Shown here piece after piece: positions 1 to 64,000 of a stretch of DNA of 64,000 nucleotides (position 1 is its first letter; the number at the start of each line of letters is the position of its first letter). The stretch is from a virus. The notes under the pieces are model-generated. The model saw nothing but the letters and a program-made list of their open reading frames with translations. It made no database searches and was not told the DNA's origin. The stretch lies in the IMG/VR virus record IMGVR_UViG_3300010396_000037. One strand, 5' to 3'. The position numbers were made by a program, and so were the translations under genes.

Positions 1-2
1 AA

Positions 3-2726
3 GTTGCATACAAAATCTATCCTACTCACTTGAAGGAACAAGATGGTGGTTCTTTTTCATGGTTATCAGTGCTTCCGGCCGATGCGAAGAAAAGATTGAT
101 AGACAGTCAGAGTCATGTTGAAAAGAATAACGCTGGAACGCGTTCTTTGACCCATAAGTTGAAAGATGGTGGTGTTCTTGAATTCAATTTAACCAAACAT
201 GGGAAGTCTCACATTGCTGTTGCCAAATATCAGAACAAGGGAAAGATCTTTTCTGCTATTCATTCGCATGATGACCCAAGAGAAGCATTAACAACTGCTT
301 ATAATTCCGTTGGTCGCAGAATTGTGAAGGAAGAAGTTGAACCATTACTCATTGAAAAGATGGCAAAGCGTGTTGAAAAGAAAACAGACAAGATCAGTGA
401 CAAGAAAGAAAAAATTGACACCAACCCAACTGATCCTGAAAGCATCAAGGAAAGTTTGAATAAAGCACATAAGTGGGCATTGAAAGATCAAACAAGAGAA
501 GAAGGTGACAGCGTTTATAAAGTGCAGTCGCCAAAATATAGCACCCATGCTATTGTGTATGCAAAAGACAGAAAAGATGCGCATACTAAAGCTATGATGC
601 TGCACGGATCTGCATATGAAACGCAAAATGTAAAAATTAGAAAGTTGGATGAGGGGCAAGATTCTACATATGCAACACAGGCAGGATGGAGTCCTGATCT
701 CGTATTCCATGATAAGAAGCTTCCAGAAGTGGGTGGGGATCTAACAGCCAAAGAACATTTGCATATGCACCATGTTCATTCAAGTGCTCGTTTGCGTGCA
801 ATTGGTAATTATCAGGGAGCAGCTGATCCTGATGCCAAGTTACATTATAAGACTCTAGCAGATGAGCATGATAGACTTGCGAAGAAACATGCACATATCT
901 ACAACACTATGGCTAAGCATTTCTACAATGAGTTGCGCAACCATCCTGACCCAGCTGTTCGCACCAGGATGGAGAAATTCAAAGGCGATGGTGCTATCTT
1001 GAAAGAAGAACAATTGGATGAGCTCTCCCAGAAAACTCTTGGTCGCTATGTTCAGTCAGCAATGCATGATAGAGCATGGAAAGCCCATGAAATCGGTTAC
1101 ATCAATGGGGTTGCTACGACTGTTGGTACAACAGCAGCTGAACGCGAAGATCGTGATGAACTGAACAAGAAGAACCTGAAGCGCCAAAATGGAATTTACA
1201 AAGCATTGAAGAAGATTGCTCCAGAGGCAATGAAAGAAGAATTTGATCCAAGAAAAGATGGTCGTTATGGTGTTAATAAAGAATACATGGGCAAGCCACA
1301 AAAGCGTCATGTCCTAAGATTTGGCGGTGAATATCTTGGTGACTTTGATACAGATAAAGAAGCTTATGAAGCTGCCAAAGAACATCATAAGAAGATGAAT
1401 GAAAGCGAGTACGACACAGACACCAAAACTGGTATTCTAGCTAATCTTGATTATCATCATGGACGTGAAATCTATCATCGCCAGGCAGCTGAAAAAGCGC
1501 ACAGAACAGCAGCTAAACATGCTCTTGGTAGTGAAAACAATTTGCTTTACAAGTCTGTGGCTCGTGGTAATGAAACCATTGCCAACCATCATGCCAAAAT
1601 GATTAAAGATCTTCATAACAGGTTTGCGCAAGTAAATGAAGATCAATTGAATGAATTGTCTCCTAAGACGCTTGGAAACTATATTGGATATGCTTCTATT
1701 GATGGGCGTGCTAACAGTTATATGGCAGGTTCTCATCATGCTATCGCCAGAGTGGCATCTAATGGCAAGCCGGATGAACATTACATGAAACAAGGTGATA
1801 AAGAGCAAGCTAAAAGCAAGAAGAGACATAATGGTATCGTTCTAGCATCTTCTAAACTTGTTCGTAAAGCGTCTGTGAATGAAGATGAATTGAATGAAAT
1901 TTCAAAAAAGACTTTGGGGTCTTATATTAGCAAAGCTTCTAAAGAGGCTGCTAGATATGCCGCTGGTCAAACAGATGCTCATCACACTGCAATTGCGTAT
2001 CTTAGAGTAAAAAAACCAGCTTCAGATGTTGAACGAACGCGTTCATATGAAACAGCATTGAAAGCTGCAAAAGAACGGAGATTAAAAGGTATTGATAAAG
2101 CAGTTGGCAAGCTTTCTGAAGGACTGGATCATGAACATCCAGATATGAAAGCTTATTATGCTGCGGCAAAAGCAACTGATGAAGCGCATCTAAAATCAAT
2201 CCGCTATCGCATGCATAATGATATCAAGCAATCTGAGCACAAGACTAAATATGACGAATTGAACAATGAATTCCACCGTTTGAAAGATCTAGAACATGCT
2301 GCTCATGAAAAGGTGAGTGGAAAGTTGTTGGCGCATCATCTTGCTCCAGGACTTGTAAAAGAAGAAAAACTGAATGAAGTAGAAGACCATTTTGCTAAAA
2401 TACCTAAAGGACTAGAGTGGGAACTTCACCATGAACGTGGCTTCAGAGGGTCCGTTAGAAGCTATAGATCTAAAGATGGTGAATGGGAAGTAAGACCATA
2501 TCACACGACGGATTATAAGATGGAAGGCAGGTTGCGCAGTGTTGGTGGAACAATGCACAAATTCTATGCTGAAATCCGCCACAAAGATGATCCAATCCCT
2601 CGCATCAAGTCTTTTGGTAGTGTCAAAGGCGAGAACGCTTCTAAAGTAAATGAGAAAGCGGAAAAGATGCATGCTGCTCTGTTGAAAAAGATTCCAAATG
2701 CCGACAAATACCATACGAATTATTAA
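3..2726 (+). CDS. Large His/Lys/Ala-rich modular protein, probable prohead core/internal polyprotein (5' truncated by the window)
   Basis: The frame is open from position 3 (VAYKIYPTHLKE...), so the start lies before the window. Three repeats of E-L/I-S-x-K-T-L-G-x-Y...R-x-x-G-I-x-x-A-x-x-K-L/I and many [ILVM]-x-E motifs. Lies directly upstream of gp21, where T4 has core genes 67/68. Confidence 0.6.
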   Translation, partial: VAYKIYPTHLKEQDGGSFSWLSVLPADAKKRLIDSQSHVEKNNAGTRSLTHKLKDGGVLEFNLTKHGKSHIAVAKYQNKGKIFSAIHSHDDPREALTTAYNSVGRRIVKEEVEPLLIEKMAKRVEKKTDKISDKKEKIDTNPTDPESIKESLNKAHKWALKDQTREEGDSVYKVQSPKYSTHAIVYAKDRKDAHTKAMMLHGSAYETQNVKIRKLDEGQDSTYATQAGWSPDLVFHDKKLPEVGGDLTAKEHLHMHHVHSSARLRAIGNYQGAADPDAKLHYKTLADEHDRLAKKHAHIYNTMAKHFYNELRNHPDPAVRTRMEKFKGDGAILKEEQLDELSQKTLGRYVQSAMHDRAWKAHEIGYINGVATTVGTTAAEREDRDELNKKNLKRQNGIYKALKKIAPEAMKEEFDPRKDGRYGVNKEYMGKPQKRHVLRFGGEYLGDFDTDKEAYEAAKEHHKKMNESEYDTDTKTGILANLDYHHGREIYHRQAAEKAHRTAAKHALGSENNLLYKSVARGNETIANHHAKMIKDLHNRFAQVNEDQLNELSPKTLGNYIGYASIDGRANSYMAGSHHAIARVASNGKPDEHYMKQGDKEQAKSKKRHNGIVLASSKLVRKASVNEDELNEISKKTLGSYISKASKEAARYAAGQTDAHHTAIAYLRVKKPASDVERTRSYETALKAAKERRLKGIDKAVGKLSEGLDHEHPDMKAYYAAAKATDEAHLKSIRYRMHNDIKQSEHKTKYDELNNEFHRLKDLEHAAHEKVSGKLLAHHLAPGLVKEEKLNEVEDHFAKIPKGLEWELHHERGFRGSVRSYRSKDGEWEVRPYHTTDYKMEGRLRSVGGTMHKFYAEIRHKDDPIPRIKSFGSVKGENASKVNEKAEKMHAALLKKIPNADKYHTNY

Positions 2727-2735
2727 GGTAGGAAC

Positions 2736-3395
2736 ATGAAACTCTTAGTTGAAGAAATTGAAAATTCAGAAGTTCTTGTTGAAGAAGTGAATGGTGTTAA
2801 GAACCATTACATCAAAGGTATATTTTTGCAAGCCGGAATCAAGAACAAGAATGGTCGCATTTATCCTCCTGAAATCATGGAGAATGAAGTCAATCGTTAT
2901 GTTAAGGATTGCGTGAACAAGAACACTGCTTATGGTGAGTTGGGTCACCCAGCAAATCCGCAGATCAATCTTGAGCGTGTTTCTCATTTGATCAAAGAAC
3001 TTCATCGCGATGGAAACAACTTCATTGGTAAGGCTCAATTAATCAATGAGGGAATGGGTAAGATTGCAATTGGTCTTCTTCAAGCAGGCGCTAACCTTGG
3101 TGTATCAAGTCGCGCGCTTGGTTCTGTTCAGCAAAAGAACGGCATCATGGAAGTTCAGAAAGACTTCCGTTTGATGACTGCTGCTGACATCGTATCCAAT
3201 CCATCTGCTCCTGATGCCTTCGTTCAAGGCTTGATGGAATCAGCTGAATGGGTTTGGGATAATGGTGTGTTGGTCGAGAAACAACTTGTTGCAGCAAAGA
3301 ATGAGATCAATACCGCAGTTGCTACTCAAGACTCACGCAAGGTCAATGAAGCGTTCTTGAGAGTTTGGAATCAGTTCTTGGGAGAGCAAAAATAA
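2736..3395 (+). CDS. gp21: Prohead core protein protease (T4 gp21 family)
   Basis: GIFLQA..KNKNGRIYP, GELGHP, LERVSH, GVSSRALGS and DIVSNPSAPDAFV motifs. Confidence 0.97.
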   Translation: MKLLVEEIENSEVLVEEVNGVKNHYIKGIFLQAGIKNKNGRIYPPEIMENEVNRYVKDCVNKNTAYGELGHPANPQINLERVSHLIKELHRDGNNFIGKAQLINEGMGKIAIGLLQAGANLGVSSRALGSVQQKNGIMEVQKDFRLMTAADIVSNPSAPDAFVQGLMESAEWVWDNGVLVEKQLVAAKNEINTAVATQDSRKVNEAFLRVWNQFLGEQK

Positions 3396-3538
3396 TGGGC
3401 ATTCTAGGAACAGTTCTAGTTGTTTTGGGTATAGCGGTCGCTGGTTTAATCGGTTGGGGTGTCTTGATGGTCTTCGCTAGAGGTATGAGCGATGTTCCTT
3501 TGGATGCTCATAAGTCCACCGAAGATACAGAAAACTAA
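3395..3538 (+). CDS. Small single-TM membrane protein (47 aa; not in the ORF track)
   Basis: ATG overlaps the gp21 stop (TAATG); MGILGTVLVVLGIAVAGLIGWGVLMVFARG... has a hydrophobic N-terminus. Confidence 0.6.
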   Translation: MGILGTVLVVLGIAVAGLIGWGVLMVFARGMSDVPLDAHKSTEDTEN

Positions 3539-3541
3539 ATA
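3534..3541 (+). promoter_or_regulatory. T4-like late promoter (ACTAAATA) for gp22
   Basis: Variant of TATAAATA upstream of the scaffold gene. Confidence 0.65.
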
Positions 3542-3597
3542 CATATTTGAATTCATTGGTGAAATGCAATCACCAAACCCCAATTGGAGTTTTTAAC

Positions 3598-4698
3598 ATG
3601 GCAGACAAGAAAACAAAGAAGACAGTTGCTGAAGAATTTCGTTCATCTTTTGGCGTAAACGCAACTGTTCCAGAACCAGTCGCTGTTGGTAATGCTCACG
3701 CAGGTCGTGCAGCTGACCAAACAACTGATCCATCTGGTGGTGAACCAACAGCATTCGCTGGTCAACCAGGTTCTGAGCAACCAACTCGTAATGAAATGTT
3801 GGCCCATCTTTTCGATAATCTAGCAGGAACTGATCCAGTTCAATTGCAAGGCTTGTACGCTGAGTATTGCAAACTTGGTGGTTTTGGCGCGGATACTCAT
3901 TCAGGTCGTGCGGCTGACCAAGCGACTTCAGAAGCTATTCCTACTTCCTATGGTAATGTAAAGGAAGATGTAGAGCTTGTGCTGAAGAACACCAATCTTG
4001 ATGAAACAGTGATTGCACGTGCTGCTACATTGTTTGAAGCAGCTGTTAAGAATCGCGTGTTGACTCTTCAGGTTGAATCTGAAAAAGCATTTGAAGAGAA
4101 ACTTGCAGCAGCTATTGCTGAAAAGATTGCAGAACTCGATGAAACTAATTCTACTTACATGGATTATGTTGCAGCTGAATGGGCAAAAGAGAATGAAGTT
4201 GCCATTGAACATAACATCCGCACAGAGTTGGCAGAAAGTCTTCTTAGTGGCTTGAAGGATTTGTTCGAGAAGCATTACATCAACATCCCTGAAGACAAAA
4301 TTGATGTTGTTGAGAAACTTGCAGAAGAAGTTGAGACTCTTCAATCCCAATTGGATGAAGCTAAGGCTCAATTGATTGAACAGCAAGCTGAAGTTGATGC
4401 TGAGAACGCACAGCGTAAGCAGGTTGTTGAAGAAGTTTCTAAGGACTTGACAGAAACCCAGAAAGATCGTTTGTCAATGCTTTCAGAATCCATCGACTTC
4501 ACTTCCATTGAAGAATTCAAAACCATCCTTGAGACAGTTGCTGAAGACTTCATTAAGACTTCAGTGAAGGCAACAGACGCCACAGAAACTTTGGATGAAC
4601 AAGTAACTCTGTTGACTGAAGAACAGGTTGATGATACTGATGCTGATCCACAAATTGCTCGCTTGGCGAAAGATGTTGGTCGCCTAGGCAAAGCGTGA
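3598..4698 (+). CDS. gp22: Prohead core scaffold protein (T4 gp22 family)
   Basis: AATLFEAAV, YMDYVAAEWAKENEVAIE, GLKDLFEKHYINIPEDKIDVVE; lies between gp21 and gp23; GGAG RBS favours ATG 3598. Confidence 0.93.
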   Translation: MADKKTKKTVAEEFRSSFGVNATVPEPVAVGNAHAGRAADQTTDPSGGEPTAFAGQPGSEQPTRNEMLAHLFDNLAGTDPVQLQGLYAEYCKLGGFGADTHSGRAADQATSEAIPTSYGNVKEDVELVLKNTNLDETVIARAATLFEAAVKNRVLTLQVESEKAFEEKLAAAIAEKIAELDETNSTYMDYVAAEWAKENEVAIEHNIRTELAESLLSGLKDLFEKHYINIPEDKIDVVEKLAEEVETLQSQLDEAKAQLIEQQAEVDAENAQRKQVVEEVSKDLTETQKDRLSMLSESIDFTSIEEFKTILETVAEDFIKTSVKATDATETLDEQVTLLTEEQVDDTDADPQIARLAKDVGRLGKA

Positions 4699-4717
4699 TT
4701 GGTAGAAAAAGTAGAAA

Positions 4718-4725
4718 TATAAATA
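4718..4725 (+). promoter_or_regulatory. T4 late promoter TATAAATA for gp23
   Basis: Exact T4 late consensus upstream of the capsid gene. Confidence 0.85.
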
Positions 4726-4779
4726 AAGCCCGTAAACAACAATAACTTAGCAAGTTGCAAAACCAGGAGAGATTCTAAC

Positions 4780-6081
4780 ATGTTTACAACTGATACCCTT
4801 TTGAATAAGTGGAAACCAATTCTGGAGCATGCAGAACTCCCAGAAATTAAAGACAAGCATCGTCGTGAAGTAACTTGCCAAGTGCTTGAGAATACATGGG
4901 CAACGATGCAGGACAGCAATTCCTTCGCTGCTCCACAGCGTTTGGATGAGTTGGATGCTCCATCAACCAACATCAGTGGCGGCATTCAGGTTTATGATCC
5001 TGTGTTGATCACTTTGATCCGTCGCGCATTGCCTAACCTTATCGCTTATGATATTGCTGGTGTCCAGCCTTTGACTGGTCCTACTGGTTTGATCTTTGCG
5101 TTGGTTCCAAGCTACACCAACCAGACTGGTACAAATGCGTTCTACAATGAACCAAATACCCAGTTCTCTACTGTTGTTGCTGGTAACAGCACAATGGGCC
5201 AGGCTCATACTGGTACACTTCCATCCAGCAATACTTCTTTGTACAACTATGCACAGGCCATGGCTACTGCACAGGCTGAAGCATTGGGTACAACTGGTAA
5301 TACAGACTTTGCACAGATGGCTGTGTCCGTTGCTAAGGTTTCAGCAACTGCTGGTTCACGCGCATTGAAAGCTGAATACACAATGGAAATGGCGCAGGAC
5401 TTGAAGGCAATTCATGGTCTTGATGCTGAGACTGAATTGGCTAACATCCTTGCTGTTGAGTTGTTGGCTGAAATCAACCGTGAAATCATCCGTACCGTTA
5501 ACATCTCTGCTTTGCAGGGTGCTGCTACTTGTGTAACTCCAGGCACCTTCGACATGGACGTTGACTCAAACGGTCGTTGGTCAGTTGAAAAGTTCAAAGG
5601 TTTGCATTACCAGTTGGAACGTGAATGCAACGCGATCGCTAAGGCAACTCGTCGTGGCCGTGGTAACATCGTAATCTGCTCAAGTGACGTTGCTTCCGCT
5701 TTGCAGATGGCTGGTGTTCTAAGCTACACTCCCGCTTTGGCTGGTAATGATTTGCAGGTAGATGATACCGGACCTACATTCGTAGGATTGTTGAACAACC
5801 ACATCCGTGTTTACATTGACCCATATACAACTGGTGACTATGTAACCACTGGATATAAGGGTGTCAACACAATGGATGCAGGTTTGTTCTACTGCCCATA
5901 TGTACCTTTGCAGATGGTGCGTGGTGTGAATGAGTCAAGCTTGCAACCAAAGATTGGCTTCAAGACCCGTTATGCGGTTGTTGCAAACCCATTCGCTCCT
6001 GGTGCTCCAGTTGGTACAGGTGCGTTGAGTCCTTTGAGCAACGTGTTCTATCGCTCATTCGCTGTTGCAAATATCATGTAA
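4780..6081 (+). CDS. gp23: Major capsid protein (T4 gp23 family)
   Basis: LIRRALPNLIAYDIAGVQPLTGPTGLIFA, SRALKAEYTMEMAQDLKAIHGLDAE, DAGLFYCPYVPLQ, QPKIGFKTRY. Confidence 0.99.
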   Translation: MFTTDTLLNKWKPILEHAELPEIKDKHRREVTCQVLENTWATMQDSNSFAAPQRLDELDAPSTNISGGIQVYDPVLITLIRRALPNLIAYDIAGVQPLTGPTGLIFALVPSYTNQTGTNAFYNEPNTQFSTVVAGNSTMGQAHTGTLPSSNTSLYNYAQAMATAQAEALGTTGNTDFAQMAVSVAKVSATAGSRALKAEYTMEMAQDLKAIHGLDAETELANILAVELLAEINREIIRTVNISALQGAATCVTPGTFDMDVDSNGRWSVEKFKGLHYQLERECNAIAKATRRGRGNIVICSSDVASALQMAGVLSYTPALAGNDLQVDDTGPTFVGLLNNHIRVYIDPYTTGDYVTTGYKGVNTMDAGLFYCPYVPLQMVRGVNESSLQPKIGFKTRYAVVANPFAPGAPVGTGALSPLSNVFYRSFAVANIM

Positions 6082-6103
6082 TTGACTTTTGCTTAGTCAG
6101 AAC

Positions 6104-6133
6104 AATCCCCGGAGAAATCCGGGGATTTTTTTT
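6104..6133 (+). terminator. Rho-independent terminator after gp23
   Basis: AATCCCCGG-agaaat-CCGGGGATT followed by a T-run. Confidence 0.92.
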
Positions 6134-6184
6134 GTATAGAGCTGCGCTAGCATAACGTCCTGATCAATTATGAAGGATGTTATC

Positions 6185-6619
6185 ATGAGCTTTTTCTATG
6201 ATGCCAAGAATGAGGAAGTGTGTTTCGGACGTATTGCCTCCGTGGTTGGAATTGTCATTGTTTTGCTGGTTGCTCTTATGATGGGTGGTTGCCCTCAATA
6301 CAATGTTTGGCAGCAACGCTTACAGGGTGAAGCGGCATTAGCACGCGCAAGCCAAGACCGACAGATCGCTGTGCAAGAAGCTAATGCGAAGAAGGAAGCT
6401 GCGGTATCACTTGCGGCAGCTGAAGTTGAACGTGCTAAGGGTGTAGCGCAGGCTAACAAGATCATTGGCGATAGCTTGAAGAACAACGAAGATTATCTCC
6501 GCTATCTGTTTGTGAATAACCTTGCAGAAACCAAAGATCAGATCATTTATGTTCCCACAGAAGCACAACTTCCTATTCTTGAAGCCAACCGACATACCCC
6601 CAATTCCGCGGAGCAGTAA
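6185..6619 (+). CDS. Membrane-anchored coiled-coil protein (SPFH/band-7-like C-terminal region)
   Basis: N-terminal TM; GEAALARA..., AEVERAKGVAQANKIIGDSL, YLRYL..IIYVPTE. Confidence 0.6.
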   Translation: MSFFYDAKNEEVCFGRIASVVGIVIVLLVALMMGGCPQYNVWQQRLQGEAALARASQDRQIAVQEANAKKEAAVSLAAAEVERAKGVAQANKIIGDSLKNNEDYLRYLFVNNLAETKDQIIYVPTEAQLPILEANRHTPNSAEQ

Positions 6620-6622
6620 AAC

Positions 6623-7090
6623 ATGATCCGCAAAGAAGACTATCATCCAACTTATCAGCAAATTGTCATGGCTGAGGTGATTGACGCACATAGATCTGGG
6701 TTGAAAGAAGAGGGCATGTTGTTAAAGTTGAAACAGATGGGGCCAGATTTCTATCATGAGTTTGCAACATTGAATCTGTCTTTTGGTCGTGCGTCTGGTC
6801 ACACAACATTCATCCAACAGAATGCTAGACCTAATGATATCATCATAGTATATAATGAATTCATGAGGGAATGTTTCATTCGAAATGGTCAGTTATCTTT
6901 TGACAGAAATCATATTGTTACTGTCAATGAATTAGACAGAAAAGCAAGAGGCATCAAATTTGATAAGCCAATTATATGGATAGATGGTCAACGTGTTTAT
7001 CATACTGTTCTTGAATCAAAGAACATAGCAGATTACATTGGCTTTATTGAGAGAGTCTGCCCTGTTGAAATTATTGTTCTTGGCGAATGA
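6623..7090 (+). CDS. Hypothetical protein (degenerate P-loop-like GRASGHT)
   Basis: ORF in operon context. Confidence 0.55.
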   Translation: MIRKEDYHPTYQQIVMAEVIDAHRSGLKEEGMLLKLKQMGPDFYHEFATLNLSFGRASGHTTFIQQNARPNDIIIVYNEFMRECFIRNGQLSFDRNHIVTVNELDRKARGIKFDKPIIWIDGQRVYHTVLESKNIADYIGFIERVCPVEIIVLGE

Positions 7091-7350
7091 CTCCTGATTT
7101 TACCAATGGTTGTTTTGAGTTTCTGGCAGGTGCAATGATTTTGAATCATTGTCGGGTACTTTATAAGAGCAAGGCAGTGGTTGGAGTTTCTAAATTCTCC
7201 ACCTTGTTCTTTGTCTGTTGGGGATTTTGGAACATGTTTTATTATCCTCATCTCAATCAGTATTGGAGTTTCAGTGGCGGTCTATTCGTCGTGTTGACCA
7301 ATTTATTGTATGTATCTATGATGATGTATTATTCAAGGAGACCAGTATGA
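7087..7350 (+). CDS. Small 3-TM membrane protein, PQ-loop/SemiSWEET-like
   Basis: 87 aa with three hydrophobic segments; K-x-V-x-GVS...WGFWN pattern. Confidence 0.5.
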   Translation: MTPDFTNGCFEFLAGAMILNHCRVLYKSKAVVGVSKFSTLFFVCWGFWNMFYYPHLNQYWSFSGGLFVVLTNLLYVSMMMYYSRRPV

Positions 7351-7709
7351 AAACTATTCGGTGCCCACGTGCGACAGGTCAGAAATGGTTGGAGGACTTG
7401 CGTTCTGGGAGATATGAACAAGGTGGTCGTCAACTAGCTTCTGGTTGTGGGCAATACTGCTGTTTGGGTGTTTTACAAATGGGTGCATCTGGGTGTGTAG
7501 AAAATGATGTATTTGGCCAAGCGGGTCAGTTGCCAAGTAAAGAATGGTTGGTTGACAATGGAATCACATTCTTGAGTTATGGCGGTGGTGAAAGCCGCAC
7601 TCCATTTCTGCCCAAATTTGGAACAACTGCTGATGATGCCAATGACAGTGGGCACGACTTCTTTGAAATCGCAGATGCGATTGAAGACACCATTGAATAC
7701 ACGGATTGA
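7347..7709 (+). CDS. Conserved phage hypothetical protein
   Basis: KWLEDLRSGRYEQG...YCCLGVL...FFEIADAIE; AGGAG RBS supports ATG 7347. Confidence 0.65.
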   Translation: MKTIRCPRATGQKWLEDLRSGRYEQGGRQLASGCGQYCCLGVLQMGASGCVENDVFGQAGQLPSKEWLVDNGITFLSYGGGESRTPFLPKFGTTADDANDSGHDFFEIADAIEDTIEYTD

Positions 7710-7710
7710 T

Positions 7711-9139
7711 ATGAAAATATACAGAGTGTTTCCTGACTATTCCTCAATCGTAACAGGCGTGTGGAATCAAATAGGAGAAGAACCTTACATCATTGACTAT
7801 CCAACTCTTTTAGAGTGGGGAGCTTCACCAAAGACCATTTCTATATTGAAAGAAATGTGTTATGTATTCGATTTGGTAGATGAAAATCCTTCAGATGCGG
7901 AATTGGATTTCATCAGCTGGTGTATAGAAGAAGCAACCAGAAGATTGAATGATGAAACGGATTACAAATTTGAGACGATATCATGAAAATAGAGATCGTT
8001 AGATTCGACAATGGCCGATATGGTGTGCGTCGTAAAAAGTGGGCGTGGTTGTTTTTGGAATTCGAGTTTGAATTCTTAAAAACTAACTGTGAATGGGACA
8101 TGTGCAGATACCCAAGTGTATCAGCAGCTTTTGATACTGCCGAGGAAGCAAAGAAAGCATTACAATCACGCATAGAACAAGAGAAGAGATTGGAACATCT
8201 TGGCAAAGATTTTGGTGAGGTGACTGATGCTTAAAGAAATTGCTACTAAAGGTTATGGATACTATCTGACCCTCAAGATATTGAAATTGCTGTTTTATCC
8301 ATTGCATCTCTTGTTGTGGATTGCATGGATGATCATTTTGTCCATGTTTTATATTTTCATTAAGATGATTATCCTTTCATTTGAAATTTGGGAATCAACA
8401 TCATCTGAATTCAAAATCATCTTTATTAATGGTAAGCATCTGAAAAATTTTAGTCGCAAATCCTACAATAGAATCTATGGTCCAGGAGCACAACCGCTGT
8501 CCCCAGTTGAGGTGCATCATGGATAAGAACAAAATTATAGCATTATTTACATTCTTGGGTTTTGTTACTCTTATATGTCTGCCCAAAATAGCATTCATAG
8601 TTTTTGCAACTCTTGCGATCATCATATGTCTTTTGGGTATCTACATGTGTATATATTTTGCAATCAAGGAATTCAATGAAGATCGTACAGTTTAAAAATG
8701 GCAAGTATGCTGTCAGGAAGGGATGGTTAGACCATAGATTCCTGCTCGCAAACAGGAATGATTTGTATTTCACGTTCGTGATGCTTCCTTCAGAAGACTC
8801 AGAAGTAACCGTGAACAGTGTAGAGGAAGCTGAAGCTGCCATTAAAAGATACTATGAAAGAGCACGTGCGCTAAGAGATAATGGTAAGCCAGTAAAAAAG
8901 ACTAAGACTTCTTCTCATGATCCATGGTGGAAAAAAAGAACAGACAGCACAGGTATAGAATGATGGCCAATCAACTTATCACAAGTCTTCAAGCAGAATA
9001 TGTAAATTTGCTTCGGGAAATTGAGAAGTTGAGGAAGGAATATGAAGTGAAGGCCGCGACGTTAGAGAGGATTGGTTTCTTGTTGAATCAAGAAGACAAG
9101 CTGCGAGCAATCAGAGAGCGTAAGCTTAACAATCATTAA
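7711..9139 (+). CDS. Run of small hypothetical genes (7711-7986, 7983-8234, 8227-8526, ~8519-8695, 8676-8963, ~8960-9139)
   Basis: Tightly overlapping start/stop codons; two begin MKI.....NG.Y.VR. Confidence 0.55.
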
Positions 9140-9166
9140 AATTTGATTCTATCAGAAATCACCTGA

Positions 9167-9271
9167 AAATTATTCAATAAACTCAATAACTTACAACCAA
9201 CTATTTTTGATGATTTTCCTGAAGCTACAAACCCTTGACTCATGCTTAAATCAGCGAAAAATCAAAGATTC
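9167..9271. repeat. Intergenic ~105-bp element, copy 1 (inverted copy at ~39472-39577)
   Basis: Shares GCTACAAACCCTTG exactly, plus TCAATAA.TTA and ATCAAAGATT, with the reverse complement of copy 2. Confidence 0.8.
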
Positions 9272-9278
9272 TATAATG

Positions 9279-9300
9279 ATCCCGACTTGCGTCGGGATTT
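9279..9300. terminator. Hairpin/bidirectional terminator between convergent genes
   Basis: ATCCCGAC-ttgc-GTCGGGAT. Confidence 0.75.
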
Positions 9301-9774
9301 AATTTATAGGTATGGGCCAGTAGATTCTTTTGTCTAAATCATCTGAAGCCATGCTTTCAGCATAGAGCAACTCTTTGTGTCTCCATGTTCTTAGACGTTT
9401 CCATGCTATGGTTAGATGACGTCTTTCATCATCCTTCATACGATGTTCAGGCACATGTTGTGACACTCGAGATAGGGAGCCATCTTCATAATTCCATTCA
9501 AGGTTGCAAATAACGCCAATAGATGTGGGGTCCTTCGCTATCCAATGATGAAATTTGGTGGCTTTCAATCAATCTTCTCCCAACGGAAACCTAGAAAGAC
9601 TTTCTGTAACCAGCGATTGAATCGGTTAGGCTCTTTATCTTGTACAATATTTATAGCAAACCCATCGACAATCCACACTCTGTAGGTGTATTTTGGGTTT
9701 CTGCACACTCTGACAAAAGCTTCTGAATCCTCAATAGGGAGTGCCCATGGATCTTCTTGTTTGTTCATTTTCAA
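9299..9774 (-). CDS. Two small hypothetical genes (9299-9568, 9565-9774)
   Basis: Coupled minus-strand ORFs ending at the hairpin. Confidence 0.55.
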
Positions 9775-9823
9775 CCTTTTCTACCAGAATCCCTAAATAG
9801 TATGACCGCAAGGAATTCAAATA

Positions 9824-10108
9824 ATGGCTCCTAGAAAATTCTTTCTGAAAGAAGATGACGTGGCTGTAAACAATGTTGGCTCTGGCCATATTGCTGGGGC
9901 ATACAGTGATCCGCCCATGTTTCCTGCAGCACGCAAGAAATACATTCAACAAAATGACGCGAAGAGTCTTTCGCATGGTATGGAAGATGCCTACCGTGTT
10001 GACGCCATTAAACATTCTCCTAAACACCATATGGAACATGCCAAACAGCTTTTAGACAGAATTAACGCGACATTGTTTCATGGAATATCTAGACACCCAG
10101 AGAAATAA
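9824..10108 (+). CDS. Late hypothetical protein (LKED..VNNVGSGHIAG), possible head-associated protein
   Basis: Late promoter CCTAAATA at 9792-9799; AAGGA RBS; N-terminal L-K-E motif. Confidence 0.55.
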   Translation: MAPRKFFLKEDDVAVNNVGSGHIAGAYSDPPMFPAARKKYIQQNDAKSLSHGMEDAYRVDAIKHSPKHHMEHAKQLLDRINATLFHGISRHPEK

Positions 10109-10109
10109 T

Positions 10110-10532
10110 ATGAAACTTCCATTTGGCATTGCATCATTCTTTTCAACGTTTTGGGTTAAGTTTGCTCTCATTTTAGCGATAATTGCAGGATTGTTATTTG
10201 GTGGCTACAAAGTCGGTTACATGGTGCGTGATAGGACTGCTCTCCAAGAACAGCAGAAGATAGCTCAAAAAGCAGTTGTTGATGCAAACAACTACAAAAA
10301 ACAAATTCAAGATCTACTAACAAAACAACATGGCCTATCATCAGAACTAGACCAAGCTTTGACGGAAAATCAAAAAGTGGTGACACAATATGTTACGAAA
10401 ACTCTCATTAAAACTATTCATGATAGTCCTGATGACTACAAGTGCCCTGTTCCTGCTTCAGGGATGTCAGTCCTCGCCAATCAGGCTACAGAACTCAACA
10501 ATATCCGCAGAGGATCTAGTAAAGTCCACTGA
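10110..10532 (+). CDS. Inner-membrane spanin (Rz-like)
   Basis: N-terminal TM plus coiled coil with a C-terminal Cys (YKCPVP); overlaps a lipoprotein gene. Confidence 0.7.
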   Translation: MKLPFGIASFFSTFWVKFALILAIIAGLLFGGYKVGYMVRDRTALQEQQKIAQKAVVDANNYKKQIQDLLTKQHGLSSELDQALTENQKVVTQYVTKTLIKTIHDSPDDYKCPVPASGMSVLANQATELNNIRRGSSKVH

Positions 10533-10749
10533 TCCACGTTTATTGGATAGATGTCCAGAGTTGCCAGTACCAGCTTCATCAGTGACTCCTACCTCAGAAT
10601 TGTTGCCTATGTATGGTTCTTTGCAAGGACAGTATAATTCCTGTGCTATAAAGGATGATTGCTTAATTGCCGTGATAACAGGGGAAACAATTTGTTTCCA
10701 ACCAGGAAAAGAAAATGGTCAAAGTGGTAACAGCTCAACAAAAAACTAG
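10390..10749 (+). CDS. Outer-membrane spanin (Rz1-like lipoprotein)
   Basis: Lipobox LLQG-C; Pro/Cys-rich mature part (RCPELP...YNSCA); overlaps the i-spanin in another frame. Confidence 0.7.
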   Translation: MLRKLSLKLFMIVLMTTSALFLLQGCQSSPIRLQNSTISAEDLVKSTDPRLLDRCPELPVPASSVTPTSELLPMYGSLQGQYNSCAIKDDCLIAVITGETICFQPGKENGQSGNSSTKN

Positions 10750-11380
10750 GAAAAAAGTTGTGAAAAAAGAAGACATAGCTGTTATATCTCTATCCAACCG
10801 CATGACCGGAATTGAAGTCACCACAGCGACGATAGCTGACGATGTTAAGCATCACCAAGAATCTATTGATAAGTTATCTGAAATCTCGGCTGGTATCAAA
10901 GAGATGCTGGCTGCTCAAGAGAACCGCATTCAAACACAAGAAAATTCAAGCACACTTCTTTATGATCTGGCTGAAAAGCGTCGTGAAGAATATTTGGCTA
11001 ATGCTGAAAAGGTAAATACCAAATTTGAAACTCTTGCTAAAGAGTTACATGGGGTCTTGGAAAAAGTGTCTGAAGAACGTCGCACAGATACAGCTTCTTT
11101 GGTCGAGAGCTTTCGTAGGGAGCTTTCACAGAACAGCAAAGAATTAGAAACATCTGTTGGTCGTGTAGAAAAAGAAGTGCAGAAGTTTGTGATGGAAGAA
11201 AGAGAAAATTCTAGACTTAGAAAGGAAGAAGCCAATAGCACTCACAAAGACTTAGATAAAAGAATAAAGGTACTTGAGCGTTCTAAATGGATTGGTATGG
11301 GCATCTTGCTTGTGATAGTTACACTGTTCAAATTCATCAACCTGTCTAGCATCATGTTGTTGTTGCAGCATATTCATTGA
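10715..11380 (+). CDS. Coiled-coil protein with C-terminal TM anchor
   Basis: Heptad-rich; RIKVLERSKWIGMGILLVI C-terminus. Confidence 0.65.
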   Translation: MVKVVTAQQKTRKKVVKKEDIAVISLSNRMTGIEVTTATIADDVKHHQESIDKLSEISAGIKEMLAAQENRIQTQENSSTLLYDLAEKRREEYLANAEKVNTKFETLAKELHGVLEKVSEERRTDTASLVESFRRELSQNSKELETSVGRVEKEVQKFVMEERENSRLRKEEANSTHKDLDKRIKVLERSKWIGMGILLVIVTLFKFINLSSIMLLLQHIH

Positions 11381-11410
11381 TTTTGAAAGCCTTCGGGCTA
11401 CAATAGTCAA

Positions 11411-12430
11411 ATGATATGGCTTGAATGCAAATATGCTAACCTTCTGGGTTCTCATCTTGCTCTGTTCAAACAGAGGAAGCATAATCCCTATCTAGCTACT
11501 TTCCGCTGTCCAATTTGTGGAGATAGTCAACATAACAAACTGAAGACCAGAGGCTACATCTTTCAGCATTCACAACATTTGTTTGTGTATTGCCATAATT
11601 GTAACTATTCTGCTTCTTTCCGCAAATTCCTGAAACACCAGAACACGTATCTCTATGATGAGTTTGCATTAGAGTTATTCAAAGAGAACGCACATGGTCA
11701 GCCTATCACTGAAGTAGAGGAAGTCTTTGCTACACCTGTCCCAGTTAAATCAAGAACAGTCGACAAGATGGGTCTATTTGATCTTGTTGTTCCTTCCATT
11801 ACATCTCCATCTCTAACACATTATCTGAAACAAAGGAAAATCCCTGAAAACAAATGGAAACATATCTTTTACACGGATGACTTCCCTCTGTTAGTTAAGA
11901 AAGTGTTTCCTGAGAAGTATATTTCAGAAACAAAACATCATCGCCTTGTGATACCATTCTATGATCCTTCTGGTAAGGAAGTGGTTGGTATTTGCGCTAG
12001 AACTTTACCAGATGCTGATCCAATGACGCACAAACGCTACTATTCAATCAGTCATCCTGGTTATCCAAAATTATGGAAACCAAATGATCTAGACTTGACA
12101 AAGACTGTGTATGTTACAGAAGGAGTCATGGATGGTTTCTTTCTGGACAATGCTGTATCAATGCTCGGTTCCAATATTGATACAGGCGTGTTAAGATCAA
12201 TGTTCAATGATTTTGTTATGATCTTTGATTGCGAACCCCGGAACAAGCAGATCGTTGAACAGATGGAAAGAAAAGTTAAAGAAGGTTGTAAGATAGTAGT
12301 TTGGAACAACAGAACAAAAGGTAAAGATCTAAACGAGATGGCGTTGAACAATTATTTTCCAGACTTGAAGAGTAGAACATTTTCTGGATTAGAAGCGCTA
12401 TTAAATATCACCGCATGGAAAAAGGTTTAA
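11411..12430 (+). CDS. gp61: DNA primase (T4 gp61 family)
   Basis: FRCPICGDS...CHNC zinc finger, RLVIPF, VYVTEGVMDG, DCEPRN, KDLNEM. Confidence 0.96.
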   Translation: MIWLECKYANLLGSHLALFKQRKHNPYLATFRCPICGDSQHNKLKTRGYIFQHSQHLFVYCHNCNYSASFRKFLKHQNTYLYDEFALELFKENAHGQPITEVEEVFATPVPVKSRTVDKMGLFDLVVPSITSPSLTHYLKQRKIPENKWKHIFYTDDFPLLVKKVFPEKYISETKHHRLVIPFYDPSGKEVVGICARTLPDADPMTHKRYYSISHPGYPKLWKPNDLDLTKTVYVTEGVMDGFFLDNAVSMLGSNIDTGVLRSMFNDFVMIFDCEPRNKQIVEQMERKVKEGCKIVVWNNRTKGKDLNEMALNNYFPDLKSRTFSGLEALLNITAWKKV

Positions 12431-12445
12431 CAAAGAAGGTCAATA

Positions 12446-14701
12446 ATGCTTGTTACTAAAAGAAATGGCGAAACTGAAACACTTGATTTGGAGAAAATGC
12501 ATAGAGTTGTGATAGAAGCATGCGAAGGAATTTCAGGAGTATCACCATCAGAAGTTGAAATTGCTTCTAATTTGAAGCTCTACAATAAGATCAAAACAGC
12601 AGACATTCAGGAAACATTGATAAAGTCAGCTGCGAACCTCATAAGCGAAGATGCACCCAACTATCAATATGTTGCTGGCAGACTAGTAAGTTATCATATC
12701 AGAAAGGAAGTATTCAATGGCGACCCTATCCCTGATATTTTGACGCACGTGAAGAAAGTTGTTGATCTTGGTTTTTATGATAAACAACTCTTAACCATGT
12801 ATGATGAAAATGAATGGTCACAAATGAATAAGTGGATTGATCATGGGAAAGATGATAAATTCACGTATGCTGCAATGGAAGTATGGAGAAGCAAATACTT
12901 AGTCAGAAACAGAATCAAGAATCAAATATTGGAGACTCCGCAGTTTGCTTACAAGTTGATTGCAGCGTTTTTCTTCCACAGGTATCCCAAAGAAACAAGG
13001 ATGCAATGGGTTAAACGCTTCTATGATGGATTGTCAAATTTCGTCATAGCACTTCCAACTCCTATTCTTGCAGGTGTTAGGACCACCAATCGCCAATTTT
13101 CATCCTGCACATTGATTGACGCAGATGATTCATTGGATTCTATCTTTGCTGTGGCGCAAGCTGTTGGGTTGTATGTGGCTAATCGTGCTGGTATTGGCAT
13201 CAATGGTGGGCGGATCAGAGCAATTGGTTCTAAGATCAGGAATGGTGAAGCCTACTCAACAGGTGTTATTCCATTCTATAGAGTTTGGGAGTCAGCCATA
13301 CGTTCTTGCCATCAAGGTGGACTGCGTTCAGGTAGTGGTACATTATATGCGCCATTCTGGCATTATGAGATTGAAGATATTCTTGTCTTGAAGAACAACA
13401 AAGGAACGGATGATAACAGACTGCGGCATGTTGATTGGACCATTCAATTCAACAAATTGGCATATGAGAGACTGATCAATGGATCATTCATCACATTGTT
13501 TGATCCGAATGATGTTCCTGATCTTTACGAGGCATTCTTCCGTGATGAGAATGAATTCAAACAGCTTTATGAAGCTGCTGAGCGAAAGACGTCTATCCGC
13601 AAGAAGAAAATTCCCGCACTAGAATTGTTTTCCAAATTCGTTCAGGAACGCAAAGGTACTGGTCGTGTGTATCTCATGAATGTTGATCATGCTAACAAGC
13701 ATGGTGCTTTCAAACCAGAGGTTGCTCCAGTCAAGATGAGCAATCTGTGTACTGAAATTTTACTACCAACCAAGCCCCTTCATAAGATAGATGATCCTGA
13801 AGCTGAGATTGCATTGTGTATTCTTGGTTCCGTGAATTTGGCTGCTATTAAATGCCCTGAAGACTTCAAAGAGCCTTGTGAGTTATTGGTTAGGGCATTG
13901 GATGAGTTGATTGACTTCCAAACCTATCCGGTCAAAGCTGCTGAAAGATCAGCAACCAAACGTCGTACACTTGGAATTGGTATCAACAACTTGGCTTACT
14001 GGTTGGCCAAAAATGATTTGACTTACCAAGGTATCACGACTGAAGGATTGATGAAAGTTGATGAATTGATGGAAGCATTCAACTACCATCTTGTAAAGAC
14101 TTCCGCTGATCTCGCACTTGAGAAAGGCCCATGTGAGTTCTGGAAAGATACGAAATATTCAAAGGGATTGGTTGCGCTTGATACTTATAAAAAGGACGTC
14201 GACACCTTGGTTAGACGCAATCCTAACTACAACTGGGATGAATTGAGGGAACAACTCAAGAAAACAGGTATCAGAAATTCCACTTTAGCTGCTATTATGC
14301 CGAGTGAGACAAACAGTCTGTTGATCAATGCTACCAATGGCGTTGAACCACCACGTGCTTTGGTTTCAATCAAACAGTCCAAAGATGGTGTTGTTTCTCA
14401 AGTTGTTCCTGAAATTTACCGTCTGAAGAACAAATATGACTTGCTCTGGGAACAGAAGTCTCCAGAGGGATATCTCAAGATCATGGCTGTATTGGAAAAA
14501 TGGATTGATCAAGCTATTTCAGTGAATACCAGCTATAATCCAATATACTATCCAAACAACGAAATCCCCATGTCGGAGATGTTGAATCATATCTTGTTCT
14601 GTTACAAGATGGGCATACCCACCCTGTACTATTGTAACACATATGATGGTGCTGGTGAGGTTGAAATTTCACAAACGGAGTGCGAATCATGCAAACTATG
14701 A
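12446..14701 (+). CDS. nrdA: Ribonucleotide reductase class Ia alpha subunit
   Basis: ATP cone (VTKRNG), PTPILAGVRT, QFSSC, SNLCTE, C-terminal CESCKL. Confidence 0.98.
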   Translation: MLVTKRNGETETLDLEKMHRVVIEACEGISGVSPSEVEIASNLKLYNKIKTADIQETLIKSAANLISEDAPNYQYVAGRLVSYHIRKEVFNGDPIPDILTHVKKVVDLGFYDKQLLTMYDENEWSQMNKWIDHGKDDKFTYAAMEVWRSKYLVRNRIKNQILETPQFAYKLIAAFFFHRYPKETRMQWVKRFYDGLSNFVIALPTPILAGVRTTNRQFSSCTLIDADDSLDSIFAVAQAVGLYVANRAGIGINGGRIRAIGSKIRNGEAYSTGVIPFYRVWESAIRSCHQGGLRSGSGTLYAPFWHYEIEDILVLKNNKGTDDNRLRHVDWTIQFNKLAYERLINGSFITLFDPNDVPDLYEAFFRDENEFKQLYEAAERKTSIRKKKIPALELFSKFVQERKGTGRVYLMNVDHANKHGAFKPEVAPVKMSNLCTEILLPTKPLHKIDDPEAEIALCILGSVNLAAIKCPEDFKEPCELLVRALDELIDFQTYPVKAAERSATKRRTLGIGINNLAYWLAKNDLTYQGITTEGLMKVDELMEAFNYHLVKTSADLALEKGPCEFWKDTKYSKGLVALDTYKKDVDTLVRRNPNYNWDELREQLKKTGIRNSTLAAIMPSETNSLLINATNGVEPPRALVSIKQSKDGVVSQVVPEIYRLKNKYDLLWEQKSPEGYLKIMAVLEKWIDQAISVNTSYNPIYYPNNEIPMSEMLNHILFCYKMGIPTLYYCNTYDGAGEVEISQTECESCKL

Positions 14702-14965
14702 AGAAGTTGACTGATAAGCAAATTATTGAATTTGCTATGAAATTTTGTGATGAAGGTTGCCGTTCCATTGTGGAATGTGGCTGTGTAGCAGAAGTCAGAC
14801 CTCGTGCCAAAGCACTTTATCAGTATAATTCAAAGGATGTGGATAAGTTCATGATCAAAGACGTGAAGTCCGCTCTTCTGTATTTGCGTTCAAGAGCTCC
14901 TGATCTGCTTCCTTTCGTCATGACTGAAAAGGAAGGATGGATTTGGTTCGATCCAAGGAAATAAA

Positions 14966-15205
14966 ATGCCAACATATCAATTTGAAAATATACAAACAGG
15001 TGAAGTTCAAGAATTTCACATGAAGATCAGTGAGTTAGATGAATTTAAAGCTAACAATCTTCAACTGAAACAAGTCCATCTGACTCCTTTCGAGATAGGT
15101 GACACCATACGTATGGGTATCAAGAAGCCTGATCAAAGTTTCCGAGAACTTTTGAAACACATTCACGGTAAAGTTGGTGGAAATCATCGCTATCATCATA
15201 ATTAA
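14966..15205 (+). CDS. FmdB-like small regulatory protein
   Basis: MPTYQF...TGE.....KISELDEF...KPD..FRE.L, typical of T4-like phages upstream of phoH. Confidence 0.7.
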   Translation: MPTYQFENIQTGEVQEFHMKISELDEFKANNLQLKQVHLTPFEIGDTIRMGIKKPDQSFRELLKHIHGKVGGNHRYHHN

Positions 15206-15633
15206 GGTGAATCATGACGCCATATACAGAAGCGAAATGGGTTGAGTGGATAGAGCCCGTCAACCAGAAAAGCGATCCCGTGTATTGCAGAGTACGCCCA
15301 GAAGTGGCAATCCAATGTTCTAAAGAAGCAGCTGCCAAGTCTGGGCATGTTTTCTATACCAATGATCAGGACGCTTTCGAGGATTTTGTTGTAGTACATT
15401 GGGGTTACATTGTGCCAAAACCAGCGCCACTGGAAACTGATCAAGAAACTAAATAAACCCATATCTATCAAACAAAGGAGAACAGCCATGGGGAATGAAG
15501 ATGGCTCTACTATTCATATTTCTGTTCTTACTTTTCATCATCTTGGCAATCAAGATTGATAGAAACGCGCAAGCCAAAGCTCGCAAAAAGAAGAAAATAA
15601 TTCCCACTTGTCCACCCAATAGGCCCATTATTA

Positions 15634-16320
15634 ATGAGCAAGCCAAAAAAGAAGAGTGCAGCACAAAAGAACAATCTCTTTGGTCTGGAAGTAAAAACAA
15701 TAACGCTCAAAACACAAAATCAACGGGAAGCAGCTATTCACTGGGAACAAGGCAATCATGTGTTGATGACAGGATTTGCGGGAACAGGTAAAACTTTCCT
15801 TGCTCTGTCTTTTGCTCTGCACGCTTTGGAACGTAAAGAGCAGAACAAGATTGTAATTGTAAGATCAGCTGTACAGACTCGTGATATAGGTTTCATGCCT
15901 GGCAACTTATCTGAAAAAGCAGCTCTGTACCAGACTCCCTACCAAGACATTGTGAATGATCTTTGTCGTAGGGATGATGCCTATGGCATTTTGGCAGGAC
16001 ATGGTTCCATTGAATTTCTGACGACCAGTTTTGTTCGTGGACTGACTATCGACAATGCTGTAGTGATAGTAGATGAAATACAAAACATGACGGAGAAAGA
16101 ATTTGAATCTGTGATTACACGTGTTGGCGAAAATTCTAGACTAATATTTTGCGGGGATGATAGGCAATCAGACTTATCAAACCTGATTGCGTCAGGTTAC
16201 AACGATTCAGTCAAGATCCTTTCTCAAATGAACGAGATAGGTCATGTATCATTTAATGCGCAAGATATTGTGCGTTCTGATTTCGTGAAACAATACTTGT
16301 TGTTGAAATATGCTTCTTGA
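15634..16320 (+). CDS. phoH: PhoH-like ATPase
   Basis: GFAGTGKT, RDIGFMPG, RGLTID..VIVDEIQN, TRVGE, GDDRQSDL, DIVRS. Confidence 0.95.
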   Translation: MSKPKKKSAAQKNNLFGLEVKTITLKTQNQREAAIHWEQGNHVLMTGFAGTGKTFLALSFALHALERKEQNKIVIVRSAVQTRDIGFMPGNLSEKAALYQTPYQDIVNDLCRRDDAYGILAGHGSIEFLTTSFVRGLTIDNAVVIVDEIQNMTEKEFESVITRVGENSRLIFCGDDRQSDLSNLIASGYNDSVKILSQMNEIGHVSFNAQDIVRSDFVKQYLLLKYAS

Positions 16321-16978
16321 ATTAGAACCACCGCAGGATCAGATCACCCGCATAGATGACGCCATTTATCCTTGCAGAGTCTATGGGCGTGCAGGAAGGA
16401 TCTACCCATCTGTAACTTCAGTTCTGTCTGTTCTAGATGATATGAATTGGTATGAGGATTGGGTTGGAAGAGTCGGACAACAAAAAGCAGATGCTATCAC
16501 GAGAGTTGCTGGAGATAGAGGATCCGCAGTTCACATGGCATGCCAGGAGTTCATTTGCGGATGGAATTACACACGTTTGATGCCGGATGATCAATACAGA
16601 TTCAATCTGATCAAACAAGAGCTCATGGAGTTGCAGAGAATTCGAGCAGTAGAGCACAAACTGGTATGTGAGGAATACCAGGTTGCTGGCACAGCTGATC
16701 TCATCGCATACCATGATGGTGCTCTAACCGTGATTGATTATAAGACTTCTAACAGGGAGAAACAAGAAGAGGCGTTCAAGAGTTTCTGGTTTCAGACTGC
16801 TTTTTATGCAACTGCTTGGAACGAGACTCATCCTGAAGAACCTGTTGAAAAGCTTGGGATTATTCCAATTAATGATATAGATATGTTCTGTAAGCCAAGA
16901 TTCTTACCACTTTCCAGCATACAAGGCAATGATCTACGCCGAATCCGTTCTGAATTCAGGACTCAATTTAACATGTGA
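16310..16978 (+). CDS. PD-(D/E)XK exonuclease (Cas4/exoA-like)
   Basis: YPSVTSVL, RGSAVH, AGTADLI, IDYKTS, Q.AFYA. Confidence 0.88.
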   Translation: MLLELEPPQDQITRIDDAIYPCRVYGRAGRIYPSVTSVLSVLDDMNWYEDWVGRVGQQKADAITRVAGDRGSAVHMACQEFICGWNYTRLMPDDQYRFNLIKQELMELQRIRAVEHKLVCEEYQVAGTADLIAYHDGALTVIDYKTSNREKQEEAFKSFWFQTAFYATAWNETHPEEPVEKLGIIPINDIDMFCKPRFLPLSSIQGNDLRRIRSEFRTQFNM

Positions 16979-17016
16979 TCTCCCTAAATATAGGCTGACA
17001 GTCTGGGAGTCAGTCC

Positions 17017-17532
17017 ATGCGCTTAGCAGTTTATGGGGGTTCTACATGGCAGAAGAAACACTCCAAAAGCTTTGCTCGTTGGTATGCCCGCAACTACATA
17101 CCTAAACACATTCATTCTAAGCTTAGTGTAAGTGTGTGTTTGTATGACTCACAGAAGTCCTGGGAAAGCATAGCTTCTGATAAGAAAGACTTAGGATACT
17201 GTGAGTACATAGAAGAAGATAGATTGTTGGGAAGTGAACATTGCAAGATCACTTTATATTCTCCACGCAACCTATTATACTACAAATTCCTGATTCGCCT
17301 AGCGCATGAATTTGTTCATGTAAAACAATATGTTACGCATGAATTGAAAGATTGTTCAAACGGCACGAACTTCAAGAAGCAGAAATTTCAAGAAGATTCT
17401 ATTCTGTACTGGAATCAACCATGGGAAGTTGAAGCCATGGGTTTTGAATACGGTTTAGTTAAGCTATACACCGAACAAGCCAAAATTAAGCAAGAGGTAT
17501 TTACAACCAAAGTAAAACGCATCATCTGCTAA
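17017..17532 (+). CDS. Putative zinc metallopeptidase (HExxH)
   Basis: LAHEFVHVKQY...YWNQPWEVEA; late promoter CCTAAATA at 16983-16990. Confidence 0.75.
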   Translation: MRLAVYGGSTWQKKHSKSFARWYARNYIPKHIHSKLSVSVCLYDSQKSWESIASDKKDLGYCEYIEEDRLLGSEHCKITLYSPRNLLYYKFLIRLAHEFVHVKQYVTHELKDCSNGTNFKKQKFQEDSILYWNQPWEVEAMGFEYGLVKLYTEQAKIKQEVFTTKVKRIIC

Positions 17533-17545
17533 AGGAACCACTATC

Positions 17546-18094
17546 ATGAAAGCCCATCTATGTATTTTATTCTACATCCTTGGCTGCATTCTCCTGGCGG
17601 CTACTATGACAGCACCTCCTGTCAAGACGCAAGTTTATTCTATCGCAATTCCCAGTATAAAGCCACAATTCGTCAGTGCTCAACTCAACAATTCGGATGA
17701 GATCAATTGTTTAGCACAAGCTATCTATCACGAAGGACGTGGGGAGAGTGCCAAAACTCAAGTTATGATTGCTGAAGTAACCATGAACAGAGCAAAGAAC
17801 GCTTCAACCATGTTTCCTTACTCTATTTGTGGGGTGATACATCAGCGTCGATCAAAAGATGTTTGCCAATACAGTTGGATGTGTGATAAGCATCCAATCA
17901 AAGAAGAAGTCGCTTGGGTTCGGTCCAGAGTATTGGCGCAGTGGTTGTACAAACATTATTATCTAAGGAAAGACATTCCTGACTTGACACAAGGGTCATT
18001 GTATTTTACTACCATTAGAACTCACAGAAATTGGATGGAGTCTATGGATAGGAAAGTTGAATCTGATCACATGAAGTTTCTAGCAGATAATTAG
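17546..18094 (+). CDS. Cell wall hydrolase, SleB/Hydrolase_2 family
   Basis: CLAQAIYHEGRGE, VTMNR, FPYSICGVIHQ, CQYSW, DLTQGSLYF; N-terminal signal/TM. Confidence 0.9.
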   Translation: MKAHLCILFYILGCILLAATMTAPPVKTQVYSIAIPSIKPQFVSAQLNNSDEINCLAQAIYHEGRGESAKTQVMIAEVTMNRAKNASTMFPYSICGVIHQRRSKDVCQYSWMCDKHPIKEEVAWVRSRVLAQWLYKHYYLRKDIPDLTQGSLYFTTIRTHRNWMESMDRKVESDHMKFLADN

Positions 18095-18301
18095 GCGTAT
18101 CTATATGATTATGAATAAATTTAAGTTTAAATGGATGGCGATATCCACGCTGTTGTTACTTTTTTCAATAGCAATTGCTATTTACAGTGTAATGACTATT
18201 CAGCAACCTGCTCCAATTGTTACGATGTTGGCAGGTTTCAATGTTGGATTTAGTCTTTTGTTCTGTCATCAAACGTTCACCGATAATTGATTCGTTGCCA
18301 T

Positions 18302-18342
18302 TTAGACTAGATTAAGTTCTCTTGTAGAAACCAAGGTATAAT
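18302..18342 (+). promoter_or_regulatory. Phage early/middle-type promoter (degenerate TTAAC-N4-GTTAA, 21 nt, TATAAT)
   Basis: Member of the repeated promoter family. Confidence 0.6.
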
Positions 18343-18381
18343 TACCTCTGGTTGGAATTGTTCTATCTACTGGAGCAAACC

Positions 18382-18834
18382 ATGAAGCTAAGTCAACCGT
18401 TCGGCAAGAACAAGTTCTGTGGGCCGACAGCACTTTCTGTGCTCTCAGGTAAGTCGACTGATGAGTGTGCACTACTAGCCTCTGATAATGGCAGACCTCT
18501 GAAAGCAATGCTCGTCAAGCAGATGGTGGTATCACTGAACAAGCTCGGTATCAAGTTCAAGTGGCAACGCACCCATGATACTAAGTATTATACCAAATTC
18601 AACCGCAGACATCCTTATCCAACATTGAAGATGTGGATGGACACTTGCAGAAAGCCATCTGAAATGGATGAAGTTTTCTTGGTCACTCTGACTAGCCATT
18701 TCATCATAGTTAAGGGAGATCAAGTGATCTGCTCTCAAACAGATAGGCAATGGGTGCCTTTTTCTAAGTATCATAAAAAGGCATCACACGTGCACAATTT
18801 CTTCAAAATCCTCAGTGAAGCGGAATCAATCTAA
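18382..18834 (+). CDS. Hypothetical protein (FCGPTALS...HF; possible C39-like peptidase fold)
   Basis: GGAG RBS; Cys/His motif spacing. Confidence 0.5.
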   Translation: MKLSQPFGKNKFCGPTALSVLSGKSTDECALLASDNGRPLKAMLVKQMVVSLNKLGIKFKWQRTHDTKYYTKFNRRHPYPTLKMWMDTCRKPSEMDEVFLVTLTSHFIIVKGDQVICSQTDRQWVPFSKYHKKASHVHNFFKILSEAESI

Positions 18835-19682
18835 TGTTAACTCCTTGGAAATATAAATCTGGTGTCGAGTTGACTTTTCAACGTTCTTTCGAGGAAGTTT
18901 CATCTTTTCAAAGATGGTCAGAAAGACAATATTTTGGTAGAAGAAATTGTTTACACGCGGATTGTCTTCGTATGAGTCGTGCCGTGCCCAAAGAATTGGT
19001 TTGGAGTGTCACGACTGATCCTGACTGTGTTGAAGTGCCAACCAGGATTTTAGTTTCCTGGAGTGATGCTGAACAAGTTATCAATACTATCTTGGAACAT
19101 GCAAAGAAAAAGAAACTGATTGCTAAAAACAAAGGACTATCTACTGGTGGGGGTGGACATGTACATGTTTCTGGCATGAATGACTTAACCAAGTGTGCTG
19201 TTGTAAGGGATATGCAAAACAGGCCATATGTTCCGTGGTTTTTTGCTGATCCAGATACAACTTCTCAATGCAATTCTGTACATTCAGAGGGTTTTGGATT
19301 GCTATCAGCAGGTTGGAAAACAATTCGTAACGATCCACGTGATTATATTTGGAATGGTAAATTCACACATGTACATATTCATACTCAGGGAACTCTTGAA
19401 TTTCGATTTTTTGATTGTTTTATGGAATATGAACGGTATGAAGAGAGTCTTGCATTTGCGCAGGCTTACGTTAAATGGATTGCTGATAGTTTGATAAGAA
19501 ACAAGAGGTTTAATGTCTTGATCAAAAACAGGAGTGGATTGCTCGCACACTATAATGATTATGTGCGTTGTTTGGAAGAATTTCAAAAACTGATTGAAAC
19601 AATCGGTTTACCATGGGCTCGCTACAAAAGATATATTGATAATCTTGATCAGAGATTTGAAGACATAAATTTGTTGCGGTAA
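18834..19682 (+). CDS. Putative amidoligase / COOH-NH2 ligase-like protein
   Basis: GVELT, D..CVEVPT, GGHVHVS and TLEFRFF motifs. Confidence 0.6.
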   Translation: MLTPWKYKSGVELTFQRSFEEVSSFQRWSERQYFGRRNCLHADCLRMSRAVPKELVWSVTTDPDCVEVPTRILVSWSDAEQVINTILEHAKKKKLIAKNKGLSTGGGGHVHVSGMNDLTKCAVVRDMQNRPYVPWFFADPDTTSQCNSVHSEGFGLLSAGWKTIRNDPRDYIWNGKFTHVHIHTQGTLEFRFFDCFMEYERYEESLAFAQAYVKWIADSLIRNKRFNVLIKNRSGLLAHYNDYVRCLEEFQKLIETIGLPWARYKRYIDNLDQRFEDINLLR

Positions 19683-19735
19683 TTTTTGAGTGGTATGGTA
19701 TATAATAGCGTGGGTGTTTTTATGAGGAATGGTGA

Positions 19736-20032
19736 ATGAACAAATTGCTGAAGGCGGTTGAGACTTATAAGAGAATGGAAAAAAAAGAAGGAACTGTTCC
19801 ATATCGTGAATTTCGATCACTCGTCATTGAGGAAATGAGAAAAGATCTTGAAATCCCCAACGCCAAATATGGCACCATGGGATGTTATTATGGATGGGCA
19901 AGGAATATTGCAACGAAGCGAAAAGTCAATTTCTATCACAGGTTGGAATCAACCGTGAACAAAACATCTGAACAACGTCATCAAGAACATGAACAGGAGA
20001 CTGCTATCAACGCAGCATTTGCATCATGGTGA
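19736..20032 (+). CDS. Hypothetical protein
   Basis: ORF with upstream TATAAT and GAGG. Confidence 0.55.
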   Translation: MNKLLKAVETYKRMEKKEGTVPYREFRSLVIEEMRKDLEIPNAKYGTMGCYYGWARNIATKRKVNFYHRLESTVNKTSEQRHQEHEQETAINAAFASW

Positions 20033-20148
20033 GGCTTCTATTCCAATTAGGTATCATCTTCTTCACAATGACCTGCTTTATCATCATGTTCTTTTTTGCG
20101 CTTGGATTCCTCATTCAAATGATGGGGACATGAGATGAAGGATAACTA

Positions 20149-21288
20149 ATGTTAACTCTACAAACAATGAAAGAACAGTTCAAAGACGTGAAGTCTGTTA
20201 GATTCATGGAGGATACTGTGCGTGGCGTTACCATTGTCTGTTATATGGTGGATGATCCAGAGTTGTGGAAGCACCCTCTTGGTTTGGAATGCCGTGGATC
20301 AGTATTTGATACCAAGACGGGAAAGTGCCTGTGTCGTCCATTTGAGAAGTTCTTCAATTTCCATGAAATGAGGACGGATTACCAACAGGAAATAATTAAG
20401 CAGATCAATCACAATAGCAGTCAATGTGCGTTCACCAAGAAACGTGATGGCAGTATGATCACGCCTGTTATGTTACCAAATGGTGAACTGGATTTCAAGA
20501 CCAAGAAGTCTTTTGAGTCTGATGTTGCCATATTGGCTAAGGATTACATCAAGACGCTTCCTAACATCTTGGAATGGTGTAAGATTGTTTGCACATCAGG
20601 ATACACGCCAATTTTTGAATTCACGCATCCTGATAGTCAGATTGTGATTGGTTATGGAGACCAACCAACATTGACTCTGTTAGCTGTCCGTCACATCAAC
20701 TCTGGTCATTACACTCCAAATTTTTGGAATATGCCTGGTCCAATGGATGTTGATAGAAATGTGTTTGTATGTAATTTAGACCTAGAAAGAGCACAACGTC
20801 AAACAGAAGGTGAAGAAGGTTGGGTATTGGAATGGACTGATCCAGTATCTTTGAATTCTACACGCGTAAAATTTAAGACACAATGGTACATTGATCGTCA
20901 TCGTTTGCTTGATTTGCGTGAACGTGATGTTGCTGATGCAGTCATTGAAGACAAGATTGATGACTTGCGTGAAAGCATGATTGCGGCTGGTGCTGATTTG
21001 GAAACACTGTATGCAGTCCAACAGCGAGTTGTTGGTGAATTGGTATACTTGATGGATATTTCTGTGAAGCTTCTGGATGAAGCAAAGAGCAATGATGAAA
21101 GCAAGAAAGGTGTAGCTCTGTTTGCCATACAACATGGAAAAGAATTTATGCCAGTCATAATGGCTTTGCATGAAGGAAATGAATCCAAGGCTGAAAGGAA
21201 CAACAAGAAACTTTGGGAGAAGCATTTTAGGGATGGATACAAATTAAGATCTATCGTTAACAACAAATTTGGAGAACAAGATGAGTGA
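20149..21288 (+). CDS. rnlA: RNA ligase 1 (T4 Rnl1/RnlA family)
   Basis: ECRG, RPFEKFFN, motif I KRDGSMI, TPIFEF, EGWV, VKFKT.WY. Confidence 0.93.
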   Translation: MLTLQTMKEQFKDVKSVRFMEDTVRGVTIVCYMVDDPELWKHPLGLECRGSVFDTKTGKCLCRPFEKFFNFHEMRTDYQQEIIKQINHNSSQCAFTKKRDGSMITPVMLPNGELDFKTKKSFESDVAILAKDYIKTLPNILEWCKIVCTSGYTPIFEFTHPDSQIVIGYGDQPTLTLLAVRHINSGHYTPNFWNMPGPMDVDRNVFVCNLDLERAQRQTEGEEGWVLEWTDPVSLNSTRVKFKTQWYIDRHRLLDLRERDVADAVIEDKIDDLRESMIAAGADLETLYAVQQRVVGELVYLMDISVKLLDEAKSNDESKKGVALFAIQHGKEFMPVIMALHEGNESKAERNNKKLWEKHFRDGYKLRSIVNNKFGEQDE

Positions 21289-21585
21289 AAACAAAATAGA
21301 AGAGTTTAAGAAGAATCCATTTCAATATGGTTCCCAAGAAACCAGGGATGCAATTCTACAGCATCTTGCTGTTTTCTTTCTAGGATTCAATGATTTATGG
21401 ATGTTGTTACATGATAGGAAGTTATCTAAAGAAGAAATTGTTGATGCTGCTGATAGTATGGAAGTGTTGAGGATGACGACTAATGCACTCATAGAGGAAT
21501 GTATTGACTCAGACCTAGAATTATCCGGTCTGGTAAAACAACTTGCTATCCAGCAGAGAAACGAATTGAACTGAAAGGAAATATC

Positions 21586-22569
21586 ATGGCCGTTGTAAAA
21601 TTGCCAGTGGAACATGTTTCCGCTGAATGGATGGGCAAAGAAGAAGAAACTTTGTTTGATGTGAACGAACACCACGTGATTTTCACGGTTGGCGTGAGTG
21701 CCAGTGGAAAGACGACCTGGTCTGAACAATTTGCTAAAAGTCACCCAAATTGGGTTGTCATTAGTCGTGATTATGCTCGCGCGGACCTTTTATCTCCTGG
21801 TAAGTTTAGTTGGACAGCATGGAAGAAGCGTGGTTCTCGTGGTGAGAAGGAAGTCAATTTTTTAGTTGAGTCGGCCATAGATATGGCTATCCGTCGTGGG
21901 ATAGACGTGATCATTGCTGACACCAATCTGTCTCCTAACAATTTCAATTCATTGGCTGCAAAATTTCGTGATCATGGCTATGTTGTTCATTTCAAGTTCT
22001 TTCCAATAGACTGGAAGACTGCTGTGGAACGCGACAACGCGCGTCTGAATGGCGTGGGTGTGTCCGTGATCTCTGCACAGTTCGAGAAACTGCATAAGTT
22101 GGAGCGTCAAAAATCAAAATTGCATTCACGTGGTGGATATCAAGCCATTCTGTGTGATATTGATGGAACGTTAGCGCATATGGTATCACGCGGTCCTTAT
22201 GATTACAGCGATGAAGCGATCGCTACGGATGCCATTGATGAAGATGTTCGTGAAATTCTAGCGAGCATGGCCCACCGTGGTTTCAAGATCATTATCGTTA
22301 GTGGGCGTGATGGAGTATGTAGGGAAGCTACTCATAAGTGGCTGACCAAGTATTTGACTGAACAAATTGGAATTCAATTCAGTCATTACCAACGCGCGGA
22401 AGGCGACAAGCGTCCTGATGACCAGATCAAAGAAGAACTGCTTCATAAGATCATTGAAGATGGTTTTGACCCGATAATGGTGTTTGATGACCGTCCGAGA
22501 GTCTGCCGTATGTGGCGTCGTCTGGGATTGAAAGTGTTTCAGGTCGGCAATCCATACATCGAGTTCTAA
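21586..22569 (+). CDS. pseT: Polynucleotide 5'-kinase/3'-phosphatase (PseT/Pnkp)
   Basis: GVSASGKTT P-loop, SRD, DTNL; HAD motifs DIDGTLA, SGRD, FDDRPRV. Confidence 0.95.
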   Translation: MAVVKLPVEHVSAEWMGKEEETLFDVNEHHVIFTVGVSASGKTTWSEQFAKSHPNWVVISRDYARADLLSPGKFSWTAWKKRGSRGEKEVNFLVESAIDMAIRRGIDVIIADTNLSPNNFNSLAAKFRDHGYVVHFKFFPIDWKTAVERDNARLNGVGVSVISAQFEKLHKLERQKSKLHSRGGYQAILCDIDGTLAHMVSRGPYDYSDEAIATDAIDEDVREILASMAHRGFKIIIVSGRDGVCREATHKWLTKYLTEQIGIQFSHYQRAEGDKRPDDQIKEELLHKIIEDGFDPIMVFDDRPRVCRMWRRLGLKVFQVGNPYIEF

Positions 22570-22914
22570 TATGACTGTTCAAAGTACATTTATTACAACA
22601 GACAATGTTCAAGACTGGCGTTTGATTGAACATGTAGATGAAGGTAGTATAATTATTCACCCTTTGATAGCTTGGAAATTGCGTGGGATTGATGCTCCCG
22701 CAATCCCTATCACTGCAGCTGGTGGTCCAAGAATTATAACCAATGAGACAGTTTGGTTTCTTTTCAACATCAAAACTAAAACTTTCTATGGAATGGACGA
22801 ATCTGGATGCTGGTACAAGCATCAGTTGCCAGATATTACAGTAGCCAGCGTCACAGCTATCCAAAAACATGCTTTAAGTGTTTGTAAATCAACAAATCCA
22901 ATTTTTGAATAATC

Positions 22915-23310
22915 ATGAGTTATAAACATCAGAAGAGAGCCAGAAAGGAAACCATCTTGGCTGAACGCAATGTTAGACGTGCGGTTCGATTGTCTAGGAT
23001 AGCGAAACCTTACAAGCGGCCAGCTTTCACTCCTATGTCTGTTGATTCCGTCGTGATTCAACGTCTTGAAAAATGGAATACAATCTCAAAACAAGAGCGT
23101 GAGGAATATCCAAGTTTGAATTTAGAAACGTCACTGAAGCAAGAAGTGATTGTAGAACATGATGATGAATATTTGCGACGTGAAGAAGCAGCCAGGAAGA
23201 TATCAGAAGAAAGGAAGAAGATGGTAGCTCCTCTTTACAACAAAGGTGGCTATCAGTACATAGGTGACGCTCCAAAAGAAATCATCCAGAACCTTGGAAG
23301 GAAAGTATGA
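22915..23310 (+). CDS. Conserved T4-like hypothetical protein
   Basis: C-terminal APLYNKGGYQYI motif. Confidence 0.65.
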   Translation: MSYKHQKRARKETILAERNVRRAVRLSRIAKPYKRPAFTPMSVDSVVIQRLEKWNTISKQEREEYPSLNLETSLKQEVIVEHDDEYLRREEAARKISEERKKMVAPLYNKGGYQYIGDAPKEIIQNLGRKV

Positions 23311-23395
23311 CATGAAAATCAAACTAGCAATTTTGTTGTTCGCCATAGTATCCTTGTCCGCTTGTACAAACCAACCTGTAATTCAGGAGTAAAGA

Positions 23396-24112
23396 ATGTT
23401 CAAAACGATTGAAGAGTGCCAAGTAGAACTCATTGCACATACCAAGTCAGATAGAGTCAAACGTGATCCAGTTAATCTACAAAACTATGTGGAGTCAGAC
23501 ATGGATCATTTCCCTGCGCAAGCAGCGAGAGTCAGCTTTAACAACGATCAGACTGTATATGATGTGCAGAAGGATCAGAAACTTATTAATTATCTTGCAG
23601 CGCATGAACACTTAACTCCTTTTGAATACCAACATGCTACATTGATGATTGAATGCCCACTGTTTATTCGCAGCCAGATTCATCGCCATCGAACATTCAG
23701 CTACAATGAAATCAGTCGTCGTTACACCAGTGATGATCTTGACTTCTGGATTCCAACAGATTGGCACAAGCAGGCTATCAAAGACAAGCAAGGAAGCGAT
23801 GGTAACCTTCTAGAAGATGATCAAGATGCATTCCTGGACAGTGTTTATAAACAACAGTGCCTGACTGCTCTCGGTATCTACAACATTCTGATTGAGAATG
23901 AAGTTGCGCGTGAACAGGCACGTGCAGTTCTACCGCAGAGTCTGATGACTCGGTTCTACATGGCCGGCAATTTGAGGAATTGGGCGCACTTCTTGCAATT
24001 ACGTTTAGACTCTCACGCACAAGCTGAAATTCAAGTCATCGCGCATAAGTGCCATGTAATCTTGAACGAATTGTGGCCAACATCTTTGTCAGCTCTTATG
24101 AAGAAGAAATGA
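23396..24112 (+). CDS. thyX: FAD-dependent thymidylate synthase
   Basis: AARVSF, HLTPFE, RHRTFSYNEISRRY, REQARAVLP, LRLDSHAQAEI. Confidence 0.97.
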   Translation: MFKTIEECQVELIAHTKSDRVKRDPVNLQNYVESDMDHFPAQAARVSFNNDQTVYDVQKDQKLINYLAAHEHLTPFEYQHATLMIECPLFIRSQIHRHRTFSYNEISRRYTSDDLDFWIPTDWHKQAIKDKQGSDGNLLEDDQDAFLDSVYKQQCLTALGIYNILIENEVAREQARAVLPQSLMTRFYMAGNLRNWAHFLQLRLDSHAQAEIQVIAHKCHVILNELWPTSLSALMKKK

Positions 24113-24156
24113 ATATAAACATCAAGACTTGATCTGAAATATGACATCATTGTAAT

Positions 24157-24197
24157 TTAACATCTATTAAGTTTGAACATCATCTAAACGGTATAAT
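24157..24197 (+). promoter_or_regulatory. TTAAC-N4-ATTAA...TATAAT promoter
   Basis: Repeated family, 21-nt spacer. Confidence 0.7.
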
Positions 24198-24219
24198 AAT
24201 TGAATGCAAGGAGACAACT

Positions 24220-24510
24220 ATGAATAGTGTCAATGACTTGGCTTGGGAAGCTGCTGCCAATGTCTGGAAGAAAGCTGATGCAGCTCTAGCCGCAGCCAAG
24301 AAGGCTGAAGATGATGCTCGACAAACTCTAATCGCCATGGCACCCGCTGGACATAAGGGAGCTGGAATTGAATTGGTTCGAGTTATCTCTGAAGGGAGTG
24401 TTTCCTACAAAGCTGTTCTTGATGAGTTGTTGCCTGACTTGGATGTTAGCAAGTGGCGTGGTGAGCCATCAACTTCTTACCGTATACTCAAGGATAAGAA
24501 AGACCAATGA
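24220..24510 (+). CDS. Hypothetical protein (resembles the C-terminus of YqaJ-type proteins)
   Basis: GSVSYK...DLDVSKWRG; AGGAG RBS. Confidence 0.55.
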   Translation: MNSVNDLAWEAAANVWKKADAALAAAKKAEDDARQTLIAMAPAGHKGAGIELVRVISEGSVSYKAVLDELLPDLDVSKWRGEPSTSYRILKDKKDQ

Positions 24511-25271
24511 AATTTCGCCTCTGGTCTGACGTGCATTGTGATTTCGGTCCTCCTGAAGTTATTCACACTCTCAAGGATGACAAAGAAACAGTGCTGATAA
24601 TTGCTGGTGACTGGGCCACGCGTGGACAGCCTCACACGGAAATTCTAGAAGAACTATGCAAGCGTTTTAAATTCGTCTTGTTCGTAGCTGGCAATCATGA
24701 CTACTGGGGTTCAACCATTGATGAAGTGGATGAATTTTGGAAGAAATTCCAAAACAAGCATAAGAATTTTCGTTACTTGAATCCTGGAATCATATATATT
24801 GATGATGTAGCAGTCATTGGTGCAACTCTCTGGACAGACTGCGAGCATGGTGATCTGGGCAAACTCGAATTGATGCGGCAGTACATGTCGCCTGATTTTT
24901 CCTTCATCCATGACTTTAAGCAAAGACCTTACACGTGGATTGCCAAAAACGCTGATCACAAGTACTTCATCCGGGAACAATTGTACCAAAACTACAATGA
25001 TGACAAAGTTCTGGTTGTAACGCATCATGCACCACACGCACATTGCGACCCGGCTCATCCATTCAATCCTGGGTTCTGTTGTTCAAATATGGATGATCTG
25101 ATTGATCCTAGATTTGTGCATACATGGGTTTTTGGTCATACACACGTGCCAGTTGATTTTGAACTGAATGGCGTTAGAATGATTTCTAATCCACGTGGCT
25201 ACAAGGGATGTGAGTTACTGGCTAAAGTTTGGGATGAAAATGCATTAGATGCTATGATTTTCGAGATTTGA
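24507..25271 (+). CDS. Calcineurin-like metallophosphoesterase
   Basis: SDVH, AGD, GNHD, THHAP, GHTH, NPRGY. Confidence 0.92.
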   Translation: MKFRLWSDVHCDFGPPEVIHTLKDDKETVLIIAGDWATRGQPHTEILEELCKRFKFVLFVAGNHDYWGSTIDEVDEFWKKFQNKHKNFRYLNPGIIYIDDVAVIGATLWTDCEHGDLGKLELMRQYMSPDFSFIHDFKQRPYTWIAKNADHKYFIREQLYQNYNDDKVLVVTHHAPHAHCDPAHPFNPGFCCSNMDDLIDPRFVHTWVFGHTHVPVDFELNGVRMISNPRGYKGCELLAKVWDENALDAMIFEI

Positions 25272-25283
25272 TGGAGTAGTGAT

Positions 25284-25682
25284 ATGTGCTTAACTATCAA
25301 TACATTTACCCATGAAAAGACTCTTGTTGTTGATCATCGCTATCGTGTTGTTACTAAATGTTTTCCTAAAGTAATAGAAGAAGACATGACCGTCTTTAAG
25401 TGTGTGCATACAGATGGCAAAGCGGAATATCAGAAGTTCTGGTATGATCCTAACACACTCTACAAGAAAAGAAAGTTACGACCAACCAAGGAAGCCGTGT
25501 ATGGCGCAGGTTTTCACGCCTACACGTCATCGCCAGTGAGGGTTTACAAGAACCGCATGGTGATAATGGCAACTATTCCAAAAGGCTCTACTGTTTTCTT
25601 TGGAGTTGATGGGGATGTTGTAACCAATGCACTTAAAACTTTAGAATTTCCAAAGAGATATAAGGGTCATGACAGAACGTAA
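25284..25682 (+). CDS. Hypothetical protein (MCL...GFHAY...IPKG family)
   Basis: ORF with RBS, coupled to the next gene. Confidence 0.6.
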   Translation: MCLTINTFTHEKTLVVDHRYRVVTKCFPKVIEEDMTVFKCVHTDGKAEYQKFWYDPNTLYKKRKLRPTKEAVYGAGFHAYTSSPVRVYKNRMVIMATIPKGSTVFFGVDGDVVTNALKTLEFPKRYKGHDRT

Positions 25683-26706
25683 ACTTGTAACCATTCGTAC
25701 AATCAGCGAATTGAAACCCATACCCAAGGCCGACACTATAGAGTGCGCCAAGGTTGATGGCTGGAAAGTGGTTGTAAAGAAAGGTGAATTTCAAGTTGGA
25801 GACAAATGTGTCTTCATTGAAATCGACAGCGTTGTGCCTGATACGTCACCTTTCAAGTTCTTGATTGATAAACAAGGTAAGACTTTCTATAATGGTAAGT
25901 TTGGCGCTCGTGTTAAGACCATTCGTTTGCGCGGACAATTGTCACAGGGTCTGGCGCTGCCAATCAATTCATTTCATTTGGTTGATTTGGGTGGTGATAT
26001 AACTGCTAACCTGGATATCTGGAAATATGATCCGCCACCACCTGCTGAATTGGCAGGTAAGGTTGCAGGCAATTGGCCATCTTGGTTGCAGAAAACAGAC
26101 CAAGAAAGGATTCAAAACATTGACCCATCTGAATTGACTGGAACTTATGCAGTTGAGGAGAAAATGGATGGTACATCTATGTCAGTGTGGATTGATGAAC
26201 ACGGAGTTCTAGGTGTTGGTACCAAGAGCATGTCTCTGAAAATAGATGACGCAGTAAATGACGGCAATACGTATGTCCGCATGGCGCATGATAGCGGCAT
26301 GTTGAAGTGGCTATCAACTCATGTTTTGCCTCAGGATGCTCCATTTGCTATTCAGGGTGAATTGTGTGGACCAGGGGTTCAAGGTAATCCTTACAAATTA
26401 GACCGAGCAGCTTTCTTTGCTTTCGACATTTTTGCACCACGCAAGGGAGGCAAATTGCCAGAAGGTGAACGTGATAATATTATTGAAGCAATGCAACTGG
26501 ATGGAGTCAGAATCGACACGGTGCCATTCATTTGTTACTGCGATCTGGACGAAATTACAGGAAACAAGATAGAGTTTCTATTGGCAGAAGCTGATGATAA
26601 AAGTCTTGTTTCTGATGTTTCGCGTGAAGGAATAGTGTTGAAGGACGTGGCTGACGGGAATAAATCTTTCAAATGTATTAGCAACAAATACCTTGAAAAT
26701 CAATAA
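25669..26706 (+). CDS. RNA ligase, DRB0094 (Rnl5) family
   Basis: N-terminal OB domain RKLVTIR..PIPKADTIE, LRGQLSQGL, KTDQERIQN, EKMDGTS, QGELCGPGVQGN, EGIV, FKCISNKYL. Confidence 0.92.
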   Translation: MTERKLVTIRTISELKPIPKADTIECAKVDGWKVVVKKGEFQVGDKCVFIEIDSVVPDTSPFKFLIDKQGKTFYNGKFGARVKTIRLRGQLSQGLALPINSFHLVDLGGDITANLDIWKYDPPPPAELAGKVAGNWPSWLQKTDQERIQNIDPSELTGTYAVEEKMDGTSMSVWIDEHGVLGVGTKSMSLKIDDAVNDGNTYVRMAHDSGMLKWLSTHVLPQDAPFAIQGELCGPGVQGNPYKLDRAAFFAFDIFAPRKGGKLPEGERDNIIEAMQLDGVRIDTVPFICYCDLDEITGNKIEFLLAEADDKSLVSDVSREGIVLKDVADGNKSFKCISNKYLENQ

Positions 26707-26801
26707 AGTAAAATTTACTTATTTAACAACGGTTAACGCTACTAATCAAAAACTCATATAGTATTTTTTCTGCAGGGGAATTACCTGTAAGGAGAAGTAC
26801 C

Positions 26802-27776
26802 ATGAATGTCACTGTTGAAAGTCTGCAAAAGGAAATCCCGGAAAAGAAACTCGTGGGTAATGTAGCCTATGTTCTACAGGCACCATGGGATCAGCCGGAT
26901 TTTGCCAAAGAAACATCTTTGGAGAAAAGGATCAAGTCAGCTGGCCTGGATTGGAGAGCGGAGTCCTCAACCCTGCACTACTTTAATAGTAAAGGAACTG
27001 CATTGGTCCCGGGACGTATGGCATTGTTCCGGTCCGACAATGGAAAGTTTCTTGGAGCAGTTGGAGAGAATTACAAAGTCGTGCAACCCAAAGAAGTCAT
27101 TGAGTTTTATGAGAACTTGATTGCCAACTTTGGGTTTGAAATGGAAGCGGCTGGTTCTTTCTCTGAAGGCAAAAGGATTTGGGCTCTGGCCAATACCAAG
27201 AACGTCATGACATTGGATGGGGATGAAAGCAAGATGTATCTTTTGCTCGCTACCTCCTTCGACGGAAGCATGGCAACTCATGTTCGACTGACTAGCATTC
27301 GAGTCGCGAGTGAAAGCAGTCTGAATGTTGCGGTGGATGAAAAGATCCTCGCCAGAGATGTGATCAAAGTCATGCACAGCCAATCCTTTGATGCTGAAAA
27401 GGTCAAGCACCAACTCGCTATCGAGAAGCGGTGGGCCAAATTTCAGAAAACAGCGAAGAAGATGGTTGAGCATAAGATATCAGAAGACAAAGCGATAGAG
27501 TATCTGTCGAATGTCTATGATATCCATGAAGGTGTCAAGGGCGTGAGGCGGACTCGGTTCCTAAATGCAATGGAATTCAGTCTGAATGAAGCTCCTGGCG
27601 CCAACCTCGCAACCGCAAAAGGAACTCTATGGGGAGCAGTCAATGCGGTTAGCTTCGACATAGATCACAGGAAGCGTAGGAATGAAAACACGCGCGCGGA
27701 ACTCGCCATGATTGGGTATGGTAACGCGACCAAGGAAAAGGCATGGAAGTTGGCTGAACGGCTCCTGGCGGCATAG
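26802..27776 (+). CDS. DUF932 / TIGR03299-type phage-plasmid protein, diverged paralogue
   Basis: AGLDW, RSDNG.FLG.VG..YKVVQP, METAG-like MEAAG, YLLLATSFDGS, GTLWG; promoter motif at 26723-26736. Confidence 0.85.
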   Translation: MNVTVESLQKEIPEKKLVGNVAYVLQAPWDQPDFAKETSLEKRIKSAGLDWRAESSTLHYFNSKGTALVPGRMALFRSDNGKFLGAVGENYKVVQPKEVIEFYENLIANFGFEMEAAGSFSEGKRIWALANTKNVMTLDGDESKMYLLLATSFDGSMATHVRLTSIRVASESSLNVAVDEKILARDVIKVMHSQSFDAEKVKHQLAIEKRWAKFQKTAKKMVEHKISEDKAIEYLSNVYDIHEGVKGVRRTRFLNAMEFSLNEAPGANLATAKGTLWGAVNAVSFDIDHRKRRNENTRAELAMIGYGNATKEKAWKLAERLLAA

Positions 27777-27801
27777 TAATATGCAACCATGGGGAAGCAA
27801 A

Positions 27802-27839
27802 GAGGCCAGCTGCCCTCCCCTGCACTGGCCTCTTTTTTT
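27802..27839 (+). terminator. Rho-independent terminator
   Basis: AGAGGCCAG...CTGGCCTCT followed by a T-run. Confidence 0.8.
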
Positions 27840-27855
27840 GCGTCTAAAATGCTGT

Positions 27856-27896
27856 TTAACATCGGTTAAGTTTTCTTCAGGAAGTGGGCGTATAAT
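27856..27896 (+). promoter_or_regulatory. TTAAC-ATCG-GTTAA...TATAAT promoter
   Basis: Repeated family. Confidence 0.8.
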
Positions 27897-27932
27897 ATTC
27901 CTTGTTGGATCAAGTCCTACTGGAGACCTGAA

Positions 27933-29558
27933 ATGAACATGACCGAATTTGAATCAACTTTCCCCCATCTGTCTGCCGATGATTACATGAAAGGGTCTCT
28001 GTCCTATTTCATTGGCAAGACGATCCGTTATATCATTCCTGATGACCCATCGGAATATAAGAAATTCCTGAGAGCCAATGGCACCAATGCACTTGATGCC
28101 TACAAGATTATTGGTCTTCAGCGCAACTTCAAAGGCGAGATATGTGTCCGCGCTGTTAACACCAGCTTTGATGATCAATTTGGGCGCTGCATCAGCTTCA
28201 ATGAATTTATTCTCGTTGATTGTTAAGGAGAACTGTCATGAGCTACATGATCACCAAGTCAGGTCGCACCAAGGAAATTCCTGAGCGCATGTTGCGGGAA
28301 ACTGAAGAATATCCCATGCAGATGACTCGGGACAAACTGGTTGGTTTGGATTCAAATGGCCGCATTGTGGTTGACATGTTTGATGCTCGCCATTCTGACC
28401 GCAAAGACGCTTACCTGTTTGGCTTGACTCTCTGCTGCAATGCCAGCGACAAGGGCACAGAATTTGGAGTTGTCTGCCGCGGATGCCATGGCACCACTGA
28501 TACTGGCAACTACATCTGGCGTGATGTGGATGGAAGTTTCCCTGGGTTGGATCCAATCGAATCCATTGTTGAAGGAAAGTCCCCACGTTCAACTGTAAAG
28601 GAGAGCTGAAATGAAAGCCAGCGAGCTCATTGAACGTCTGCAATACTTGATAGCTGATCATGGAGACCAAGAAGTTAAGCATGGTGCTAATAGCAATCAG
28701 GACGTGGACGATGTAGTGTTCTACAAGGGAGATACATGGGGCTCGGGAAGCGACAGCAGCTTCGACATCAAGTCATTTGAGTAAAGGAGAACTGAAATGC
28801 CTTTCACGCATGAGGATTATCCGGAACCGATTGCCTATCGTGGCGGTTGTAAAGTCTCCTGGAGGACCTATGATGATCCAGAAGCAGCCAGCGTAGCACA
28901 GGAAGTCGCAAGGTTTCTCGCTCATCGTCTGGAAACAGAAGGTTATGAGTGGGGTTACTGCTCACCAGGTGAGTTGAAAGACAATGGTGATGGCACCTAC
29001 ACTGTTTGTTGTCCTTAGTGAAATTTCTGAAGTCAAACGTCATTTAACATCCGTTAAGCTAACTCTAAGTCAGACGCGTTATAATAGTTGAGTTGGAGCA
29101 GTCCTACTGGAGAGTTAAAATGAAAAACAAACTTCTCGGTTTCACCTATCGCTGGCGCACTCCAACCATGGCATCATGGAGATATGTATGGTGCGATAAC
29201 ATGGAAGAAGCCAAAAGCATAGTGCGTGGTGAGTTGGGTGAATATGCAGATGGTTTCCGTATGCCGCGTGGCACGATATTCGAACGTGTTTGCGCCGGGC
29301 CACTGGTCAAGGAGAGCTGAAATGAATATCGAAGTCACCGAAGAACTTTTGAACACGGCCAACCGCGCTTATGTTGGACGTGATCATCATTGCCGCTGCG
29401 GTTGTGCTGGTGTCTATCATCAAGTTGGCACACATGGCTTCAAACTGGCTTTGAGTCGTGCAAAAAAACTCTTGAAAGAAGAGAGCTATGATGACGCCAA
29501 CGAACACTTTGTGAATTTCATTTCTGGTGATGACCGTGCCATCACTTTATATTTCTGA
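27933..29558 (+). CDS. Cluster of small early hypothetical genes (27933-28226, ~28238-28609, ~28611-28784, 28797-29018, ~29120-29320, ~29322-29558)
   Basis: Each is preceded by a similar AAGGAGA(G/A)CTGAAATG-type RBS. Confidence 0.6.
29023..29058 (+). repeat. 36-bp exact direct repeat, copy 1 (includes the promoter palindrome)
   Basis: ATTTCTGAAGTCAAACGTCATTTAACATCCGTTAAG. Confidence 0.95.
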
Positions 29559-29586
29559 AGTCAAACGTCATTTAACATCCGTTAAG
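29551..29586 (+). repeat. 36-bp exact direct repeat, copy 2
   Basis: Identical to 29023-29058. Confidence 0.95.
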
Positions 29587-29654
29587 TAAACTTCAAGTCA
29601 ATTGAATTATACTAGTCCTGCTGAAACGCAAAACCCTCAAACTAGGAGATTGAA

Positions 29655-30617
29655 ATGAGTGCTGAAATCGACATGAGTAATGGTAAGGCCAATGTTGCTT
29701 ACATCAATGAGACTCCTTGGCATGGTCTGGGTCAGTCTCTGACTCCGGGTGCTGCTCTGGAAATCTGGGCTGAACAGGCTGGTCAGAACTGGGAAGCCAA
29801 GCGTGCGGCTCTGCGTTACACGGCTGGCAAGGACACGGTCAGTATCCCGAACCGCAAGGCTCTGTATCGTTCTGACACGCATGCTTTCCTGGGTATGGTG
29901 GCCGATGGCTACAAGATCGTGCAGCCGAAGGAAGTCCTGGAGTTCTACCGTGACCTGATCAGTGACTTCGGTTTCGAGATGGAGACGGCTGGTTGCTTGT
30001 TCGGTGGCAAGCGCGTCTGGGCTTTGGCCAACTGCAAGAAGGCTGTTGCTCTAAAGGGTAATGATGACGTCAACTTGTATCTGCTGCTTGCCACGTCCTT
30101 TGATGGCTCCATGAGCACGCAGGCTCGTCTGACCGGTGTTCGCGTGGTCTGCAACAACACGCTTGAACTGGCGACTGCTTCTAATGGTGTGGGTAACAAT
30201 GTGGTACGCGTGTATCACACGGCCAGCTTCAATTCGGATGCGGTCAAGAAACAGCTGGACATCGACAATCGCTGGCAGAACTTCTGCGACACGGCAAGCA
30301 AAATGCAAAATCGTGAAGTCAGCAAGGCTGAAGTGATTGACTTCCTGACCAAGTTGTACAAGATCAATCCCAACAGTTCTGAACTGATCAAGAACCGTTT
30401 CTTGGCCCGTATGGAGCACTCGCTGTTCAATGCTCCGGGTGCCCAGAAGACTGGCTCGGCTGGTACCCTCTGGGGTGTCTTGAATGCGGTGACCTATGAT
30501 GTTGATCACAAGGCCACGCGCGTCGCTGACTACCGGATGGCCAATGGCATGATGGGTGCGGGTAGCTTGCTGAAGCAGCAGGCTTGGAAGGAAGCTGAAA
30601 TGGCTCTGGCTGCATGA
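29655..30617 (+). CDS. DUF932 / TIGR03299-type phage-plasmid protein
   Basis: PWHGLG, LYRSDT, YKIVQP.EVLEFY, METAG, YLLLATSFDGS, RVVCNNTL, GTLWGVLNAVT. Confidence 0.92.
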   Translation: MSAEIDMSNGKANVAYINETPWHGLGQSLTPGAALEIWAEQAGQNWEAKRAALRYTAGKDTVSIPNRKALYRSDTHAFLGMVADGYKIVQPKEVLEFYRDLISDFGFEMETAGCLFGGKRVWALANCKKAVALKGNDDVNLYLLLATSFDGSMSTQARLTGVRVVCNNTLELATASNGVGNNVVRVYHTASFNSDAVKKQLDIDNRWQNFCDTASKMQNREVSKAEVIDFLTKLYKINPNSSELIKNRFLARMEHSLFNAPGAQKTGSAGTLWGVLNAVTYDVDHKATRVADYRMANGMMGAGSLLKQQAWKEAEMALAA

Positions 30618-30633
30618 TGCGGCCGTGAGTGGG

Positions 30634-30669
30634 AGTGACCCGGTTCCAGTAGGCCGGGTCACTTCTTTC
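30634..30669 (+). terminator. Rho-independent terminator
   Basis: AGTGACCCGG...CCGGGTCACT followed by TCTTT. Confidence 0.8.
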
Positions 30670-30961
30670 TATCCTCAGTAGGAGAACATCATGGAACAGA
30701 AATATTTGAAAACCGCATATGACGCCCATTTGAAAATTGAAAATTTGAAGAACCAGGTAGCCTTGGTGAAGCGAGACAATTTTCATGTAGGCATCAACAA
30801 TACATACTGTGATACTTCAATTCTGAAGGCAGTCAAGAAGACAATTCTGACGGAATTACAATTGCGAATTGAACAACAAGAGCACATTCTGCGTGATCTT
30901 GGTGTTGAGTTGGACAGTGATACTAACTGATTTTTGAACCTGGTTCAACTAGAATTATTGC

Positions 30962-33595
30962 ATGGAGAATGAAATGACCAACCAGACTGACTCCGAGAAA
31001 CTGGCGCAGGCGTTGCGTGAAGCAATGCGTTGGAATTGGCTGGATGATGATGCGCGTCCCTCTGAGACTGCCGATATTTGTGACGCCGCTCTCGCCGCCC
31101 ACGAACGTGCACAACAAGCTAGCGACGTCAAGGTTCCAACCGAAATCGAATGGCTGCGCGATGAACTTGCAGCAGCCAAAGAAGAACTGATGTTTCTGCG
31201 GAAAGCACAACCGGCGAGCGAGTTCGCGTCTGATGAGGATGCTTACGAAAGCAATGTCGCAGAAGGAATCTGGACTGCCGGTATCAATGTGCTGCAGTCG
31301 AAAAGGTGGGATGCCAAGATTGAGTGCCACGGCGAATCAAAGGAAGCTGCCGAACAACTGCGCGATTTCGTGCTGGCAACGTTGCAAGCACAACCGGCGA
31401 GCGTGGTGGATGTTCTCTACACGCGCGAGGAAGTTGACGAAGCGATGGGAATCCTTCGACGCTTCCGTAGTCCCATCCACGACGATTGCCTGAATCAGAT
31501 GGAGGCGGTGCTTATTGCAGCCGCGCCGCAGCCAGCGAATGGAGAGAAAGATGTCGACTAAGCTCTCAAAATTGAAACCGTGTCCTTGGTGCGGCCACTA
31601 CCCGGCGCTGGAGAAGGAAGTTATCCACTATCCAAACAGCAAGAACAACCTGTGGGCTGTGGTTTGCCGAACTGAGAACTGCCCTGCCTCGAATATAGTT
31701 CAGGACGGGGAAATGGGCGGCTTCATCTATTCCTGGCCGATGGATAAAGCAATTGCAATCTGGAACCGGAGAGTTCGATGACCACTGAACGCGAGATGAC
31801 GCTGGAACAGGTGCGGGATTCGATACGCTCAAGTGACGTGGACTTGGACATTTATCCATCGCACAAGATTCGACTTGAATGGGCCAACGCCATCGACGCC
31901 TACCTTTCCCGTGCTGCGGATCCGGTGTATCAACTCAAGCATGGCGGTCTTTGGATGGATGCAACCGAGGACGAATATCGAATTGGATTTGATAATTTCA
32001 GGCGCATCCTCTACAGCCGTCCGCCAGAACTAATGCAGGATGCGGCCATCGGTGCAGTCGTGTGGAAATTCATAGACAGGATGAATGATGTTGCCGAATG
32101 TGACCCAGCAGATAGGATACTCGCGGAGTTCGTAGCTGCCGTGATGCCGATAATCAATGCAGCGAAAGAGTCGATTAATCCCAAGGAATACGAGTGATGA
32201 ACGCATTTTGGGCAGCTTTGTTTAAAATTCCATGGTGGATTGGATTAGTACCAGTTTGCACCACAGTGATTTATTTTCCCGTGAAGCCTACTCCTTCAAC
32301 TTTCGAGCACAACCATGACTGAACATGAGGCGATGACGCTGAAACGACAGGTGTTTGAGAAGTGGGCAACGGCCCAAGGTTTTTACATGGACCTTTGGGA
32401 AGCCGCTGGAAGCACATACACAAGCGAAATCACCGAACGCGCCTGGAAAACATGGCAAGCCTCCATCGACGCCAACCTCTCGCGCGCTGCGGAGCCGGTG
32501 AGTGTGACGGAAGAATTGTTGGATTGCGCCGAAAATGCCTACGACAGCATCGCAGGCGACAAATACTCCGAGTTGGGCATGTATGAACGTCCTACCAACG
32601 GCATGAACCCTTATGTGTGTGAGCGAGATTGCCTGCGTGCAGCACTGGAAGTCGCATTGTCAGCCCGACCGCCCGAACCAGCGCGGGAGAGGGCGAACTG
32701 GTACCTGTGTGGCGACACGCTGCACTTAGATATTTCGGACGATCCGAACAATCAGCTTTCGATCATGGTTCGTCGCGACGGCCTCATCAGCTACGCGATC
32801 TATTTCGGACCGTCTGACCGACATTATGGCGTCCCATCCGGCAACGAGTTTCTAACTGCATTGGCACAATGGATGGACAGCGCCGCGATGGCGCAGGAGT
32901 CGGACGAATGAAGATGCGACGCTATCCGGTTATGTGGACGCTCAAAGCGTTGGAAATCTATGTGCGGAATAACCATGCTCAGGTTGAGGTTCACGGTGAA
33001 TACGTGCCTGCAAGACCGTGGCTGTGGCGTGAGCGTTGGGCCCGTGTCAAGAACGCGTGGCGTGTGCTTACAGGACAGTGCGATGCACTGTTATGGCCAG
33101 AGGATAACCAACGATGACCGCTCTCCATGTCGTGCTTTTGGTGCTAGGAACGATTGTCGGATTATTCGTCCTGGTCGTCCTCGTGTTGCTCCTGTTCCAT
33201 TTCCTGTTTAGCGGAGATGACTCATGGCAATGACTGACACAGATGAGTTGGCGGGGCTGTCCGAGGACGTGCGCGAGGCGCTCTCCGTGTTAGTGGAAGC
33301 TGGTGAGGGCTACTACGCCAAGCTCATCGAACGCATCCGCACCGAACTGCTGCGGCTCACACGTGACCTACATACCGAAACGCGCGTGCGCAAAAGTCGA
33401 GATTTGGAATACTCGGAACTGGTGAAAGGATTTGATGCCACTAAGGTCGAACTCGCAGCGCTCAAGCGGAGGATCGCGGAAGCGCGCCGTATCGTGATGC
33501 CGGTTCCGCCAGACGAAAAAGGCGTCGCCGGAAAAGTATTTGCCCTGCTGCCGGTAGAGGGAGAGTCCAGTTTAGTTGCAACAAGGGAAACATAA
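30962..33595 (+). other. GC-richer block of small temperate-phage-like accessory genes (30962-31561, 31551-31781, 31778-32197, 32315-32911, ~32908-33117, 33224-33595)
   Basis: Visibly more G/C-ending codons than the flanks; shared modular segments. Confidence 0.7.
31551..31781 (+). CDS. Lar-family restriction alleviation-like protein
   Basis: LKPCPWCG...VVC...C...AIAIWNRR. Confidence 0.7.
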   Translation: MSTKLSKLKPCPWCGHYPALEKEVIHYPNSKNNLWAVVCRTENCPASNIVQDGEMGGFIYSWPMDKAIAIWNRRVR

Positions 33596-35283
33596 ATGAG
33601 CAAAAGATTTGGACGCAACCAGAAGCGTAAATTAAGAGAGGAAGCTCAACGATATAAGGAAGCGCTGGATTTACAAGGGAAGCTAGTCAGACATTTATTC
33701 AATGAACATGATGAGGATGTTCATACTCTTCAGCAGGTTAGACGAGTTCTTGGTGAACACACAGCTTTGTTAACACCCAAAATAGAGCATGAGGCAAAGC
33801 CACCCAAATGGCGAGAGAGCATTAATCTTGCAAAATTTGATGCCCACGCTGTCAATAATATCTTGAATGGTGATCAGCCTTGCCAAATGGATTTGCATTC
33901 CCAAGTCTTGTGGATGTTGAATTTTGTTGAAGAGCATGATGTTTTGACAGACGCAGTACACTTGGGATTTCATTGGAAAGATGGCAGAGTAGGTTATGCT
34001 ATCAGTCAAGAAGCAATGATGTGCCTTCCAGAAGATATGCTAGTGGAACAGATTGCTGATTCAATGGCTAAAATTATGATTTCATACTTCAAATCGAAAG
34101 GAGATGGAAGATGTTCAAAACAAAACCAGTAACCAGTGAAAAGAAGTCTGAGGAAAAAGTTCAAGTGACTATTCCGCTGAAAGCTGGACAGCCAACAGTT
34201 AGAACCAGCAGACAATGGATCCTGCCGGATGTCAACTCTAATTATGAATGGCTCATCACCTCAAGAACTGACTCTGATCAATTGACCATTTACAAGTGCA
34301 GGAAACCAGAAAAAGCAGGTTATGGATACCAAGAAACCATTGGTATCAATATACCACAACAATTGGTGCATGCTATTGCTGATGCAATGCTGCAAGCTTA
34401 TGGAGAAGATAATTAAGTTTAACTTCGGTTAAGTTAAGTTTGCTGAATGGGCGTATAATACATCCTGTTGAGTCAACCATTGGATGGCATCTGAGGAGTG
34501 GCAATGAAAACTATCTACAAATATCGTCTGATTCCTTATGTTGCAATCCAGATGCCAAAAGGTTCAAAAATCATCTCCATCGCTGAACAACAAGCAGGAG
34601 AGGTTTTCATTTGGGCACAAGTTGACACCACTCAACCTCTGGAAGAGAGGAATTTCATTTTCTTCACGACAGGCATAGCAATTGAATCAGAAGAACTCCT
34701 TGATTTTTACGGCACTGTTCATCTGAGGAATGGTTTGGTATTCCATGTCTTCGAAGAGAAGCAGATTCGCAACTGACAACACAGAGAAGATGCTAAAATG
34801 AGAGGTCAATGGGTTGAGTGGAAATTGATATTCGGATGGACCGTCGCGCGGTGCGTCAGTAGCTGGGCGCTTGGCAGTAGTTACAGACTTGCTCGGAACA
34901 AATATGGTTTTGTTCAGAGGTTCTGGACCAAGAAAGCAGCCCAAGCTGAAGCTGATCGTCGCAACCAAGTAATTTCGATTTGAGGTGACATCATGGACAT
35001 TAACAAGTGGCATGAAATCAAACAACGACTTATCCAAGAAAATGGATGCCTGGATGATGTAGTGATTGATGGGCATGAAGGCATGTTGATGACTTGGGAT
35101 GAATTTTTTATAGATGTGAATATAAACACATTGACTGACCATGATGGTAGTGGAGACCTGGTCAATGAAAAAGGAGTTATAATTGGCAGAATCAATCCCT
35201 CCGATGTCTATGTGGACGGTTGGAATCCCGAATGGATAGACAAGAATAAAGAGGATGTATTTGTGCTCTGGTACAATAAATAG
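33596..35283 (+). CDS. Hypothetical genes (33596-34132, 34111-34416, 34498-34776, 34798-34983, 34993-35283)
   Basis: ORFs with RBS; promoter motif at 34419-34459. Confidence 0.55.
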
Positions 35284-35402
35284 ATTTGCGTTGTTGGTTG
35301 AAAAGTAGGTGGCGCGAAATTCGTACAGAGAAGGTCCAGCAGCCAATTGGGATAAGCTCTGGCAACGCAAATTATTGTAGAATGGTAGTAAAGGTGTTGT
35401 TT

Positions 35403-35770
35403 GGCGGCAGGTTGGACGCGGGTTCGATTCCCGCCCACTCCACCAAAAGCAAATTAGTCACGAAAGGGGAAGGTAAGATCACCGTATCGTAAGAGAAATC
35501 CTAGACCCGGTGACGCTAGTTTGTTTTTGATGGGGTGGACATGGCTTCGACAGTCTGGACTGAGGACAAGGCTCTACCCAAGCGTTGAATGTAGGCTTGT
35601 AAATCTGAACACTCAAACGTCAAATGCAAACGATAATGCATACGATCTAGCCCTAGCGGCCTGATCCCAAGAGTGGCTCCGTCTTGGTTCCTCAACGGAG
35701 CATTGAATTAAAGAACCCACAGGGTGATGCATTAAATCCTGCGGATGAGAGGAAAGACTGACGCCTCTGA
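35403..35770 (+). ncRNA. ssrA: Circularly permuted (two-piece) tmRNA; tag ANDNAYDLALAA
   Basis: Acceptor piece GACGCGGGTTCGATTCCCGCCCACTCCACCA ends at 35445. After the intervening segment, the coding piece starts GGGGTGGACATGGCTTCGAC at 35532. G3-U70 pair; tag ORF 35626-35664. Outer ends are approximate. Confidence 0.92.
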
Positions 35771-35775
35771 AAAGG

Positions 35776-36393
35776 TCAGTCCGTTTTATGTCTTCTTTTG
35801 TTCGCTTCAGATATCTTATTTCTTATTTCTTGCGACGGATTTTTATTTGATTCTGATATTTTTTGTTTGTGATCTTTCGAAAGATGTTTTCCTCTATTCC
35901 AGCATACTAACTTAGATTTTTGTGATTCATTCATCGTTTTGCCTTTATTCCAAGGCACCATTCTAGATTTTTGAGCATGAGTAAAAATTTTGCCTTTATT
36001 CCATGGAACCAGTTTTGATAACTTTTGGCGTTGATGCTCTGGCATCCGTTTACCTTTATTCCAAGGCACTCGCCTACGCAATTTCTCTCTAGTTTCCTCA
36101 GTGATATTTTTACACACAAATTTTCCGTCTCCATTATGTTGATTGTAATAGTCAGAATTATTCTTTGCGTCTGCAGTTTTCAAAATTGTTGCTTCTAACA
36201 TCAAACAATCGTCATAAGTTCCTTCTGTAATGATTTGTCTTGTGAAATCGTCGGGCCTCTTGGTATATTCTTCTAACATCCATTTAGAAGAGCAAACATA
36301 TCCGTCGTCCTCAGAACCTTTATGGCAACCAACATAGAGCATGTTTTTTAGATGATCAGTCCAACAATATGTGAAAGCTTCTTGATTTTTCAT
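35776..36393 (-). mobile_element. Free-standing GIY-YIG homing endonuclease with NUMOD3-like/PWNKGK repeats
   Basis: FTYCWTD...MLYVGCH..DDGYVCSS, YYNQ; four (P/C)WN(K/R)GK repeats. Confidence 0.8.
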
Positions 36394-36412
36394 AATATAA
36401 TTTTGAATAGAA

Positions 36413-36428
36413 ACTAAATATATTTAGT
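36413..36428. promoter_or_regulatory. Palindromic back-to-back late promoter
   Basis: ACTAAATATATTTAGT is a perfect 16-bp palindrome between divergent genes. Confidence 0.75.
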
Positions 36429-36478
36429 GGCGTGTGCGCGTACCACGGGATAATTGAATTTAACAAGAGGCATTTGAT

Positions 36479-36796
36479 ATGAAGAAGTTCCTGTTGAGTT
36501 TGATGCTAGCATTCGCTGTGTGCACACCAGCTTTTGCACATTCCCACATTGGAGTTAGAATACAAGCTCCTGGTCTTTCAATTGGATACCACAATGGTTG
36601 GCGTGGACATGATCATTTTGATTTGCGCGTGTATCCTGCTTACCCAAGCTATCCAGCATACAACTATCCGCAATATCCCGCTTATCAGTATCCACATTAT
36701 GTCTACCAACAGGTGCCAACTTACTGTGTAGACTATTATGGTAATGCTTACATCTGCGGATATCACACCATTCTTGTTACAGTCCCACAATATTGA
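36479..36796 (+). CDS. Secreted Tyr/Pro-rich small protein
   Basis: Signal peptide (PAFA-H); YPAYPSYPAYNYPQYPAY repeats. Confidence 0.7.
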   Translation: MKKFLLSLMLAFAVCTPAFAHSHIGVRIQAPGLSIGYHNGWRGHDHFDLRVYPAYPSYPAYNYPQYPAYQYPHYVYQQVPTYCVDYYGNAYICGYHTILVTVPQY

Positions 36797-36804
36797 GATA
36801 AATT

Positions 36805-39462
36805 ATGAAAGCAATGTTGAAGCGTACAAAAGGAATGATCTGGAGAAGTATTGTAGGTCTTCCACCTTCTGTGGTAATGTTGGGTGTAGTGTGGGTCATG
36901 CAAACCACTCTGAAAGGAGTTGACGCATCAGGCCAAATGATATTAAAGGAATGGCATAGACTTCAAGGTCATATGGATCAGTCAATAAATGTGCCACTCA
37001 CGCAATTGGCTTGGATCATTCTCTACCTGCCTTTCATGATTTTGAGTATAATTACTCTTATACTTATCCTCTACCCAATCTGGTTTGTAATCAAACCCAT
37101 TTCAGACAAACTTTGCCAGGTGAACATTAATTTGTTGGTCTGGATTGAATATCGTGAAGCTTATCCAGAGGAACAAGAGCTGGTTCAAAAGGCTGTTGAA
37201 ACTCTAAGACAAAAATTGAAAGCTGAAGGCATGACAGAACAGCAACTTGCAGAAATGTTTAAATCTAATGGTTGACAGATTTAAAATCCGTTAAGCTCTA
37301 TCATAATAACACAGGTGTAATAAATGGGTGATGTAATTAAGTTTCCTTCTGTTGTTGATGAGTATGTAAAATTCAAATCAGATGAAAAAGAAATTGATCG
37401 CTTTAATATCATGTTAGACAAAGTGATACAGGCGATTGAAGAGTCTTATCCTGAAATAGAAGATATAGACCCATCTGATTATGTTCTCATTGCTGAAGCT
37501 ATCACGTCAGCTGTGATGCGTGAAAATGATATTGAACATCCGCTTCAAAGTTTTGCTGATAGGAACATGACCGAATTCTTTGAGGAGTATGGATTATGAG
37601 CAAGAAATTCGGAATCAATCGTCCGATTGCGCTTGTTTCTCTTTTGTTAATTTACGCGACCAGCACTACTTATTTCGTTGTTGATGTTCTGGAAGCAGGA
37701 AAGTTTCTTCCTTTCAGCGCAGCTTCTTTCTGGCTTCTAACATCCGCGATTTCTCTGGTGCTGGTTGGATTTGAATTGGACTCAAAGAAATGACTGAAAA
37801 AACAATCAAAGTAGTAACTATCACCGAAGCAGAATACAAAGAACTACAAAGAGATTCCGCAATCCTTGCTGCTCTACATGCTGGTGGTGTCAACAATTGG
37901 GATTGGTATGACGCATCACTTGAAGAATTCAGAGCAGCAGAGGAAGATGACGAATGAAGACTGGCATAGAATTGATCGCTGAAGAGCGTGCTGGTCATTT
38001 TTCTAGGGAAGGTTTCACCTTAGAACACGATGACCAATACATCAAGGAAGAACTTGCTTCTGCAGCGGCCTGTTATGCAACTCCACATCGCTGGAGACCA
38101 TTTCCTGTAAGTCAAAGTGGCCAAGCCCCTTTAATCTGGCCTTGGTCCCCAAAGTGGTGGAAGCCAGGAGAAGATCGTATCAGGGAACTTCAGAAGGCAG
38201 GCGCATTGATTGCCGCTGAAATTGATAGACTCCAGAGGATACAGTCATAATGAATCTTCGGTATGATTATTTCGCTGCAACATGCAATGGTGTAAATAAG
38301 CACGCACAGGATGTAATGAATAAATTGGGAATAACATACAGATCTTGTATTGGAAGAAGCATGGGTGACGATTATCTATTCTGGGATTGTGAGAATGTTC
38401 CTGCAGTCCTTCCAAAATATATTACTGAACACACTTATAATCGTGCCGATTACGGACTGTAAATTATTGAGGATACAATTATGATGATGACAATTCTTTT
38501 GTATGCTGGTGTGCTTCTATTGGTCATTGGCGCTATTGCTGCACTTTGTATTCTGAATTATATTCTAAGTGAAGTCAATTGGCATGCTAAATGGAATTGG
38601 GGAAATGCTCGTCAGCTCAAGCGTAGTGTTAAGTTGGGATGGAATACAGGCGTACCACCTGAAGGCAAAAAGATACTGGTTCGGGGTAATATTTGGATGC
38701 ATAGTTTTGACAGCAAATACAACGACACCAGTTGGGCTGTTATGACAGTTAGCAGAGGTCGCTGTTACACACCTAGAGGATCAAGTATGCCCGTCAAGAA
38801 CATCACTGGCTGGCTTGAAATCGTTGAAGACAAACGATCATGATTGCATTCCTGTCTGAACATTTCTGGGCTCTTTGGTGGCTTATTGTATTTTTCTTGC
38901 TTGTATGGGGTAATAAGAGGACTCGCTGATGAGACATCCATATTGGCTTCATGATCTGAAGTCTCGCATCAAATACCATCCTAATCATCTTCACATCAAG
39001 ACGTTGAAACGCGGATGGGTTGATTGTGATCATCAACTCTTGCATGCTTCTATGCAGATCCTTGTTAATTTCGTTGAGAAAGAAAAACGTGATGGTATTG
39101 TTGATTGGGACTCTGATGCAAATCATCGCGAAGCTGCTGAAACAATGGAGCGTCTCTATTATTGGTGGAAACATGATCCTCTTGCACAAGATGCTACTTT
39201 GATGCCTTATGGCACGGCCCCTATGGAAGATGAAGATGATCCATATGAAGGCATTCTAAACTGGTTGGATGAAATCTATGGGAAAGATGACATTGGTAAT
39301 TGGACAAAGCGTGTTGTAAGAACATGTAAGAAACTCAATAAAAACAAAGCTATCATCCAACAGTATTACCAATGCCTGATTCAGCTTGAAAATATAGCTG
39401 TGAAGCGGCAGAATAAGGCTCTGAAAGACCTGATCAACATCCGTAGGTATCTCTGGACTTAA
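36805..39462 (+). CDS. Hypothetical genes (36805-37275, 37324-37599, 37596-37793, 37954-38250, 38250-38462, 38481-38843, 38929-39462)
   Basis: Coupled ORFs; 37954 has the widespread phage pattern IAEER..HDD...ELA.AA.CYA...KAGALIAAEIDRL. Confidence 0.6.
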
Positions 39463-39471
39463 GGAATTCAG

Positions 39472-39577
39472 AAATCTTTGATATTTTGCTAGTTTAAGGT
39501 CGGGGCCAAGGGTTTGTAGCTACAAGAAAATTTCCTAAAACAGTGATTCTAAATTATTGAATTTACTGGTAAATATC
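39472..39577. repeat. Intergenic ~105-bp element, copy 2 (inverted relative to 9167-9271)
   Basis: CAAGGGTTTGTAGC core; manual alignment. Confidence 0.8.
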
Positions 39578-39654
39578 TACCAACTTTCAAGAAAAACCAA
39601 GAGTCTAGCAAACCAGCATGAAATAAATAGAGTGTCAATACCAAGGGCACTCTA

Positions 39655-40425
39655 ATGTCACCTATCAAACGTTCATATGGGTGGAAGAAGCAACAGCATG
39701 ATTCAAGAGACAATTTCTTCGGTGTACAAGAACCAGTTCAACTACCATCTTCCTTCAGATTGGTTGAAGGAATGCCTGAAGTCTGGGATCAAGGTCAAAC
39801 CAATAGCTGTACAGCCCATGCTGCATCTGCAGCCTATGAGTATGAGCTTTCCCAACAACACTTGCCCGATTTCATGCCTTCCCGTTTGTTTCTCTACTAC
39901 AACGAAAGAATTGAAGAAGGTACAACCAATCAGGATGCGGGCGCAACTATCCGTGACTCCGTCAAAGCACTTGCCAAATACGGAACTCTCCCAGAAAGTT
40001 ATTGGCCATTTTCTGAAAGAATATCAGCAGCACCTGAATCAGCAGATTATCAAGTCGCTATTAGAAACATTATTACATCCTACAGCGCAGTGCCCCAAGT
40101 CCTGCAATCCATCAAAACAGCAATCTTTCAAAAACACCCTGTCATATTCGGATTTTCAGTCTATGAGTCCTTTGAGTCCGCAGAAGTCGCAAGGACAGGC
40201 ATTCAGCCCATACCTTCGCCTGCCGAGCAATGCCTCGGTGGTCACGCAGTCTTGGCTGTAGGGTTTGATGATTCAAGAAAAAGTTTTTGGATTAGAAACA
40301 GTTGGGGAGCAGATTGGGGCCAGGAAGGATATTTTTTGATGCCTTATGACTACATAATTAATGTTAAACTAGCAAGTGACTTTTGGATCATAGAATCAGA
40401 ACTGGAAAATGATAAATCTAGCTAA
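39655..40425 (+). CDS. Papain-like cysteine protease (C1A, xylellain-like)
   Basis: DQGQTNSCTA (catalytic Cys), PSRLFLYYNER, GGHAVLAVGF, IRNSWGADWG..GYF; late promoter AATAAATA at 39622-39629. Confidence 0.93.
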   Translation: MSPIKRSYGWKKQQHDSRDNFFGVQEPVQLPSSFRLVEGMPEVWDQGQTNSCTAHAASAAYEYELSQQHLPDFMPSRLFLYYNERIEEGTTNQDAGATIRDSVKALAKYGTLPESYWPFSERISAAPESADYQVAIRNIITSYSAVPQVLQSIKTAIFQKHPVIFGFSVYESFESAEVARTGIQPIPSPAEQCLGGHAVLAVGFDDSRKSFWIRNSWGADWGQEGYFLMPYDYIINVKLASDFWIIESELENDKSS

Positions 40426-41026
40426 GTGGCTTCTTGCTTCAATCAAAGCAAGACGGTTCGCCCGGAATATGGAATGTGTAATTCATTCAATCCATCCTGA
40501 ACCAAAATTCAAGATTCATTCAAAAATTGACAAGCATAATTTGAACCAAGTGACTTATAATATAGACACCGATGATGATAAAGTCATGGGTTGTTTTATA
40601 TTGATTCAAGAAGCATTGAAGGTGCAAGAAAATGGCGCTTGAAGCAGTCTATCGTAATTGGTTGAAAGGACTTTGGATTTGCACAATCCCTTCAATGGCA
40701 ACACTGCTCATAAAATTCCTGTTGTGTCCCACCACTCCTTGGTGGCTGGTTTTCCTGCCTGTTATTTTGTATATCTGTCTGACAGGTATTTTCGCAATAT
40801 TCATCCTTTGGGTCATCTCAACAATGTGGGGCTAATATGAGTGCAGTTAGAACATATCTGGAAGAAGCACGTGATCTTATAAACAAGCATGGAAATTGGA
40901 GTTTGGAGTCATTAACGAATCAATATTGTAGAGAAATGAAGTGCGATCAGGGGACAGCTATCTATTTCCTTGAGAAAGCAATTGAAGATGATGTGAATTG
41001 CATGGATCCATCCTTCGAGACTGATT

Positions 41027-41452
41027 ATGAATGAATCTGATAATAAAAACAATGTTGTTTCAGTTGACTTTAAAAATAAGAAGAAAATAGCAACTCAAAC
41101 AGAACCTGTGGAAACAACCAACAAGATTATGGTGTCCGATAATAATCCTTTGGAAGAGCAACCTCTACCTTTGAAGGTGCCAGATGTGTTGGAGGATAGT
41201 TATAAAAAATTTGTGACTGACCCTGTAAACTCTAACAAGATTGAATTCATCATAGTTGAATTAATAAAGACAATTTCATCAGAATATCCAGAAATAACAA
41301 CCTGTCGTTTTGCTGACATACTACTTTTGAAAGAGTGTGTAATATCATTACTCATGCGTTCATTGCTGAACCAAAACCATCCTTTTCATAACATGGCCGA
41401 TGGTCTAGAAAAAGCATACAAGGAAAATGAGAAAAATGGTTTCACAAAATGA
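41027..41452 (+). CDS. Hypothetical protein, paralogue of 37324-37599
   Basis: YPEI...D..L..E.I.S..MR.....HP....AD shared. Confidence 0.6.
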   Translation: MNESDNKNNVVSVDFKNKKKIATQTEPVETTNKIMVSDNNPLEEQPLPLKVPDVLEDSYKKFVTDPVNSNKIEFIIVELIKTISSEYPEITTCRFADILLLKECVISLLMRSLLNQNHPFHNMADGLEKAYKENEKNGFTK

Positions 41453-42401
41453 ATTAGATGTGAAGGCGAAAGGTGGGACAGAACTTCTAGGTGAACGTCT
41501 AGAAAGATTGGTTGCTCCAGATCTTCTGAAGGATTTCCAGATCATACGTTCCAGATTCCGTGGCTTTGATGAATCCAAGAAACATCATGTATTCTGGGAA
41601 CATGATCTACCAGAAGATCCAGAGTCAGTAACTGTATTCGAAAATGAAAAGATTTTAGAAAGACTAGATGCAATTGTGTTCTTGACACGATGGCAGAGGA
41701 ATGAATTTCTGAGGACCTTTCCTAAATTGTTGCCACATAAATGTGCGATCATTAGGAATGCGATTGATCCGATTGATATTCTACAAAAACAAAAAGTAGA
41801 TGATAAGATTCATTTGATCTACACGCCGACTCCCCATCGTGGTTTGGAGTTGTTGGTCCCAGTGTTTCATGCTCTGACTCAAGAATTTCCAAATAAATTG
41901 CATCTTGATGTGTATTCAAGTTTCAAGTTGTATGGATGGGAAGAAAGAGACAAACCATATCAGAAATTGTTTGAAGATATCAAGTCTCATCCTGATATGA
42001 CTTATCATGGTACTGTTTCAAATGATAAAATCAGGGAAGCTCTCCTGAAATCTGATATTTTTGTTTATCCTTCTATCTGGAAAGAAACATCCTGTCTTTG
42101 TTTGATTGAAGCAATGTCTGCAGGATTGACTTGCGTTTGTAGTGATCTGGCAGCCATTCCAGAAACATCAGGCAATTTAATCCACCTTTATTCCTACATT
42201 CCGGATCTTAACATACATCTGCAGACGTTCTACAATGCATGTAGAGGAACAATTCATCAATATATAAATGGTCCCAGGGGATTATCAGAAGCTGCAAATT
42301 TTACCAAAACTTATTCAGATATGTTGCATAACACAGAACTTATGCGATTGAACTGGACTCACATTCTCAACATGATCAAGGTTAGCCATGAAAAAGTCTA
42401 A
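41427..42401 (+). CDS. Glycosyltransferase (GT-B, family 4-like)
   Basis: KGGTE, WEHD, IRNAI, PHRGLE, YPSIWKETSCLCLIEAMSAG. Confidence 0.88.
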   Translation: MRKMVSQNELDVKAKGGTELLGERLERLVAPDLLKDFQIIRSRFRGFDESKKHHVFWEHDLPEDPESVTVFENEKILERLDAIVFLTRWQRNEFLRTFPKLLPHKCAIIRNAIDPIDILQKQKVDDKIHLIYTPTPHRGLELLVPVFHALTQEFPNKLHLDVYSSFKLYGWEERDKPYQKLFEDIKSHPDMTYHGTVSNDKIREALLKSDIFVYPSIWKETSCLCLIEAMSAGLTCVCSDLAAIPETSGNLIHLYSYIPDLNIHLQTFYNACRGTIHQYINGPRGLSEAANFTKTYSDMLHNTELMRLNWTHILNMIKVSHEKV

Positions 42402-42590
42402 GAAGTATTACAAGCAGCGTTTCAATGATTTCTGCGCAATTGCATGGTTGGGTATACATGCTACTCCTGAACGCGCCAGAGCATTACATCATGGAATGCA
42501 GGATGCGATTATGAATCCTCTTGAGGATATAACCAAGATCAAAAAGACTGAAAATGCGGTTCAGGAACCAGTATTGGTTGAGGAGGCTGC

Positions 42591-42821
42591 ATGATCACAA
42601 TCTATGGAAAGCCAAATTGCATTTATTGCGATCAAGCAAAACTCTTGTTGAATTCACACAATCTTGATTATGACTACAAAGAACTTGATAGGGATTTCAC
42701 TCGAGAGGAACTTCTAGAGTTGAATCCAAATGCAAGAACATTTCCACAGGTCTTTGATGGTGATCGTTTGATTGGTGGTTATGATGATCTCTTGTTTGAA
42801 TGTTCAAAACTCTGGCTCTGA
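42591..42821 (+). CDS. Glutaredoxin (NrdC-like)
   Basis: CIYC, TFPQVF, IGGYDDL. Confidence 0.93.
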   Translation: MITIYGKPNCIYCDQAKLLLNSHNLDYDYKELDRDFTREELLELNPNARTFPQVFDGDRLIGGYDDLLFECSKLWL

Positions 42822-43120
42822 AGAATAAAATCATGAATGAATTTAAGAATGAATCTCTCTGAACGACTATTTTGCTCCACATTTGCTAGAGCAGAAATAG
42901 AAAACATGTTGGAGCCGTCTATCCCAGACTGGTGTGATTGGCATCTATCTTGGGATTATTATGATGATTCTATAGAGCTCCATGGCATGCCATTGGATTG
43001 GAAAATTTCTACTGGAATCTTACAGAAGTTGTTTGATGAGGGATTTCAAAGAGTTTGGGTCAATTACAGCGACAAGTCTGAAAAATATTACGCAAAGGCA
43101 TATCCAGAAGGATGGAACAA

Positions 43121-43567
43121 ATGATTGAAATTAGAATTCTACCCCATGGCGAACCATTCTACAAGAAAGAAGCATTCACTGGGAGCAAATTGGGTGGTTT
43201 GGACCTCCGTGTAACTGAGGATGTTTTCCTGCAACCTAATGAAATCAAGATGGTTCCAAGTGGACTATCAGTATGGCTGCAGGACCCATTCTTGTTGGGA
43301 TTGGTTTACATTCGCTCAAGTATTGGCAGAATGGGAGTTAGACTGGCCAATGGTACAGGTGTGATTGATCCTGACTATCAAGGTGAACTGATTCAATGTT
43401 TGCATAACTATGGTGGCAAGCCAATCAACTTCACGGCTGGTGACCGTGTCGCCCAATTGATAGTTACTCCACAAATCAATATCAACAAACACCTACAGTT
43501 AGTCTGTGAATTCACTTCTGGAACAGAACGTGGAGAAGGTGGTTTTGGAAGTTCTGGAATCAAATGA
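43121..43567 (+). CDS. dut: dUTPase (trimeric)
   Basis: GLDL, RSS, NGTGVIDPDYQGE, GDRVAQLI, RGEGGFGSSG. Confidence 0.95.
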   Translation: MIEIRILPHGEPFYKKEAFTGSKLGGLDLRVTEDVFLQPNEIKMVPSGLSVWLQDPFLLGLVYIRSSIGRMGVRLANGTGVIDPDYQGELIQCLHNYGGKPINFTAGDRVAQLIVTPQININKHLQLVCEFTSGTERGEGGFGSSGIK

Positions 43568-43921
43568 AACAGAAAGTTAGAATTCTAGTTTGCGGTGGTC
43601 GCAATTATGATGACTACATCAAACTGAATACAGTTTTGAATGCTCTAAATGAAGAAGTTGAAATCGTGGAAATCATTCATGGCGACGCATCAGGCGCTGA
43701 TTCAATGGCAGGTTACTGGGGGAAATCAAAATGGTATCAAAGTGACCCCAGTTCCTGCCGATTGGTCTGGATTACATTGCGCTGCTGGACGTGTCAGAAA
43801 CAAGAAGATGTTAGAAATGGAACCAGATGGTGTTGTTGCTTTTCCTGGTGGGAATGGAACCAAAAACATGATTTCAATTTCAAGAAAAGCAGGCGTCCCT
43901 GTTTGGGAAATTCACAGTTAA
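43564..43921 (+). pseudogene. DUF2493/YspA SLOG-family gene split by a +1 frameshift
   Basis: N-half (ILVCGGRNY..IIHGDASGAD) and C-half (PADW...AG.VRN..ML...VVAFPGGNGT.NM) lie in different frames; the break is near 43718-43732. Confidence 0.8.
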
Positions 43922-44024
43922 GGAAGATTAATTTTTTGAATGGGAATCAATTATCATTATAAATCTAAGGAAGAGTCAAGGCATCAGGACGATCCATTCA
44001 ACAATCATACAAAGGTAAAGTAAC

Positions 44025-44981
44025 ATGGCAATCAATTTCAAAGATTTAAAGCGTGGTTCAGCAGATTCATTTGAGAAGCTGCGTCAGGAAGTAGAAAAGA
44101 GCAACACCAATAAGTACAGCAAGGATGAGCGTTACTGGGAACCAACTGTTGATAAGGATGGCAATGGTTCTGCAATTATTCGTTTCCTGCCAGCTTGTGA
44201 GGGCGAAGAAATTCCGTTTGTAAAGTATTTTGATCATGGTTTTAAGGGTCCAACTGGACGTTGGTATATCAATCTCTCCAGAACGACTCTGGGCGAAGAG
44301 GATCCTGTTTCTGTTCTGAATAGCAAGTTGTGGAACTCAAGTAAGGATGATGAGAGTGCTGCTCGTAAGATGGCACGTGCACAACGTCGCCAGTTGCATT
44401 ATGTCTCAAACATCAAGGTAGTCCGTGATCCAGGAAACGTTGCCAATGAAGGTAAAGTGTTCTTGTATCGCTATGGTGCCAAGATCTGGAAGAAGGTCAA
44501 TGATGTAATGCATCCGGAGTTTGAAGGTGATGAACCAGTAAATCCATTTGATATGTGGACTGGTGCCAATTTCCGTCTGATTATCAAGAAGGAAAATGGA
44601 TATCGCTCTTATGAATCTTCTAAGTTTGAATCTGCAAAACCCATTTCAGATTCGGATGAAGAGATTGAAAAGATCTGGTCTCAAACCTATCCTCTTCTTC
44701 CTGAAGTGGCTCCAAACAAGTTCAAGACTTATCAGGAGCTGGAAGCTAATCTGCGTTCAGTGATTGGTAATTCAGCTGACTTGATTTTGGGCGAAACCAA
44801 CGCATCAGCAGCGCCAACACAAACTGCGACAAGGCCTGTTGAAGTTTCAGAGCATGCTAAGAAGGAAGAGACAAGTCCTTCAACTGTTATTGCTAAGCAA
44901 GCGGAAGAAGTTGCACAAACTTCAATCTCAGATGAAGAGGAAGATGAAGCAATGGCATTCTTCAAGGACATTGCAGGTTAA
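44025..44981 (+). CDS. gp32: Single-stranded DNA-binding protein (T4 gp32)
   Basis: DKDGNGSAIIRFLP, HGFKGPTGRWYI, NEGKVFLY.YG.KI, PFDMWTGANF, acidic tail. Confidence 0.97.
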   Translation: MAINFKDLKRGSADSFEKLRQEVEKSNTNKYSKDERYWEPTVDKDGNGSAIIRFLPACEGEEIPFVKYFDHGFKGPTGRWYINLSRTTLGEEDPVSVLNSKLWNSSKDDESAARKMARAQRRQLHYVSNIKVVRDPGNVANEGKVFLYRYGAKIWKKVNDVMHPEFEGDEPVNPFDMWTGANFRLIIKKENGYRSYESSKFESAKPISDSDEEIEKIWSQTYPLLPEVAPNKFKTYQELEANLRSVIGNSADLILGETNASAAPTQTATRPVEVSEHAKKEETSPSTVIAKQAEEVAQTSISDEEEDEAMAFFKDIAG

Positions 44982-44983
44982 GG

Positions 44984-45259
44984 ATGCCACATTGCAGATG
45001 TTCTCATTGTGGACGCAGACAAACATTAACACGTCATCCAGATGAATATATCCGAAAACATTATGCTAATTGTCGATTCTGTAAGAAATCGCCAAAAGTC
45101 TATGTTGATCACTATAGGGACTCTGGAAAAGAAAGGAAAAAGCAAGGAAAACCTTGTAATTGTTTAGGATATTTCTTTCCCCACAGGAAAGGGTCTGGAT
45201 GGTGTGAAAATGGTGGTCCACTATTTTTGAAAAATGAAGAAAGAGAAAGCTGGAGCTAG
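44984..45259 (+). CDS. Cys-rich zinc-binding hypothetical protein
   Basis: CRC..CG, C..C, CNC.GY.FPHRKGS.WC. Confidence 0.65.
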   Translation: MPHCRCSHCGRRQTLTRHPDEYIRKHYANCRFCKKSPKVYVDHYRDSGKERKKQGKPCNCLGYFFPHRKGSGWCENGGPLFLKNEERESWS

Positions 45260-45288
45260 GATACATCTAGACCAGCAAATAAATAGAG

Positions 45289-45317
45289 GGTGCAGTCGCA
45301 AGGCTGCATCCTTTTTT
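45289..45317 (+). terminator. Rho-independent terminator
   Basis: GGTGCAGTC-gcaa-GGCTGCATC followed by a T-run. Confidence 0.75.
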
Positions 45318-45337
45318 GTTGATAGAGTACAGATATC

Positions 45338-47284
45338 TTGACTGCCCAAATCACTGCAGGTTCACCCAACGTAAAAGTTAATGGTATTCAAGTCGCTCGT
45401 GTAAACGACACCACCGATGGTGTAACAGAAGATAGCGCTGCTGGCATTGCAGGTGCAGTTGTTTCTTCAACTCTAAGCCAGATGCCATCGCCTCTCAGTT
45501 GGCCTGATGGGTCCTCTATTGACGCAGCGAATGGGTTATTGTCTGTCACTGCACCCATAGAATTGCCAGGCGCACCAACATCTAACAATCAAGCCGCGAC
45601 CAAACAATATGTTGATGAAGCCACTGGTTCTGCTATAGTCTATCCAATATCAACTGATAAAGGTGGCACCGGTGCCAATAACATTGCAACCATTGGTAAT
45701 GCTTTGGTTGGTGATGGTTCTGGTTTCAATTCTGTACCCATTTCTGGAGACATAACTCTTCACAGCAACGGATTAATAACTGTTGTGAAATTGGGTGGAA
45801 ACTCTTATGGTAATACAGTCTACCATTCATCAGATGATTTCGCAGGCAATAATGCTGTTTTGCCTACACAATTAACTGCGAACCTTGCTAATTACACCAA
45901 TACTGAAGTTCTAACTGCAAATTATCCGAACACAACGCAATTGTCATCTAATTTAGCGAACTATGCAGCTCTTTCTGGTGCAACATTTTCAGGCAATGTT
46001 ACAATCAGCACGCATCTATCAGTTGTAAAATCAGCAACTTTTTCTAATACTCTGACTCTTGCAGCAGATCCTTCTTCTGCATTACAAGCCGCTACTAAGC
46101 AGTATGTAGACTCTCAAGTGAGCGGCGGCACAGTGCCAACCGGCAATGCTGGTGGTGTTTTGACTGGGTCCTATCCTAATCCCACAATCAATTCTTCCGC
46201 GTCAATAACCATCACCAATTTAACAGCACAAGGTAACATTGTATTATCAACTAATGGAGTCAATATTCTTAATGGGGGATATTTGTTTGCAGCACCGGGT
46301 GGAGCATATGCAAATGTGGGTGGAGGGGGAGGTACACTAGTTATTGGAACGAGTGCGAATGTTGCTGACGTAATAGCATTCGCTAATAGTTCTGGCACTC
46401 AATGGAATATGAATTCATCTGGAACAGTGAATCAAAACGGAGCATTGATTGTTAACAACACCATAACATCTACTAATCTTTCTGGTAATAATACAGGAGA
46501 TCAAGACCTTTCTGGACTTTTGTCCAAAACAGGTGGAACAGTCACAGGATTGACTGAATTTACAGGAGGCCAGGCTTCTGTTATCGGCACCGCTACCAGT
46601 GGATTGGGCGCAATTTGGTGTTATAATAATAGTCCCACAGGTGCTGGTGCATTCATGACATTCCACAGAAATGGAATTTTCGCATGCTATTTTGGACTTG
46701 ATTCAGACAACCAGTTAAAAATTGGCGGATGGTCATTTGGTGCAGCTTCATATCGTATTGTGCATGAAGGACTAACAAATCCTGTACTATCCGGCAACAC
46801 CACTTCTACTGGATTTTTAACCAATGGGGATTGGTATCGCAGCACAGGGCAGATGGGTTGGTATAACAATACTTATGCTGGTGGTTGGTATATGACTGAT
46901 ACAACGTATGTGAGGTCATATACCAATAAGGCAGTAATGGCGTCAGATTTCGTTATTTCATCAGATAGAAAACTAAAGAACAATATTCAGGATATGGCGC
47001 CTCGTCCTAGACTGCGTCCACGCACGTTTGTCATGAAAGACACAGGCAAACTTGAATTCGGATTCATAGCTCAAGAATTAGAAGAAGATTATCCAGAAGT
47101 AGTGGGAGAAGTCACAACCGAAACTGGGGAAAAGATCAAACAAGTTTCCTACTCCAAGTTAACTGCGGCATTGGCTGCACAAATAAATGATTTAGGAGAT
47201 GTTGTTAAACAGCAATCTATTAAAATCGAATGTTTACAACAAGAATTGCTTGATCTCAAACAACATTTGGAGAAATATCTATGA
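45338..47284 (+). CDS. Tail fibre/spike protein with PAAR-like N-terminus and C-terminal S74 intramolecular chaperone
   Basis: ITAGSPNVKVNGIQVARVND; two AATKQYVD repeats; AFMTFHR..YFGLD.DNQLK.GGWS; SDRKLKNNI..FGFIAQE. Confidence 0.85.
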   Translation: MTAQITAGSPNVKVNGIQVARVNDTTDGVTEDSAAGIAGAVVSSTLSQMPSPLSWPDGSSIDAANGLLSVTAPIELPGAPTSNNQAATKQYVDEATGSAIVYPISTDKGGTGANNIATIGNALVGDGSGFNSVPISGDITLHSNGLITVVKLGGNSYGNTVYHSSDDFAGNNAVLPTQLTANLANYTNTEVLTANYPNTTQLSSNLANYAALSGATFSGNVTISTHLSVVKSATFSNTLTLAADPSSALQAATKQYVDSQVSGGTVPTGNAGGVLTGSYPNPTINSSASITITNLTAQGNIVLSTNGVNILNGGYLFAAPGGAYANVGGGGGTLVIGTSANVADVIAFANSSGTQWNMNSSGTVNQNGALIVNNTITSTNLSGNNTGDQDLSGLLSKTGGTVTGLTEFTGGQASVIGTATSGLGAIWCYNNSPTGAGAFMTFHRNGIFACYFGLDSDNQLKIGGWSFGAASYRIVHEGLTNPVLSGNTTSTGFLTNGDWYRSTGQMGWYNNTYAGGWYMTDTTYVRSYTNKAVMASDFVISSDRKLKNNIQDMAPRPRLRPRTFVMKDTGKLEFGFIAQELEEDYPEVVGEVTTETGEKIKQVSYSKLTAALAAQINDLGDVVKQQSIKIECLQQELLDLKQHLEKYL

Positions 47285-47661
47285 ATTATGTTCCAGGCAG
47301 CACTGATCCCGCCACCAATTCCAGATTCGCTGATTTGGGTGCAAACACCAATAGCGAGATGCTCGCTCCGATGACACAGTTGATTTGGAATCCTGTGTCT
47401 GGAGAAACTGCTGTTTCTTTCCAAAGTGCCCCTTATATATCTGTAGCAAACACATACCATCAATTGAGTAATAATCCTAACACATTATATGTTGATCTCT
47501 CGCAGAAACTAGCAACTTGTTATGGTGAACCTCTAGGAACGTTAGTTGATCCAGTGACTGGAGCAGACCTGACCAAAATTTCAGTAGCAGGTATCATGAC
47601 TCTGATCAAGACCGCTTATGATCAAGAATATAATGTTAAAACTCCTCCAGGAAGCAATTAA
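47281..47661 (+). CDS. Tail fibre-associated protein
   Basis: Coupled to the fibre gene; DPVTGADL..ISVAGIM.LIK.A.D. Confidence 0.6.
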   Translation: MNYVPGSTDPATNSRFADLGANTNSEMLAPMTQLIWNPVSGETAVSFQSAPYISVANTYHQLSNNPNTLYVDLSQKLATCYGEPLGTLVDPVTGADLTKISVAGIMTLIKTAYDQEYNVKTPPGSN

Positions 47662-47663
47662 GA

Positions 47664-48167
47664 ATGACGATAACTGCTCCAGTTTCACTCACCAAGATCA
47701 AGACAGAATTCGGTGGTCCGAACAATCTAAGTGCCTATGTTCGTGGTGGCAGTTATGTGCCTAACACTGCAGCTAATGCTAACGTCAGTGCAACTGTAGC
47801 AGGGTTGGCGATAAGTCAATTTCTTGGTGCAACCAATTACGTTAATGTCAGCGCATCAGTAAGTCCGACTTCTATATCCCATACTGGTACAGGTACAACT
47901 GCCAGTGGACCATCTGGTTCATCAGGAACAGTTACAGCATCTGGTTCTGGCGGGTCTGGTAGTTATACTTTCTCTTGGTCAAGAGTCAGTGGAGACACAA
48001 ACACTGCCATTTCATCCGCAACTGTAGCTGCTGTCACCTTCTCCAGGACAGGTTGCGTGGATGGTACCAATTATGTATCAACTTGGCGTTGTCTCGTATC
48101 AGATGGAACAACTTCAGCTTTCACTCCTAACGTGACTGTAACATTGAGTTACACCCGAACCGCTTAA
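47664..48167 (+). CDS. Fibre tip/adhesin-like Ser/Thr/Gly-rich protein
   Basis: SL..IKTEFGG.NNLSAY.RGG.YVP N-terminus; GGSGSYT.SW Ig-like part. Confidence 0.65.
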   Translation: MTITAPVSLTKIKTEFGGPNNLSAYVRGGSYVPNTAANANVSATVAGLAISQFLGATNYVNVSASVSPTSISHTGTGTTASGPSGSSGTVTASGSGGSGSYTFSWSRVSGDTNTAISSATVAAVTFSRTGCVDGTNYVSTWRCLVSDGTTSAFTPNVTVTLSYTRTA

Positions 48168-48208
48168 CTTTCAAATAAATACACTAGTCTAACCATTGTT
48201 GCCAAGAA

Positions 48209-48943
48209 ATGTCTAATCTTGTAATCTCCAGAAGATTCACTGACTTCCCTGTTGTGGTTGCTAATGGCATCACCACGTCTAACACTTGGTTGTTGATTCA
48301 AGACAATCTACCGAACGCCAATGGTGGTGTGGGTAACACTTACAGAATAACAGTGCAACAGGCTGTAGCTGCTGCAGGCAATGTTCAGGTAGCCACAAGT
48401 AATTCAACAACTTATGCCGCCCCTACTCCATCTCGCAGATGGATTGATTTCCCAGTAGCCATCTCCAATGTATCTATTTCAAACACATGGGTTCTGGCAC
48501 AAGACAATTTGCCGAATTCTAATGGTGGGTCAGGCCATACATTCCGTCTAAACTTGCAAACCATTGTACAAGCTGGGTCTAATTCTGAACCTCTACAATT
48601 GTTCGTCGCAAACAGTGCAGTTGATCTGCCAGCAGCAAACCAACATCCTAGCACTATTGCTCTGGTTGCCAATGTTTCAACAGGTGCATTGTCTGTTTAT
48701 TCCTCAAATGGTACAGAATGGTCTACTGCGCAAGGTGGTGGCGGAGGTGACGCATTCTTCAAATTCAACCAATCTCAAGCAAATTCAACATGGAATATCA
48801 ACCATGGTCTAAATAAATACCCTAGTGTAACAGTTGTGGATACAGCCGGAACACAAGGTTTTGGCACAGTTGGTTATGTTGACTCTAACAATGTAACTGT
48901 CTCTTTTTCTGCAGCCTTCGCTGGCACGGCATATCTAAACTAA
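48209..48943 (+). CDS. Virion structural protein with an internal ~45-aa duplication
   Basis: SRRFTDFPV...NTWLLIQDNLPNANGG / SRRWIDFPV...NTWVLAQDNLPNSNGG; C-terminal WNINHGLNKYPSVTVVD; late promoter at 48174-48181. Confidence 0.75.
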   Translation: MSNLVISRRFTDFPVVVANGITTSNTWLLIQDNLPNANGGVGNTYRITVQQAVAAAGNVQVATSNSTTYAAPTPSRRWIDFPVAISNVSISNTWVLAQDNLPNSNGGSGHTFRLNLQTIVQAGSNSEPLQLFVANSAVDLPAANQHPSTIALVANVSTGALSVYSSNGTEWSTAQGGGGGDAFFKFNQSQANSTWNINHGLNKYPSVTVVDTAGTQGFGTVGYVDSNNVTVSFSAAFAGTAYLN

Positions 48944-48955
48944 TTAGGAAGTACA

Positions 48956-50008
48956 ATGGCAATCACTTATCTTGACAATGTAGATTTGAAACAAAACCAA
49001 TTGTTGAACGTGGTGGTGCAAGTTTTGTCTACTCCTCCTGCTTCTCCATTCGCAGGACAGGTCTACTACAATTCTGTTCAGAACAGTCTTTATCAATATA
49101 ATGGCACTGCTTGGGTTGTTCTTGACGCAACCAAGGCTGTTAACATACCTGTTTCCGCATTGAATTCTGGGCAGTTAACATCTTCAATCACTGGTACCAC
49201 CTTGAATTCATTTGCTGCTCCAACAGCGAATGTAAGCATGAACAACCGCAACATCACCAATTTGGCTGATCCTGTTGCCAACACTGATGCCGCCACCAAA
49301 GCATATGTTCTGTCCGCAGCACAATCTGCTGCTGCTGGATTGGATGTAAAGAACGCTGTAAATGCTGCTACCACTGCAAACATCACTCTTTCTGGCCTAC
49401 AGACCATTGACGGCGTGTCTCTGACGGGTGGACAACGCGTCCTTGTCAAGAATCAAAGCAATGCTGCATTGAATGGTATTTACATTGCCAATTCAACTGC
49501 GTGGGGTCTAGCGAATGACTCTATCACTGGCGAGCTAACAACTGGTGCATTGGTTCTTTCAGTAGGCGGTTCAACTCAAGCAGGAACACAATGGTATTTG
49601 ACAACACCTGATCCTATTACTGTTGGAACAACCAACCAGACTTGGACCCAATTTGGTGCAGGTGGTACATATACAGCATCAGCATCTGGTGGTTTGCAAT
49701 TGATTGGAAGTGCATTCAGTGTATTGCTTCCTGCTGGGTCAGGATTGGTAGCAGATTCAACAGGTTTGTACGTCAACAATTCAGTCTATGGTCGCAAATA
49801 TTCTGCCAACGTTGGTGATGGATCATCCACAACTATCAACATCACGCATGGTCTAGGAACACAGGATGTTATCGTACAATTAAGAAACAACGCAAGTCCA
49901 TATGATATGCAATATGCTACTGTTGAATGCACCAACACAACTGTTGTCACTTTGATTTTCTCGGCAGCACCTTCAGCAAATGCTTTGCGCGCAACTGTGA
50001 TTGGTTAA
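48956..50008 (+). CDS. Fibre-like virion protein
   Basis: NLADPV..TDAATKAYV, ATTANITLSGLQTIDGVSL..GQRVLVKNQ...NGIY. Confidence 0.8.
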   Translation: MAITYLDNVDLKQNQLLNVVVQVLSTPPASPFAGQVYYNSVQNSLYQYNGTAWVVLDATKAVNIPVSALNSGQLTSSITGTTLNSFAAPTANVSMNNRNITNLADPVANTDAATKAYVLSAAQSAAAGLDVKNAVNAATTANITLSGLQTIDGVSLTGGQRVLVKNQSNAALNGIYIANSTAWGLANDSITGELTTGALVLSVGGSTQAGTQWYLTTPDPITVGTTNQTWTQFGAGGTYTASASGGLQLIGSAFSVLLPAGSGLVADSTGLYVNNSVYGRKYSANVGDGSSTTINITHGLGTQDVIVQLRNNASPYDMQYATVECTNTTVVTLIFSAAPSANALRATVIG

Positions 50009-50011
50009 TAG

Positions 50012-51042
50012 ATGTCAAACATAACTTTCCTGACGCCACCACTGCCATTACCGATTAACACGGTAACAGCAAATACATATACACTGGTGGTCACTGACCA
50101 AAGAAATGGTATCCTTTGCACCAACACTGCAAACATTAGTGTCACAATAGCCAACAATGCAACTGTTCCTATGCCCCTGGGTGCGACAGTTCCTATGCGT
50201 CAAGCCAATACAGGCGCGATTTCTATATCTGCTGGAACAGGGGTGACTCTGCTCACTCCTAATGGAGCCAATACAAGTGGTTCAGCTGGAGATGCCAGAG
50301 TTGCAGAACAAATTGTAATTGACACTTGGATTATCTGGTAATGCTTCACAGTTGTTTGTTGAAACAAAGAGCATTAACGAATCATCTGCCAACTGGTGGA
50401 GTGCCAACATTAATCCAGAATCCATCAACTTACTCAACTGGTGCACTTGGTACATCATTAGTCTACACTCTACCAGCAACTCCTGTCAATGGGCATCCTA
50501 TCTTAATTGGAGTATGCGGATCTCTGGCACCAACATTATCAATATCTGATAACGGAGCCACTTCAGGTGCATGGGTGTTAGTTAAAGCGTTTAACGCTAG
50601 CACAGAACAATTGAAAGTGTATAAGAAAATTGCTGGTGGTGATGAAACTACAATCACGATCACGGCAAGCGCAAGTGCTTATATGTCTGTAAAATATTAT
50701 GAAACGACTGGCAGTGGTAATATAGAAAACATAAATGCTAACTATGTATCTTCCGCATCTAGTCCTGTTTCCTTTGGTCCTCTGGTAGCACCAACCCAAC
50801 CAAATGCTATTCCATTAATGTTCTTTGGTTGGCGTAAAACCAATGCTGCGGCTGGTGGTGGTGGAGATTCCGTAACATCACCATGGTTGTTATCACCGCC
50901 TCCCATCGTGGTAAATGATGCAATATCCTCTGCGTATCAGTTAAATCCTCCGGGCAGTGGCGTGAGTGGCACAATCAGCTACACGGACACCGTGCGCAAT
51001 GGCAATGCGTTTACTTGGATAGGATTTTTCCTTGATCCATAA
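50012..51042 (+). CDS. Two virion structural proteins (50012-50341, 50341-51042)
   Basis: Thr/Ser/Gly-rich beta proteins in the structural operon. Confidence 0.65.
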
Positions 51043-51096
51043 ATATATCAGCTAAATAATTTTTACAGGGATACACGCAAAACCGAGGAACGTTTA

Positions 51097-53736
51097 ATGA
51101 CAACTCCTGTTTTTACAGATACTATCCTATACACAGTAAACAATGTTTCATATCCCAGATTTGAAGAAGCTTTGGCTGCGTCTCAAAGTCTTTCATTGCC
51201 TGTAACTATTACAGCATCTGGTTCTCTTGTTATTTCAGATGCAACATCTAATACAACTCCTCCAGCGAACACAACACCAGACCCACCTGTAGCCAATGTG
51301 TCATCCAACGTGGTTGCCAGTGTGCATGTGGTTTGTTCTAACCAAACTGTTACTTTCACGGATCAATCAGTAAGTGCTCTGCCTTTGACATCTGTTACAG
51401 TTGGATACGGATTGGGCGGAACTGCTAAGGAAATCGGAGCTGGTGGTTCAGCTACAAAAGATTATCCAAATCCAGGAACATTTAATGCTGCACTTGTATC
51501 CACAGACAGTAGTGGCGTCAAGAGCACAGTTCTTTTCCGTGTAACAGTGCCCGGAACGAGTGATAATGTTTACACGGCAGGTGCTCCAACATCTCCACCT
51601 ACTGGTAACACTAGCAGCAACACAAGTAGCAATACTGGCGGCACGAGTGGTTCCCCTCCAGTGGCGTCATTTAAGATCACCCAAGATGGTTTGACAGTGA
51701 CGTTGACCGACACCAGCACTGACAAGGACGCCGACATTGTTGACGTGGCTGTGAATTGGGGCGATGGCGCATTGGATCCAGATATTGGCAAGGGCGCAGT
51801 TGTTTCTCATACATATGCCCAGAATGGATCCTACACTATCTTAGAATCAGTTGCAGATTCAACAGGAAACACCAGCAAGGTATCTAAGGATGTATATGCA
51901 GTTCCTGCTAATACACCTGCGACAGCTGACTTTGATGTGGTGGTAAACGGACTTGATATCGTAGTGACCGATAAGTCACAACGTGGTAGTGTTCCATTGG
52001 CTACCGCCGTATGGCAATGGGGAGATTTCCCTGGTTCAAGCCCAACAGTGCCGCCAGGTGGTACAATGCGACATGGCTTTGATGTTGCTGGTACTTACCC
52101 AGTCATGATGCGAATTTCAGACGCTTCTGGCAGTGGTGCTGCTGTAACTAAACAAGTCACTGTATCTGGTGTGCGTGCGGCTCCATTAAACATTCCATCA
52201 CCTGACTCTGTTACAGTGGTGTGGACTCCAGTAGGTGGTACTCCAATCACCATCAATCCAAAATTGGGCGAATGCGTACCATTCGTTGCTGGAGACCCAA
52301 CCAAAGGTGGCGCCAAATATTATGCAGATGGTCTATGTGTAACTCTAGAAAACATGTACGCAGGGACCACTGGTGACTTGTCTGGTCATTTCACTATCAC
52401 TGCCGCTGGTGTTACCGTATTCGATGGTGACCTGACTCTGTATGTTGGAGCTGGTTCACGACCATTCTGGTTACGAACACCAACTTTGGTAACAGACCCA
52501 GATCTATCATTGTTCCCTGAATTGGTTGATGCTCCAACTGCCAGCATGTGGAATTCATACCATGCTGCTGATAATAGTCCAACTGGTTATGGTTGCGATA
52601 TCTCAGCTATGGGTACTGCTGGTGAACATGCGCATTTAGGACAACCATATCCTCAGTGGGATGCTTGCCATCGTACCAACCCTAGTGATCAAAATACCGA
52701 AGTTGTACTTGGCATGGCTAACGCTTCACGTGTATGGAGTTCGCATTGGCGTGATATCACTACTGGTCAGATGATTGATGTTACACAGTATCCTAAGATC
52801 AGCACCTTGTCAGCATTCCGAGGTATCCAAGGCAATCCAATTGCACCATATACAACTAGCAATCCAACACAGTTGGGACAAGCGCAAGCTCATGCTACCA
52901 ACTTCTGTGCATATGCTGCAGTGGTATTCGGTACTGAATATCACAAAGAGGAGTTGGCGATGTGGAGTAATTACTACTCCGCATTGTGGCAGAACTATGC
53001 TTATCGTTTACCTGCTGGTTGTGTAAGTGTACAGCATGGTATCGTGCGTGGTAAAGGCCGTGGACTGACTGCATTGGTGTATGCTGCAAAATACTCCAGC
53101 AATCCAGCTTACTTTGACAAATGGGTTCTGGCTATTGCAGCTGATTACAATGCATTCTATCCAGCGCAACAAGGTTTTGCTATTGATCAGACAGCCAAAG
53201 GACAAGGATATCCTCATCAGGAATATGCTCCATGGCAACAACAAATCCTGATCACGGGTATTGGATTGGCTATGTTGGCTGGTTACAGTGAATTTCAACC
53301 GACCTTGGATTATTTCGCTACAGTTGCATTTGACGCGATCCTAAGCGATGGTGCTCAACCTGTATTGCAACACGAGTTTGCTACTGTGTACAATTCAGGA
53401 TTGATACGCGCAGATGGTTCAGGTCCTGTCTCTGACTGGCGTGAAAGTATCAACTTGGCTGGTACTTATGATGCTGCTGTTGCTGCCGCATTGTTGTGTC
53501 CAGAAGACTCTGCCGCATTGCAGTCTGCTAAAGGTGGTGGACAACCAGGTAACTTTATTGGATCACCAACTTCTCCAGTGGGGTATCCTGCTATCGCACG
53601 TCCATCATATGCGTTGTTGTTCCGATTTGCTACTGACCAAGTGCGCGCACAAGCAGCTGGTCAAAAATTTGAACAATATGATGTAGCTGATTATTCAACC
53701 AACCCAAAGTATGGATACAAGTTCATCACTAAGTAA
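51097..53736 (+). CDS. PKD-domain virion protein with a large C-terminal helical domain
   Basis: Three PKD-like repeats (PVASF...VTLTDTSTD...WGDG...HTYA..GSYTI); late promoters at 51038 and 51051. Confidence 0.75.
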   Translation: MTTPVFTDTILYTVNNVSYPRFEEALAASQSLSLPVTITASGSLVISDATSNTTPPANTTPDPPVANVSSNVVASVHVVCSNQTVTFTDQSVSALPLTSVTVGYGLGGTAKEIGAGGSATKDYPNPGTFNAALVSTDSSGVKSTVLFRVTVPGTSDNVYTAGAPTSPPTGNTSSNTSSNTGGTSGSPPVASFKITQDGLTVTLTDTSTDKDADIVDVAVNWGDGALDPDIGKGAVVSHTYAQNGSYTILESVADSTGNTSKVSKDVYAVPANTPATADFDVVVNGLDIVVTDKSQRGSVPLATAVWQWGDFPGSSPTVPPGGTMRHGFDVAGTYPVMMRISDASGSGAAVTKQVTVSGVRAAPLNIPSPDSVTVVWTPVGGTPITINPKLGECVPFVAGDPTKGGAKYYADGLCVTLENMYAGTTGDLSGHFTITAAGVTVFDGDLTLYVGAGSRPFWLRTPTLVTDPDLSLFPELVDAPTASMWNSYHAADNSPTGYGCDISAMGTAGEHAHLGQPYPQWDACHRTNPSDQNTEVVLGMANASRVWSSHWRDITTGQMIDVTQYPKISTLSAFRGIQGNPIAPYTTSNPTQLGQAQAHATNFCAYAAVVFGTEYHKEELAMWSNYYSALWQNYAYRLPAGCVSVQHGIVRGKGRGLTALVYAAKYSSNPAYFDKWVLAIAADYNAFYPAQQGFAIDQTAKGQGYPHQEYAPWQQQILITGIGLAMLAGYSEFQPTLDYFATVAFDAILSDGAQPVLQHEFATVYNSGLIRADGSGPVSDWRESINLAGTYDAAVAAALLCPEDSAALQSAKGGGQPGNFIGSPTSPVGYPAIARPSYALLFRFATDQVRAQAAGQKFEQYDVADYSTNPKYGYKFITK

Positions 53737-53760
53737 TTGTTGTTGATCAATGTTGTTAGC

Positions 53761-53790
53761 ATAAGCAGCCCAGGCAACTTGGCTGCTTAT
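53761..53790. terminator. Hairpin terminator after the structural operon
   Basis: ATAAGCAGCC...GGCTGCTTAT. Confidence 0.7.
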
Positions 53791-53814
53791 TGCTATTCGC
53801 CAGAGGTTTGCCAT

Positions 53815-53855
53815 TTAACATCCGTTAAGCTCTCTTCCAATTTTTCAGGTATAAT
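53815..53855 (+). promoter_or_regulatory. TTAAC-ATCC-GTTAA...TATAAT promoter
   Basis: Repeated family. Confidence 0.8.
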
Positions 53856-53887
53856 AATTCTTGTTGGAACAGCCATTGGAGTTTAAA

Positions 53888-55595
53888 ATGAAAGCTTTCG
53901 TGATTGCTCTAGTTTTGGTGACTGCTAACGCTTTTGCTGCGCCAGTTTCCTCAACCATTTCAGCTTTCAAGTTGAGCCATGTCCCTTCGGTTGCTGTTTC
54001 CGTTGTGACTTCTGAACCTGGTGAAAGTTTGAAGCAGTTTTTGATGAATCAGGTCCGTCCTGCTTTGCGTGGCTTCACTGATAAGACCGACTTGGAAGGG
54101 TGCGGTGAAGTGGCTTTTAACTCGGCCACCAAGCAATATTCGGTGATGCTGTTCTCAAGCAAGAGCCATCTGGCTTGCGTTGTTGACTCTAACAAAGTTG
54201 AGGCTGGGTTCTCTGCCTTGAATGTTAGCATCCACTCACACGGTTTTCCTTCCCCCTTCACGGTGAATCGCGCTGATCGTGTATTTACTGGTCTGGAAAA
54301 TGATAGTCGTCCCTTGATGATTGGTGGCGAGAATGATGAACACTTCTCTGCTACTGACTATGCTGGTGGTGCTGGTTTCTTGGCCACTCCAACCACGGTT
54401 CGCTTTCAGAATGGTTCGGCTGGTTCTGAATGCGATGTGAAAACTGTTACTTGCGCTACCAAGTTCTGAGGACAACACCATGAAAATTCAACTGAATCCT
54501 GCTGGACACAAAAGTTTGCAAGAATTTGCCAAAGTGAATGATCTTGTATTGGAAGTAAATGAAAGGGAACCAGAATTTCTTGCTGGTAGAAAATTGCCTC
54601 GCTATTATGTTGAGTTTCAGCGATGCGAAATCAAAGATGACTACATCCTGACTTCTGCCACTGGTAATGGCGACACCATTGAAGAAGCTTTGGCAGATTA
54701 TGCTAAGCAGATCAGTAGAAAGCAACTGGTGTTCAATGCGTATGACCAAGACACTCGGCGAGTGATTTACGCTCCTTCGCTGTATTTTGAATGAATTCAG
54801 AGGAGAATAACAATGAGAATGATTGACGGATTAAAAGTTGAATTCATCCCATACGATACCTATTTTTCATCTTTAGCGACAGACTCAATGGGCGCTGTGG
54901 CGAAAGAAACAGGAGCTGATGTTGTGTGTCTACTTTCAAAACATGTTCAGGAAGAAGATGTGACGGATGGTGAAATACGCAATCTTCTTGAAGCTGCGAA
55001 AGAAGCAAAGAAGGCACGCCATGATTAAGAAATATCGCATTACGTCTGGTATGGATTTAGAGCTAACTTTGGGCATCGACACAGATGTCTTGTCTGAAGA
55101 ACTCGCGCATGAAATCAATGATTTTTGGGCTGGAGCAGACGAAATCCTTGAAGCATCTGATAATGATGTCTATCAAGCAGTTGTTCGACGTGCCGCTAAT
55201 CCGATTTGGAATGAGTTGTTGAATGACTGGGATGGAGTCTGGGCATTGGAACAACTTGGTAAGTCAGAGGGGTGGCCTGAAAGACATGGCATCACTATAC
55301 TCGACTATGAGTTGCCTGATCGTGATCAATGCAGTCTGGACGTGACGCAATTACCATGAATATCAACGACGCACTACCATTAACAGCTGTTCAGTTGAAT
55401 ATGATCGATGGATATGATACCAGTGAAATGGTGGTACTGCAATTATATGGGGTTACTCATGACACGGACAATCTCTTTGGTATCTTCAGAGATATGGATA
55501 CTGCAAAAGAGATAGGACGCCTGATGGTGGCCATCCATCCTGACATGTACATGACATTTGCTGCTATTTCCAACCAGAGTCCTACGGGTTGTTAA
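53888..55595 (+). CDS. Early hypothetical genes (53888-54469 exported, with HSH...FSATD; 54480-54794; 54813-55028; 55021-55359; ~55356-55595)
   Basis: RBS-bearing coupled ORFs. Confidence 0.6.
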
Positions 55596-55851
55596 GGTTT
55601 CATCAGTTCAGTGGTGAAATCAATTACAACATCTAAATTCTCAATCGTGGCGGCACCTTGCATTTTGATCTTGCCATCAGGTCCGCTGGCACAGAATGAG
55701 AAGTCTGAATTGGAATTCTCTCCAACTTCAAGAATGGCCCAAGCGCCATCTGTTGTATTCCAACACAGGTCCAGAATACCAGCTTCTGTGTCATGGTATT
55801 GTTCTGGACTTGGTTCTGAATATTTCCTGCTCTTGAGATAATCTATCACAT

Positions 55852-56466
55852 TCATTGAATATGTTCCAACTGTTGTGTCGAGAATGACAAAGGATAAGCG
55901 CAGGCGAATCCGATGTAATCATGATTGTCAGACAGGGAGGCTATACAAGTGATGGTTGTGATGATTTCTCCTTGTTGATTGAAAATAGCTGAACCAGAGT
56001 CCCCATAGAAACTTGGTAGTTGAAACATCATCATTACTGCGCGTGATCCTACATGTGATAGTCCTGAATACACACCAGTCCTATACAACTGATCCAAACG
56101 CCCAGGAGCGCCAGCGATAAACACTTCCTGACCCAATTGTAAAGGTTGTTGACTAATACTAGCCCAGTTCTTAAAAGTGTATCCCAAAATAACGATCACA
56201 TGATCTTTGGTATCATATGTTTTATGCTTAACGGGTACAACTTTGTCTTTGGAATCCACAGCAAGTGAAGAAGTGTTCTTGTCAACACAATGAGATGCGG
56301 TTAATATAGTATGAGGTCCAACTGCAACAGAATTACAATCACTGCCGTCAGCAAACCAGATTTGATGTGTCACAGATATCAATGAAACAGGGAAGTCTGC
56401 TCTCTGTTGAATTGAACAGCATGAACATAACAAAAGTAGCAGTATAGCTATCAACAACTTCTTCAT
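55852..56466 (-). CDS. Trypsin-like serine protease, probable lipoprotein
   Basis: ILTASHC (His), D-H (Asp), GDSGS (Ser); signal with LCSC; minus-strand late promoter at 56492-56499. Confidence 0.88.
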   Translation of the reverse strand: MKKLLIAILLLLLCSCCSIQQRADFPVSLISVTHQIWFADGSDCNSVAVGPHTILTASHCVDKNTSSLAVDSKDKVVPVKHKTYDTKDHVIVILGYTFKNWASISQQPLQLGQEVFIAGAPGRLDQLYRTGVYSGLSHVGSRAVMMMFQLPSFYGDSGSAIFNQQGEIITTITCIASLSDNHDYIGFACAYPLSFSTQQLEHIQ

Positions 56467-56544
56467 GGTTGTTCCCTATTCAAGCCAAAATTATTTAGTT
56501 TAGTAAAAAAATTGTCAATACATGCAGCATTTTTTGAATTCACC

Positions 56545-56613
56545 TATAAATAGAATACTCGCGAGCTGTCATTTATCATCCGTTAATAAATTTTCATCAA
56601 ACACGGGTATAAT
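56545..56613 (+). promoter_or_regulatory. Tandem late (TATAAATA 56545) and palindrome-TATAAT (56573-56613) promoters heading the RNA array
   Basis: Exact or near-exact matches to both promoter families. Confidence 0.75.
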
Positions 56614-56714
56614 AGTCCTCGTGTTAAGGGTTAAAGCGAAATGCTGAACCCAGCTGTAAAATTCAAGCTACTTTGAAAACTGATCAAATTTCACTTGTCC
56701 ACTCGCAAGAGTGG

Positions 56715-56843
56715 ACATTAGAAAGGGTTCGCCGATATTAGAGCTGATAACTGAACACGACTAGCAAATCGATTCAGGAATAAGCTGCTCGGCTAGGAGG
56801 AATCTGGAAACAGAAATACCAGCGGATGAATCCTTTCTAATGT
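56715..56843 (+). ncRNA. Unassigned structured RNA (~130 nt)
   Basis: ACATTAGAAAGGGTTCG / TGAATCCTTTCTAATGT terminal helix with internal hairpins. Confidence 0.55.
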
Positions 56844-56847
56844 ATAT

Positions 56848-56933
56848 GGGTGTCAGGGAGAGGTCTCCCACGCAGTCTGTAAAACTGCTGCCTCACAAGG
56901 GCAATCTAGGATCGTTACCTAGGGCACCCACCA
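56848..56933 (+). tRNA. tRNA-Tyr(GTA)
   Basis: GCAGT-ct GTA aa-ACTGC, variable arm, CCA; T-loop ATCGTTA. Confidence 0.85.
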
Positions 56934-57025
56934 ATTTATGGCCTGAAAGCTTGTAAGTCCATGCCGAATTACAACATGGCGTTGAAAACGTAAGCGGGAG
57001 AATGGCCCGCCAAGGCAACCAAATG

Positions 57026-57123
57026 CAGTAAATGTAACAGTGCTGGATGAACGGCTAAGTCGCCCCATTAAAGGGGAGATCCTAGGTTCGAGTCCTAGGG
57101 AATAACACTGATAACATTTGCTG
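57026..57123 (+). ncRNA. tRNA-like element inside an extended stem, no CCA
   Basis: D-arm, CCCC-attaaa-GGGG arm and CTAGG-TTCGAGT-CCTAG T-arm, closed by CAGTAAATGT..CAGTG / CACTG..ACATTTGCTG. Confidence 0.55.
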
Positions 57124-57125
57124 AA

Positions 57126-57437
57126 GTCAGAGGATAATGGATGGCCGTCCGGCATCCTCTGGCGGATCTATCTGGATCACAAGAGGGTAGCGGCACAGAT
57201 AAACCGTCCTGGCGTGATCCTGTTCTTTGCTCATTGTAAGATGTAAATGAGCTATATCGGTGAGGTTTGCTGCAATCTCACACGTGACCTAAACTGGCAG
57301 CATTTAAGTAAAGTTGATGTATCTGGACCTCGAGACGGAACATAGCAAAATCTGTGTTCAAATAGAATGACCGGATAGCGCCGGATCACGGGGTAGAACG
57401 TTACCAGATGGGAGCTGAGCATCTCATAAAACTGCTC
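57126..57437 (+). ncRNA. Unassigned multi-pseudoknot structured RNA (~310 nt)
   Basis: Several helices and loop-distal complementarities (see findings). Confidence 0.65.
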
Positions 57438-57445
57438 TTGAATTT

Positions 57446-57518
57446 GGGGCGTGAGCAGATGGCGAGCAACCGCACTGTCTATGCGGTGAAAGGGTTTCGA
57501 ATACCCTACGTCCCGCCA
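57446..57518 (+). tRNA. tRNA-Asp(GTC)
   Basis: CCGCA-ct GTC ta-TGCGG; GCCA end. Confidence 0.85.
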
Positions 57519-57652
57519 AATTGAGGTGGCACTTGTCTCTTCAGACAGAGCTCCTGAATGTGAGACAATGAGTTGGGATCAGAGAATCCGCGAACTCAAC
57601 ACAATTTATGTGCGCACCCGCCAGCTTTTAGAGTGGTCTAGGTAGCGGCAAT

Positions 57653-57727
57653 GAACCACGACGCAGCTGGTGTGGCGGAGAGGCTTTCACCCTCTTGAGA
57701 TGGGATCGAAACCCATGTGGTTCTCCA
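57653..57727 (+). tRNA. tRNA-Glu(TTC)
   Basis: AGAGG-ct TTC ac-CCTCT; GAACCAC/GTGGTTC; CCA. Confidence 0.85.
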
Positions 57728-57816
57728 ATTTTTGTAAAAGTTGTAGTATACTTGAAAGAATTCAGTGGGCGCATCCTCGGCTCCTACAAATTGTTGCACA
57801 CAGAGAATCAATTTAA

Positions 57817-57894
57817 CGGAGTGTAGCTCAGTCTGGCTAGAGCATCTGCTTTGGGAGCAGAGGGTCGCAGGTTCGAATCCTGTTTCTCCGACCA
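57817..57894 (+). tRNA. tRNA-Pro(TGG)
   Basis: Canonical cloverleaf, CCA. Confidence 0.95.
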
Positions 57895-57898
57895 ATAT

Positions 57899-57975
57899 CA
57901 GGGTATAGTTCAGTCTAGTAGAATACTCGGCCTGGAACCGAGAGGTCGTTGGAGCGAAGCCAACTGCCCTGACCA
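57899..57975 (+). tRNA. tRNA-Pro(TGG), variant (C33, A37, T-loop AGCGAAG)
   Basis: CTCGG-cc TGG aa-CCGAG; CCA. Confidence 0.8.
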
Positions 57976-58061
57976 ATAAAAAAGATACAAGATAGCCGTC
58001 AACTGGGCAACTCCTTTCCCAGTTGCCTTTGAACCGGAACTTGTATTGATGGAGAAGAACT

Positions 58062-58135
58062 GGGCTGCAAGCATTAAAGTGATGCAGCGGGCCTTTAACC
58101 CGCAGAACAGAGAGCGTTACTCTGGCGGCCCACCA
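58062..58135 (+). tRNA. tRNA-Lys(TTT), variant (C33, T-loop AGCGTTA)
   Basis: GCGGG-cc TTT aa-CCCGC; CCA. Confidence 0.8.
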
Positions 58136-58159
58136 AATATGCAGCAGAGGAGAATTGCC

Positions 58160-58396
58160 ATGAACACTTATAAGAGTCCAGCGACATATTTTTCTCCATA
58201 TTCTGTTGTTTCTGGTGTGAACGCTGATATTGCTCGTCATAGAGACGCGATTAAGGATATGGAAGAAAGGCGCGAAGAGGAAATTCGGAATTCTGGATAC
58301 AGTACAGATATTGCCCGTCATTATGAATTCTTTATAAGATTGGCAAAGGATAGTCTTGCAATTGTGACTGATAAAGGTCTTGGCAGAAAGAAGTAA
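58160..58396 (+). CDS. Small hypothetical protein inside the tRNA array
   Basis: GAGGAG RBS; internal repeat DIARH. Confidence 0.6.
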   Translation: MNTYKSPATYFSPYSVVSGVNADIARHRDAIKDMEERREEEIRNSGYSTDIARHYEFFIRLAKDSLAIVTDKGLGRKK

Positions 58397-58582
58397 TTTA
58401 GAGTCAGAACTGAATTTGGTGATGGGCGTTTCCCACAAGAACCTTTCAGCAGGGGGAAACTTAAATGGCCTGTAGCCTGCCAACTCGTTTTTTTTAGTCT
58501 CGAGAAACGGGTAGTCCGTTAGCTGCTAGCCATAGCTGGCAGTTTTCTGATGGTGCAACTCCATCAATCTTTACAACGCTGT

Positions 58583-58657
58583 GGGGATTGTAGTTCAATG
58601 GTAGAATCTCCGGCTGTGAACCGGAAGACTCAAGATCGATACTTGACTTTCCCCCCA
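58583..58657 (+). tRNA. tRNA-His(GTG)
   Basis: TCCGG-ct GTG aa-CCGGA; G-1:C73; CCA. Confidence 0.85.
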
Positions 58658-58663
58658 ATTTAT

Positions 58664-58737
58664 GGGTCTGTAGCTCAAAGGTAGAGCAGAGAGCTGTTAA
58701 CTCTCCGACCAGGGATCATTACCCTGCTGGCCCGCCA
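58664..58737 (+). tRNA. tRNA-Asn(GTT)
   Basis: GAGAG-ct GTT aa-CTCTC; GCCA. Confidence 0.87.
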
Positions 58738-58741
58738 ATTT

Positions 58742-58817
58742 GGAACCGTAACTCAATTGTGTAGAGACACGCCTTTTAAGCGGAATGATGAGGGTTCGAG
58801 TCCCTCCGGTTTCACCA
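58742..58817 (+). tRNA. tRNA-Lys(TTT), short anticodon stem
   Basis: CGC-ct TTT aa-GCG; canonical T-arm; CCA. Confidence 0.8.
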
Positions 58818-58974
58818 GATTTATAGAATGGACGTGCATAACGTCCAATAGCAGGTTGAGTCTTGAAAACTCCTTTGCCTGCGAGTTTGTCAACTGACTT
58901 GACGGAAAGTTGATGAGCGATTAGTCAATGAAATTCAACTGCGTCAACAGATGAATGAATTGACTCATTATTTT

Positions 58975-59048
58975 GGGCTCATAGTACAATGAGAGTACAC
59001 TGCGCTTGCACCGCGGAGATTAGGGTTTGATTCCCTATGGGTCCACCA
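58975..59048 (+). tRNA. tRNA-Ala(TGC)
   Basis: G3-U70; CTGCG-ct TGC ac-CGCGG; CCA. Confidence 0.9.
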
Positions 59049-59050
59049 AT

Positions 59051-59091
59051 TTAACAAGCGTTAATTTTTATTTGCTGAATCAAGGTATAAT
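59051..59091 (+). promoter_or_regulatory. TTAAC-AAGC-GTTAA...TATAAT promoter for ORF ~59107-59352
   Basis: Repeated family. Confidence 0.75.
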
Positions 59092-59356
59092 TATCAATTC
59101 ACATTGATGAAGAATACCATGAATACGATACCTACCACGCTTGAATCATTCAAACGATTGGTTGCAAGTTTTTGTAAGAAAGCTGCTGAATGTGATTCGT
59201 TGGAGAGTTTGGATGCTGGTTTCAAGACTGTCTCATTAGGATATCTTGGATTGCAGAGTGATTCATCTGCGGACGCTCTGATCTCGCAATCATATCTAGA
59301 GTATGCATCAAACAGATATGCAGAAAACGAAGTTAGATTGTTACAGAAATAAATTT

Positions 59357-59444
59357 GCCGGTGTGGTGGAATTGGTAGTCACGCTGGACTCAAAATCCAG
59401 TGCCCTCAAAAGGCGTGTCGGTTCGAGTCCGACCATCGGTACCA
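59357..59444 (+). tRNA. tRNA-Leu(CAA)
   Basis: CTGGA-ct CAA aa-TCCAG; variable arm; CCA. Confidence 0.93.
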
Positions 59445-59522
59445 AATTTCATGTATCAGTCCCAGTTAATACGTTAGGCTGATTTAATTCCTAGGTCGGT
59501 GTAGGAGCATGAAAAATACAAT

Positions 59523-59612
59523 GGAGAATGAAGCAGAGCGGCCTCTGCCACCGCCTTGAAAGCGGATGGTCCGGGAAACCGGATGGTGATCGACACAGCC
59601 CGTTCTCCGCCA
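59523..59612 (+). tRNA. tRNA-Ser(TGA)
   Basis: CCGC-ct TGA aa-GCGG; long variable arm; atypical T-arm; GCCA. Confidence 0.8.
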
Positions 59613-59616
59613 ACTT

Positions 59617-59707
59617 GGAGGATTACCTGACGCAGTCGTCAGCATCGCCTGGAAAGCGATCGGTTCGGTGCAAACCGAATGGGAGGCGGCATCTCAATTC
59701 TCCGCCA
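59617..59707 (+). tRNA. tRNA-Ser(GGA)
   Basis: ATCGC-ct GGA aa-GCGAT; long variable arm; atypical T-loop; GCCA. Confidence 0.8.
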
Positions 59708-59775
59708 CTTACTTTTTTGAATCTTGTGTAGTATAATAACTGTTCTGTTCAACAACATCATTATGGAGAAGTTCT

Positions 59776-60051
59776 ATGAATCAGTCCAAACAATATTTGG
59801 TCATGCGTAAGCAACATTCTGCTGGACATAACACCCGTTTTCTGACCACCTTCGGATCATTTCGGTATAAAGCAGAACTGCAAGGTGGAGAAGAGTTCGT
59901 TATTGTTCCATATAAAAAAGCTGTCAAGTTCACAAATGAATTCCAACAAGAAAGTTATCAAGTTGCTAAGAATCTAAAAAGGAAACTTGGCAGTGCAGGG
60001 AAGTCTTTCGGCGTCCGTCCCGATTTCTTTTTTGCTCCAAAGGAAGTCTAA
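59776..60051 (+). CDS. Small basic hypothetical protein
   Basis: TATAAT and GGAG upstream. Confidence 0.6.
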   Translation: MNQSKQYLVMRKQHSAGHNTRFLTTFGSFRYKAELQGGEEFVIVPYKKAVKFTNEFQQESYQVAKNLKRKLGSAGKSFGVRPDFFFAPKEV

Positions 60052-60059
60052 ACAAATTC

Positions 60060-60134
60060 GGGTTGCTAACTCAACTGGTAGAGTCACGCCTCTTAAGCGG
60101 AAAGATCGGGATTCGACTTCCCGGCAACCCACCA
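60060..60134 (+). tRNA. tRNA-Lys(CTT)
   Basis: CGC-ct CTT aa-GCG; CCA. Confidence 0.82.
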
Positions 60135-60141
60135 AATTTAT

Positions 60142-60215
60142 GGCCAGATGGCAGAGTGGTTATGCAGTCGCCTGCAAAACTTCGTACGTCGGTTCGATTC
60201 CGACTCTGGCTTCCA
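60142..60215 (+). tRNA. tRNA-Cys(GCA), poorly paired anticodon stem
   Basis: Canonical acceptor, D and T arms, U73-CCA; GTCGC/ACTTC stem mostly mismatched. Confidence 0.7.
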
Positions 60216-60489
60216 ATTCGTTAAGCTTCTGTTAAGAATTATAGCATTATAATACCTGGTTCCACAACCACAGGACCAAATAGTGAAAACTCTTGAAGGC
60301 TTGTACGAAGATTGTCGTTCCTACATTGGTTTGAATCCAGTTGAAATGACTTCAAGTGATGCACTGGCGTTGTATGCCTTTGTTGAACAGTACACAACAA
60401 TGGCAAAGGTTCCGAAGGAAGTCATTGATGCTGCACAAAAGGTGGCCAACAAATTGCAAGAGTTACACATTCAAGTATAAATAAATGTA

Positions 60490-60563
60490 GAGCGTGTGGT
60501 ATATTGATTGTGCCACGGTCTTCCAAACCGTCGAAGCGGGTTTGATTCCCGTCATGCTCTCCA
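60490..60563 (+). tRNA. tRNA-Gly(TCC)
   Basis: ACGGT-ct TCC aa-ACCGT; TCCA. Confidence 0.85.
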
Positions 60564-60570
60564 AATTCGT

Positions 60571-60646
60571 GCAGGTATAGTTCAATTGGTAGAATGCTTC
60601 CTTGCCAAGGAAGTGGTTGAGGATTCGAGTTCCTCTACCTGCTCCA
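60571..60646 (+). tRNA. tRNA-Gly(GCC)
   Basis: CTTCC-tt GCC aa-GGAAG; TCCA. Confidence 0.92.
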
Positions 60647-60654
60647 AGCTCCAT

Positions 60655-60730
60655 GCGGGAGTCGTCCAATATCTAAGACGCCAGTCAGCTAAAGACTGGA
60701 AATGCTGGTGAAAATCCAGCCCCTGCTCCA
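60655..60730 (+). tRNA. Atypical tRNA with a 6-bp anticodon stem and central CTA (amber-suppressor-like)
   Basis: CCAGTC-ag CTA aa-GACTGG; Gly-like body, TCCA. Confidence 0.6.
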
Positions 60731-60736
60731 AATTAT

Positions 60737-60811
60737 ATGCCGCTAGTGTTAATGGCAGCACACCAAACTCCAAATCTGGTAGTGAGGGTTCGAATCCTTC
60801 GCGGCATGCCA
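60737..60811 (+). tRNA. tRNA-Trp(CCA)
   Basis: ct CCA aa loop; ATGCCGC/GCGGCAT; GCCA. Confidence 0.88.
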
Positions 60812-60880
60812 AATAGCAGAGAAATTCTATGAGTATGTGGGGATAGTTTAATTAGAACACCATTTCTGTGAGGTCATATC

Positions 60881-61603
60881 ATGAGCATAGATAAGTCTAA
60901 GGTCATCAAAATTATTGGCCCAGATTCAATGTGCTTTCAAGTGGATGCACAAACTCTTGAAGCAATCTGTTGTGAATATTATGATCCATGGGCCAAGACT
61001 CACCCAGAAGCTGGTTACAAAGAAACCATTTCATATTTTGAATGGCTTCGCAGACTGGATGAGAGACATGAAAAAGAAAAACAAGAATTCTACCTATCGT
61101 TTAACAAGGATTAATAAATCTTTGCTGAATCACAGTATAATTACTCCTGTTGACAAACTTACTGGAGTGTGTCATGAAAGTTACTGTGTATCTGACTTCT
61201 GGCGCAAAGATTACACTGAAACACGTGGAGAAGTTTGATATCAAGGTCAATAGTGAAGGTGTTTGTACATCATACCAAATGAAGTCCTATGGCGATGTAG
61301 CGCTTTACATCAATCCTTTGCAAATCGTGGCGTTGGTGCGTCATCACCGTTTCCTGGGAATCTTCTGAGGAGAACACCATGTCTTATGCAACTGGCTCCA
61401 AAGAAAACTTCATCACTGTGACCAAAGGAATGTCTGGCAACTTCGCCGTCATGTTCTGGTGGAATCCTGATCTTGGCGGTTTCTGGGAACCTTGGACAAC
61501 TGGTTTTGGTCGTTATGAAACCCAGAAGGAAGCCATTCAAGAAGGAATTGCATGGGCTGAAGCTGAAGAACTTGAATTTGTTGAACCATCCAAAATTGCT
61601 TAA
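60881..61603 (+). CDS. Three small hypothetical genes (60881-61114, 61174-61368, 61379-61603)
   Basis: RBS present; promoter motif at 61101-61141. Confidence 0.6.
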
Positions 61604-61731
61604 CCCAGAATCGCCGACTAATAGGCAGGATCTGAAGCAATTTGATGTGTAAACCACTAATGAAGTTAGGCAAATCCTGCTTCTGACCTGTGGGTATCGG
61701 AGATGAGGTTCATCCGAACATTTTTGTTGTA

Positions 61732-61943
61732 TGGTGAGCTTTGTAGGCTAAATATGCTGATGAACGCGGAGACTTAGCGGCTTGATTCTACTCGGGTGTG
61801 GCAGCATTGTAGTGCACTATGATGCAACGATTGATCATCGTGACTGTTCGTGGGTTTGACTCCCACCATCGGCTTCTACAAAGATAGCAGTTACATGGAG
61901 TGACTGAGGGAATAACACGAGGCGCAATTGCGCGCCTACACCA
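61732..61943 (+). ncRNA. Scaffolded tRNA-like RNA, copy A (giant variable arm, CTA in the anticodon loop)
   Basis: TGGTGAG...TAACACGAGGCG-CGCCTACACCA scaffold enclosing a cloverleaf at 61756-61873. Confidence 0.7.
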
Positions 61944-61959
61944 AAAGGAAAATAAATTT

Positions 61960-62033
61960 GCCCGGTTAGTTTAATAGTAAAATGCCTCTCTTACACGGAG
62001 GATTCGGCGGAGCGTAACCGTCACTGGGTACCA
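61960..62033 (+). tRNA. tRNA-Val(TAC)
   Basis: CCTCT-ct TAC ac-GGAGG; T-loop AGCGTAA; CCA. Confidence 0.85.
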
Positions 62034-62053
62034 ATTTTGTACATGGAGCATAT

Positions 62054-62149
62054 ATGATTACTACAGGTTGGGTCGCTAGAGCGATCATCAGTATGACTCC
62101 TGTTGTTTTAATTGGAATTTTGATTGTCTATGTTGTTTGTAATTTTTAG
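62054..62149 (+). CDS. 31-aa hydrophobic peptide
   Basis: GGAG RBS; MITTGWVARAIISMTPVVLIGILIVYVVCNF. Confidence 0.45.
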   Translation: MITTGWVARAIISMTPVVLIGILIVYVVCNF

Positions 62150-62326
62150 GTGAGTTCTTGAGGTAACAGAATTGACTGTGGGGGTGTAGCTCAACGTTAG
62201 AGCACTGAATGCAAGGAGTGTGGCGCGCGCGATCTCCTTTGGTTCAAGGATGGTGGTTTAACTCCGCCCATCCCCTGCTCAAGAAAACTTAACACGAGGC
62301 GTCAACACACGCCTACACCTAGAAAG
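62143..62326 (+). ncRNA. Scaffolded tRNA-like RNA, copy B (giant anticodon arm)
   Basis: TAGGTGAG...TAACACGAGGCG-CGCCTACACCTA scaffold enclosing a cloverleaf at 62180-62275. Confidence 0.7.
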
Positions 62327-62331
62327 TTTAT

Positions 62332-62443
62332 GCGGTTGTCGGGTAAGCTGGTATCCCTCTGCATCATTTGATGCAGGCTTTAATTCCAATAAACGGTCCG
62401 TGAGGGAATTGAAGTGGTGGTTCGAATCCATCTGACCGCGCCA
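62332..62443 (+). tRNA. Atypical tRNA (undetermined anticodon, ~40-nt variable arm, CCA)
   Basis: GCGGTTG/TGACCGC-GCCA; GGTGG-TTCGAAT-CCATC; CTGCA-tcatttga-TGCAG. Confidence 0.65.
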
Positions 62444-62447
62444 AATT

Positions 62448-62523
62448 GAATTGTTAGTTCAAAGGAAATCAAAGAACACTTCCGCGGAGGGAGGATGTGA
62501 GGTTCGACTCCTTGCACAATTCA
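62448..62523 (+). pseudogene. tRNA-like element with a shrunken anticodon loop, no CCA
   Basis: GAATTGT/ACAATTC; GTTC/GAAC D-stem; AGG-TTCGACT-CCT. Confidence 0.55.
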
Positions 62524-62529
62524 TAAAAT

Positions 62530-62606
62530 GCCCTCGTAGCCCAATTGGTAGAGGCGTCGTCCTTAGAAGTCGAAGGTTGTCGGTTCGAATCCGACCGAGG
62601 GTACCA
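62530..62606 (+). tRNA. tRNA-Leu(TAG) lacking the long variable arm
   Basis: TCGTC-ct TAG aa-GTCGA; 5-nt variable loop; CCA. Confidence 0.82.
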
Positions 62607-62614
62607 AGTTTAAA

Positions 62615-62940
62615 GTAGCATGTTGTAAGATGTAATTTTGTGGCTGATAAGGTACGTTCTTCGGTATCAAGGCACGCTGCACATTACAGTGGTATGGAAT
62701 CACAGGAAGGATAAATCCGATTTGACCGCAGTGAACAACTAATGTCACTCCTGCGGAGGTTGCGAAGTCAGTGTTAAACCCACATATACTGAGAAGAAGC
62801 TGACTTGTGAGTGAAATCCTCACCAAAGCGTTGAAAAATGGTTCGCGACTGTTTGGAGCTTTGTAGATAAATAATCCAACTTGTGATGAAGTTGTTGGGG
62901 GTTCAGATCCCTACCAAAATTACATCTTAGAACATGTTGC
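62615..62940 (+). ncRNA. Unassigned structured RNA (~325 nt) closed by a 26-bp terminal helix
   Basis: GTAGCATGTTGTAAGATGTAATTTTG / CAAAATTACATCTTAGAACATGTTGC. Confidence 0.7.
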
Positions 62941-63121
62941 AGTCTGCACCAGTGCAGACCAACAAGGCTTGAGTCTAGAGCAATATGTGCTTTTAACGTT
63001 TCGTTAACTCGCTTCATAGTATAATAGTCGTTTCCGCCGTGAGGAATGTCAATGCAGACTCTTGACTCTGTCTTCAGGCAAGGCTTGAAGTTGAGAAGTT
63101 GTTGGAAAAGATCAAAGAAGA

Positions 63122-63193
63122 GGCTGTCGGTCTAGAGACCAAGCGGGTTTCATAAACCCACTGAGATTGGAGCGTAACCAATGTCAGCCACCA
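63122..63193 (+). tRNA. tRNA-Met/Ile2(CAT), atypical
   Basis: GGGT-tt CAT aa-ACCC; T-loop AGCGTAA; CCA. Confidence 0.75.
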
Positions 63194-63195
63194 GT

Positions 63196-63270
63196 GCTGT
63201 TATAGTTCAAATGATAGAACGGTGGTTTCGTACTCCACAGAAGAGGGTTTGATTCCTTCTAACAGCACCA
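63196..63270 (+). tRNA. tRNA-Thr(CGT)
   Basis: GCTGTTA/TAACAGC; tt CGT ac; CCA. Confidence 0.85.
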
Positions 63271-63277
63271 AAGTTTC

Positions 63278-63351
63278 GCTCCTATAGTTAAGTGGCATAA
63301 CAGTTGCCTTGTAAGCATCTATCCTCTGTTCGATTCGGAGTGGGAGCACCA
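63278..63351 (+). tRNA. tRNA-Thr(TGT)
   Basis: GCTCCTA/TGGGAGC; ct TGT aa; CCA. Confidence 0.87.
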
Positions 63352-63356
63352 ATTTA

Positions 63357-63393
63357 TCCTCAGAGAGCCTGCTAGTGTGGGCGGTCGGCTGTT
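63357..63393 (+). tRNA. 5' half of a tRNA-Asn(GTT), interrupted after the anticodon
   Basis: TCCTCAG..GCC-tgctagtgtg-GGC-G-GTCGG-CT-GTT, then unrelated AT-rich sequence. Confidence 0.6.
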
Positions 63394-63411
63394 CAAACAC
63401 TAAATATATTC

Positions 63412-64000
63412 ATGGAATGTAAATATTGCAACAAGTCGTTTATCAATAAACAAAAACTAGCAAGTCATGAGAGCAACTCTGCTTGCAATCCTAACAAAAC
63501 GATTTACTGTGCCCACTGCAAGTTTTGCGGTAGAAATTGCTCTCATCTAAATGGCTTACGTTCTCACGAAATCACTTGTATAAACAATCCAAACAGAGTT
63601 AAGGGTAAGAGAGGCGATGGTTGGTACAAAGTAGATAAAACTGCATTTTCTAAAAAATTGAGCGAACGTTACAGAAGTCATGAAACGAACAAATTGATAA
63701 GCGCGACATGTTTAGCAAAAGCGAAATCTGGTAATTGGCATCATGGCGCCGGCAAAAGTAAAAAATACACATACAAAGGATACAAATTCGACTCTACTTG
63801 GGAAGTACAACTTGCTATTTACTGGGATTCGAAAGAAATAAATTGGATTAGAAATTCCGAAACATTTCCTTACTTCTGGAACAAAAAGAACAGATCTTAC
63901 ACTCCCGATTTTCTTTTACCAAACTCAAATACGTACATAGAAGTCAAAGGATACAAAACAGAAAGAGACATTGCAAAATGGTCTTCTTTCCCTGGTAGAC
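63412..64000 (+). mobile_element. Zinc-finger PD-(D/E)XK endonuclease (putative homing endonuclease; 3' truncated, not in the ORF track)
   Basis: Manual translation: MECKYC...SHE...C and CKFCG...SHE..C fingers, then FDSTWE...YTPDF...YIEVKGY; late promoter ACTAAATA at 63399-63406. Confidence 0.85.

Follow-up and report, generated by a model that had tools for sequence, protein, structure and literature searches.

The RNA island and its surroundings

The window, by which we mean the whole stretch of 64,000 nucleotides analysed here, belongs to IMG/VR record IMGVR_UViG_3300010396_000037, a 67-kb sequence (ca. 38% complete) from a T4-like soil phage, and it carries the T4-type markers major head protein, scaffold, gp32 and ribonucleotide reductase. 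From around 56.5 kb to the end of the window, tRNAs and other RNAs are arrayed on the + strand. The element under study occupies positions 57126-57437 of this strand in the T4-like phage contig, between the genes for tRNA-Tyr and tRNA-Asp, and comprises, with its immediate flanks, the following features:

56848-56936, + strand: tRNA-Tyr(GTA) with encoded CCA, the first tRNA of the island (ARAGORN)
57026-57123, + strand: tRNA-elbow mimic with a long closing stem, recognized from the sequence and lying outside the element
57126-57163, + strand: P1 hairpin, with a 10-bp stem (57126-35/57154-63) and a small capped inner stem (alignment)
57174-57220, + strand: P2, an irregular hairpin, with outer helix 57174-80/57214-20
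57184-57214, + strand: 31-nt block AGGGTAGCGGCACAGATAAACCGTCCTGGCG inside P2 (identity across lineages)
57229-57252, + strand: P3 hairpin of 7 bp (57229-35/57246-52) with a variable loop of 9-10 nt (covariation)
57260-57281, + strand: P4 hairpin of 8 bp, 57260-67/57274-81 (covariation)
57282-57288, + strand: ACGTGAC, invariant single-stranded joiner from P4 to the 3' strand of the pseudoknot
57297-57302, + strand: GCAGCA, 3' strand of an H-type pseudoknot, pairing with the P4 loop TGCTGC (57268-73)
57316-57402, + strand: three-way junction, a lineage-specific 3' domain (RNAalifold on the window and L111, its closest relative)
57404-57409, + strand: CCAGAT, 3' strand of a proposed long-range helix, of uncertain partner
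57408-57437, + strand: small hairpin (57408-13/57422-27) in the leader of tRNA-Asp, kept in relatives L093/L094
57446-57521, + strand: tRNA-Asp(GTC) with encoded CCA (ARAGORN)

The T-loop of tRNA-Tyr is odd (ATCGTTA), and the D-stem of tRNA-Asp is poorly paired. A tRNA-Glu with encoded CCA was also predicted by ARAGORN at 57653-57727; between 56300 and 58600, the Rfam tRNA model reported none of these three genes, even at E ≤ 10. No noteworthy promoter-like or terminator-like site was found within the element. Upstream of the island there is a T4-late-like TATAAATA (56546-53) and a TATAAT (56608-13), and the leader 5' of tRNA-Tyr (56523-56800), which is 74-81% conserved throughout the related lineages, even in the one without the core of the element, contains a hairpin, GTCCACTC/GAGTGGAC, at 56698-56717.

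Other parts of the island also contain structured elements. A AACACGAGGCG...CGCCTACAC hairpin motif terminates scaffolded tRNA-mimic elements at 61895-61950 and 62285-62320, as well as in L111 (positions 975-1015), and the AACAC-plus-hairpin arrangement that closes the scaffolded elements at 61.9 and 62.3 kb is comparable to that of the upstream mimic with P1. The element upstream of the one studied here ends differently, with AATAACAC, a 17-nt spacer and then P1. Also within the island, an ORF that is still open at the 3' end of the window (63412-63999) combines a C2H2-like zinc finger at its N-terminus with a region weakly like phage endonuclease I, and may encode a homing endonuclease. Elsewhere, the window holds an RNA-repair and rescue kit (20149-21288, 21586-22569, 24507-25271, 25669-26706 and 35384-35664) made up of an Rnl1-type ligase, a polynucleotide kinase-phosphatase (PNKP), a metallophosphoesterase, another RNA ligase that carries an OB-fold domain, and a permuted tmRNA. 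A pair of DUF932 paralogues (26802-27776 and 29655-30617) is separated by 2 kb, and the G+C content is 0.515 at 30-34 kb versus ca. 0.42 elsewhere.

A strand-specific non-coding RNA outside the described families

The segment 57126-57437 is a conserved, folded and strand-specific non-coding RNA in a tRNA cluster. It contains no ORF of at least 60 amino acids, and the two shorter ORFs within it are disrupted by indels in L111; these frame-breaking differences leave no conserved reading frame in the element. The + strand folds better than its shuffled versions (z −2.57, with 1 of 100 shuffles as good), whereas the − strand shows no excess over shuffles (z −1.12), and the element is on the same strand as all the tRNAs. 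The G.U pairs in P3, P4 and the pseudoknot (see below) likewise establish the + strand as that of the RNA.

We compared the sequence with 4227 Rfam families using cmscan, for the whole window at gathering thresholds and for 56300-58600 at E ≤ 10, and neither search placed a family on the element. An earlier note on this DNA, which had made the novelty of the RNA dependent on this check, is borne out in its view of a dense, structured non-coding RNA among phage tRNA genes that cannot be assigned to a known family. The homologues in L086 and L102 matched no family at E ≤ 10; at this same threshold, the models of GOLLD and ROOL, the large phage RNAs to whose class the earlier note had likened the element, matched neither the window nor these two homologues. 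No self-cleaving ribozyme class and no group I or group II intron matched either strand in Rfam at E ≤ 10, and nothing specific points to the ribozyme that had been contemplated. Moreover, the element does not interrupt a tRNA, because the downstream tRNA-Asp is complete. None of the Rfam riboswitch or curated antitermination RNA models matched.

The sole sub-threshold match to the YrlA model (RF02553; 19.4 bits, E 0.8) lies outside the element, at 57863-57924, where it overlies tRNA-Pro and adjacent tRNA genes, and no Ro/TROVE protein was found among the 36 ORFs of the window that were scanned against Pfam. Using blastn, we retrieved only chance matches from 50,697 GenBank records of cultured phages ('distant' mode; T4 is assumed to be among them) and from E. 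coli genomes. A search of the literature found no description of this RNA. The core of the element (57174-57302, ca. 130 nt) belongs to no described RNA family.

Homologues are found in eight lineages of soil phages

Homologues of the trypsin-like protease encoded next to the island (55852-56466, divergently transcribed), retrieved from a collection of 5.8 billion proteins, led to contigs from other soil samples. The L111 contig was reached through a small downstream ORF, and an exact 20-mer from the most conserved block identified another three loci in JGI metagenomes; of its five matches there, two (L104 and L105) were dismissed as chance. In total there are eight lineages, with the window and L085 representing the same phage, and the resulting family has to be read with the caveat that these are eight lineages only, three pairs of which are close. 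L111 is 89% identical to the window over 518 nt and has the same architecture. The remaining homologues comprise a short type (L102, L103 and L106) and a long type (L086-88, L091 and L096). The tRNA-Tyr gene is homologous in L086, L091, L096, L102 and L111, and tRNA-Asp lies 3' of the element in all six lineages where it could be located, L091 and L096 being those where it was not located.

Further searches of IMG/VR were empty. This applies to DNA and pattern searches with a P1 38-mer, a tRNA-Asp 28-mer, a P2 19-mer and a P2 pattern with degenerate stems, and to the neighbouring protease, which retrieved nothing from that database. The major head protein did lead to 80 relatives, with at most 66% identity in this protein; a DNA search of five of them gave only chance 15-mers, one inside a coding region, and the covariance model R1 (see below) found nothing in 28 IMG/VR head-protein relatives, including one complete genome of 167 kb. 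Four matches to the degenerate P2 pattern among 185,579 prokaryote genomes (one per species) were all rejected as chance. As the R1 and pattern searches were empty, the family is narrow in the available collections. In all, the RNA family to which the core belongs is undescribed and, in the collections searched, restricted to eight related soil-phage lineages.

Compensatory changes support three hairpins and a pseudoknot in the core

We built the covariance model R1 from the five sequences with P2, P3 and P4, and aligned all eight lineages to it. The pseudoknot was added only for counting pairs, after the R1 alignment; it was absent from R1, and the alignment is therefore not biased towards it. 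The nested helices were counted on the model-fitted alignment, a caveat for their numbers, although the changes are already visible in the raw MAFFT alignment. Standard pairs occupy 97.2% of the cells, compared to 34-46% in controls with the 3' partners shifted by 1-3 columns, and 18 pairs are changed on both sides, compared to 1-3 in these controls. Among 500 shuffles, none reached the observed value in four of five measures, and three reached it in the fifth. R1 scores 137.7 bits on the window and 143-177 bits on L111, L102, L103 and L106; in the long type it matches P2 only, with ca. 60 bits.

The outer helix of P2 reads GGATCAC/GTGATCC in the window, AGAGGTC/GACCTCT in L086/L091/L096 and TGCCAC/GTGGCA in L103/L106, with six of seven pairs changed on both sides. 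Inside it there is a 3x3 internal loop (AAG/GGC), a short helix (AGG 57184-86/CCT 57208-10) and a bulge (GTA), and the top consists of GCGG (57190-93) paired with CCGT (57204-07) and a 10-nt loop, CACAGATAAA (57194-57203; CACAGAUAAA as RNA); the inner seven pairs show no variation. When the 312 nt are folded by minimum free energy, 57378-84 takes up the 3' strand of P2 instead, a pairing that was rejected, since covariation fixes P2. In P3 (GCTCATT/AATGAGC in the window, GGGCGTT/AATGCTC in L102 and GGGTGTT/AACATTC in L103), four of the seven pairs are changed on both sides and every cell pairs. The strands of P4 are GTGAGGTT/AATCTCAC in the window, CTGAAGAT/ATCTTCTG in L111, GCAAAGTT/AACTTTGC in L102 and ACAAAGTT/AACTTTGT in L103, and double changes affect five of its eight pairs.

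The pseudoknot takes its 5' strand from the P4 loop (57268-73), which pairs with a strand 15-16 nt downstream, after the joiner ACGTGAC (ACGUGAC), which is identical in all five lineages with P3-P4. For this pairing, the window has TGCTGC/GCAGCA, L111 has GGTTGC/GCAATC, and L102/L103/L106 have GACTGC/GCAGTC; three of its six pairs are doubly changed, and pairing is kept in 29 of 30 cells. All six nucleotides of the loop would be paired in the window, a sterically tight arrangement in which the outermost pair of the knot may not form; there is one spare loop nucleotide in L102 and four in L111.

The sequence words quoted in the earlier note are all present, about where it had placed them, and collecting homologues for covariation, as it had proposed, gave the eight lineages and the 18 doubly changed pairs. 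Its helices GGATCAC/GTGATCC, GCTCATT/AATGAGC and GTGAGGTT/AATCTCAC show compensatory changes in the homologues. From its three potential pseudoknots, only one, TGCTGC/GCAGCA, stands, with the double changes just described. The proposal that GCACAGAT (57193-57200), in the P2 loop, pairs with ATCTGTGT (57350-57357) fails: the complement is lost in L111, where the P2 loop is unchanged, and this knot is refuted because 57350-57357 coincides in part with the 3' strand (57352-59) of P6, a local hairpin that covaries.

A 31-nt block inside P2 is invariant

The block AGGGTAGCGGCACAGATAAACCGTCCTGGCG is identical in seven lineages (window, L111, L086-88, L091, L096, L103 and L106), and L102 lacks only one G of it (30/31). 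For comparison, the neighbouring tRNA-Tyr and tRNA-Asp are only ca. 75-79% identical between the window and the long type, and the neighbouring protease 59-64%. The block is present in a single copy in the window. Because the enclosing helix is rewritten between lineages and its interior is invariant, the constraint appears to act on an RNA hairpin whose interior is read sequence-specifically, and the block is likely a recognition surface, as judged from its pattern of conservation. A search of the window for targets complementary to the P2 loop found nothing beyond chance. By-eye comparison of P2 with k-turns, sarcin-ricin, T-box, RNase P J11/12 and 23S H69-71 motifs gave no fit.

The 3' domain and recurring sequence words

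The helices of the three-way junction are a closing stem (57316-32/57389-57402), P6 (57338-45/57352-59) and P7 (57368-74/57381-88). Between the window and L111, four pairs of P6 and one of P7 are changed on both sides, and the closing stem shows one consistent single change. The junction is found only in the window lineage and this nearest relative; it is absent from L102/L103/L106, and the long type has another structured RNA in its place.

The long-range helix that had been proposed between ATCTGG (57170-75) and CCAGAT (57404-09) does not hold, as it shares G57174-75 with P2 and its 5' strand is ATCCGG in L111, with a C.A mismatch. A second ATCTGG (57321-26), within GTATCTGG (57319-26), is retained by L111 and by the long type, and in the latter TCTGG...CCAGA forms a local hairpin; this second copy may belong either to the closing stem of the junction (57316-32/57389-57402) or to such a local TCTGG...CCAGA hairpin. 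As candidates for a tertiary contact, CAGATA in the P2 loop and the complementary TATCTG (57320-25) show no change in any lineage that has them, and TATCTG is missing from the short type. The words ATCTGG, CCAGAT and CAGATA recur in each element (57170-75, 57194-99, 57321-26 and 57404-09 in the window), including the long type in L086, and one of these places is the invariant P2 loop. The repeats permit mutually exclusive pairings and might act as a conformational switch.

The small hairpin in the tRNA-Asp leader, whose GGGA/TCTC stem had also been noted earlier, is retained in L093/L094, where it reads AATGA/TCATT and has both sides changed in three pairs (by eye). The possible pairing of its loop GAGCA (57417-21) with TGCTC (57433-37) is identical in the window and L111 and is reduced to GAG/CTC, 3 bp, in L093.

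The 312 nt are made up of modules that are gained and lost separately

P1 is followed by an invariant linker, GGATCT (57164-69). In its stem, one pair changes on both sides (A-U to C-G) and two others show single changes that still pair (U.G to C-G and G-C to G.U). P1 and the upstream tRNA mimic co-occur in the window, L111, L093/L094, L102, L103 and L106, and neither is present in L086, L091 or L096. In our reading of this co-occurrence, P1 is part of a unit with the upstream mimic (57026-57123) and not with P2.

The contigs L093/L094 match positions 56523-57170 of the window at 81% and match again from 57417; they therefore carry the mimic, P1, the last small hairpin and tRNA-Asp, and lack 57171-57416. 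Model R1 found no match in them. As they keep the island and both flanks, the core is dispensable, at least there.

The long type lacks 56939-57170 (the mimics and P1), and its P2 begins 9 nt past the CCA of tRNA-Tyr and is followed by ca. 360 nt of a different structured RNA with its own covarying hairpins, which matched no Rfam family. In L086 (4997-5360, − strand; also in L091 and L096), this RNA includes a multi-branch domain closed by the stem GGTAATG/CATTACC, and examples of the covarying hairpins are GTTGGA/TCCAAC versus GCTAG/CTAGC and GGCGG/CCGCC versus GTGGG/CCCAC. Also in L086 (4625-4695, − strand), ARAGORN reports a 'tRNA-???' with a two-base anticodon, where the Rfam tRNA model scores 52.7 bits. 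In the short type, P1, P2, P3 and the P4 pseudoknot are followed by tRNA-Asp within 8-37 nt, and the 3' domain is absent. The span from P2 to tRNA-Asp accordingly ranges from ca. 100 to 360 nt, with sequences that differ by type.

Given the separate gain and loss among relatives, the 312 nt consist of at least four units. Contrary to the single RNA of ca. 310 nt that had been envisaged, presence and absence in these relatives thus resolves it into four modules, and the conserved core of only ca. 130 nt, together with the lack of a model match, also speaks against placing it in the GOLLD/ROOL class.

Proposed function and alternatives

On our best reading, the core represents a new small RNA family that is probably cut out with the tRNAs and would act in trans through its invariant hairpin. 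As a whole, the explanation that we favour, and hold with moderate confidence, is that the element is a four-module part of a + strand transcript from which the core is released by tRNA processing to act in trans. The element would be transcribed from the + strand within a long phage transcript of tRNAs and non-coding RNAs, as four separately inherited modules: P1, the core, the three-way junction and the hairpin of the tRNA-Asp leader. The core would be released as the flanking tRNAs mature, with RNase P cutting at 57446, the 5' end of tRNA-Asp, a step that we assume from general tRNA processing. The released core would then be a stable RNA working in trans, in which a conserved protein or RNA partner would make contact with the invariant P2 hairpin, and the pseudoknot or the added 3' domains would provide a scaffold and protection from exonucleases. 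The RNA that follows P2 differs between the long, short and window types, which would be expected if P2 were a recognition handle attached to a variable scaffold. Finally, the core might serve as a decoy or cofactor in a programme of the phage for tRNA protection. In favour of the explanation as a whole we also count the PNKP, two RNA ligases and tmRNA encoded by the same phage. The more specific proposal, that the enzymes maturing the tRNAs free the core and that P2 then binds a conserved protein or RNA in trans, is put forward tentatively, since we consider it possible and somewhat more doubtful than not.

The invariance of P2 could equally derive from a cis role on the nascent transcript, with P2 binding RNA polymerase or a processing factor for antitermination in the manner of put or EAR, or for processing of the precursor. 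Each locus has a single copy, in every case towards the 5' end of the island and after tRNA-Tyr, ca. 0.6 kb from the promoter-like TATAAATA and TATAAT, and the transcript would exceed 7 kb and be mostly untranslated; an invariant hairpin would also suit contact with a conserved host machine, and P2 is constant where the downstream RNA is variable. However, the island is kept without P2 in L093/L094, tRNA arrays are in general highly structured and poor Rho substrates, no similarity to curated Rfam antitermination RNAs was found, and P3 and the P4 pseudoknot are also conserved, which a simple polymerase-binding hairpin would not need; we thus consider a cis element unlikely. Rather unlikely, too, is that P2 and the pseudoknot form a new functional class of RNA, be it a factor-independent element that reprograms RNA polymerase, or a small ribozyme or RNA decoy against host defences that target RNA. 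If the former were true, the host polymerase could be made to transcribe the whole untranslated RNA island.

A single large and ornate RNA or ribozyme of ca. 310 nt, of the GOLLD/ROOL kind and with several pseudoknots, would agree with the density of helices, with the one real pseudoknot and with a location near phage tRNA genes like that of GOLLD and ROOL (PMC12286853), and the strictly invariant 31-nt segment could be its catalytic core. This is improbable, because no GOLLD, ROOL or ribozyme model matched at E ≤ 10, both pairings that would link the parts fail, and the parts occur separately: L093 has P1 and no core, L086/L091/L096 have the core and no P1, and L102/L103/L106 have the core and no 3' domain. 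We find it more improbable still that the internal loops and bulge of P2 are an aptamer that binds a small molecule and alters the folding or processing of the tRNA-Asp precursor. Invariant unpaired nucleotides framed by covarying helices, and a pseudoknot module after P2, would suit such a sensor, but there is no downstream coding gene, terminator or ribosome-binding site for it to control, no Rfam riboswitch matched, and the sequence from P2 to tRNA-Asp varies from ca. 100 to 360 nt depending on the type. As to decayed tRNA genes or spacer with fortuitous helices, suggested by the many odd tRNAs and tRNA mimics of the island, the compensatory changes in five helices and one pseudoknot, and a 31-nt block that is better conserved than the adjacent functional tRNAs, make this explanation barely credible.

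Significance and comparison with known RNAs

Non-tRNA RNAs are increasingly found in phage tRNA clusters, and almost none of them has a known role. By itself, the family described here, a new orphan confined to a narrow clade, adds only modestly to their number. It offers, nevertheless, a structure backed by covariation and a candidate recognition site of 31 nt that stays constant while the adjacent tRNAs drift, and the existence of natural versions with and without each module, in a phage with a full tRNA-repair kit, makes it a tractable entry point to the role that such RNAs play for a phage of this kind.

The YrlA-type Y RNA (RF02553; PMC4201824) is modular, lies near tRNA-like modules and has a conserved protein-binding helix. 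The element resembles it as a modular phage or bacterial non-coding RNA near tRNA-like modules, and differs in that its core has no tRNA-like domain and the element itself shows no match to the model. The put RNA of HK022 and the EAR element are cis-acting RNAs for processive antitermination; a likeness in mode of action alone may be drawn, in that both are compact RNAs near the 5' end of a long transcript, under the strong sequence constraint that contact with RNA polymerase would impose, whereas the element carries a pseudoknot module together with appendages that vary, and its core is missing from one lineage.

Among the RNAs compared, GOLLD and ROOL are the nearest kind, although the element is not a member. 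Both are phage RNAs of unknown function that often lie near tRNA islands, and in GOLLD the 3' part is conserved and the 5' part variable, with many members exceeding 800 nt (PMC12286853). Likewise, the element is phage-encoded, non-coding and pseudoknotted, lies in or beside a tRNA array and, as in GOLLD, combines a conserved with a variable part; in contrast, its core is of ca. 130 nt, its parts are gained and lost independently and it is found in a narrow phage clade. ROOL measures ca. 600 nt.

Species 1 and species 2 of T4 (rnaC and rnaD) are small stable RNAs of unknown function encoded among the T4 tRNA genes; they are matured from tRNA precursors and are tRNA-shaped or simple. There is no indication of sequence homology to them, given that no significant blastn match was obtained in the 50,697 phage records (T4 being assumed present). 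The element shares with them its location in the tRNA cluster of a T4-type phage and would share their biogenesis; it differs from them in its hairpin-hairpin-pseudoknot fold and its invariant 31-nt block.

Follow-up and report, generated by a model that had tools for sequence, protein, structure and literature searches.

A widespread phage and prophage RNA family with a pseudoknotted junction core that usually encloses a tRNA-like domain

Two copies of a structured element beside a tRNA

The window, that is, the whole stretch of DNA analysed here, comprises 64,000 nucleotides of a viral record (IMG/VR IMGVR_UViG_3300010396_000037) and contains two copies of one structured element, copy A (61732–61943) and copy B (62148–62320), separated by a tRNA (61960–62030) which scores 45.5 bits with the Rfam tRNA model and whose anticodon loop reads UAC. 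All of these features lie on the plus strand. The elements were delineated by direct reading of the sequence, and helices P1, P2 and P3 of each are also present in its minimum-free-energy fold.

Copy A opens with the 5' strand of P1 (TGGTG; 61732–61736), which pairs with CACCA (61939–61943), followed by an unpaired AG (61737–61738), identical in 33 of 33 aligned members, and by the 8-nt 5' strand of P2 (CTTTGTAG; 61739–61746), which pairs with CTACAAAG (61876–61883). The next dinucleotide, GC (61747–61748), has its pseudoknot partner, G61930-C61931, in the loop of P3. According to fold and sequence reading, the cargo held by P2 is a tRNA-like shell (61756–61873) with a 7-bp acceptor (61756–61762 with 61867–61873), a D-like arm, a T arm (GTGGG/CCCAC, 61850–61866) and large extra hairpins; it contains neither a 7-nt anticodon loop nor CCA, and is called by neither ARAGORN nor the Rfam tRNA model. 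The 3' strand of P2 begins 2 nt past the 3' strand of the acceptor and is followed by the linker AUAG and hairpin P2a (61884–61906, of which P2a occupies 61888–61906), as indicated by the fold and by covariation in the family. A conserved single strand, AGGGAAU-AACACGA (61907–61920), which includes TAACACGA at 61913–61920 and is supported by the alignment and by covariance model R1, then runs into P3 (GGCGC, 6-nt loop, GCGCC; 61921–61936), a helix identified by fold, sequence and model R1, and UA (TA in DNA; 61937–61938) joins P3 to the 3' strand of P1.

The same order is found in copy B, with P1 (62148–62152 with 62316–62320) and P2 (TTCTTGAG / CTCAAGAA; 62155–62162 with 62278–62285) seen in sequence and fold, the unpaired AG (62153–62154) seen in sequence and family alignment, and a pseudoknot dinucleotide GU (62163–62164) whose partner is A62307-C62308 in the P3 loop. 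A leader hairpin (ACAG, loop, CTGT; 62166–62179) abuts the acceptor stem in the fold. The cargo (62180–62276), again a tRNA-like shell and likewise present in the fold, has canonical acceptor, D and T arms and no CCA, and carries a closed extended hairpin (~40 nt) in place of the anticodon arm. P2a is absent, and AACU-UAACACGA (62286–62297, with TAACACGA at 62290–62297) leads to P3 (62298–62313), UA and the 3' strand of P1. Neither cargo combines a score above the RF00005 gathering threshold with a 7-nt anticodon loop, that of copy B reaching 41.9 bits but having a closed arm.

P1, AG, a covarying 8-bp P2, a tRNA-like shell, UAACACGA, a GGCG/CGCC P3 and UA are common to the two copies. All four of the 5' features of the family (5-bp P1, AG, 8-bp P2 and 2-bp pseudoknot) are found in both, as is its 3' half ((G)UAG, P2a, ANNAANU-AACACGA, GGCG hairpin, UA), in copy B without P2a. 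Exact occurrences of the shared 12-mer and of the shared 10-mer within the window are confined to copies A and B. Model R1, which was built from 35 sequences including copy A but not copy B, scores copy A at 59.6 bits (E 5e-14) and copy B at 42.1 bits (E 3e-9).

An earlier note on this DNA had proposed two repeats of one scaffold; the sequence features it reported are all present, and folds and model R1 agree that the repeats are real. Its second helix, which follows AG and differs in sequence yet pairs in both copies, is P2, of 8 bp and covarying in the family, while its outer helix GGTG/CACC exists but has 5 bp rather than 4. In place of its plain three-way scaffold, copy A, like most members, is a four-way junction, and the core carries a pseudoknot. 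The two cargoes do differ and do lack CCA, but cargo is optional in some members, and the loop containing CTA noted in copy A has 6 nt, caps a weak G-U-rich helix and is not an anticodon loop. P2a of copy A, the leader hairpin of copy B, the 2-bp pseudoknot, the nearly constant 8-bp length of P2 and the cargo-free and permuted forms had been missed.

Family architecture, cargo and distribution

Members of the family are about 90–260 nt long. P1 has 5 bp, in which AU, UA, GC and CG alternate at the outer pairs while two G-C pairs are invariant, and is followed by the unpaired AG. P2, which surrounds a variable insert, is 8 bp long with few exceptions and always opens with a C-G pair and ends with a G-C pair; 6 of the 8 pairs are changed on both sides within the family. 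Downstream of P2 lie the linker (G)UAG and the small hairpin P2a, often capped by a GNRA tetraloop and covarying at 3 of 3 counted pairs; with P2a present, most members, copy A included, are four-way junctions. The single strand A-N-N-A-A-N-U-A-A-C-A-C-G-A precedes P3 (GGCG-N, loop, N-CGCC), after which come UA and the 3' strand of P1. U-AACACGA does not vary in alignment A4, where it was partly fixed by the search pattern. Likewise, the apparent invariance of AACACGAGGC and GCCTA is partly imposed by the search patterns, and variation inside these strings is seen in IME10 and in a Rhodococcus phage.

The last two bases of the P3 loop form a 2-bp pseudoknot with the two bases after the 5' strand of P2. 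Its first column pair (16-368) is nearly constant (GC30/GU2/AU1), its second (17-367) covaries (UA19/CG8/AU1/UG1), and in a permuted member (L110) the contact is kept through a compensating AG/CU. P3 is therefore predicted to lie alongside P2, making the core a compact pseudoknotted junction. RNAalifold favours a shorter P2 in two members (L114 and L141); the 8-bp form was retained because it matches the pseudoknot spacing of the family.

Among 33 sequences, 97.2% of pair cells are paired as against 73.5% in shuffles, and double-change cells number 165 as against 44.6, while a control in which the pairing partners were slid sideways gave 30–56% pairing. In 30 of 38 cores, P1 and AG are accompanied by a P2 of 7 bp or more, where 0.6 would be expected. 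Copies A and B are thereby shown to be members of an RNA family widespread in phages and prophages, within which they are predicted to be two genes or two processed segments of a tRNA-island transcript; the homologues with covariation that the earlier note had named as its check are thus in hand. Bases in P1 and P3 are invariant whereas P2 and P2a covary freely, a contrast that suggests putative sequence-specific recognition.

The insert is nearly always tRNA-shaped, with an acceptor and T arm and often a D arm, and in such inserts a normal anticodon loop and an encoded CCA are both always missing; the tRNA elbow is kept, and the anticodon loop and free 3' end are lost. Three members (L363, L410 and L114) are free of cargo, the minimal form of ~90 nt being that of L363, and in IME10-type members the cargo is not tRNA-like, so a tRNA mimic is not required for the core to work. 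Two members (L110 and L112) are circularly permuted, so the open helix may be P1 or P2.

At least 33 members were found in IMG/VR (33 of the first 100 loci listed, at 34–77 bits with model R1). The metagenome homologues comprise a two-copy relative with the same synteny as well as members that lack cargo or are permuted. The copy-tRNA-copy order recurs on soil contig L116, and synteny is seen in L116 and L127. The element is present in hundreds of phages. At least 100 cultured phages carry it, among them RaK2, phiEa21-4-like phages, Erwinia and Serratia jumbo phages and the P22-like IME10, and prophages carry it in 119 of 5426 complete E. coli genomes (about 2%). The range comprises Enterobacteria, soil phages, Acinetobacter and, weakly, actinophages.

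The family emerged only when P1 was left free in the viral scan; exact and 16-base patterns fixing the P1 of the window found only RaK2 in IMG/VR, their other matches being rejected as chance occurrences in coding DNA. Matches in the genome-contig scan and in the permuted-form scan of viral contigs, such as recurrent strings in Prevotella and Clostridia, were likewise attributed to chance or coding sequence. A phiEa21-4-type query found nothing in E. coli genomes, where its sensitivity was too low, given the 119 carriers found by the other search. BLAST of the whole region against phages returned tRNA-Leu only, and the neighbouring 74-aa ORF led to no relatives. The family is uncatalogued in Rfam 15, which has no match on the scaffold, in agreement with the earlier note; no record examined annotates the element, its cargo being labelled 'tRNA-OTHER' at best. 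Full-text searches for core strings gave unrelated primers only, and keyword literature searches gave no description.

Genomic neighbourhood and comparison with known RNAs

The phiEa21-4 member has its own promoter (TTGACA-17-TAAATT) ~45 nt upstream, and a sigma-70-type promoter lies within 200 nt upstream of 5 of 37 members, compared with 2.9% of control windows; some members have a terminator downstream. No promoter-like site was found upstream of copy A or copy B. Many members lie 5–25 nt upstream of a tRNA or ORF, which leaves room for a cis role. A put-like antitermination leader was considered and dropped, as some members end a transcription unit and the copies in the window sit mid-array. 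Clustering of gene neighbours revealed no fixed partner protein. RtcB adjoins the element at two loci (L363 and L400) and an Rnl-type OB fold at a third (L374), while RtcB is absent from 4 of 4 complete carrier genomes checked, so that RtcB, named by the earlier note as a protein that might co-occur, accompanies the element at some loci and is missing from other carriers.

In one reading the function is passive: the core would clamp a CCA-less tRNA-like RNA at its leader and trailer for maturation or stability, block 3'-to-5' exonucleases, RNase Z/BN and CCA addition, perhaps position RNase P, and let the mimic accumulate uncharged. The trailer reaches P2 only 0–3 nt past the 3' end of the tRNA-like body in both permutations, and in about half of the cargo-bearing members a 16–18-nt leader with a small hairpin stands beside the acceptor. 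A canonical tRNA lies within 300 nt downstream of 18 of 42 members (about 10 of these tRNAs begin 5–18 nt past P1), in which case the ends of the element would be set by tRNA processing. However, 20 or more invariant junction bases, a P3 stem that does not vary and a covarying pseudoknot are more than a simple clamp would call for, and it would have nothing to protect in cargo-free members or in the late-operon leader of IME10; we thus regard a purely passive module as quite unlikely.

In IME10 the element occupies the leader of the late operon, between Q and the holin gene, and in at least 8 members an ORF starts 12–23 nt past P1. These positions would suit a riboswitch-like aptamer, built as a three- or four-way junction with parallel arms, which senses a ligand and regulates either the gene downstream or what becomes of the tRNA-like domain; the 'tuning-fork' shape, with its conserved junction and distal contact between two arms, resembles purine-type aptamers. 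Yet the downstream genes are mutually unrelated or are tRNAs, no alternative pairing fit for an expression platform is seen, and standard riboswitches have no room for a tRNA-like insert, all of which makes this possibility very unlikely.

Phage T4 encodes rnaC and rnaD (species 1 and 2), small stable RNAs inside its tRNA cluster. They resemble the present family in being small RNAs encoded within a phage tRNA cluster, and T4 rnaC has a canonical T arm; model R1 found nothing in the T4 tRNA region (best score 8.7 bits), where no junction core is seen.

In Salmonella, rtcB shares an operon with rsr and yrlA. The occurrence of RtcB next to the element at two loci could therefore be read as a sign of a divergent Y RNA of the YrlA/YrlB type, the core of which would bind Ro60/Rsr, as the earlier note had considered. 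The family is built like YrlA (RF02553), with a tRNA-shaped domain that does not decode attached to a conserved non-tRNA module, and both have phage-encoded examples and an occasional link to RtcB. YrlA has a circularly permuted tRNA-like domain (V-T-AS-D order) whose ends exit on the 'anticodon' side (Chen et al. 2014, PMC4201824), whereas the cargo of the phage family is in normal order and its ends leave through the acceptor. The RF02553 and RF00019 (YrlA and Y RNA) models are silent on every element at E up to 10. The Ro-binding motif GNCGAA(N)G near the 5' end is absent, the family reading GGUGAG-C... or NGAGAG-C... there, and on the phage side no TROVE (PF05731, Ro60) gene occurs in 7 carrier phage records (G000–G006, 3 of them complete). 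Carriers also include E. coli prophages, and strain K-12 of that species is not known to have rsr. The literal Ro60/Y-RNA reading is accordingly disfavoured and appears highly improbable.

A different comparison is offered by the theta (minimal HDV-like) ribozymes, which are reported to occur beside phage tRNAs (Kienbeck et al. 2024, PMC10879173). The likeness lies in a small conserved structured RNA directly 3' of phage tRNA-type genes. The phage family differs in wrapping the tRNA-like body from both sides and in having no HDV-family Rfam match; its helix order is a plain junction with one 2-bp pseudoknot, without the nested double pseudoknot (P1, P1.1, P2, P3) of HDV. With the hammerhead the family shares three-way topology, junction strands in short-long-short order with the long strand ending in GA before a G-C-closed hairpin, two parallel arms pinned by a distal loop contact (here at a fixed 8 bp) and natural circular permutations. 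Unlike the hammerhead, most members have a fourth helix, none of the junction strands (UAACACGA, UA, AG) matches a core position of the hammerhead strands (CUGANGA, GAA, H), and the hammerhead models in Rfam give no match.

These parallels, the element's place directly 3' of tRNA-like bodies as for theta, the open helix that can be either P1 or P2, the GNRA tetraloop on P2a and the two RtcB neighbours would fit a new small self-cleaving or otherwise catalytic RNA that cuts within the junction, next to it, or at the 3' end of the tRNA-like body. Such a putative ribozyme would process tRNA-array precursors, or would make 2',3'-cyclic phosphate and 5'-OH ends that RtcB could rejoin. Against this, the core has no sequence in common with hammerhead, twister, twister-sister, pistol, hatchet, hairpin or HDV ribozymes, and none of the ribozyme models in Rfam matches any element, cargo-free members included, at E up to 10. 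Invariant P1 and P3 stems are unusual for small ribozymes, and RtcB is missing from four complete carrier genomes. Some members have their own promoter and hence no obvious need for self-processing. A ribozyme is thus considered unlikely. Fairly unlikely is the broader proposal that the pseudoknotted junction core represents a new catalytic or ligand-responsive RNA class acting on the 3' end of tRNA-shaped phage RNAs. If true, this could mean, for example, self-cleavage giving RtcB-ligatable ends, and the family would be a counterpart of theta ribozymes with hammerhead-like topology and a wholly different core.

A candidate trans-acting RNA and its implications

We tentatively favour, at somewhat less than even likelihood, a reading in which the element is a stable RNA whose rigid core serves as a docking module holding a tRNA mimic. 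The mature product would act in trans; ordinary processing of the adjacent tRNAs would free it from tRNA-array precursors, or it would be transcribed from its own promoter. Its rigid core of invariant sequence may serve a conserved factor, of the host or of the phage, as a site of docking or recognition; as there is no fixed protein neighbour and the carrier range is wide, the putative partner would need to be broadly conserved. P2, as a spacer of fixed length, would present to tRNA-binding machinery a tRNA mimic that is uncharged, does not decode and has its 3' end sealed. The logic may be that of an adaptor or decoy, as in YrlA, with a different handle and a different partner. On its side, this trans-acting reading has the phiEa21-4 promoter, the terminators of some members, the retained tRNA elbow and the RNA-repair genes (RtcB, Rnl-type) alongside; on the other side stand the cargo-free and IME10-type members and the possible cis role. 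The 20 or more conserved unpaired bases, GNRA caps, distal pseudoknot and permutation are equally typical of ribozymes and aptamers.

The family combines five covarying helices or contacts with an almost invariant junction in one phage RNA. Its members are present in cultivable models (RaK2, phiEa21-4-like phages, Serratia and Erwinia jumbo phages and the P22-like IME10), so that function is directly testable in tractable systems, and the small size of the minimal cargo-free form puts ribozyme assays and structure determination within reach. The finding bears on why phages keep non-decoding tRNA look-alikes inside their tRNA islands, and on which orphan structured RNAs they use against, or with, the RNA machinery of the host.

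The element and its place in a phage tRNA island

The window is a stretch of a T4-like phage contig encoding a gp23 capsid protein (65% identity to that of Stenotrophomonas phage DLP_6), a class I ribonucleotide reductase and an Rnl1-type RNA ligase, while the IMG/VR record is a 67-kb fragment with an estimated completeness of 38%. Two copies of an RNA element, copy A (61732–61943) and copy B (62148–62320), are situated within a large tRNA/RNA island, where 16 tRNAs at 56.8–63.4 kb are identified by ARAGORN and additional ones by Rfam. Sequence inspection located all of the features listed in the earlier note where it had placed them. Both copies contain an outer helix (P1) with the strands GGUG/CACC, which at 5 bp is longer than had been claimed, an unpaired AG, a second helix (P2) of 8 bp whose sequence differs between the copies with pairing kept in each, a tRNA-shaped insert without CCA (the cargo) enclosed by P2, and the identical strings UAACACGAGGCG and CGCCUACACC flanking a variable loop. 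The exact strings occur only at copies A and B in the 64-kb window, and the helices of both copies are reproduced by minimum-free-energy folds. The scaffold described earlier is real, but the description overlooked an extra hairpin of copy A (P2a; 61888–61906), a leader hairpin of copy B (62166–62179) and a tertiary pairing. The cargo of copy B scores 41.9 bits on the Rfam tRNA model, yet has a closed extended hairpin as its anticodon arm; that of copy A receives no tRNA call from ARAGORN or Rfam.

Between the two copies lies a tRNA (61960–62030) with the anticodon loop UAC (Val) and a non-canonical T loop (Rfam, 45.5 bits; no ARAGORN call), which keeps its position in the soil relative L116. 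A 31-codon ORF for a hydrophobic peptide (62055–62149), whose TAG stop overlaps the first G of P1 in copy B, belongs to a stretch of ~118 nt absent from L116, where copy B begins 5 nt past the tRNA. Immediately 3' of copy B are two more tRNA-shaped elements (62332–62525), in which the acceptor and T arms are intact and the central arms have been remodelled; R1, a covariance model of the element's 3' half, finds no junction core in them. The window also contains a permuted (two-piece) tmRNA gene (35384–35664; Rfam RF04321, 106.5 bits), with a tag peptide predicted by ARAGORN as ANDNAYDLALAA.

Covariation and tertiary pairing

Pairs were counted in a full-length alignment of 33 sequences, in which the compensatory helices claimed by the earlier note recur with covariation among homologues: 97.2% of cells are standard-paired, versus 73.5% in column shuffles and 30–56% when the partners are slid sideways, and 165 cells have changes on both sides versus 44.6 expected. 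P1 comprises two invariant G-C pairs and three covarying ones, while P2 is invariant only at its first (C-G) and last (G-C) pairs and covaries freely at the six in between. All three pairs counted in P2a show covariation, and the stem GGCG/CGCC of P3, the last helix, is invariant, with a variable fifth position (U-A, C-G or A with G). By an alignment-independent test, P1, AG and P2 (7 bp or longer) are correctly placed in 30 of 38 cores (0.6 expected).

A mutual-information scan identified a pseudoknot between the two bases 3' of the P2 5' strand and the two bases at the 3' end of the P3 loop. Its first pair is G-C in 30 sequences, G-U in 2 and A-U in 1, and its second is U-A in 19, C-G in 8, A-U in 1 and U-G in 1, with a compensating A-U in Klebsiella phage RaK2. 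The pseudoknot places GC opposite GC in copy A (61747–61748 with 61930–61931), GU opposite AC in copy B (62163–62164 with 62307–62308), and AG opposite CU in L110, a circularly permuted form of the scaffold. P2 is of fixed length because the pseudoknot requires P3 to run next to P2 and extend to its distal end, so the core folds into a compact tertiary structure and is not a loose junction.

This architecture also bears on the main rival explanation, in which the core would be a self-cleaving ribozyme of a new kind. In topology it resembles the hammerhead, with short, long and short junction strands, a long strand ending in GA ahead of a G-C-closed hairpin and two parallel arms joined by a distal contact; both permutations are found, and the RNA ligase RtcB is an occasional neighbour. 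However, none of the core positions matches any known ribozyme. Such putative cleavage is considered rather unlikely.

Family members, cargo and genomic neighbours

With the window's own P1 fixed in the search patterns, only RaK2 was matched in IMG/VR. The metagenome scan yielded a soil contig with the same copy-tRNA-copy order (L116 and L127), a two-copy contig heading a tRNA array (L133), cargo-free forms (L114 and L141) and two circularly permuted forms (L110 and L112), where P2 is open, a 7-nt loop closes P1 and a tRNA-like gene directly precedes the element. When P1 was left free, the window version proved to be one local form within a far more extensive family. Among the first 100 loci listed, 33 score 34–77 bits with R1, a model derived from the 3' halves of 35 members, while the other 67 score nothing. 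Matches in Prevotella (L100, L104, L111 and others) and Clostridia (L138, L156, L158 and others) were rejected as conserved coding sequence, the search string varying at third codon positions.

BLAST places the element in at least 100 records of cultured phages, including Kolesnikvirus and other Ounavirinae, RaK2-like Alcyoneusvirus, jumbo phages of Erwinia, Serratia, Yersinia, Pectobacterium and Pseudomonas, ~145–150-kb phages of Klebsiella, Serratia and Citrobacter, 54-kb Faunus-like phages and the P22-like IME10. One Acinetobacter phage and one Rhodococcus phage match R1 at 20 bits and have the core UAAAACGA or GAACGA. The IME10 variant (L418, 1085–1245) contains the core UAAAACGA and a cargo that is not tRNA-like; among 5426 complete E. 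coli genomes, 119 have this type in prophages. It is 95–100% identical across these 119 genomes, ATCC 11775 and NU14 included, and in IME10 the element occupies the leader of the late operon, between Q and the holin gene and 3' of a terminator-like hairpin. No chromosomal copies outside a prophage context were seen in bacteria, GTDB genomes being scanned with a narrow pattern only.

The earlier note did not recognise the element as a known family, and Rfam 15 indeed returns nothing at E values up to 10 for the window scaffold, its metagenome relatives (cargo-free ones included) or minimal members of the wider family. NCBI annotation of the carrier E. coli genomes has no feature at the element, GenBank phage records have none or an overlapping 'hypothetical protein', and full-text searches with core strings and keyword searches found no published description. 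The core motif thus appears to be undescribed.

The insert ranges from 12 to 183 nt. In most members the cargo opens with a short leader, which in about half of the members with cargo is 16–18 nt long and forms a small hairpin, and continues with a 7-bp acceptor stem, a D-like arm, central hairpins, a canonical T arm and the acceptor 3' strand. The central hairpins, which replace the anticodon and variable arms, are very variable, and even the window and its close relative L116 are separated there by large insertions/deletions. All cargos lack both a normal anticodon loop and an encoded CCA. To the question whether the scaffold always encloses a tRNA-like domain, the cargo-free forms and the IME10 cargo give a negative answer. 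The second copy of L133 (minus strand) has a ~79-nt cargo with an apparently circularly permuted tRNA-like body, where the T arm precedes the D-like arm and the acceptor is loop-closed, which is the YrlA-type order inside the scaffold. The cargo acceptors of L343 and of L390/L411 (phiEa21-4-type) contain G3:U70, an alanine identity element also used by tmRNA, while most others have G3-C70.

Only 0–3 nt separate the acceptor 3' strand from the P2 3' strand, and in the permuted forms the tRNA-like 3' end is joined to P2 by an equally short link. A passive maturation or stability clamp would account for this tight connection but leaves the elaborate conserved core unaccounted for, and is regarded as unlikely.

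Of 42 members, 18 have a canonical tRNA within 300 nt downstream, about 10 of these tRNAs beginning 5–18 nt past P1, and 11 have one within 300 nt upstream. In phiEa21-4, a consensus promoter of its own precedes the RNA, which heads a tRNA array and whose cargo is annotated as 'tRNA-OTHER'; RaK2 and several jumbo phages have an ORF within 12–40 nt past the element. In the RaK2-like jumbo-phage contigs L348 and L397, ARAGORN identifies a tRNA with a CUA anticodon (amber-suppressor type) just upstream. No protein family neighbours the element consistently across loci. RtcB, proposed in the earlier note as a co-occurring protein, is phage-encoded and adjoins the element at ~100–280 nt in L363 (4602–5816, minus strand, with a tRNA in between) and L400 (468–1811, plus strand), but is missing from four complete carrier genomes. 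An Rnl-type OB-fold protein adjoins the element in L374, and an HD_4 hydrolase in L372. Ro60, proposed likewise, is not borne out, as a search of seven records found TROVE/Ro60 in none of them. That the element is a divergent Y RNA binding Ro60 is considered very improbable.

Proposed function

YrlA is closest in design, combining a tRNA mimic with a conserved module, but none of the YrlA membership tests run places the element there. Theta ribozymes and T4 rnaC and rnaD share its genomic habit, but not its fold or sequence. The family is classed, as a new variant, among the phage tRNA-mimic RNAs that carry a non-tRNA module.

The fold, its conservation, its modularity and the link to tRNA arrays are observed; any function is inferred. 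A ligand-sensing aptamer seems improbable, and some weight is left for functions other than those considered here. The element is tentatively proposed as a stable trans-acting RNA, because the sequences of P1 and P3 do not vary whereas neighbouring helices covary freely, promoters and terminators of their own accompany some members, and the tRNA elbow is kept while the features for decoding and charging have gone; the existence of cargo-free members counts against it. As such a trans-acting RNA, the element may use its invariant rigid core as a recognition module for a putative, widely conserved factor, while P2 would serve as a fixed spacer presenting an uncharged, 3'-sealed tRNA mimic.

Follow-up and report, generated by a model that had tools for sequence, protein, structure and literature searches.

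The window analyzed here, a 64,000-nucleotide stretch of IMG/VR virus record IMGVR_UViG_3300010396_000037, ends in what we judge, with a probability of about three in four, to be a tRNA-Ile gene of a soil phage replaced by a free-standing homing-endonuclease cassette, of which the window holds the left half. The record comprises 67,441 bases, and 1,372 bases beyond the window end allowed the cassette to be followed to its other side; positions in this locus, L001, are obtained by subtracting 61,799 from those of the window. The cassette lies in a dense tRNA array, where almost all genes have an encoded CCA end followed by a short A/T spacer. The tract runs from a tRNA relic through a late-promoter box and a nuclease open reading frame (ORF) to a whole substitute tRNA, with the following features.

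63278 to 63351, plus strand: tRNA-Thr(UGU), the intact upstream neighbor (ARAGORN; Rfam tRNA, 56.8 bits)
63352 to 63357: 6-nt spacer between the CCA of tRNA-Thr(UGU) and the relic, of the length usual in the array
63358 to 63391, plus strand: probable tRNA-Ile(GAU) relic, nucleotides 1 to 34 with G34 as the last base (comparative match to locus L180)
63392 to 63411, plus strand: left end of the cassette, a 20-nt A/T-rich leader holding ACTAAATA at 63399 to 63406
63412 to 64000 in the window and on to 64074 beyond it (L001 1613 to 2275), plus strand: nuclease ORF of 220 amino acids
64054 to 64127 (L001 2255 to 2328), plus strand: complete "type I" tRNA-Ile(GAU) (ARAGORN; Rfam tRNA, 59.7 bits)

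A sequence-only reading of the window had taken this tract for a tRNA-Asn gene interrupted at the anticodon, with a group I intron core or a matching 3' half to be sought past position 64000. Beyond that point, the ORF stops at 64074 (TAG), its last 21 nt overlapping a complete tRNA-Ile(GAU) whose sequence is unlike that of the relic, and no matching 3' half is found. The next 1.4 kb holds this tRNA instead of a group I core: the Rfam group I intron models gave no match in the L001 locus past the window at E values up to 10, and Rfam returned no credible family other than tRNA there. In the whole 67-kb record, sequences fitting a 3' half (acceptor complement plus NCCA) did not exceed the rate of a reversed-pattern control; the sole candidate near the array, at 56310, was rejected for want of a T arm. 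The sequence following G34 of the relic does not pair back to the relic strands, and direct repeats around the cassette amount to generic T-arm and CCA similarity. Since the ORF ends in a complete tRNA, with neither a 3' half nor a group I core, the tract does not encode an intron-bearing or split tRNA.

An interrupted but functional tRNA, in which the ORF lies within a group I or other intron or the halves are joined by phage RNA repair, is therefore refuted for the 67-kb record, and we give it next to no chance overall. Group I introns with PD-(D/E)XK endonucleases do occur in tRNA anticodon loops, but here a complete, unrelated tRNA adjoins the ORF end, no Rfam intron family matches at E values up to 10, and no relic-complementary sequence with CCA rises above the control in 67 kb or carries a T arm. 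Splicing by the healing and ligase enzymes of the phage, which had also been proposed, is not needed, as there is no 3' half to join. The fallback offered with these ideas, an intronless insertion that kills the tRNA, was essentially right, except that the killed gene is most likely tRNA-Ile, not tRNA-Asn, and that compensation comes from the tRNA-Ile(GAU) of the cassette itself, behind the ORF, instead of from the tRNA-Asn copy at 58664.

That a tRNA 5' piece is present was correctly seen. It begins 6 nt after the CCA of tRNA-Thr(UGU) and can be parsed into a 7-nt acceptor strand, GA at positions 8 and 9, a 4-bp D stem with an 8-nt loop, G26, a 5-nt anticodon-stem strand, and C32, T33, and G34 at 63389 to 63391. 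Its D loop, as had been remarked, resembles that of tRNA-Glu of the same phage (7 of 8 bases equal). When positions 8 to 34 of the tRNA-Ile(GAU) of L180 were compared with the window, 23 of 27 bases were identical at 63365, which is the sole such site; the next-best site for this 27-mer on either strand has 10 mismatches, so that the match is not a chance one. The Rfam tRNA model gave no match to the truncated stretch, a 37-nt piece with an unusual D loop whose scores are too low, and the evidence for a tRNA piece is thus comparative rather than model-based. Among 541 distinct tRNA 5' parts, the type II tRNA-Ile(GAU) of L180 ranks first (z 5.9). The acceptor strand of the relic matches neither the L180 tRNA-Ile nor any other tRNA.

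Two readings of the destroyed gene have to be weighed. In pairwise alignment, the likeness to the L180 tRNA-Ile ends directly after CTG, that is, at G34. This stop, the L180 match, and an isotype shared with the substitute tRNA together make the relic most probably a resident type II tRNA-Ile(GAU), broken between positions 34 and 35. The end of the half had been placed at 63393, after CT-GTT; the piece is real, but its parsed end is 63391, and "GTT" is more likely G34 followed by two Ts of the insert. In the alternative, the same cassette would have destroyed a tRNA-Asn(GUU), as the earlier label implied, the nuclease having cut a near-cognate anticodon arm; with this body type, a single anticodon base separates Asn from Ile tRNAs, the relic would run to T36 or A38, and Asn decoding would be rescued by the gene at 58664. 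The letters of the relic do read CTGTT, and tRNA-Asn genes take ranks 2 and 3 of the 541, and had held ranks 1 and 2 of 315 when the library came from nuclease-bearing loci only, before L180. The body of the 58664 gene, moreover, is unlike the tRNA-Asn of the relatives G001 and L180, and this gene is the closest paralog of the cassette tRNA-Ile (73% identity, top of 190 pairs). However, over positions 8 to 31, the relic is closer to the L180 tRNA-Ile(GAU) (20/24) than to the best tRNA-Asn (17/24), and position 37 is C where Asn would have A. In L180, tRNA-Thr(UGU) sits just upstream of the Ile gene, not of the Asn gene, and across the family the relic and the substitute normally share decoding, with the break normally at positions 33 to 35. 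Judged on these comparisons, the odds of an Ile over an Asn origin would be roughly 5 to 1, and we consider the loss of a tRNA-Asn gene an unlikely, if reasoned, alternative.

The protein itself has the parts that had been read from its sequence, two zinc fingers and PD-(D/E)XK nuclease motifs. The fingers (both C-x2-C-x12-H-x3/5-C, or C2HC) lie in the N-terminal part of the 220-amino-acid ORF. E131, P165-D166-F167, and E177-V-K179 are invariant in 16 homologs, and a family profile matched T7 endonuclease I (PDB 1m0d) with an E value of 1.3e-5, placing E131, D166, E177, and K179 on its catalytic residues. The phrog_15137 "endonuclease" profile of PHROGs matches the whole protein length (E value, 1.2e-21). 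All Pfam matches (Phage_endo_I, zf-C2H2, and DUF7487) were subthreshold; with PF05367 (Phage_endo_I), the score of 24.1 bits lies below the curated cutoff of 29.1, and on these scores the nuclease is best classed as a relative of the superfamily and not as a curated PF05367 member. AlphaFold2 was confident over the two N-terminal fingers and gave pLDDT values of 93 to 97 over residues 120 to 210. Foldseek, with E values all above 0.001, assigned a probability of 0.99 to the I-Bth0305I catalytic domain (3r3p) and to Bax1, and also listed TnsA and T7 endonuclease I. The confident model of the nuclease domain shows the alpha/beta restriction-endonuclease-like (PD-(D/E)XK) fold. No GIY-YIG domain was matched in Pfam or PHROGs, and the family profile found no sequence match to I-Ssp6803I chains at E values up to 1.

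Two pairs of genomes provided us with a direct view of the locus with and without a member of this family. Among cultured Kuttervirus phages, coliphage PhaxI carries a family member, while Salmonella phages SJ3 and Det7 do not, and the flanks of PhaxI and SJ3 are about 99% identical. The tRNA-Met of SJ3 is intact; PhaxI retains only nucleotides 1 to 26, followed by a hairpin, the nuclease ORF, a different complete tRNA-Met, and a 70-nt tail. The last 10 nt of the PhaxI ORF overlap the substitute tRNA-Met, and homology to SJ3 returns at the old CCA. The second pair consists of two uncultured contigs, G001 (locus L002) and L180, a nuclease-free close relative of G001 that was found by a degenerate pattern scan; their flanks are 96.6 to 99.5% identical. 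L180 has a tRNA-Lys(UUU), 6 nt, and then the type II tRNA-Ile(GAU) (8640 to 8714), which is like the window relic. In G001, a 962-nt patch stands in for 338 nt of L180; it carries the nuclease gene and a type I tRNA-Ile(GAU), and its Lys and Ala alleles differ from those of L180. The family thus shows presence/absence polymorphism at the same locus in two pairs, and flanking markers were replaced together with the insertion: tRNA-Lys, -Ile, and -Ala in G001 and tRNA-Met in PhaxI. For the window phage itself, exact patterns of the relic and of the tRNA-Thr 3' end found no close cassette-free relative in IMG/VR, nor did a single-protein locus search and a metagenome scan with the family profile yield one among the matches listed. 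G001 differs from L180 by a further insertion of 425 nt (L002 1692 to 2144), which encodes a 150-amino-acid HNH endonuclease and ends exactly at the start of a tRNA matching the L180 tRNA-Thr(UGU).

The arrangement seen in the window recurs widely. A profile search yielded at least 328 relatives in IMG/VR viral contigs and at least 482 in metagenome contigs, none of the latter exceeding 37% identity to the window nuclease among the at least 482 matches listed. The nearest homolog of the nuclease, L002 in contig G001 (49% identity), also abuts a tRNA-Ile(GAU). Three contigs, the longest of 153,854 bp, are listed as encoding a protein identical to the window nuclease. Among the 106 distinct proteins with enough downstream sequence, a same-strand tRNA starts between -40 and +30 nt of the stop codon in 61, compared with 168 of 2,140 (8%) random positions in the same tRNA-rich loci. 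The ORF overlaps the tRNA in 49 of these 106, most commonly by 10 nt, so that the stop codon ends at tRNA position 10. Abutting tRNAs include Met(CAU) (44 cases), Ser(GCU) (8 cases), and Ile(UAU) (4 cases). On the other side of the ORF, an unannotated tRNA 5' piece was found in 32 of 96 distinct contexts and never extended past the anticodon loop; tRNA-Met relics end in ACTC (after C34) and tRNA-Ser(GCU) relics after U33 or G34. A tRNA-like score of at least 30 was reached by 23 of 51 upstream regions versus 6 of 153 random windows.

Two subgroups of the family deserve separate description. In L018, L027-L028, and L031-L035 (IMG/VR), the relic ends in CTC, as expected of a CAU-type anticodon, but UAU is the anticodon of the substitute. 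Had the old gene been a lysidine-type tRNA-Ile2, AUA could be read by either tRNA, and the swap may then remove dependence on the host lysidine synthetase. In L042, L058, L078, L080, and L045, only the last 18 to 20 nt of a tRNA-Met relic, from the end of the D arm through C34, follow the CCA of another tRNA. Here, the cassette seems to carry the relic along, perhaps as an upstream homology arm.

Considering these data, we propose a model for the spread of the cassette. The nuclease would cut nuclease-free tRNA-Ile alleles in or next to the anticodon, and during coinfection the break would be repaired from a cassette-bearing genome, a process that would carry over the promoter together with the nuclease gene and the substitute tRNA. 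The anticodon stems of the relic and of the L180 tRNA-Ile differ from those of the cassette tRNAs, and the different stem of the substitute should confer immunity to cutting. The phage would keep its Ile decoding; in our proposal, the insertion consequently costs little and requires no intron. We infer the cleavage activity, the cut site, the immunity of the substitute tRNA, and the continuing mobility of the window copy.

An entirely different role has also to be considered, in which the nuclease is no longer selfish but is kept for a phage function such as recombination, junction resolution, or the amplification or exchange of tRNA genes. Break-driven amplification or exchange would help against host defenses that cleave tRNAs, and SegB indeed drives tRNA-Tyr amplification and defeats the Septu defense (PMC13096335). 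The ORF is intact with all catalytic residues present, its fold is shared with a junction resolvase, and the phage invests heavily in its tRNA island, all of which would suit such a function. On the other hand, presence/absence polymorphism combined with allele replacement in two pairs is the signature of homing, a zinc-finger DNA-binding module and a constant location at tRNA genes suggest that cutting is directed by site rather than by structure, and the window locus shows no tandem amplification. We consequently think it quite improbable that a phage function now maintains the nuclease, and we retain the homing cassette as the preferred reading.

How the nuclease gene is expressed can be partly read from its leader. 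The late-promoter-like box that had been noticed soon after the tRNA piece is present: the last A of the ACTAAATA box lies five bases before the ATG (63412), and the same box (NNTAAATA boxes) occurs 25 to 60 nt upstream of the genes for the head scaffold (3598) and major head protein (4780) and of other plus-strand ORFs, a placement before structural genes that fits T4-type late promoters. From this position, the transcript is expected to begin at the ATG or beside it. No Shine-Dalgarno (SD) sequence was found in the 20-nt leader, and a regulatory hairpin was not detected in the window copy, whose folding was not better than that of shuffled sequences (z +0.75; second run, z -0.29). Across the family, 58 of 92 contexts have TAAATA no more than 67 nt from the start, at bimodal spacing. 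The class with 4 to 7 nt comprises 15 contexts (mode, 5) with SD-like motifs in none; in the other class, mostly at 13 to 28 nt, 42 contexts have a spacing of at least 8 nt, and 25 of them have an SD-like motif. Relatives with the longer spacing have strong hairpins (z -4.3 to -6.7) in which the relic end pairs with the SD sequence and the box lies in the loop. The control is the one described for I-TevI, I-TevII, I-TevIII, segB, and mobE, which restricts translation to late times (PMC2988022).

The window copy falls into the short-spacing class, and the recurrence of that class in 15 contexts, with the 5-nt distance from box to ATG and no SD sequence, supports the earlier suggestion of a late leaderless mRNA. 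Since read-through transcripts of the tRNA operon would lack a ribosome-binding site, no message other than this late transcript would be translatable.

Of the systems described, SegB is functionally closest. Free-standing within the tRNA cluster of T-even phages, this endonuclease cuts a tRNA gene and coconverts flanking tRNA markers (PMC2330249); its association with phage tRNAs is widespread (PMC13096335). With SegB of T4 and T6, the window cassette shares a free-standing nuclease gene within the tRNA array of a T4-like phage, a tRNA-gene target, spread together with neighboring tRNA alleles at the loss of recipient markers, a late promoter of its own, and a hairpin, found in many members of the present family, that sequesters the ribosome-binding site. 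However, SegB is a GIY-YIG enzyme, whereas the window enzyme is of the T7-endonuclease-I-type PD-(D/E)XK class with zinc fingers; the junction lies in the T-psi-C arm for SegB but in the anticodon for the window cassette; and the window ORF runs into a whole substitute tRNA, with a 5' relic often left in the family. The nuclease would thus work like SegB, while by its sequence it is not to be counted as a member of the SegB family.

I-Ssp6803I reportedly recognizes the anticodon region of a tRNA gene. The window nuclease is like it in belonging to the PD-(D/E)XK superfamily, and most members of the present family lie at tRNA-Met(CAU) genes; the difference is that the window cassette has no intron, and that function is kept by a spare tRNA instead of RNA splicing. 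I-Ssp6803I is described as being encoded by a group I intron within the tRNA-fMet gene of Synechocystis (Bonocora and Shub 2001, as cited in PMC3984707). T7 endonuclease I (PF05367; 1m0d, 1fzr, and 2pfj) is the best sequence match of the nuclease domain, its E20, D55, E65, and K67 corresponding to E131, D166, E177, and K179 of the window protein, but it is a structure-specific junction resolvase that lacks zinc fingers and is not mobile. I-Bth0305I (EDxHD; 3r3p) is, with Bax1, one of the two closest solved folds (TM score of 0.49 on the target) and is a phage homing enzyme, as the window nuclease is taken to be; it differs in its EDxHD motif, in being intron encoded in recA, and in sharing only 18% identity. 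A literature search of incomplete coverage returned SegB, F-CphI, and general reviews, and in these we found no account of the present family or of adjoining tRNA relics. Nor did we find a description of the gene-replacement design, a relic plus a carried spare, although it may possibly have been described elsewhere.

Several other elements of the array are unusual in their own right. Of the 20 called tRNAs, the tRNA-Asn(GUU) at 58664 to 58737, the only tRNA-Asn called by ARAGORN in the 67-kb record, and the cassette tRNA-Ile (L001 2255 to 2328) form the most similar pair; with 73% overall identity, they are identical at positions 3 to 26 and differ in anticodon base 35 and in G73 versus A73. 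The tRNA-Asn of G001 (L002 4160 to 4235) and L180 is of a "type II" that is quite different from that of the window. The 58664 gene may have been replaced, or may derive from an Ile-type gene through a shift of its anticodon; on a bolder and less likely reading, its similarity suggests a cassette-borne tRNA recruited to a new amino acid.

On comparison with L001 2745 to 2870, the stretch directly after the cassette tRNA-Ile (L001 2329 to 2398; 64128 to 64197) holds a copy of a promoter-like sequence together with the first 11 and last 10 nt (with CCA) of an odd tRNA-like gene with a CAU anticodon, found 400 nt further on. The stretch resembles a version of this gene from which the whole interior was deleted, leaving a mini-helix that ends in CCA. 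It is followed by a 139-nt element (L001 2407 to 2545; 64206 to 64344) with a 7-bp acceptor stem, a T arm, CCA, and about 60 extra nucleotides in the middle, which was called by neither ARAGORN nor Rfam. L001 2874 to 2996 is a 123-nt tRNA-like gene of 29.8 bits, just at the Rfam tRNA threshold; its anticodon-arm region is followed by an insert of about 50 nt. Within the window, a tRNA-like gene at 60655 to 60730, located after two tRNA-Gly genes, has a 6-bp anticodon stem, the loop AG-CTA-AA, and thus a CUA (amber-reading) anticodon with G33. Finally, a 61-amino-acid ORF in the tRNA array (L001 2560 to 2742) has CxxC...CxxxC zinc-ribbon motifs and weak matches only (phrog_14913 HNH endonuclease; E value, 0.037).

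Homing endonucleases have been thought to invade genes safely by way of self-splicing introns, inteins, or intergenic sites. The present family would add a third route, in which a tRNA gene is broken and a spare is supplied, and this family is large and includes members in cultured Kuttervirus and T4-like phages. Such a route would explain the orphan tRNA halves and "pseudo-tRNAs" of phage tRNA arrays, the truncated tRNAs called beside "endonuclease" genes, and the sharply different tRNA alleles between near-identical phages. For the annotation of the window, it means that 63358 to 63391 should be entered as a tRNA-Ile pseudogene fragment rather than as a tRNA-Asn that is split or holds an intron. 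There is, in addition, a small chance that the cassette is more than a parasite. The 5' relic may then be of use as well, supplying upstream homology when the cassette next homes and, in relatives, covering the ribosome-binding site. Each homing event would install a resequenced tRNA body and anticodon stem and thereby drive rapid allele turnover. If this is true, the turnover of tRNA alleles could let phages escape host defenses that cleave anticodons or tRNAs.
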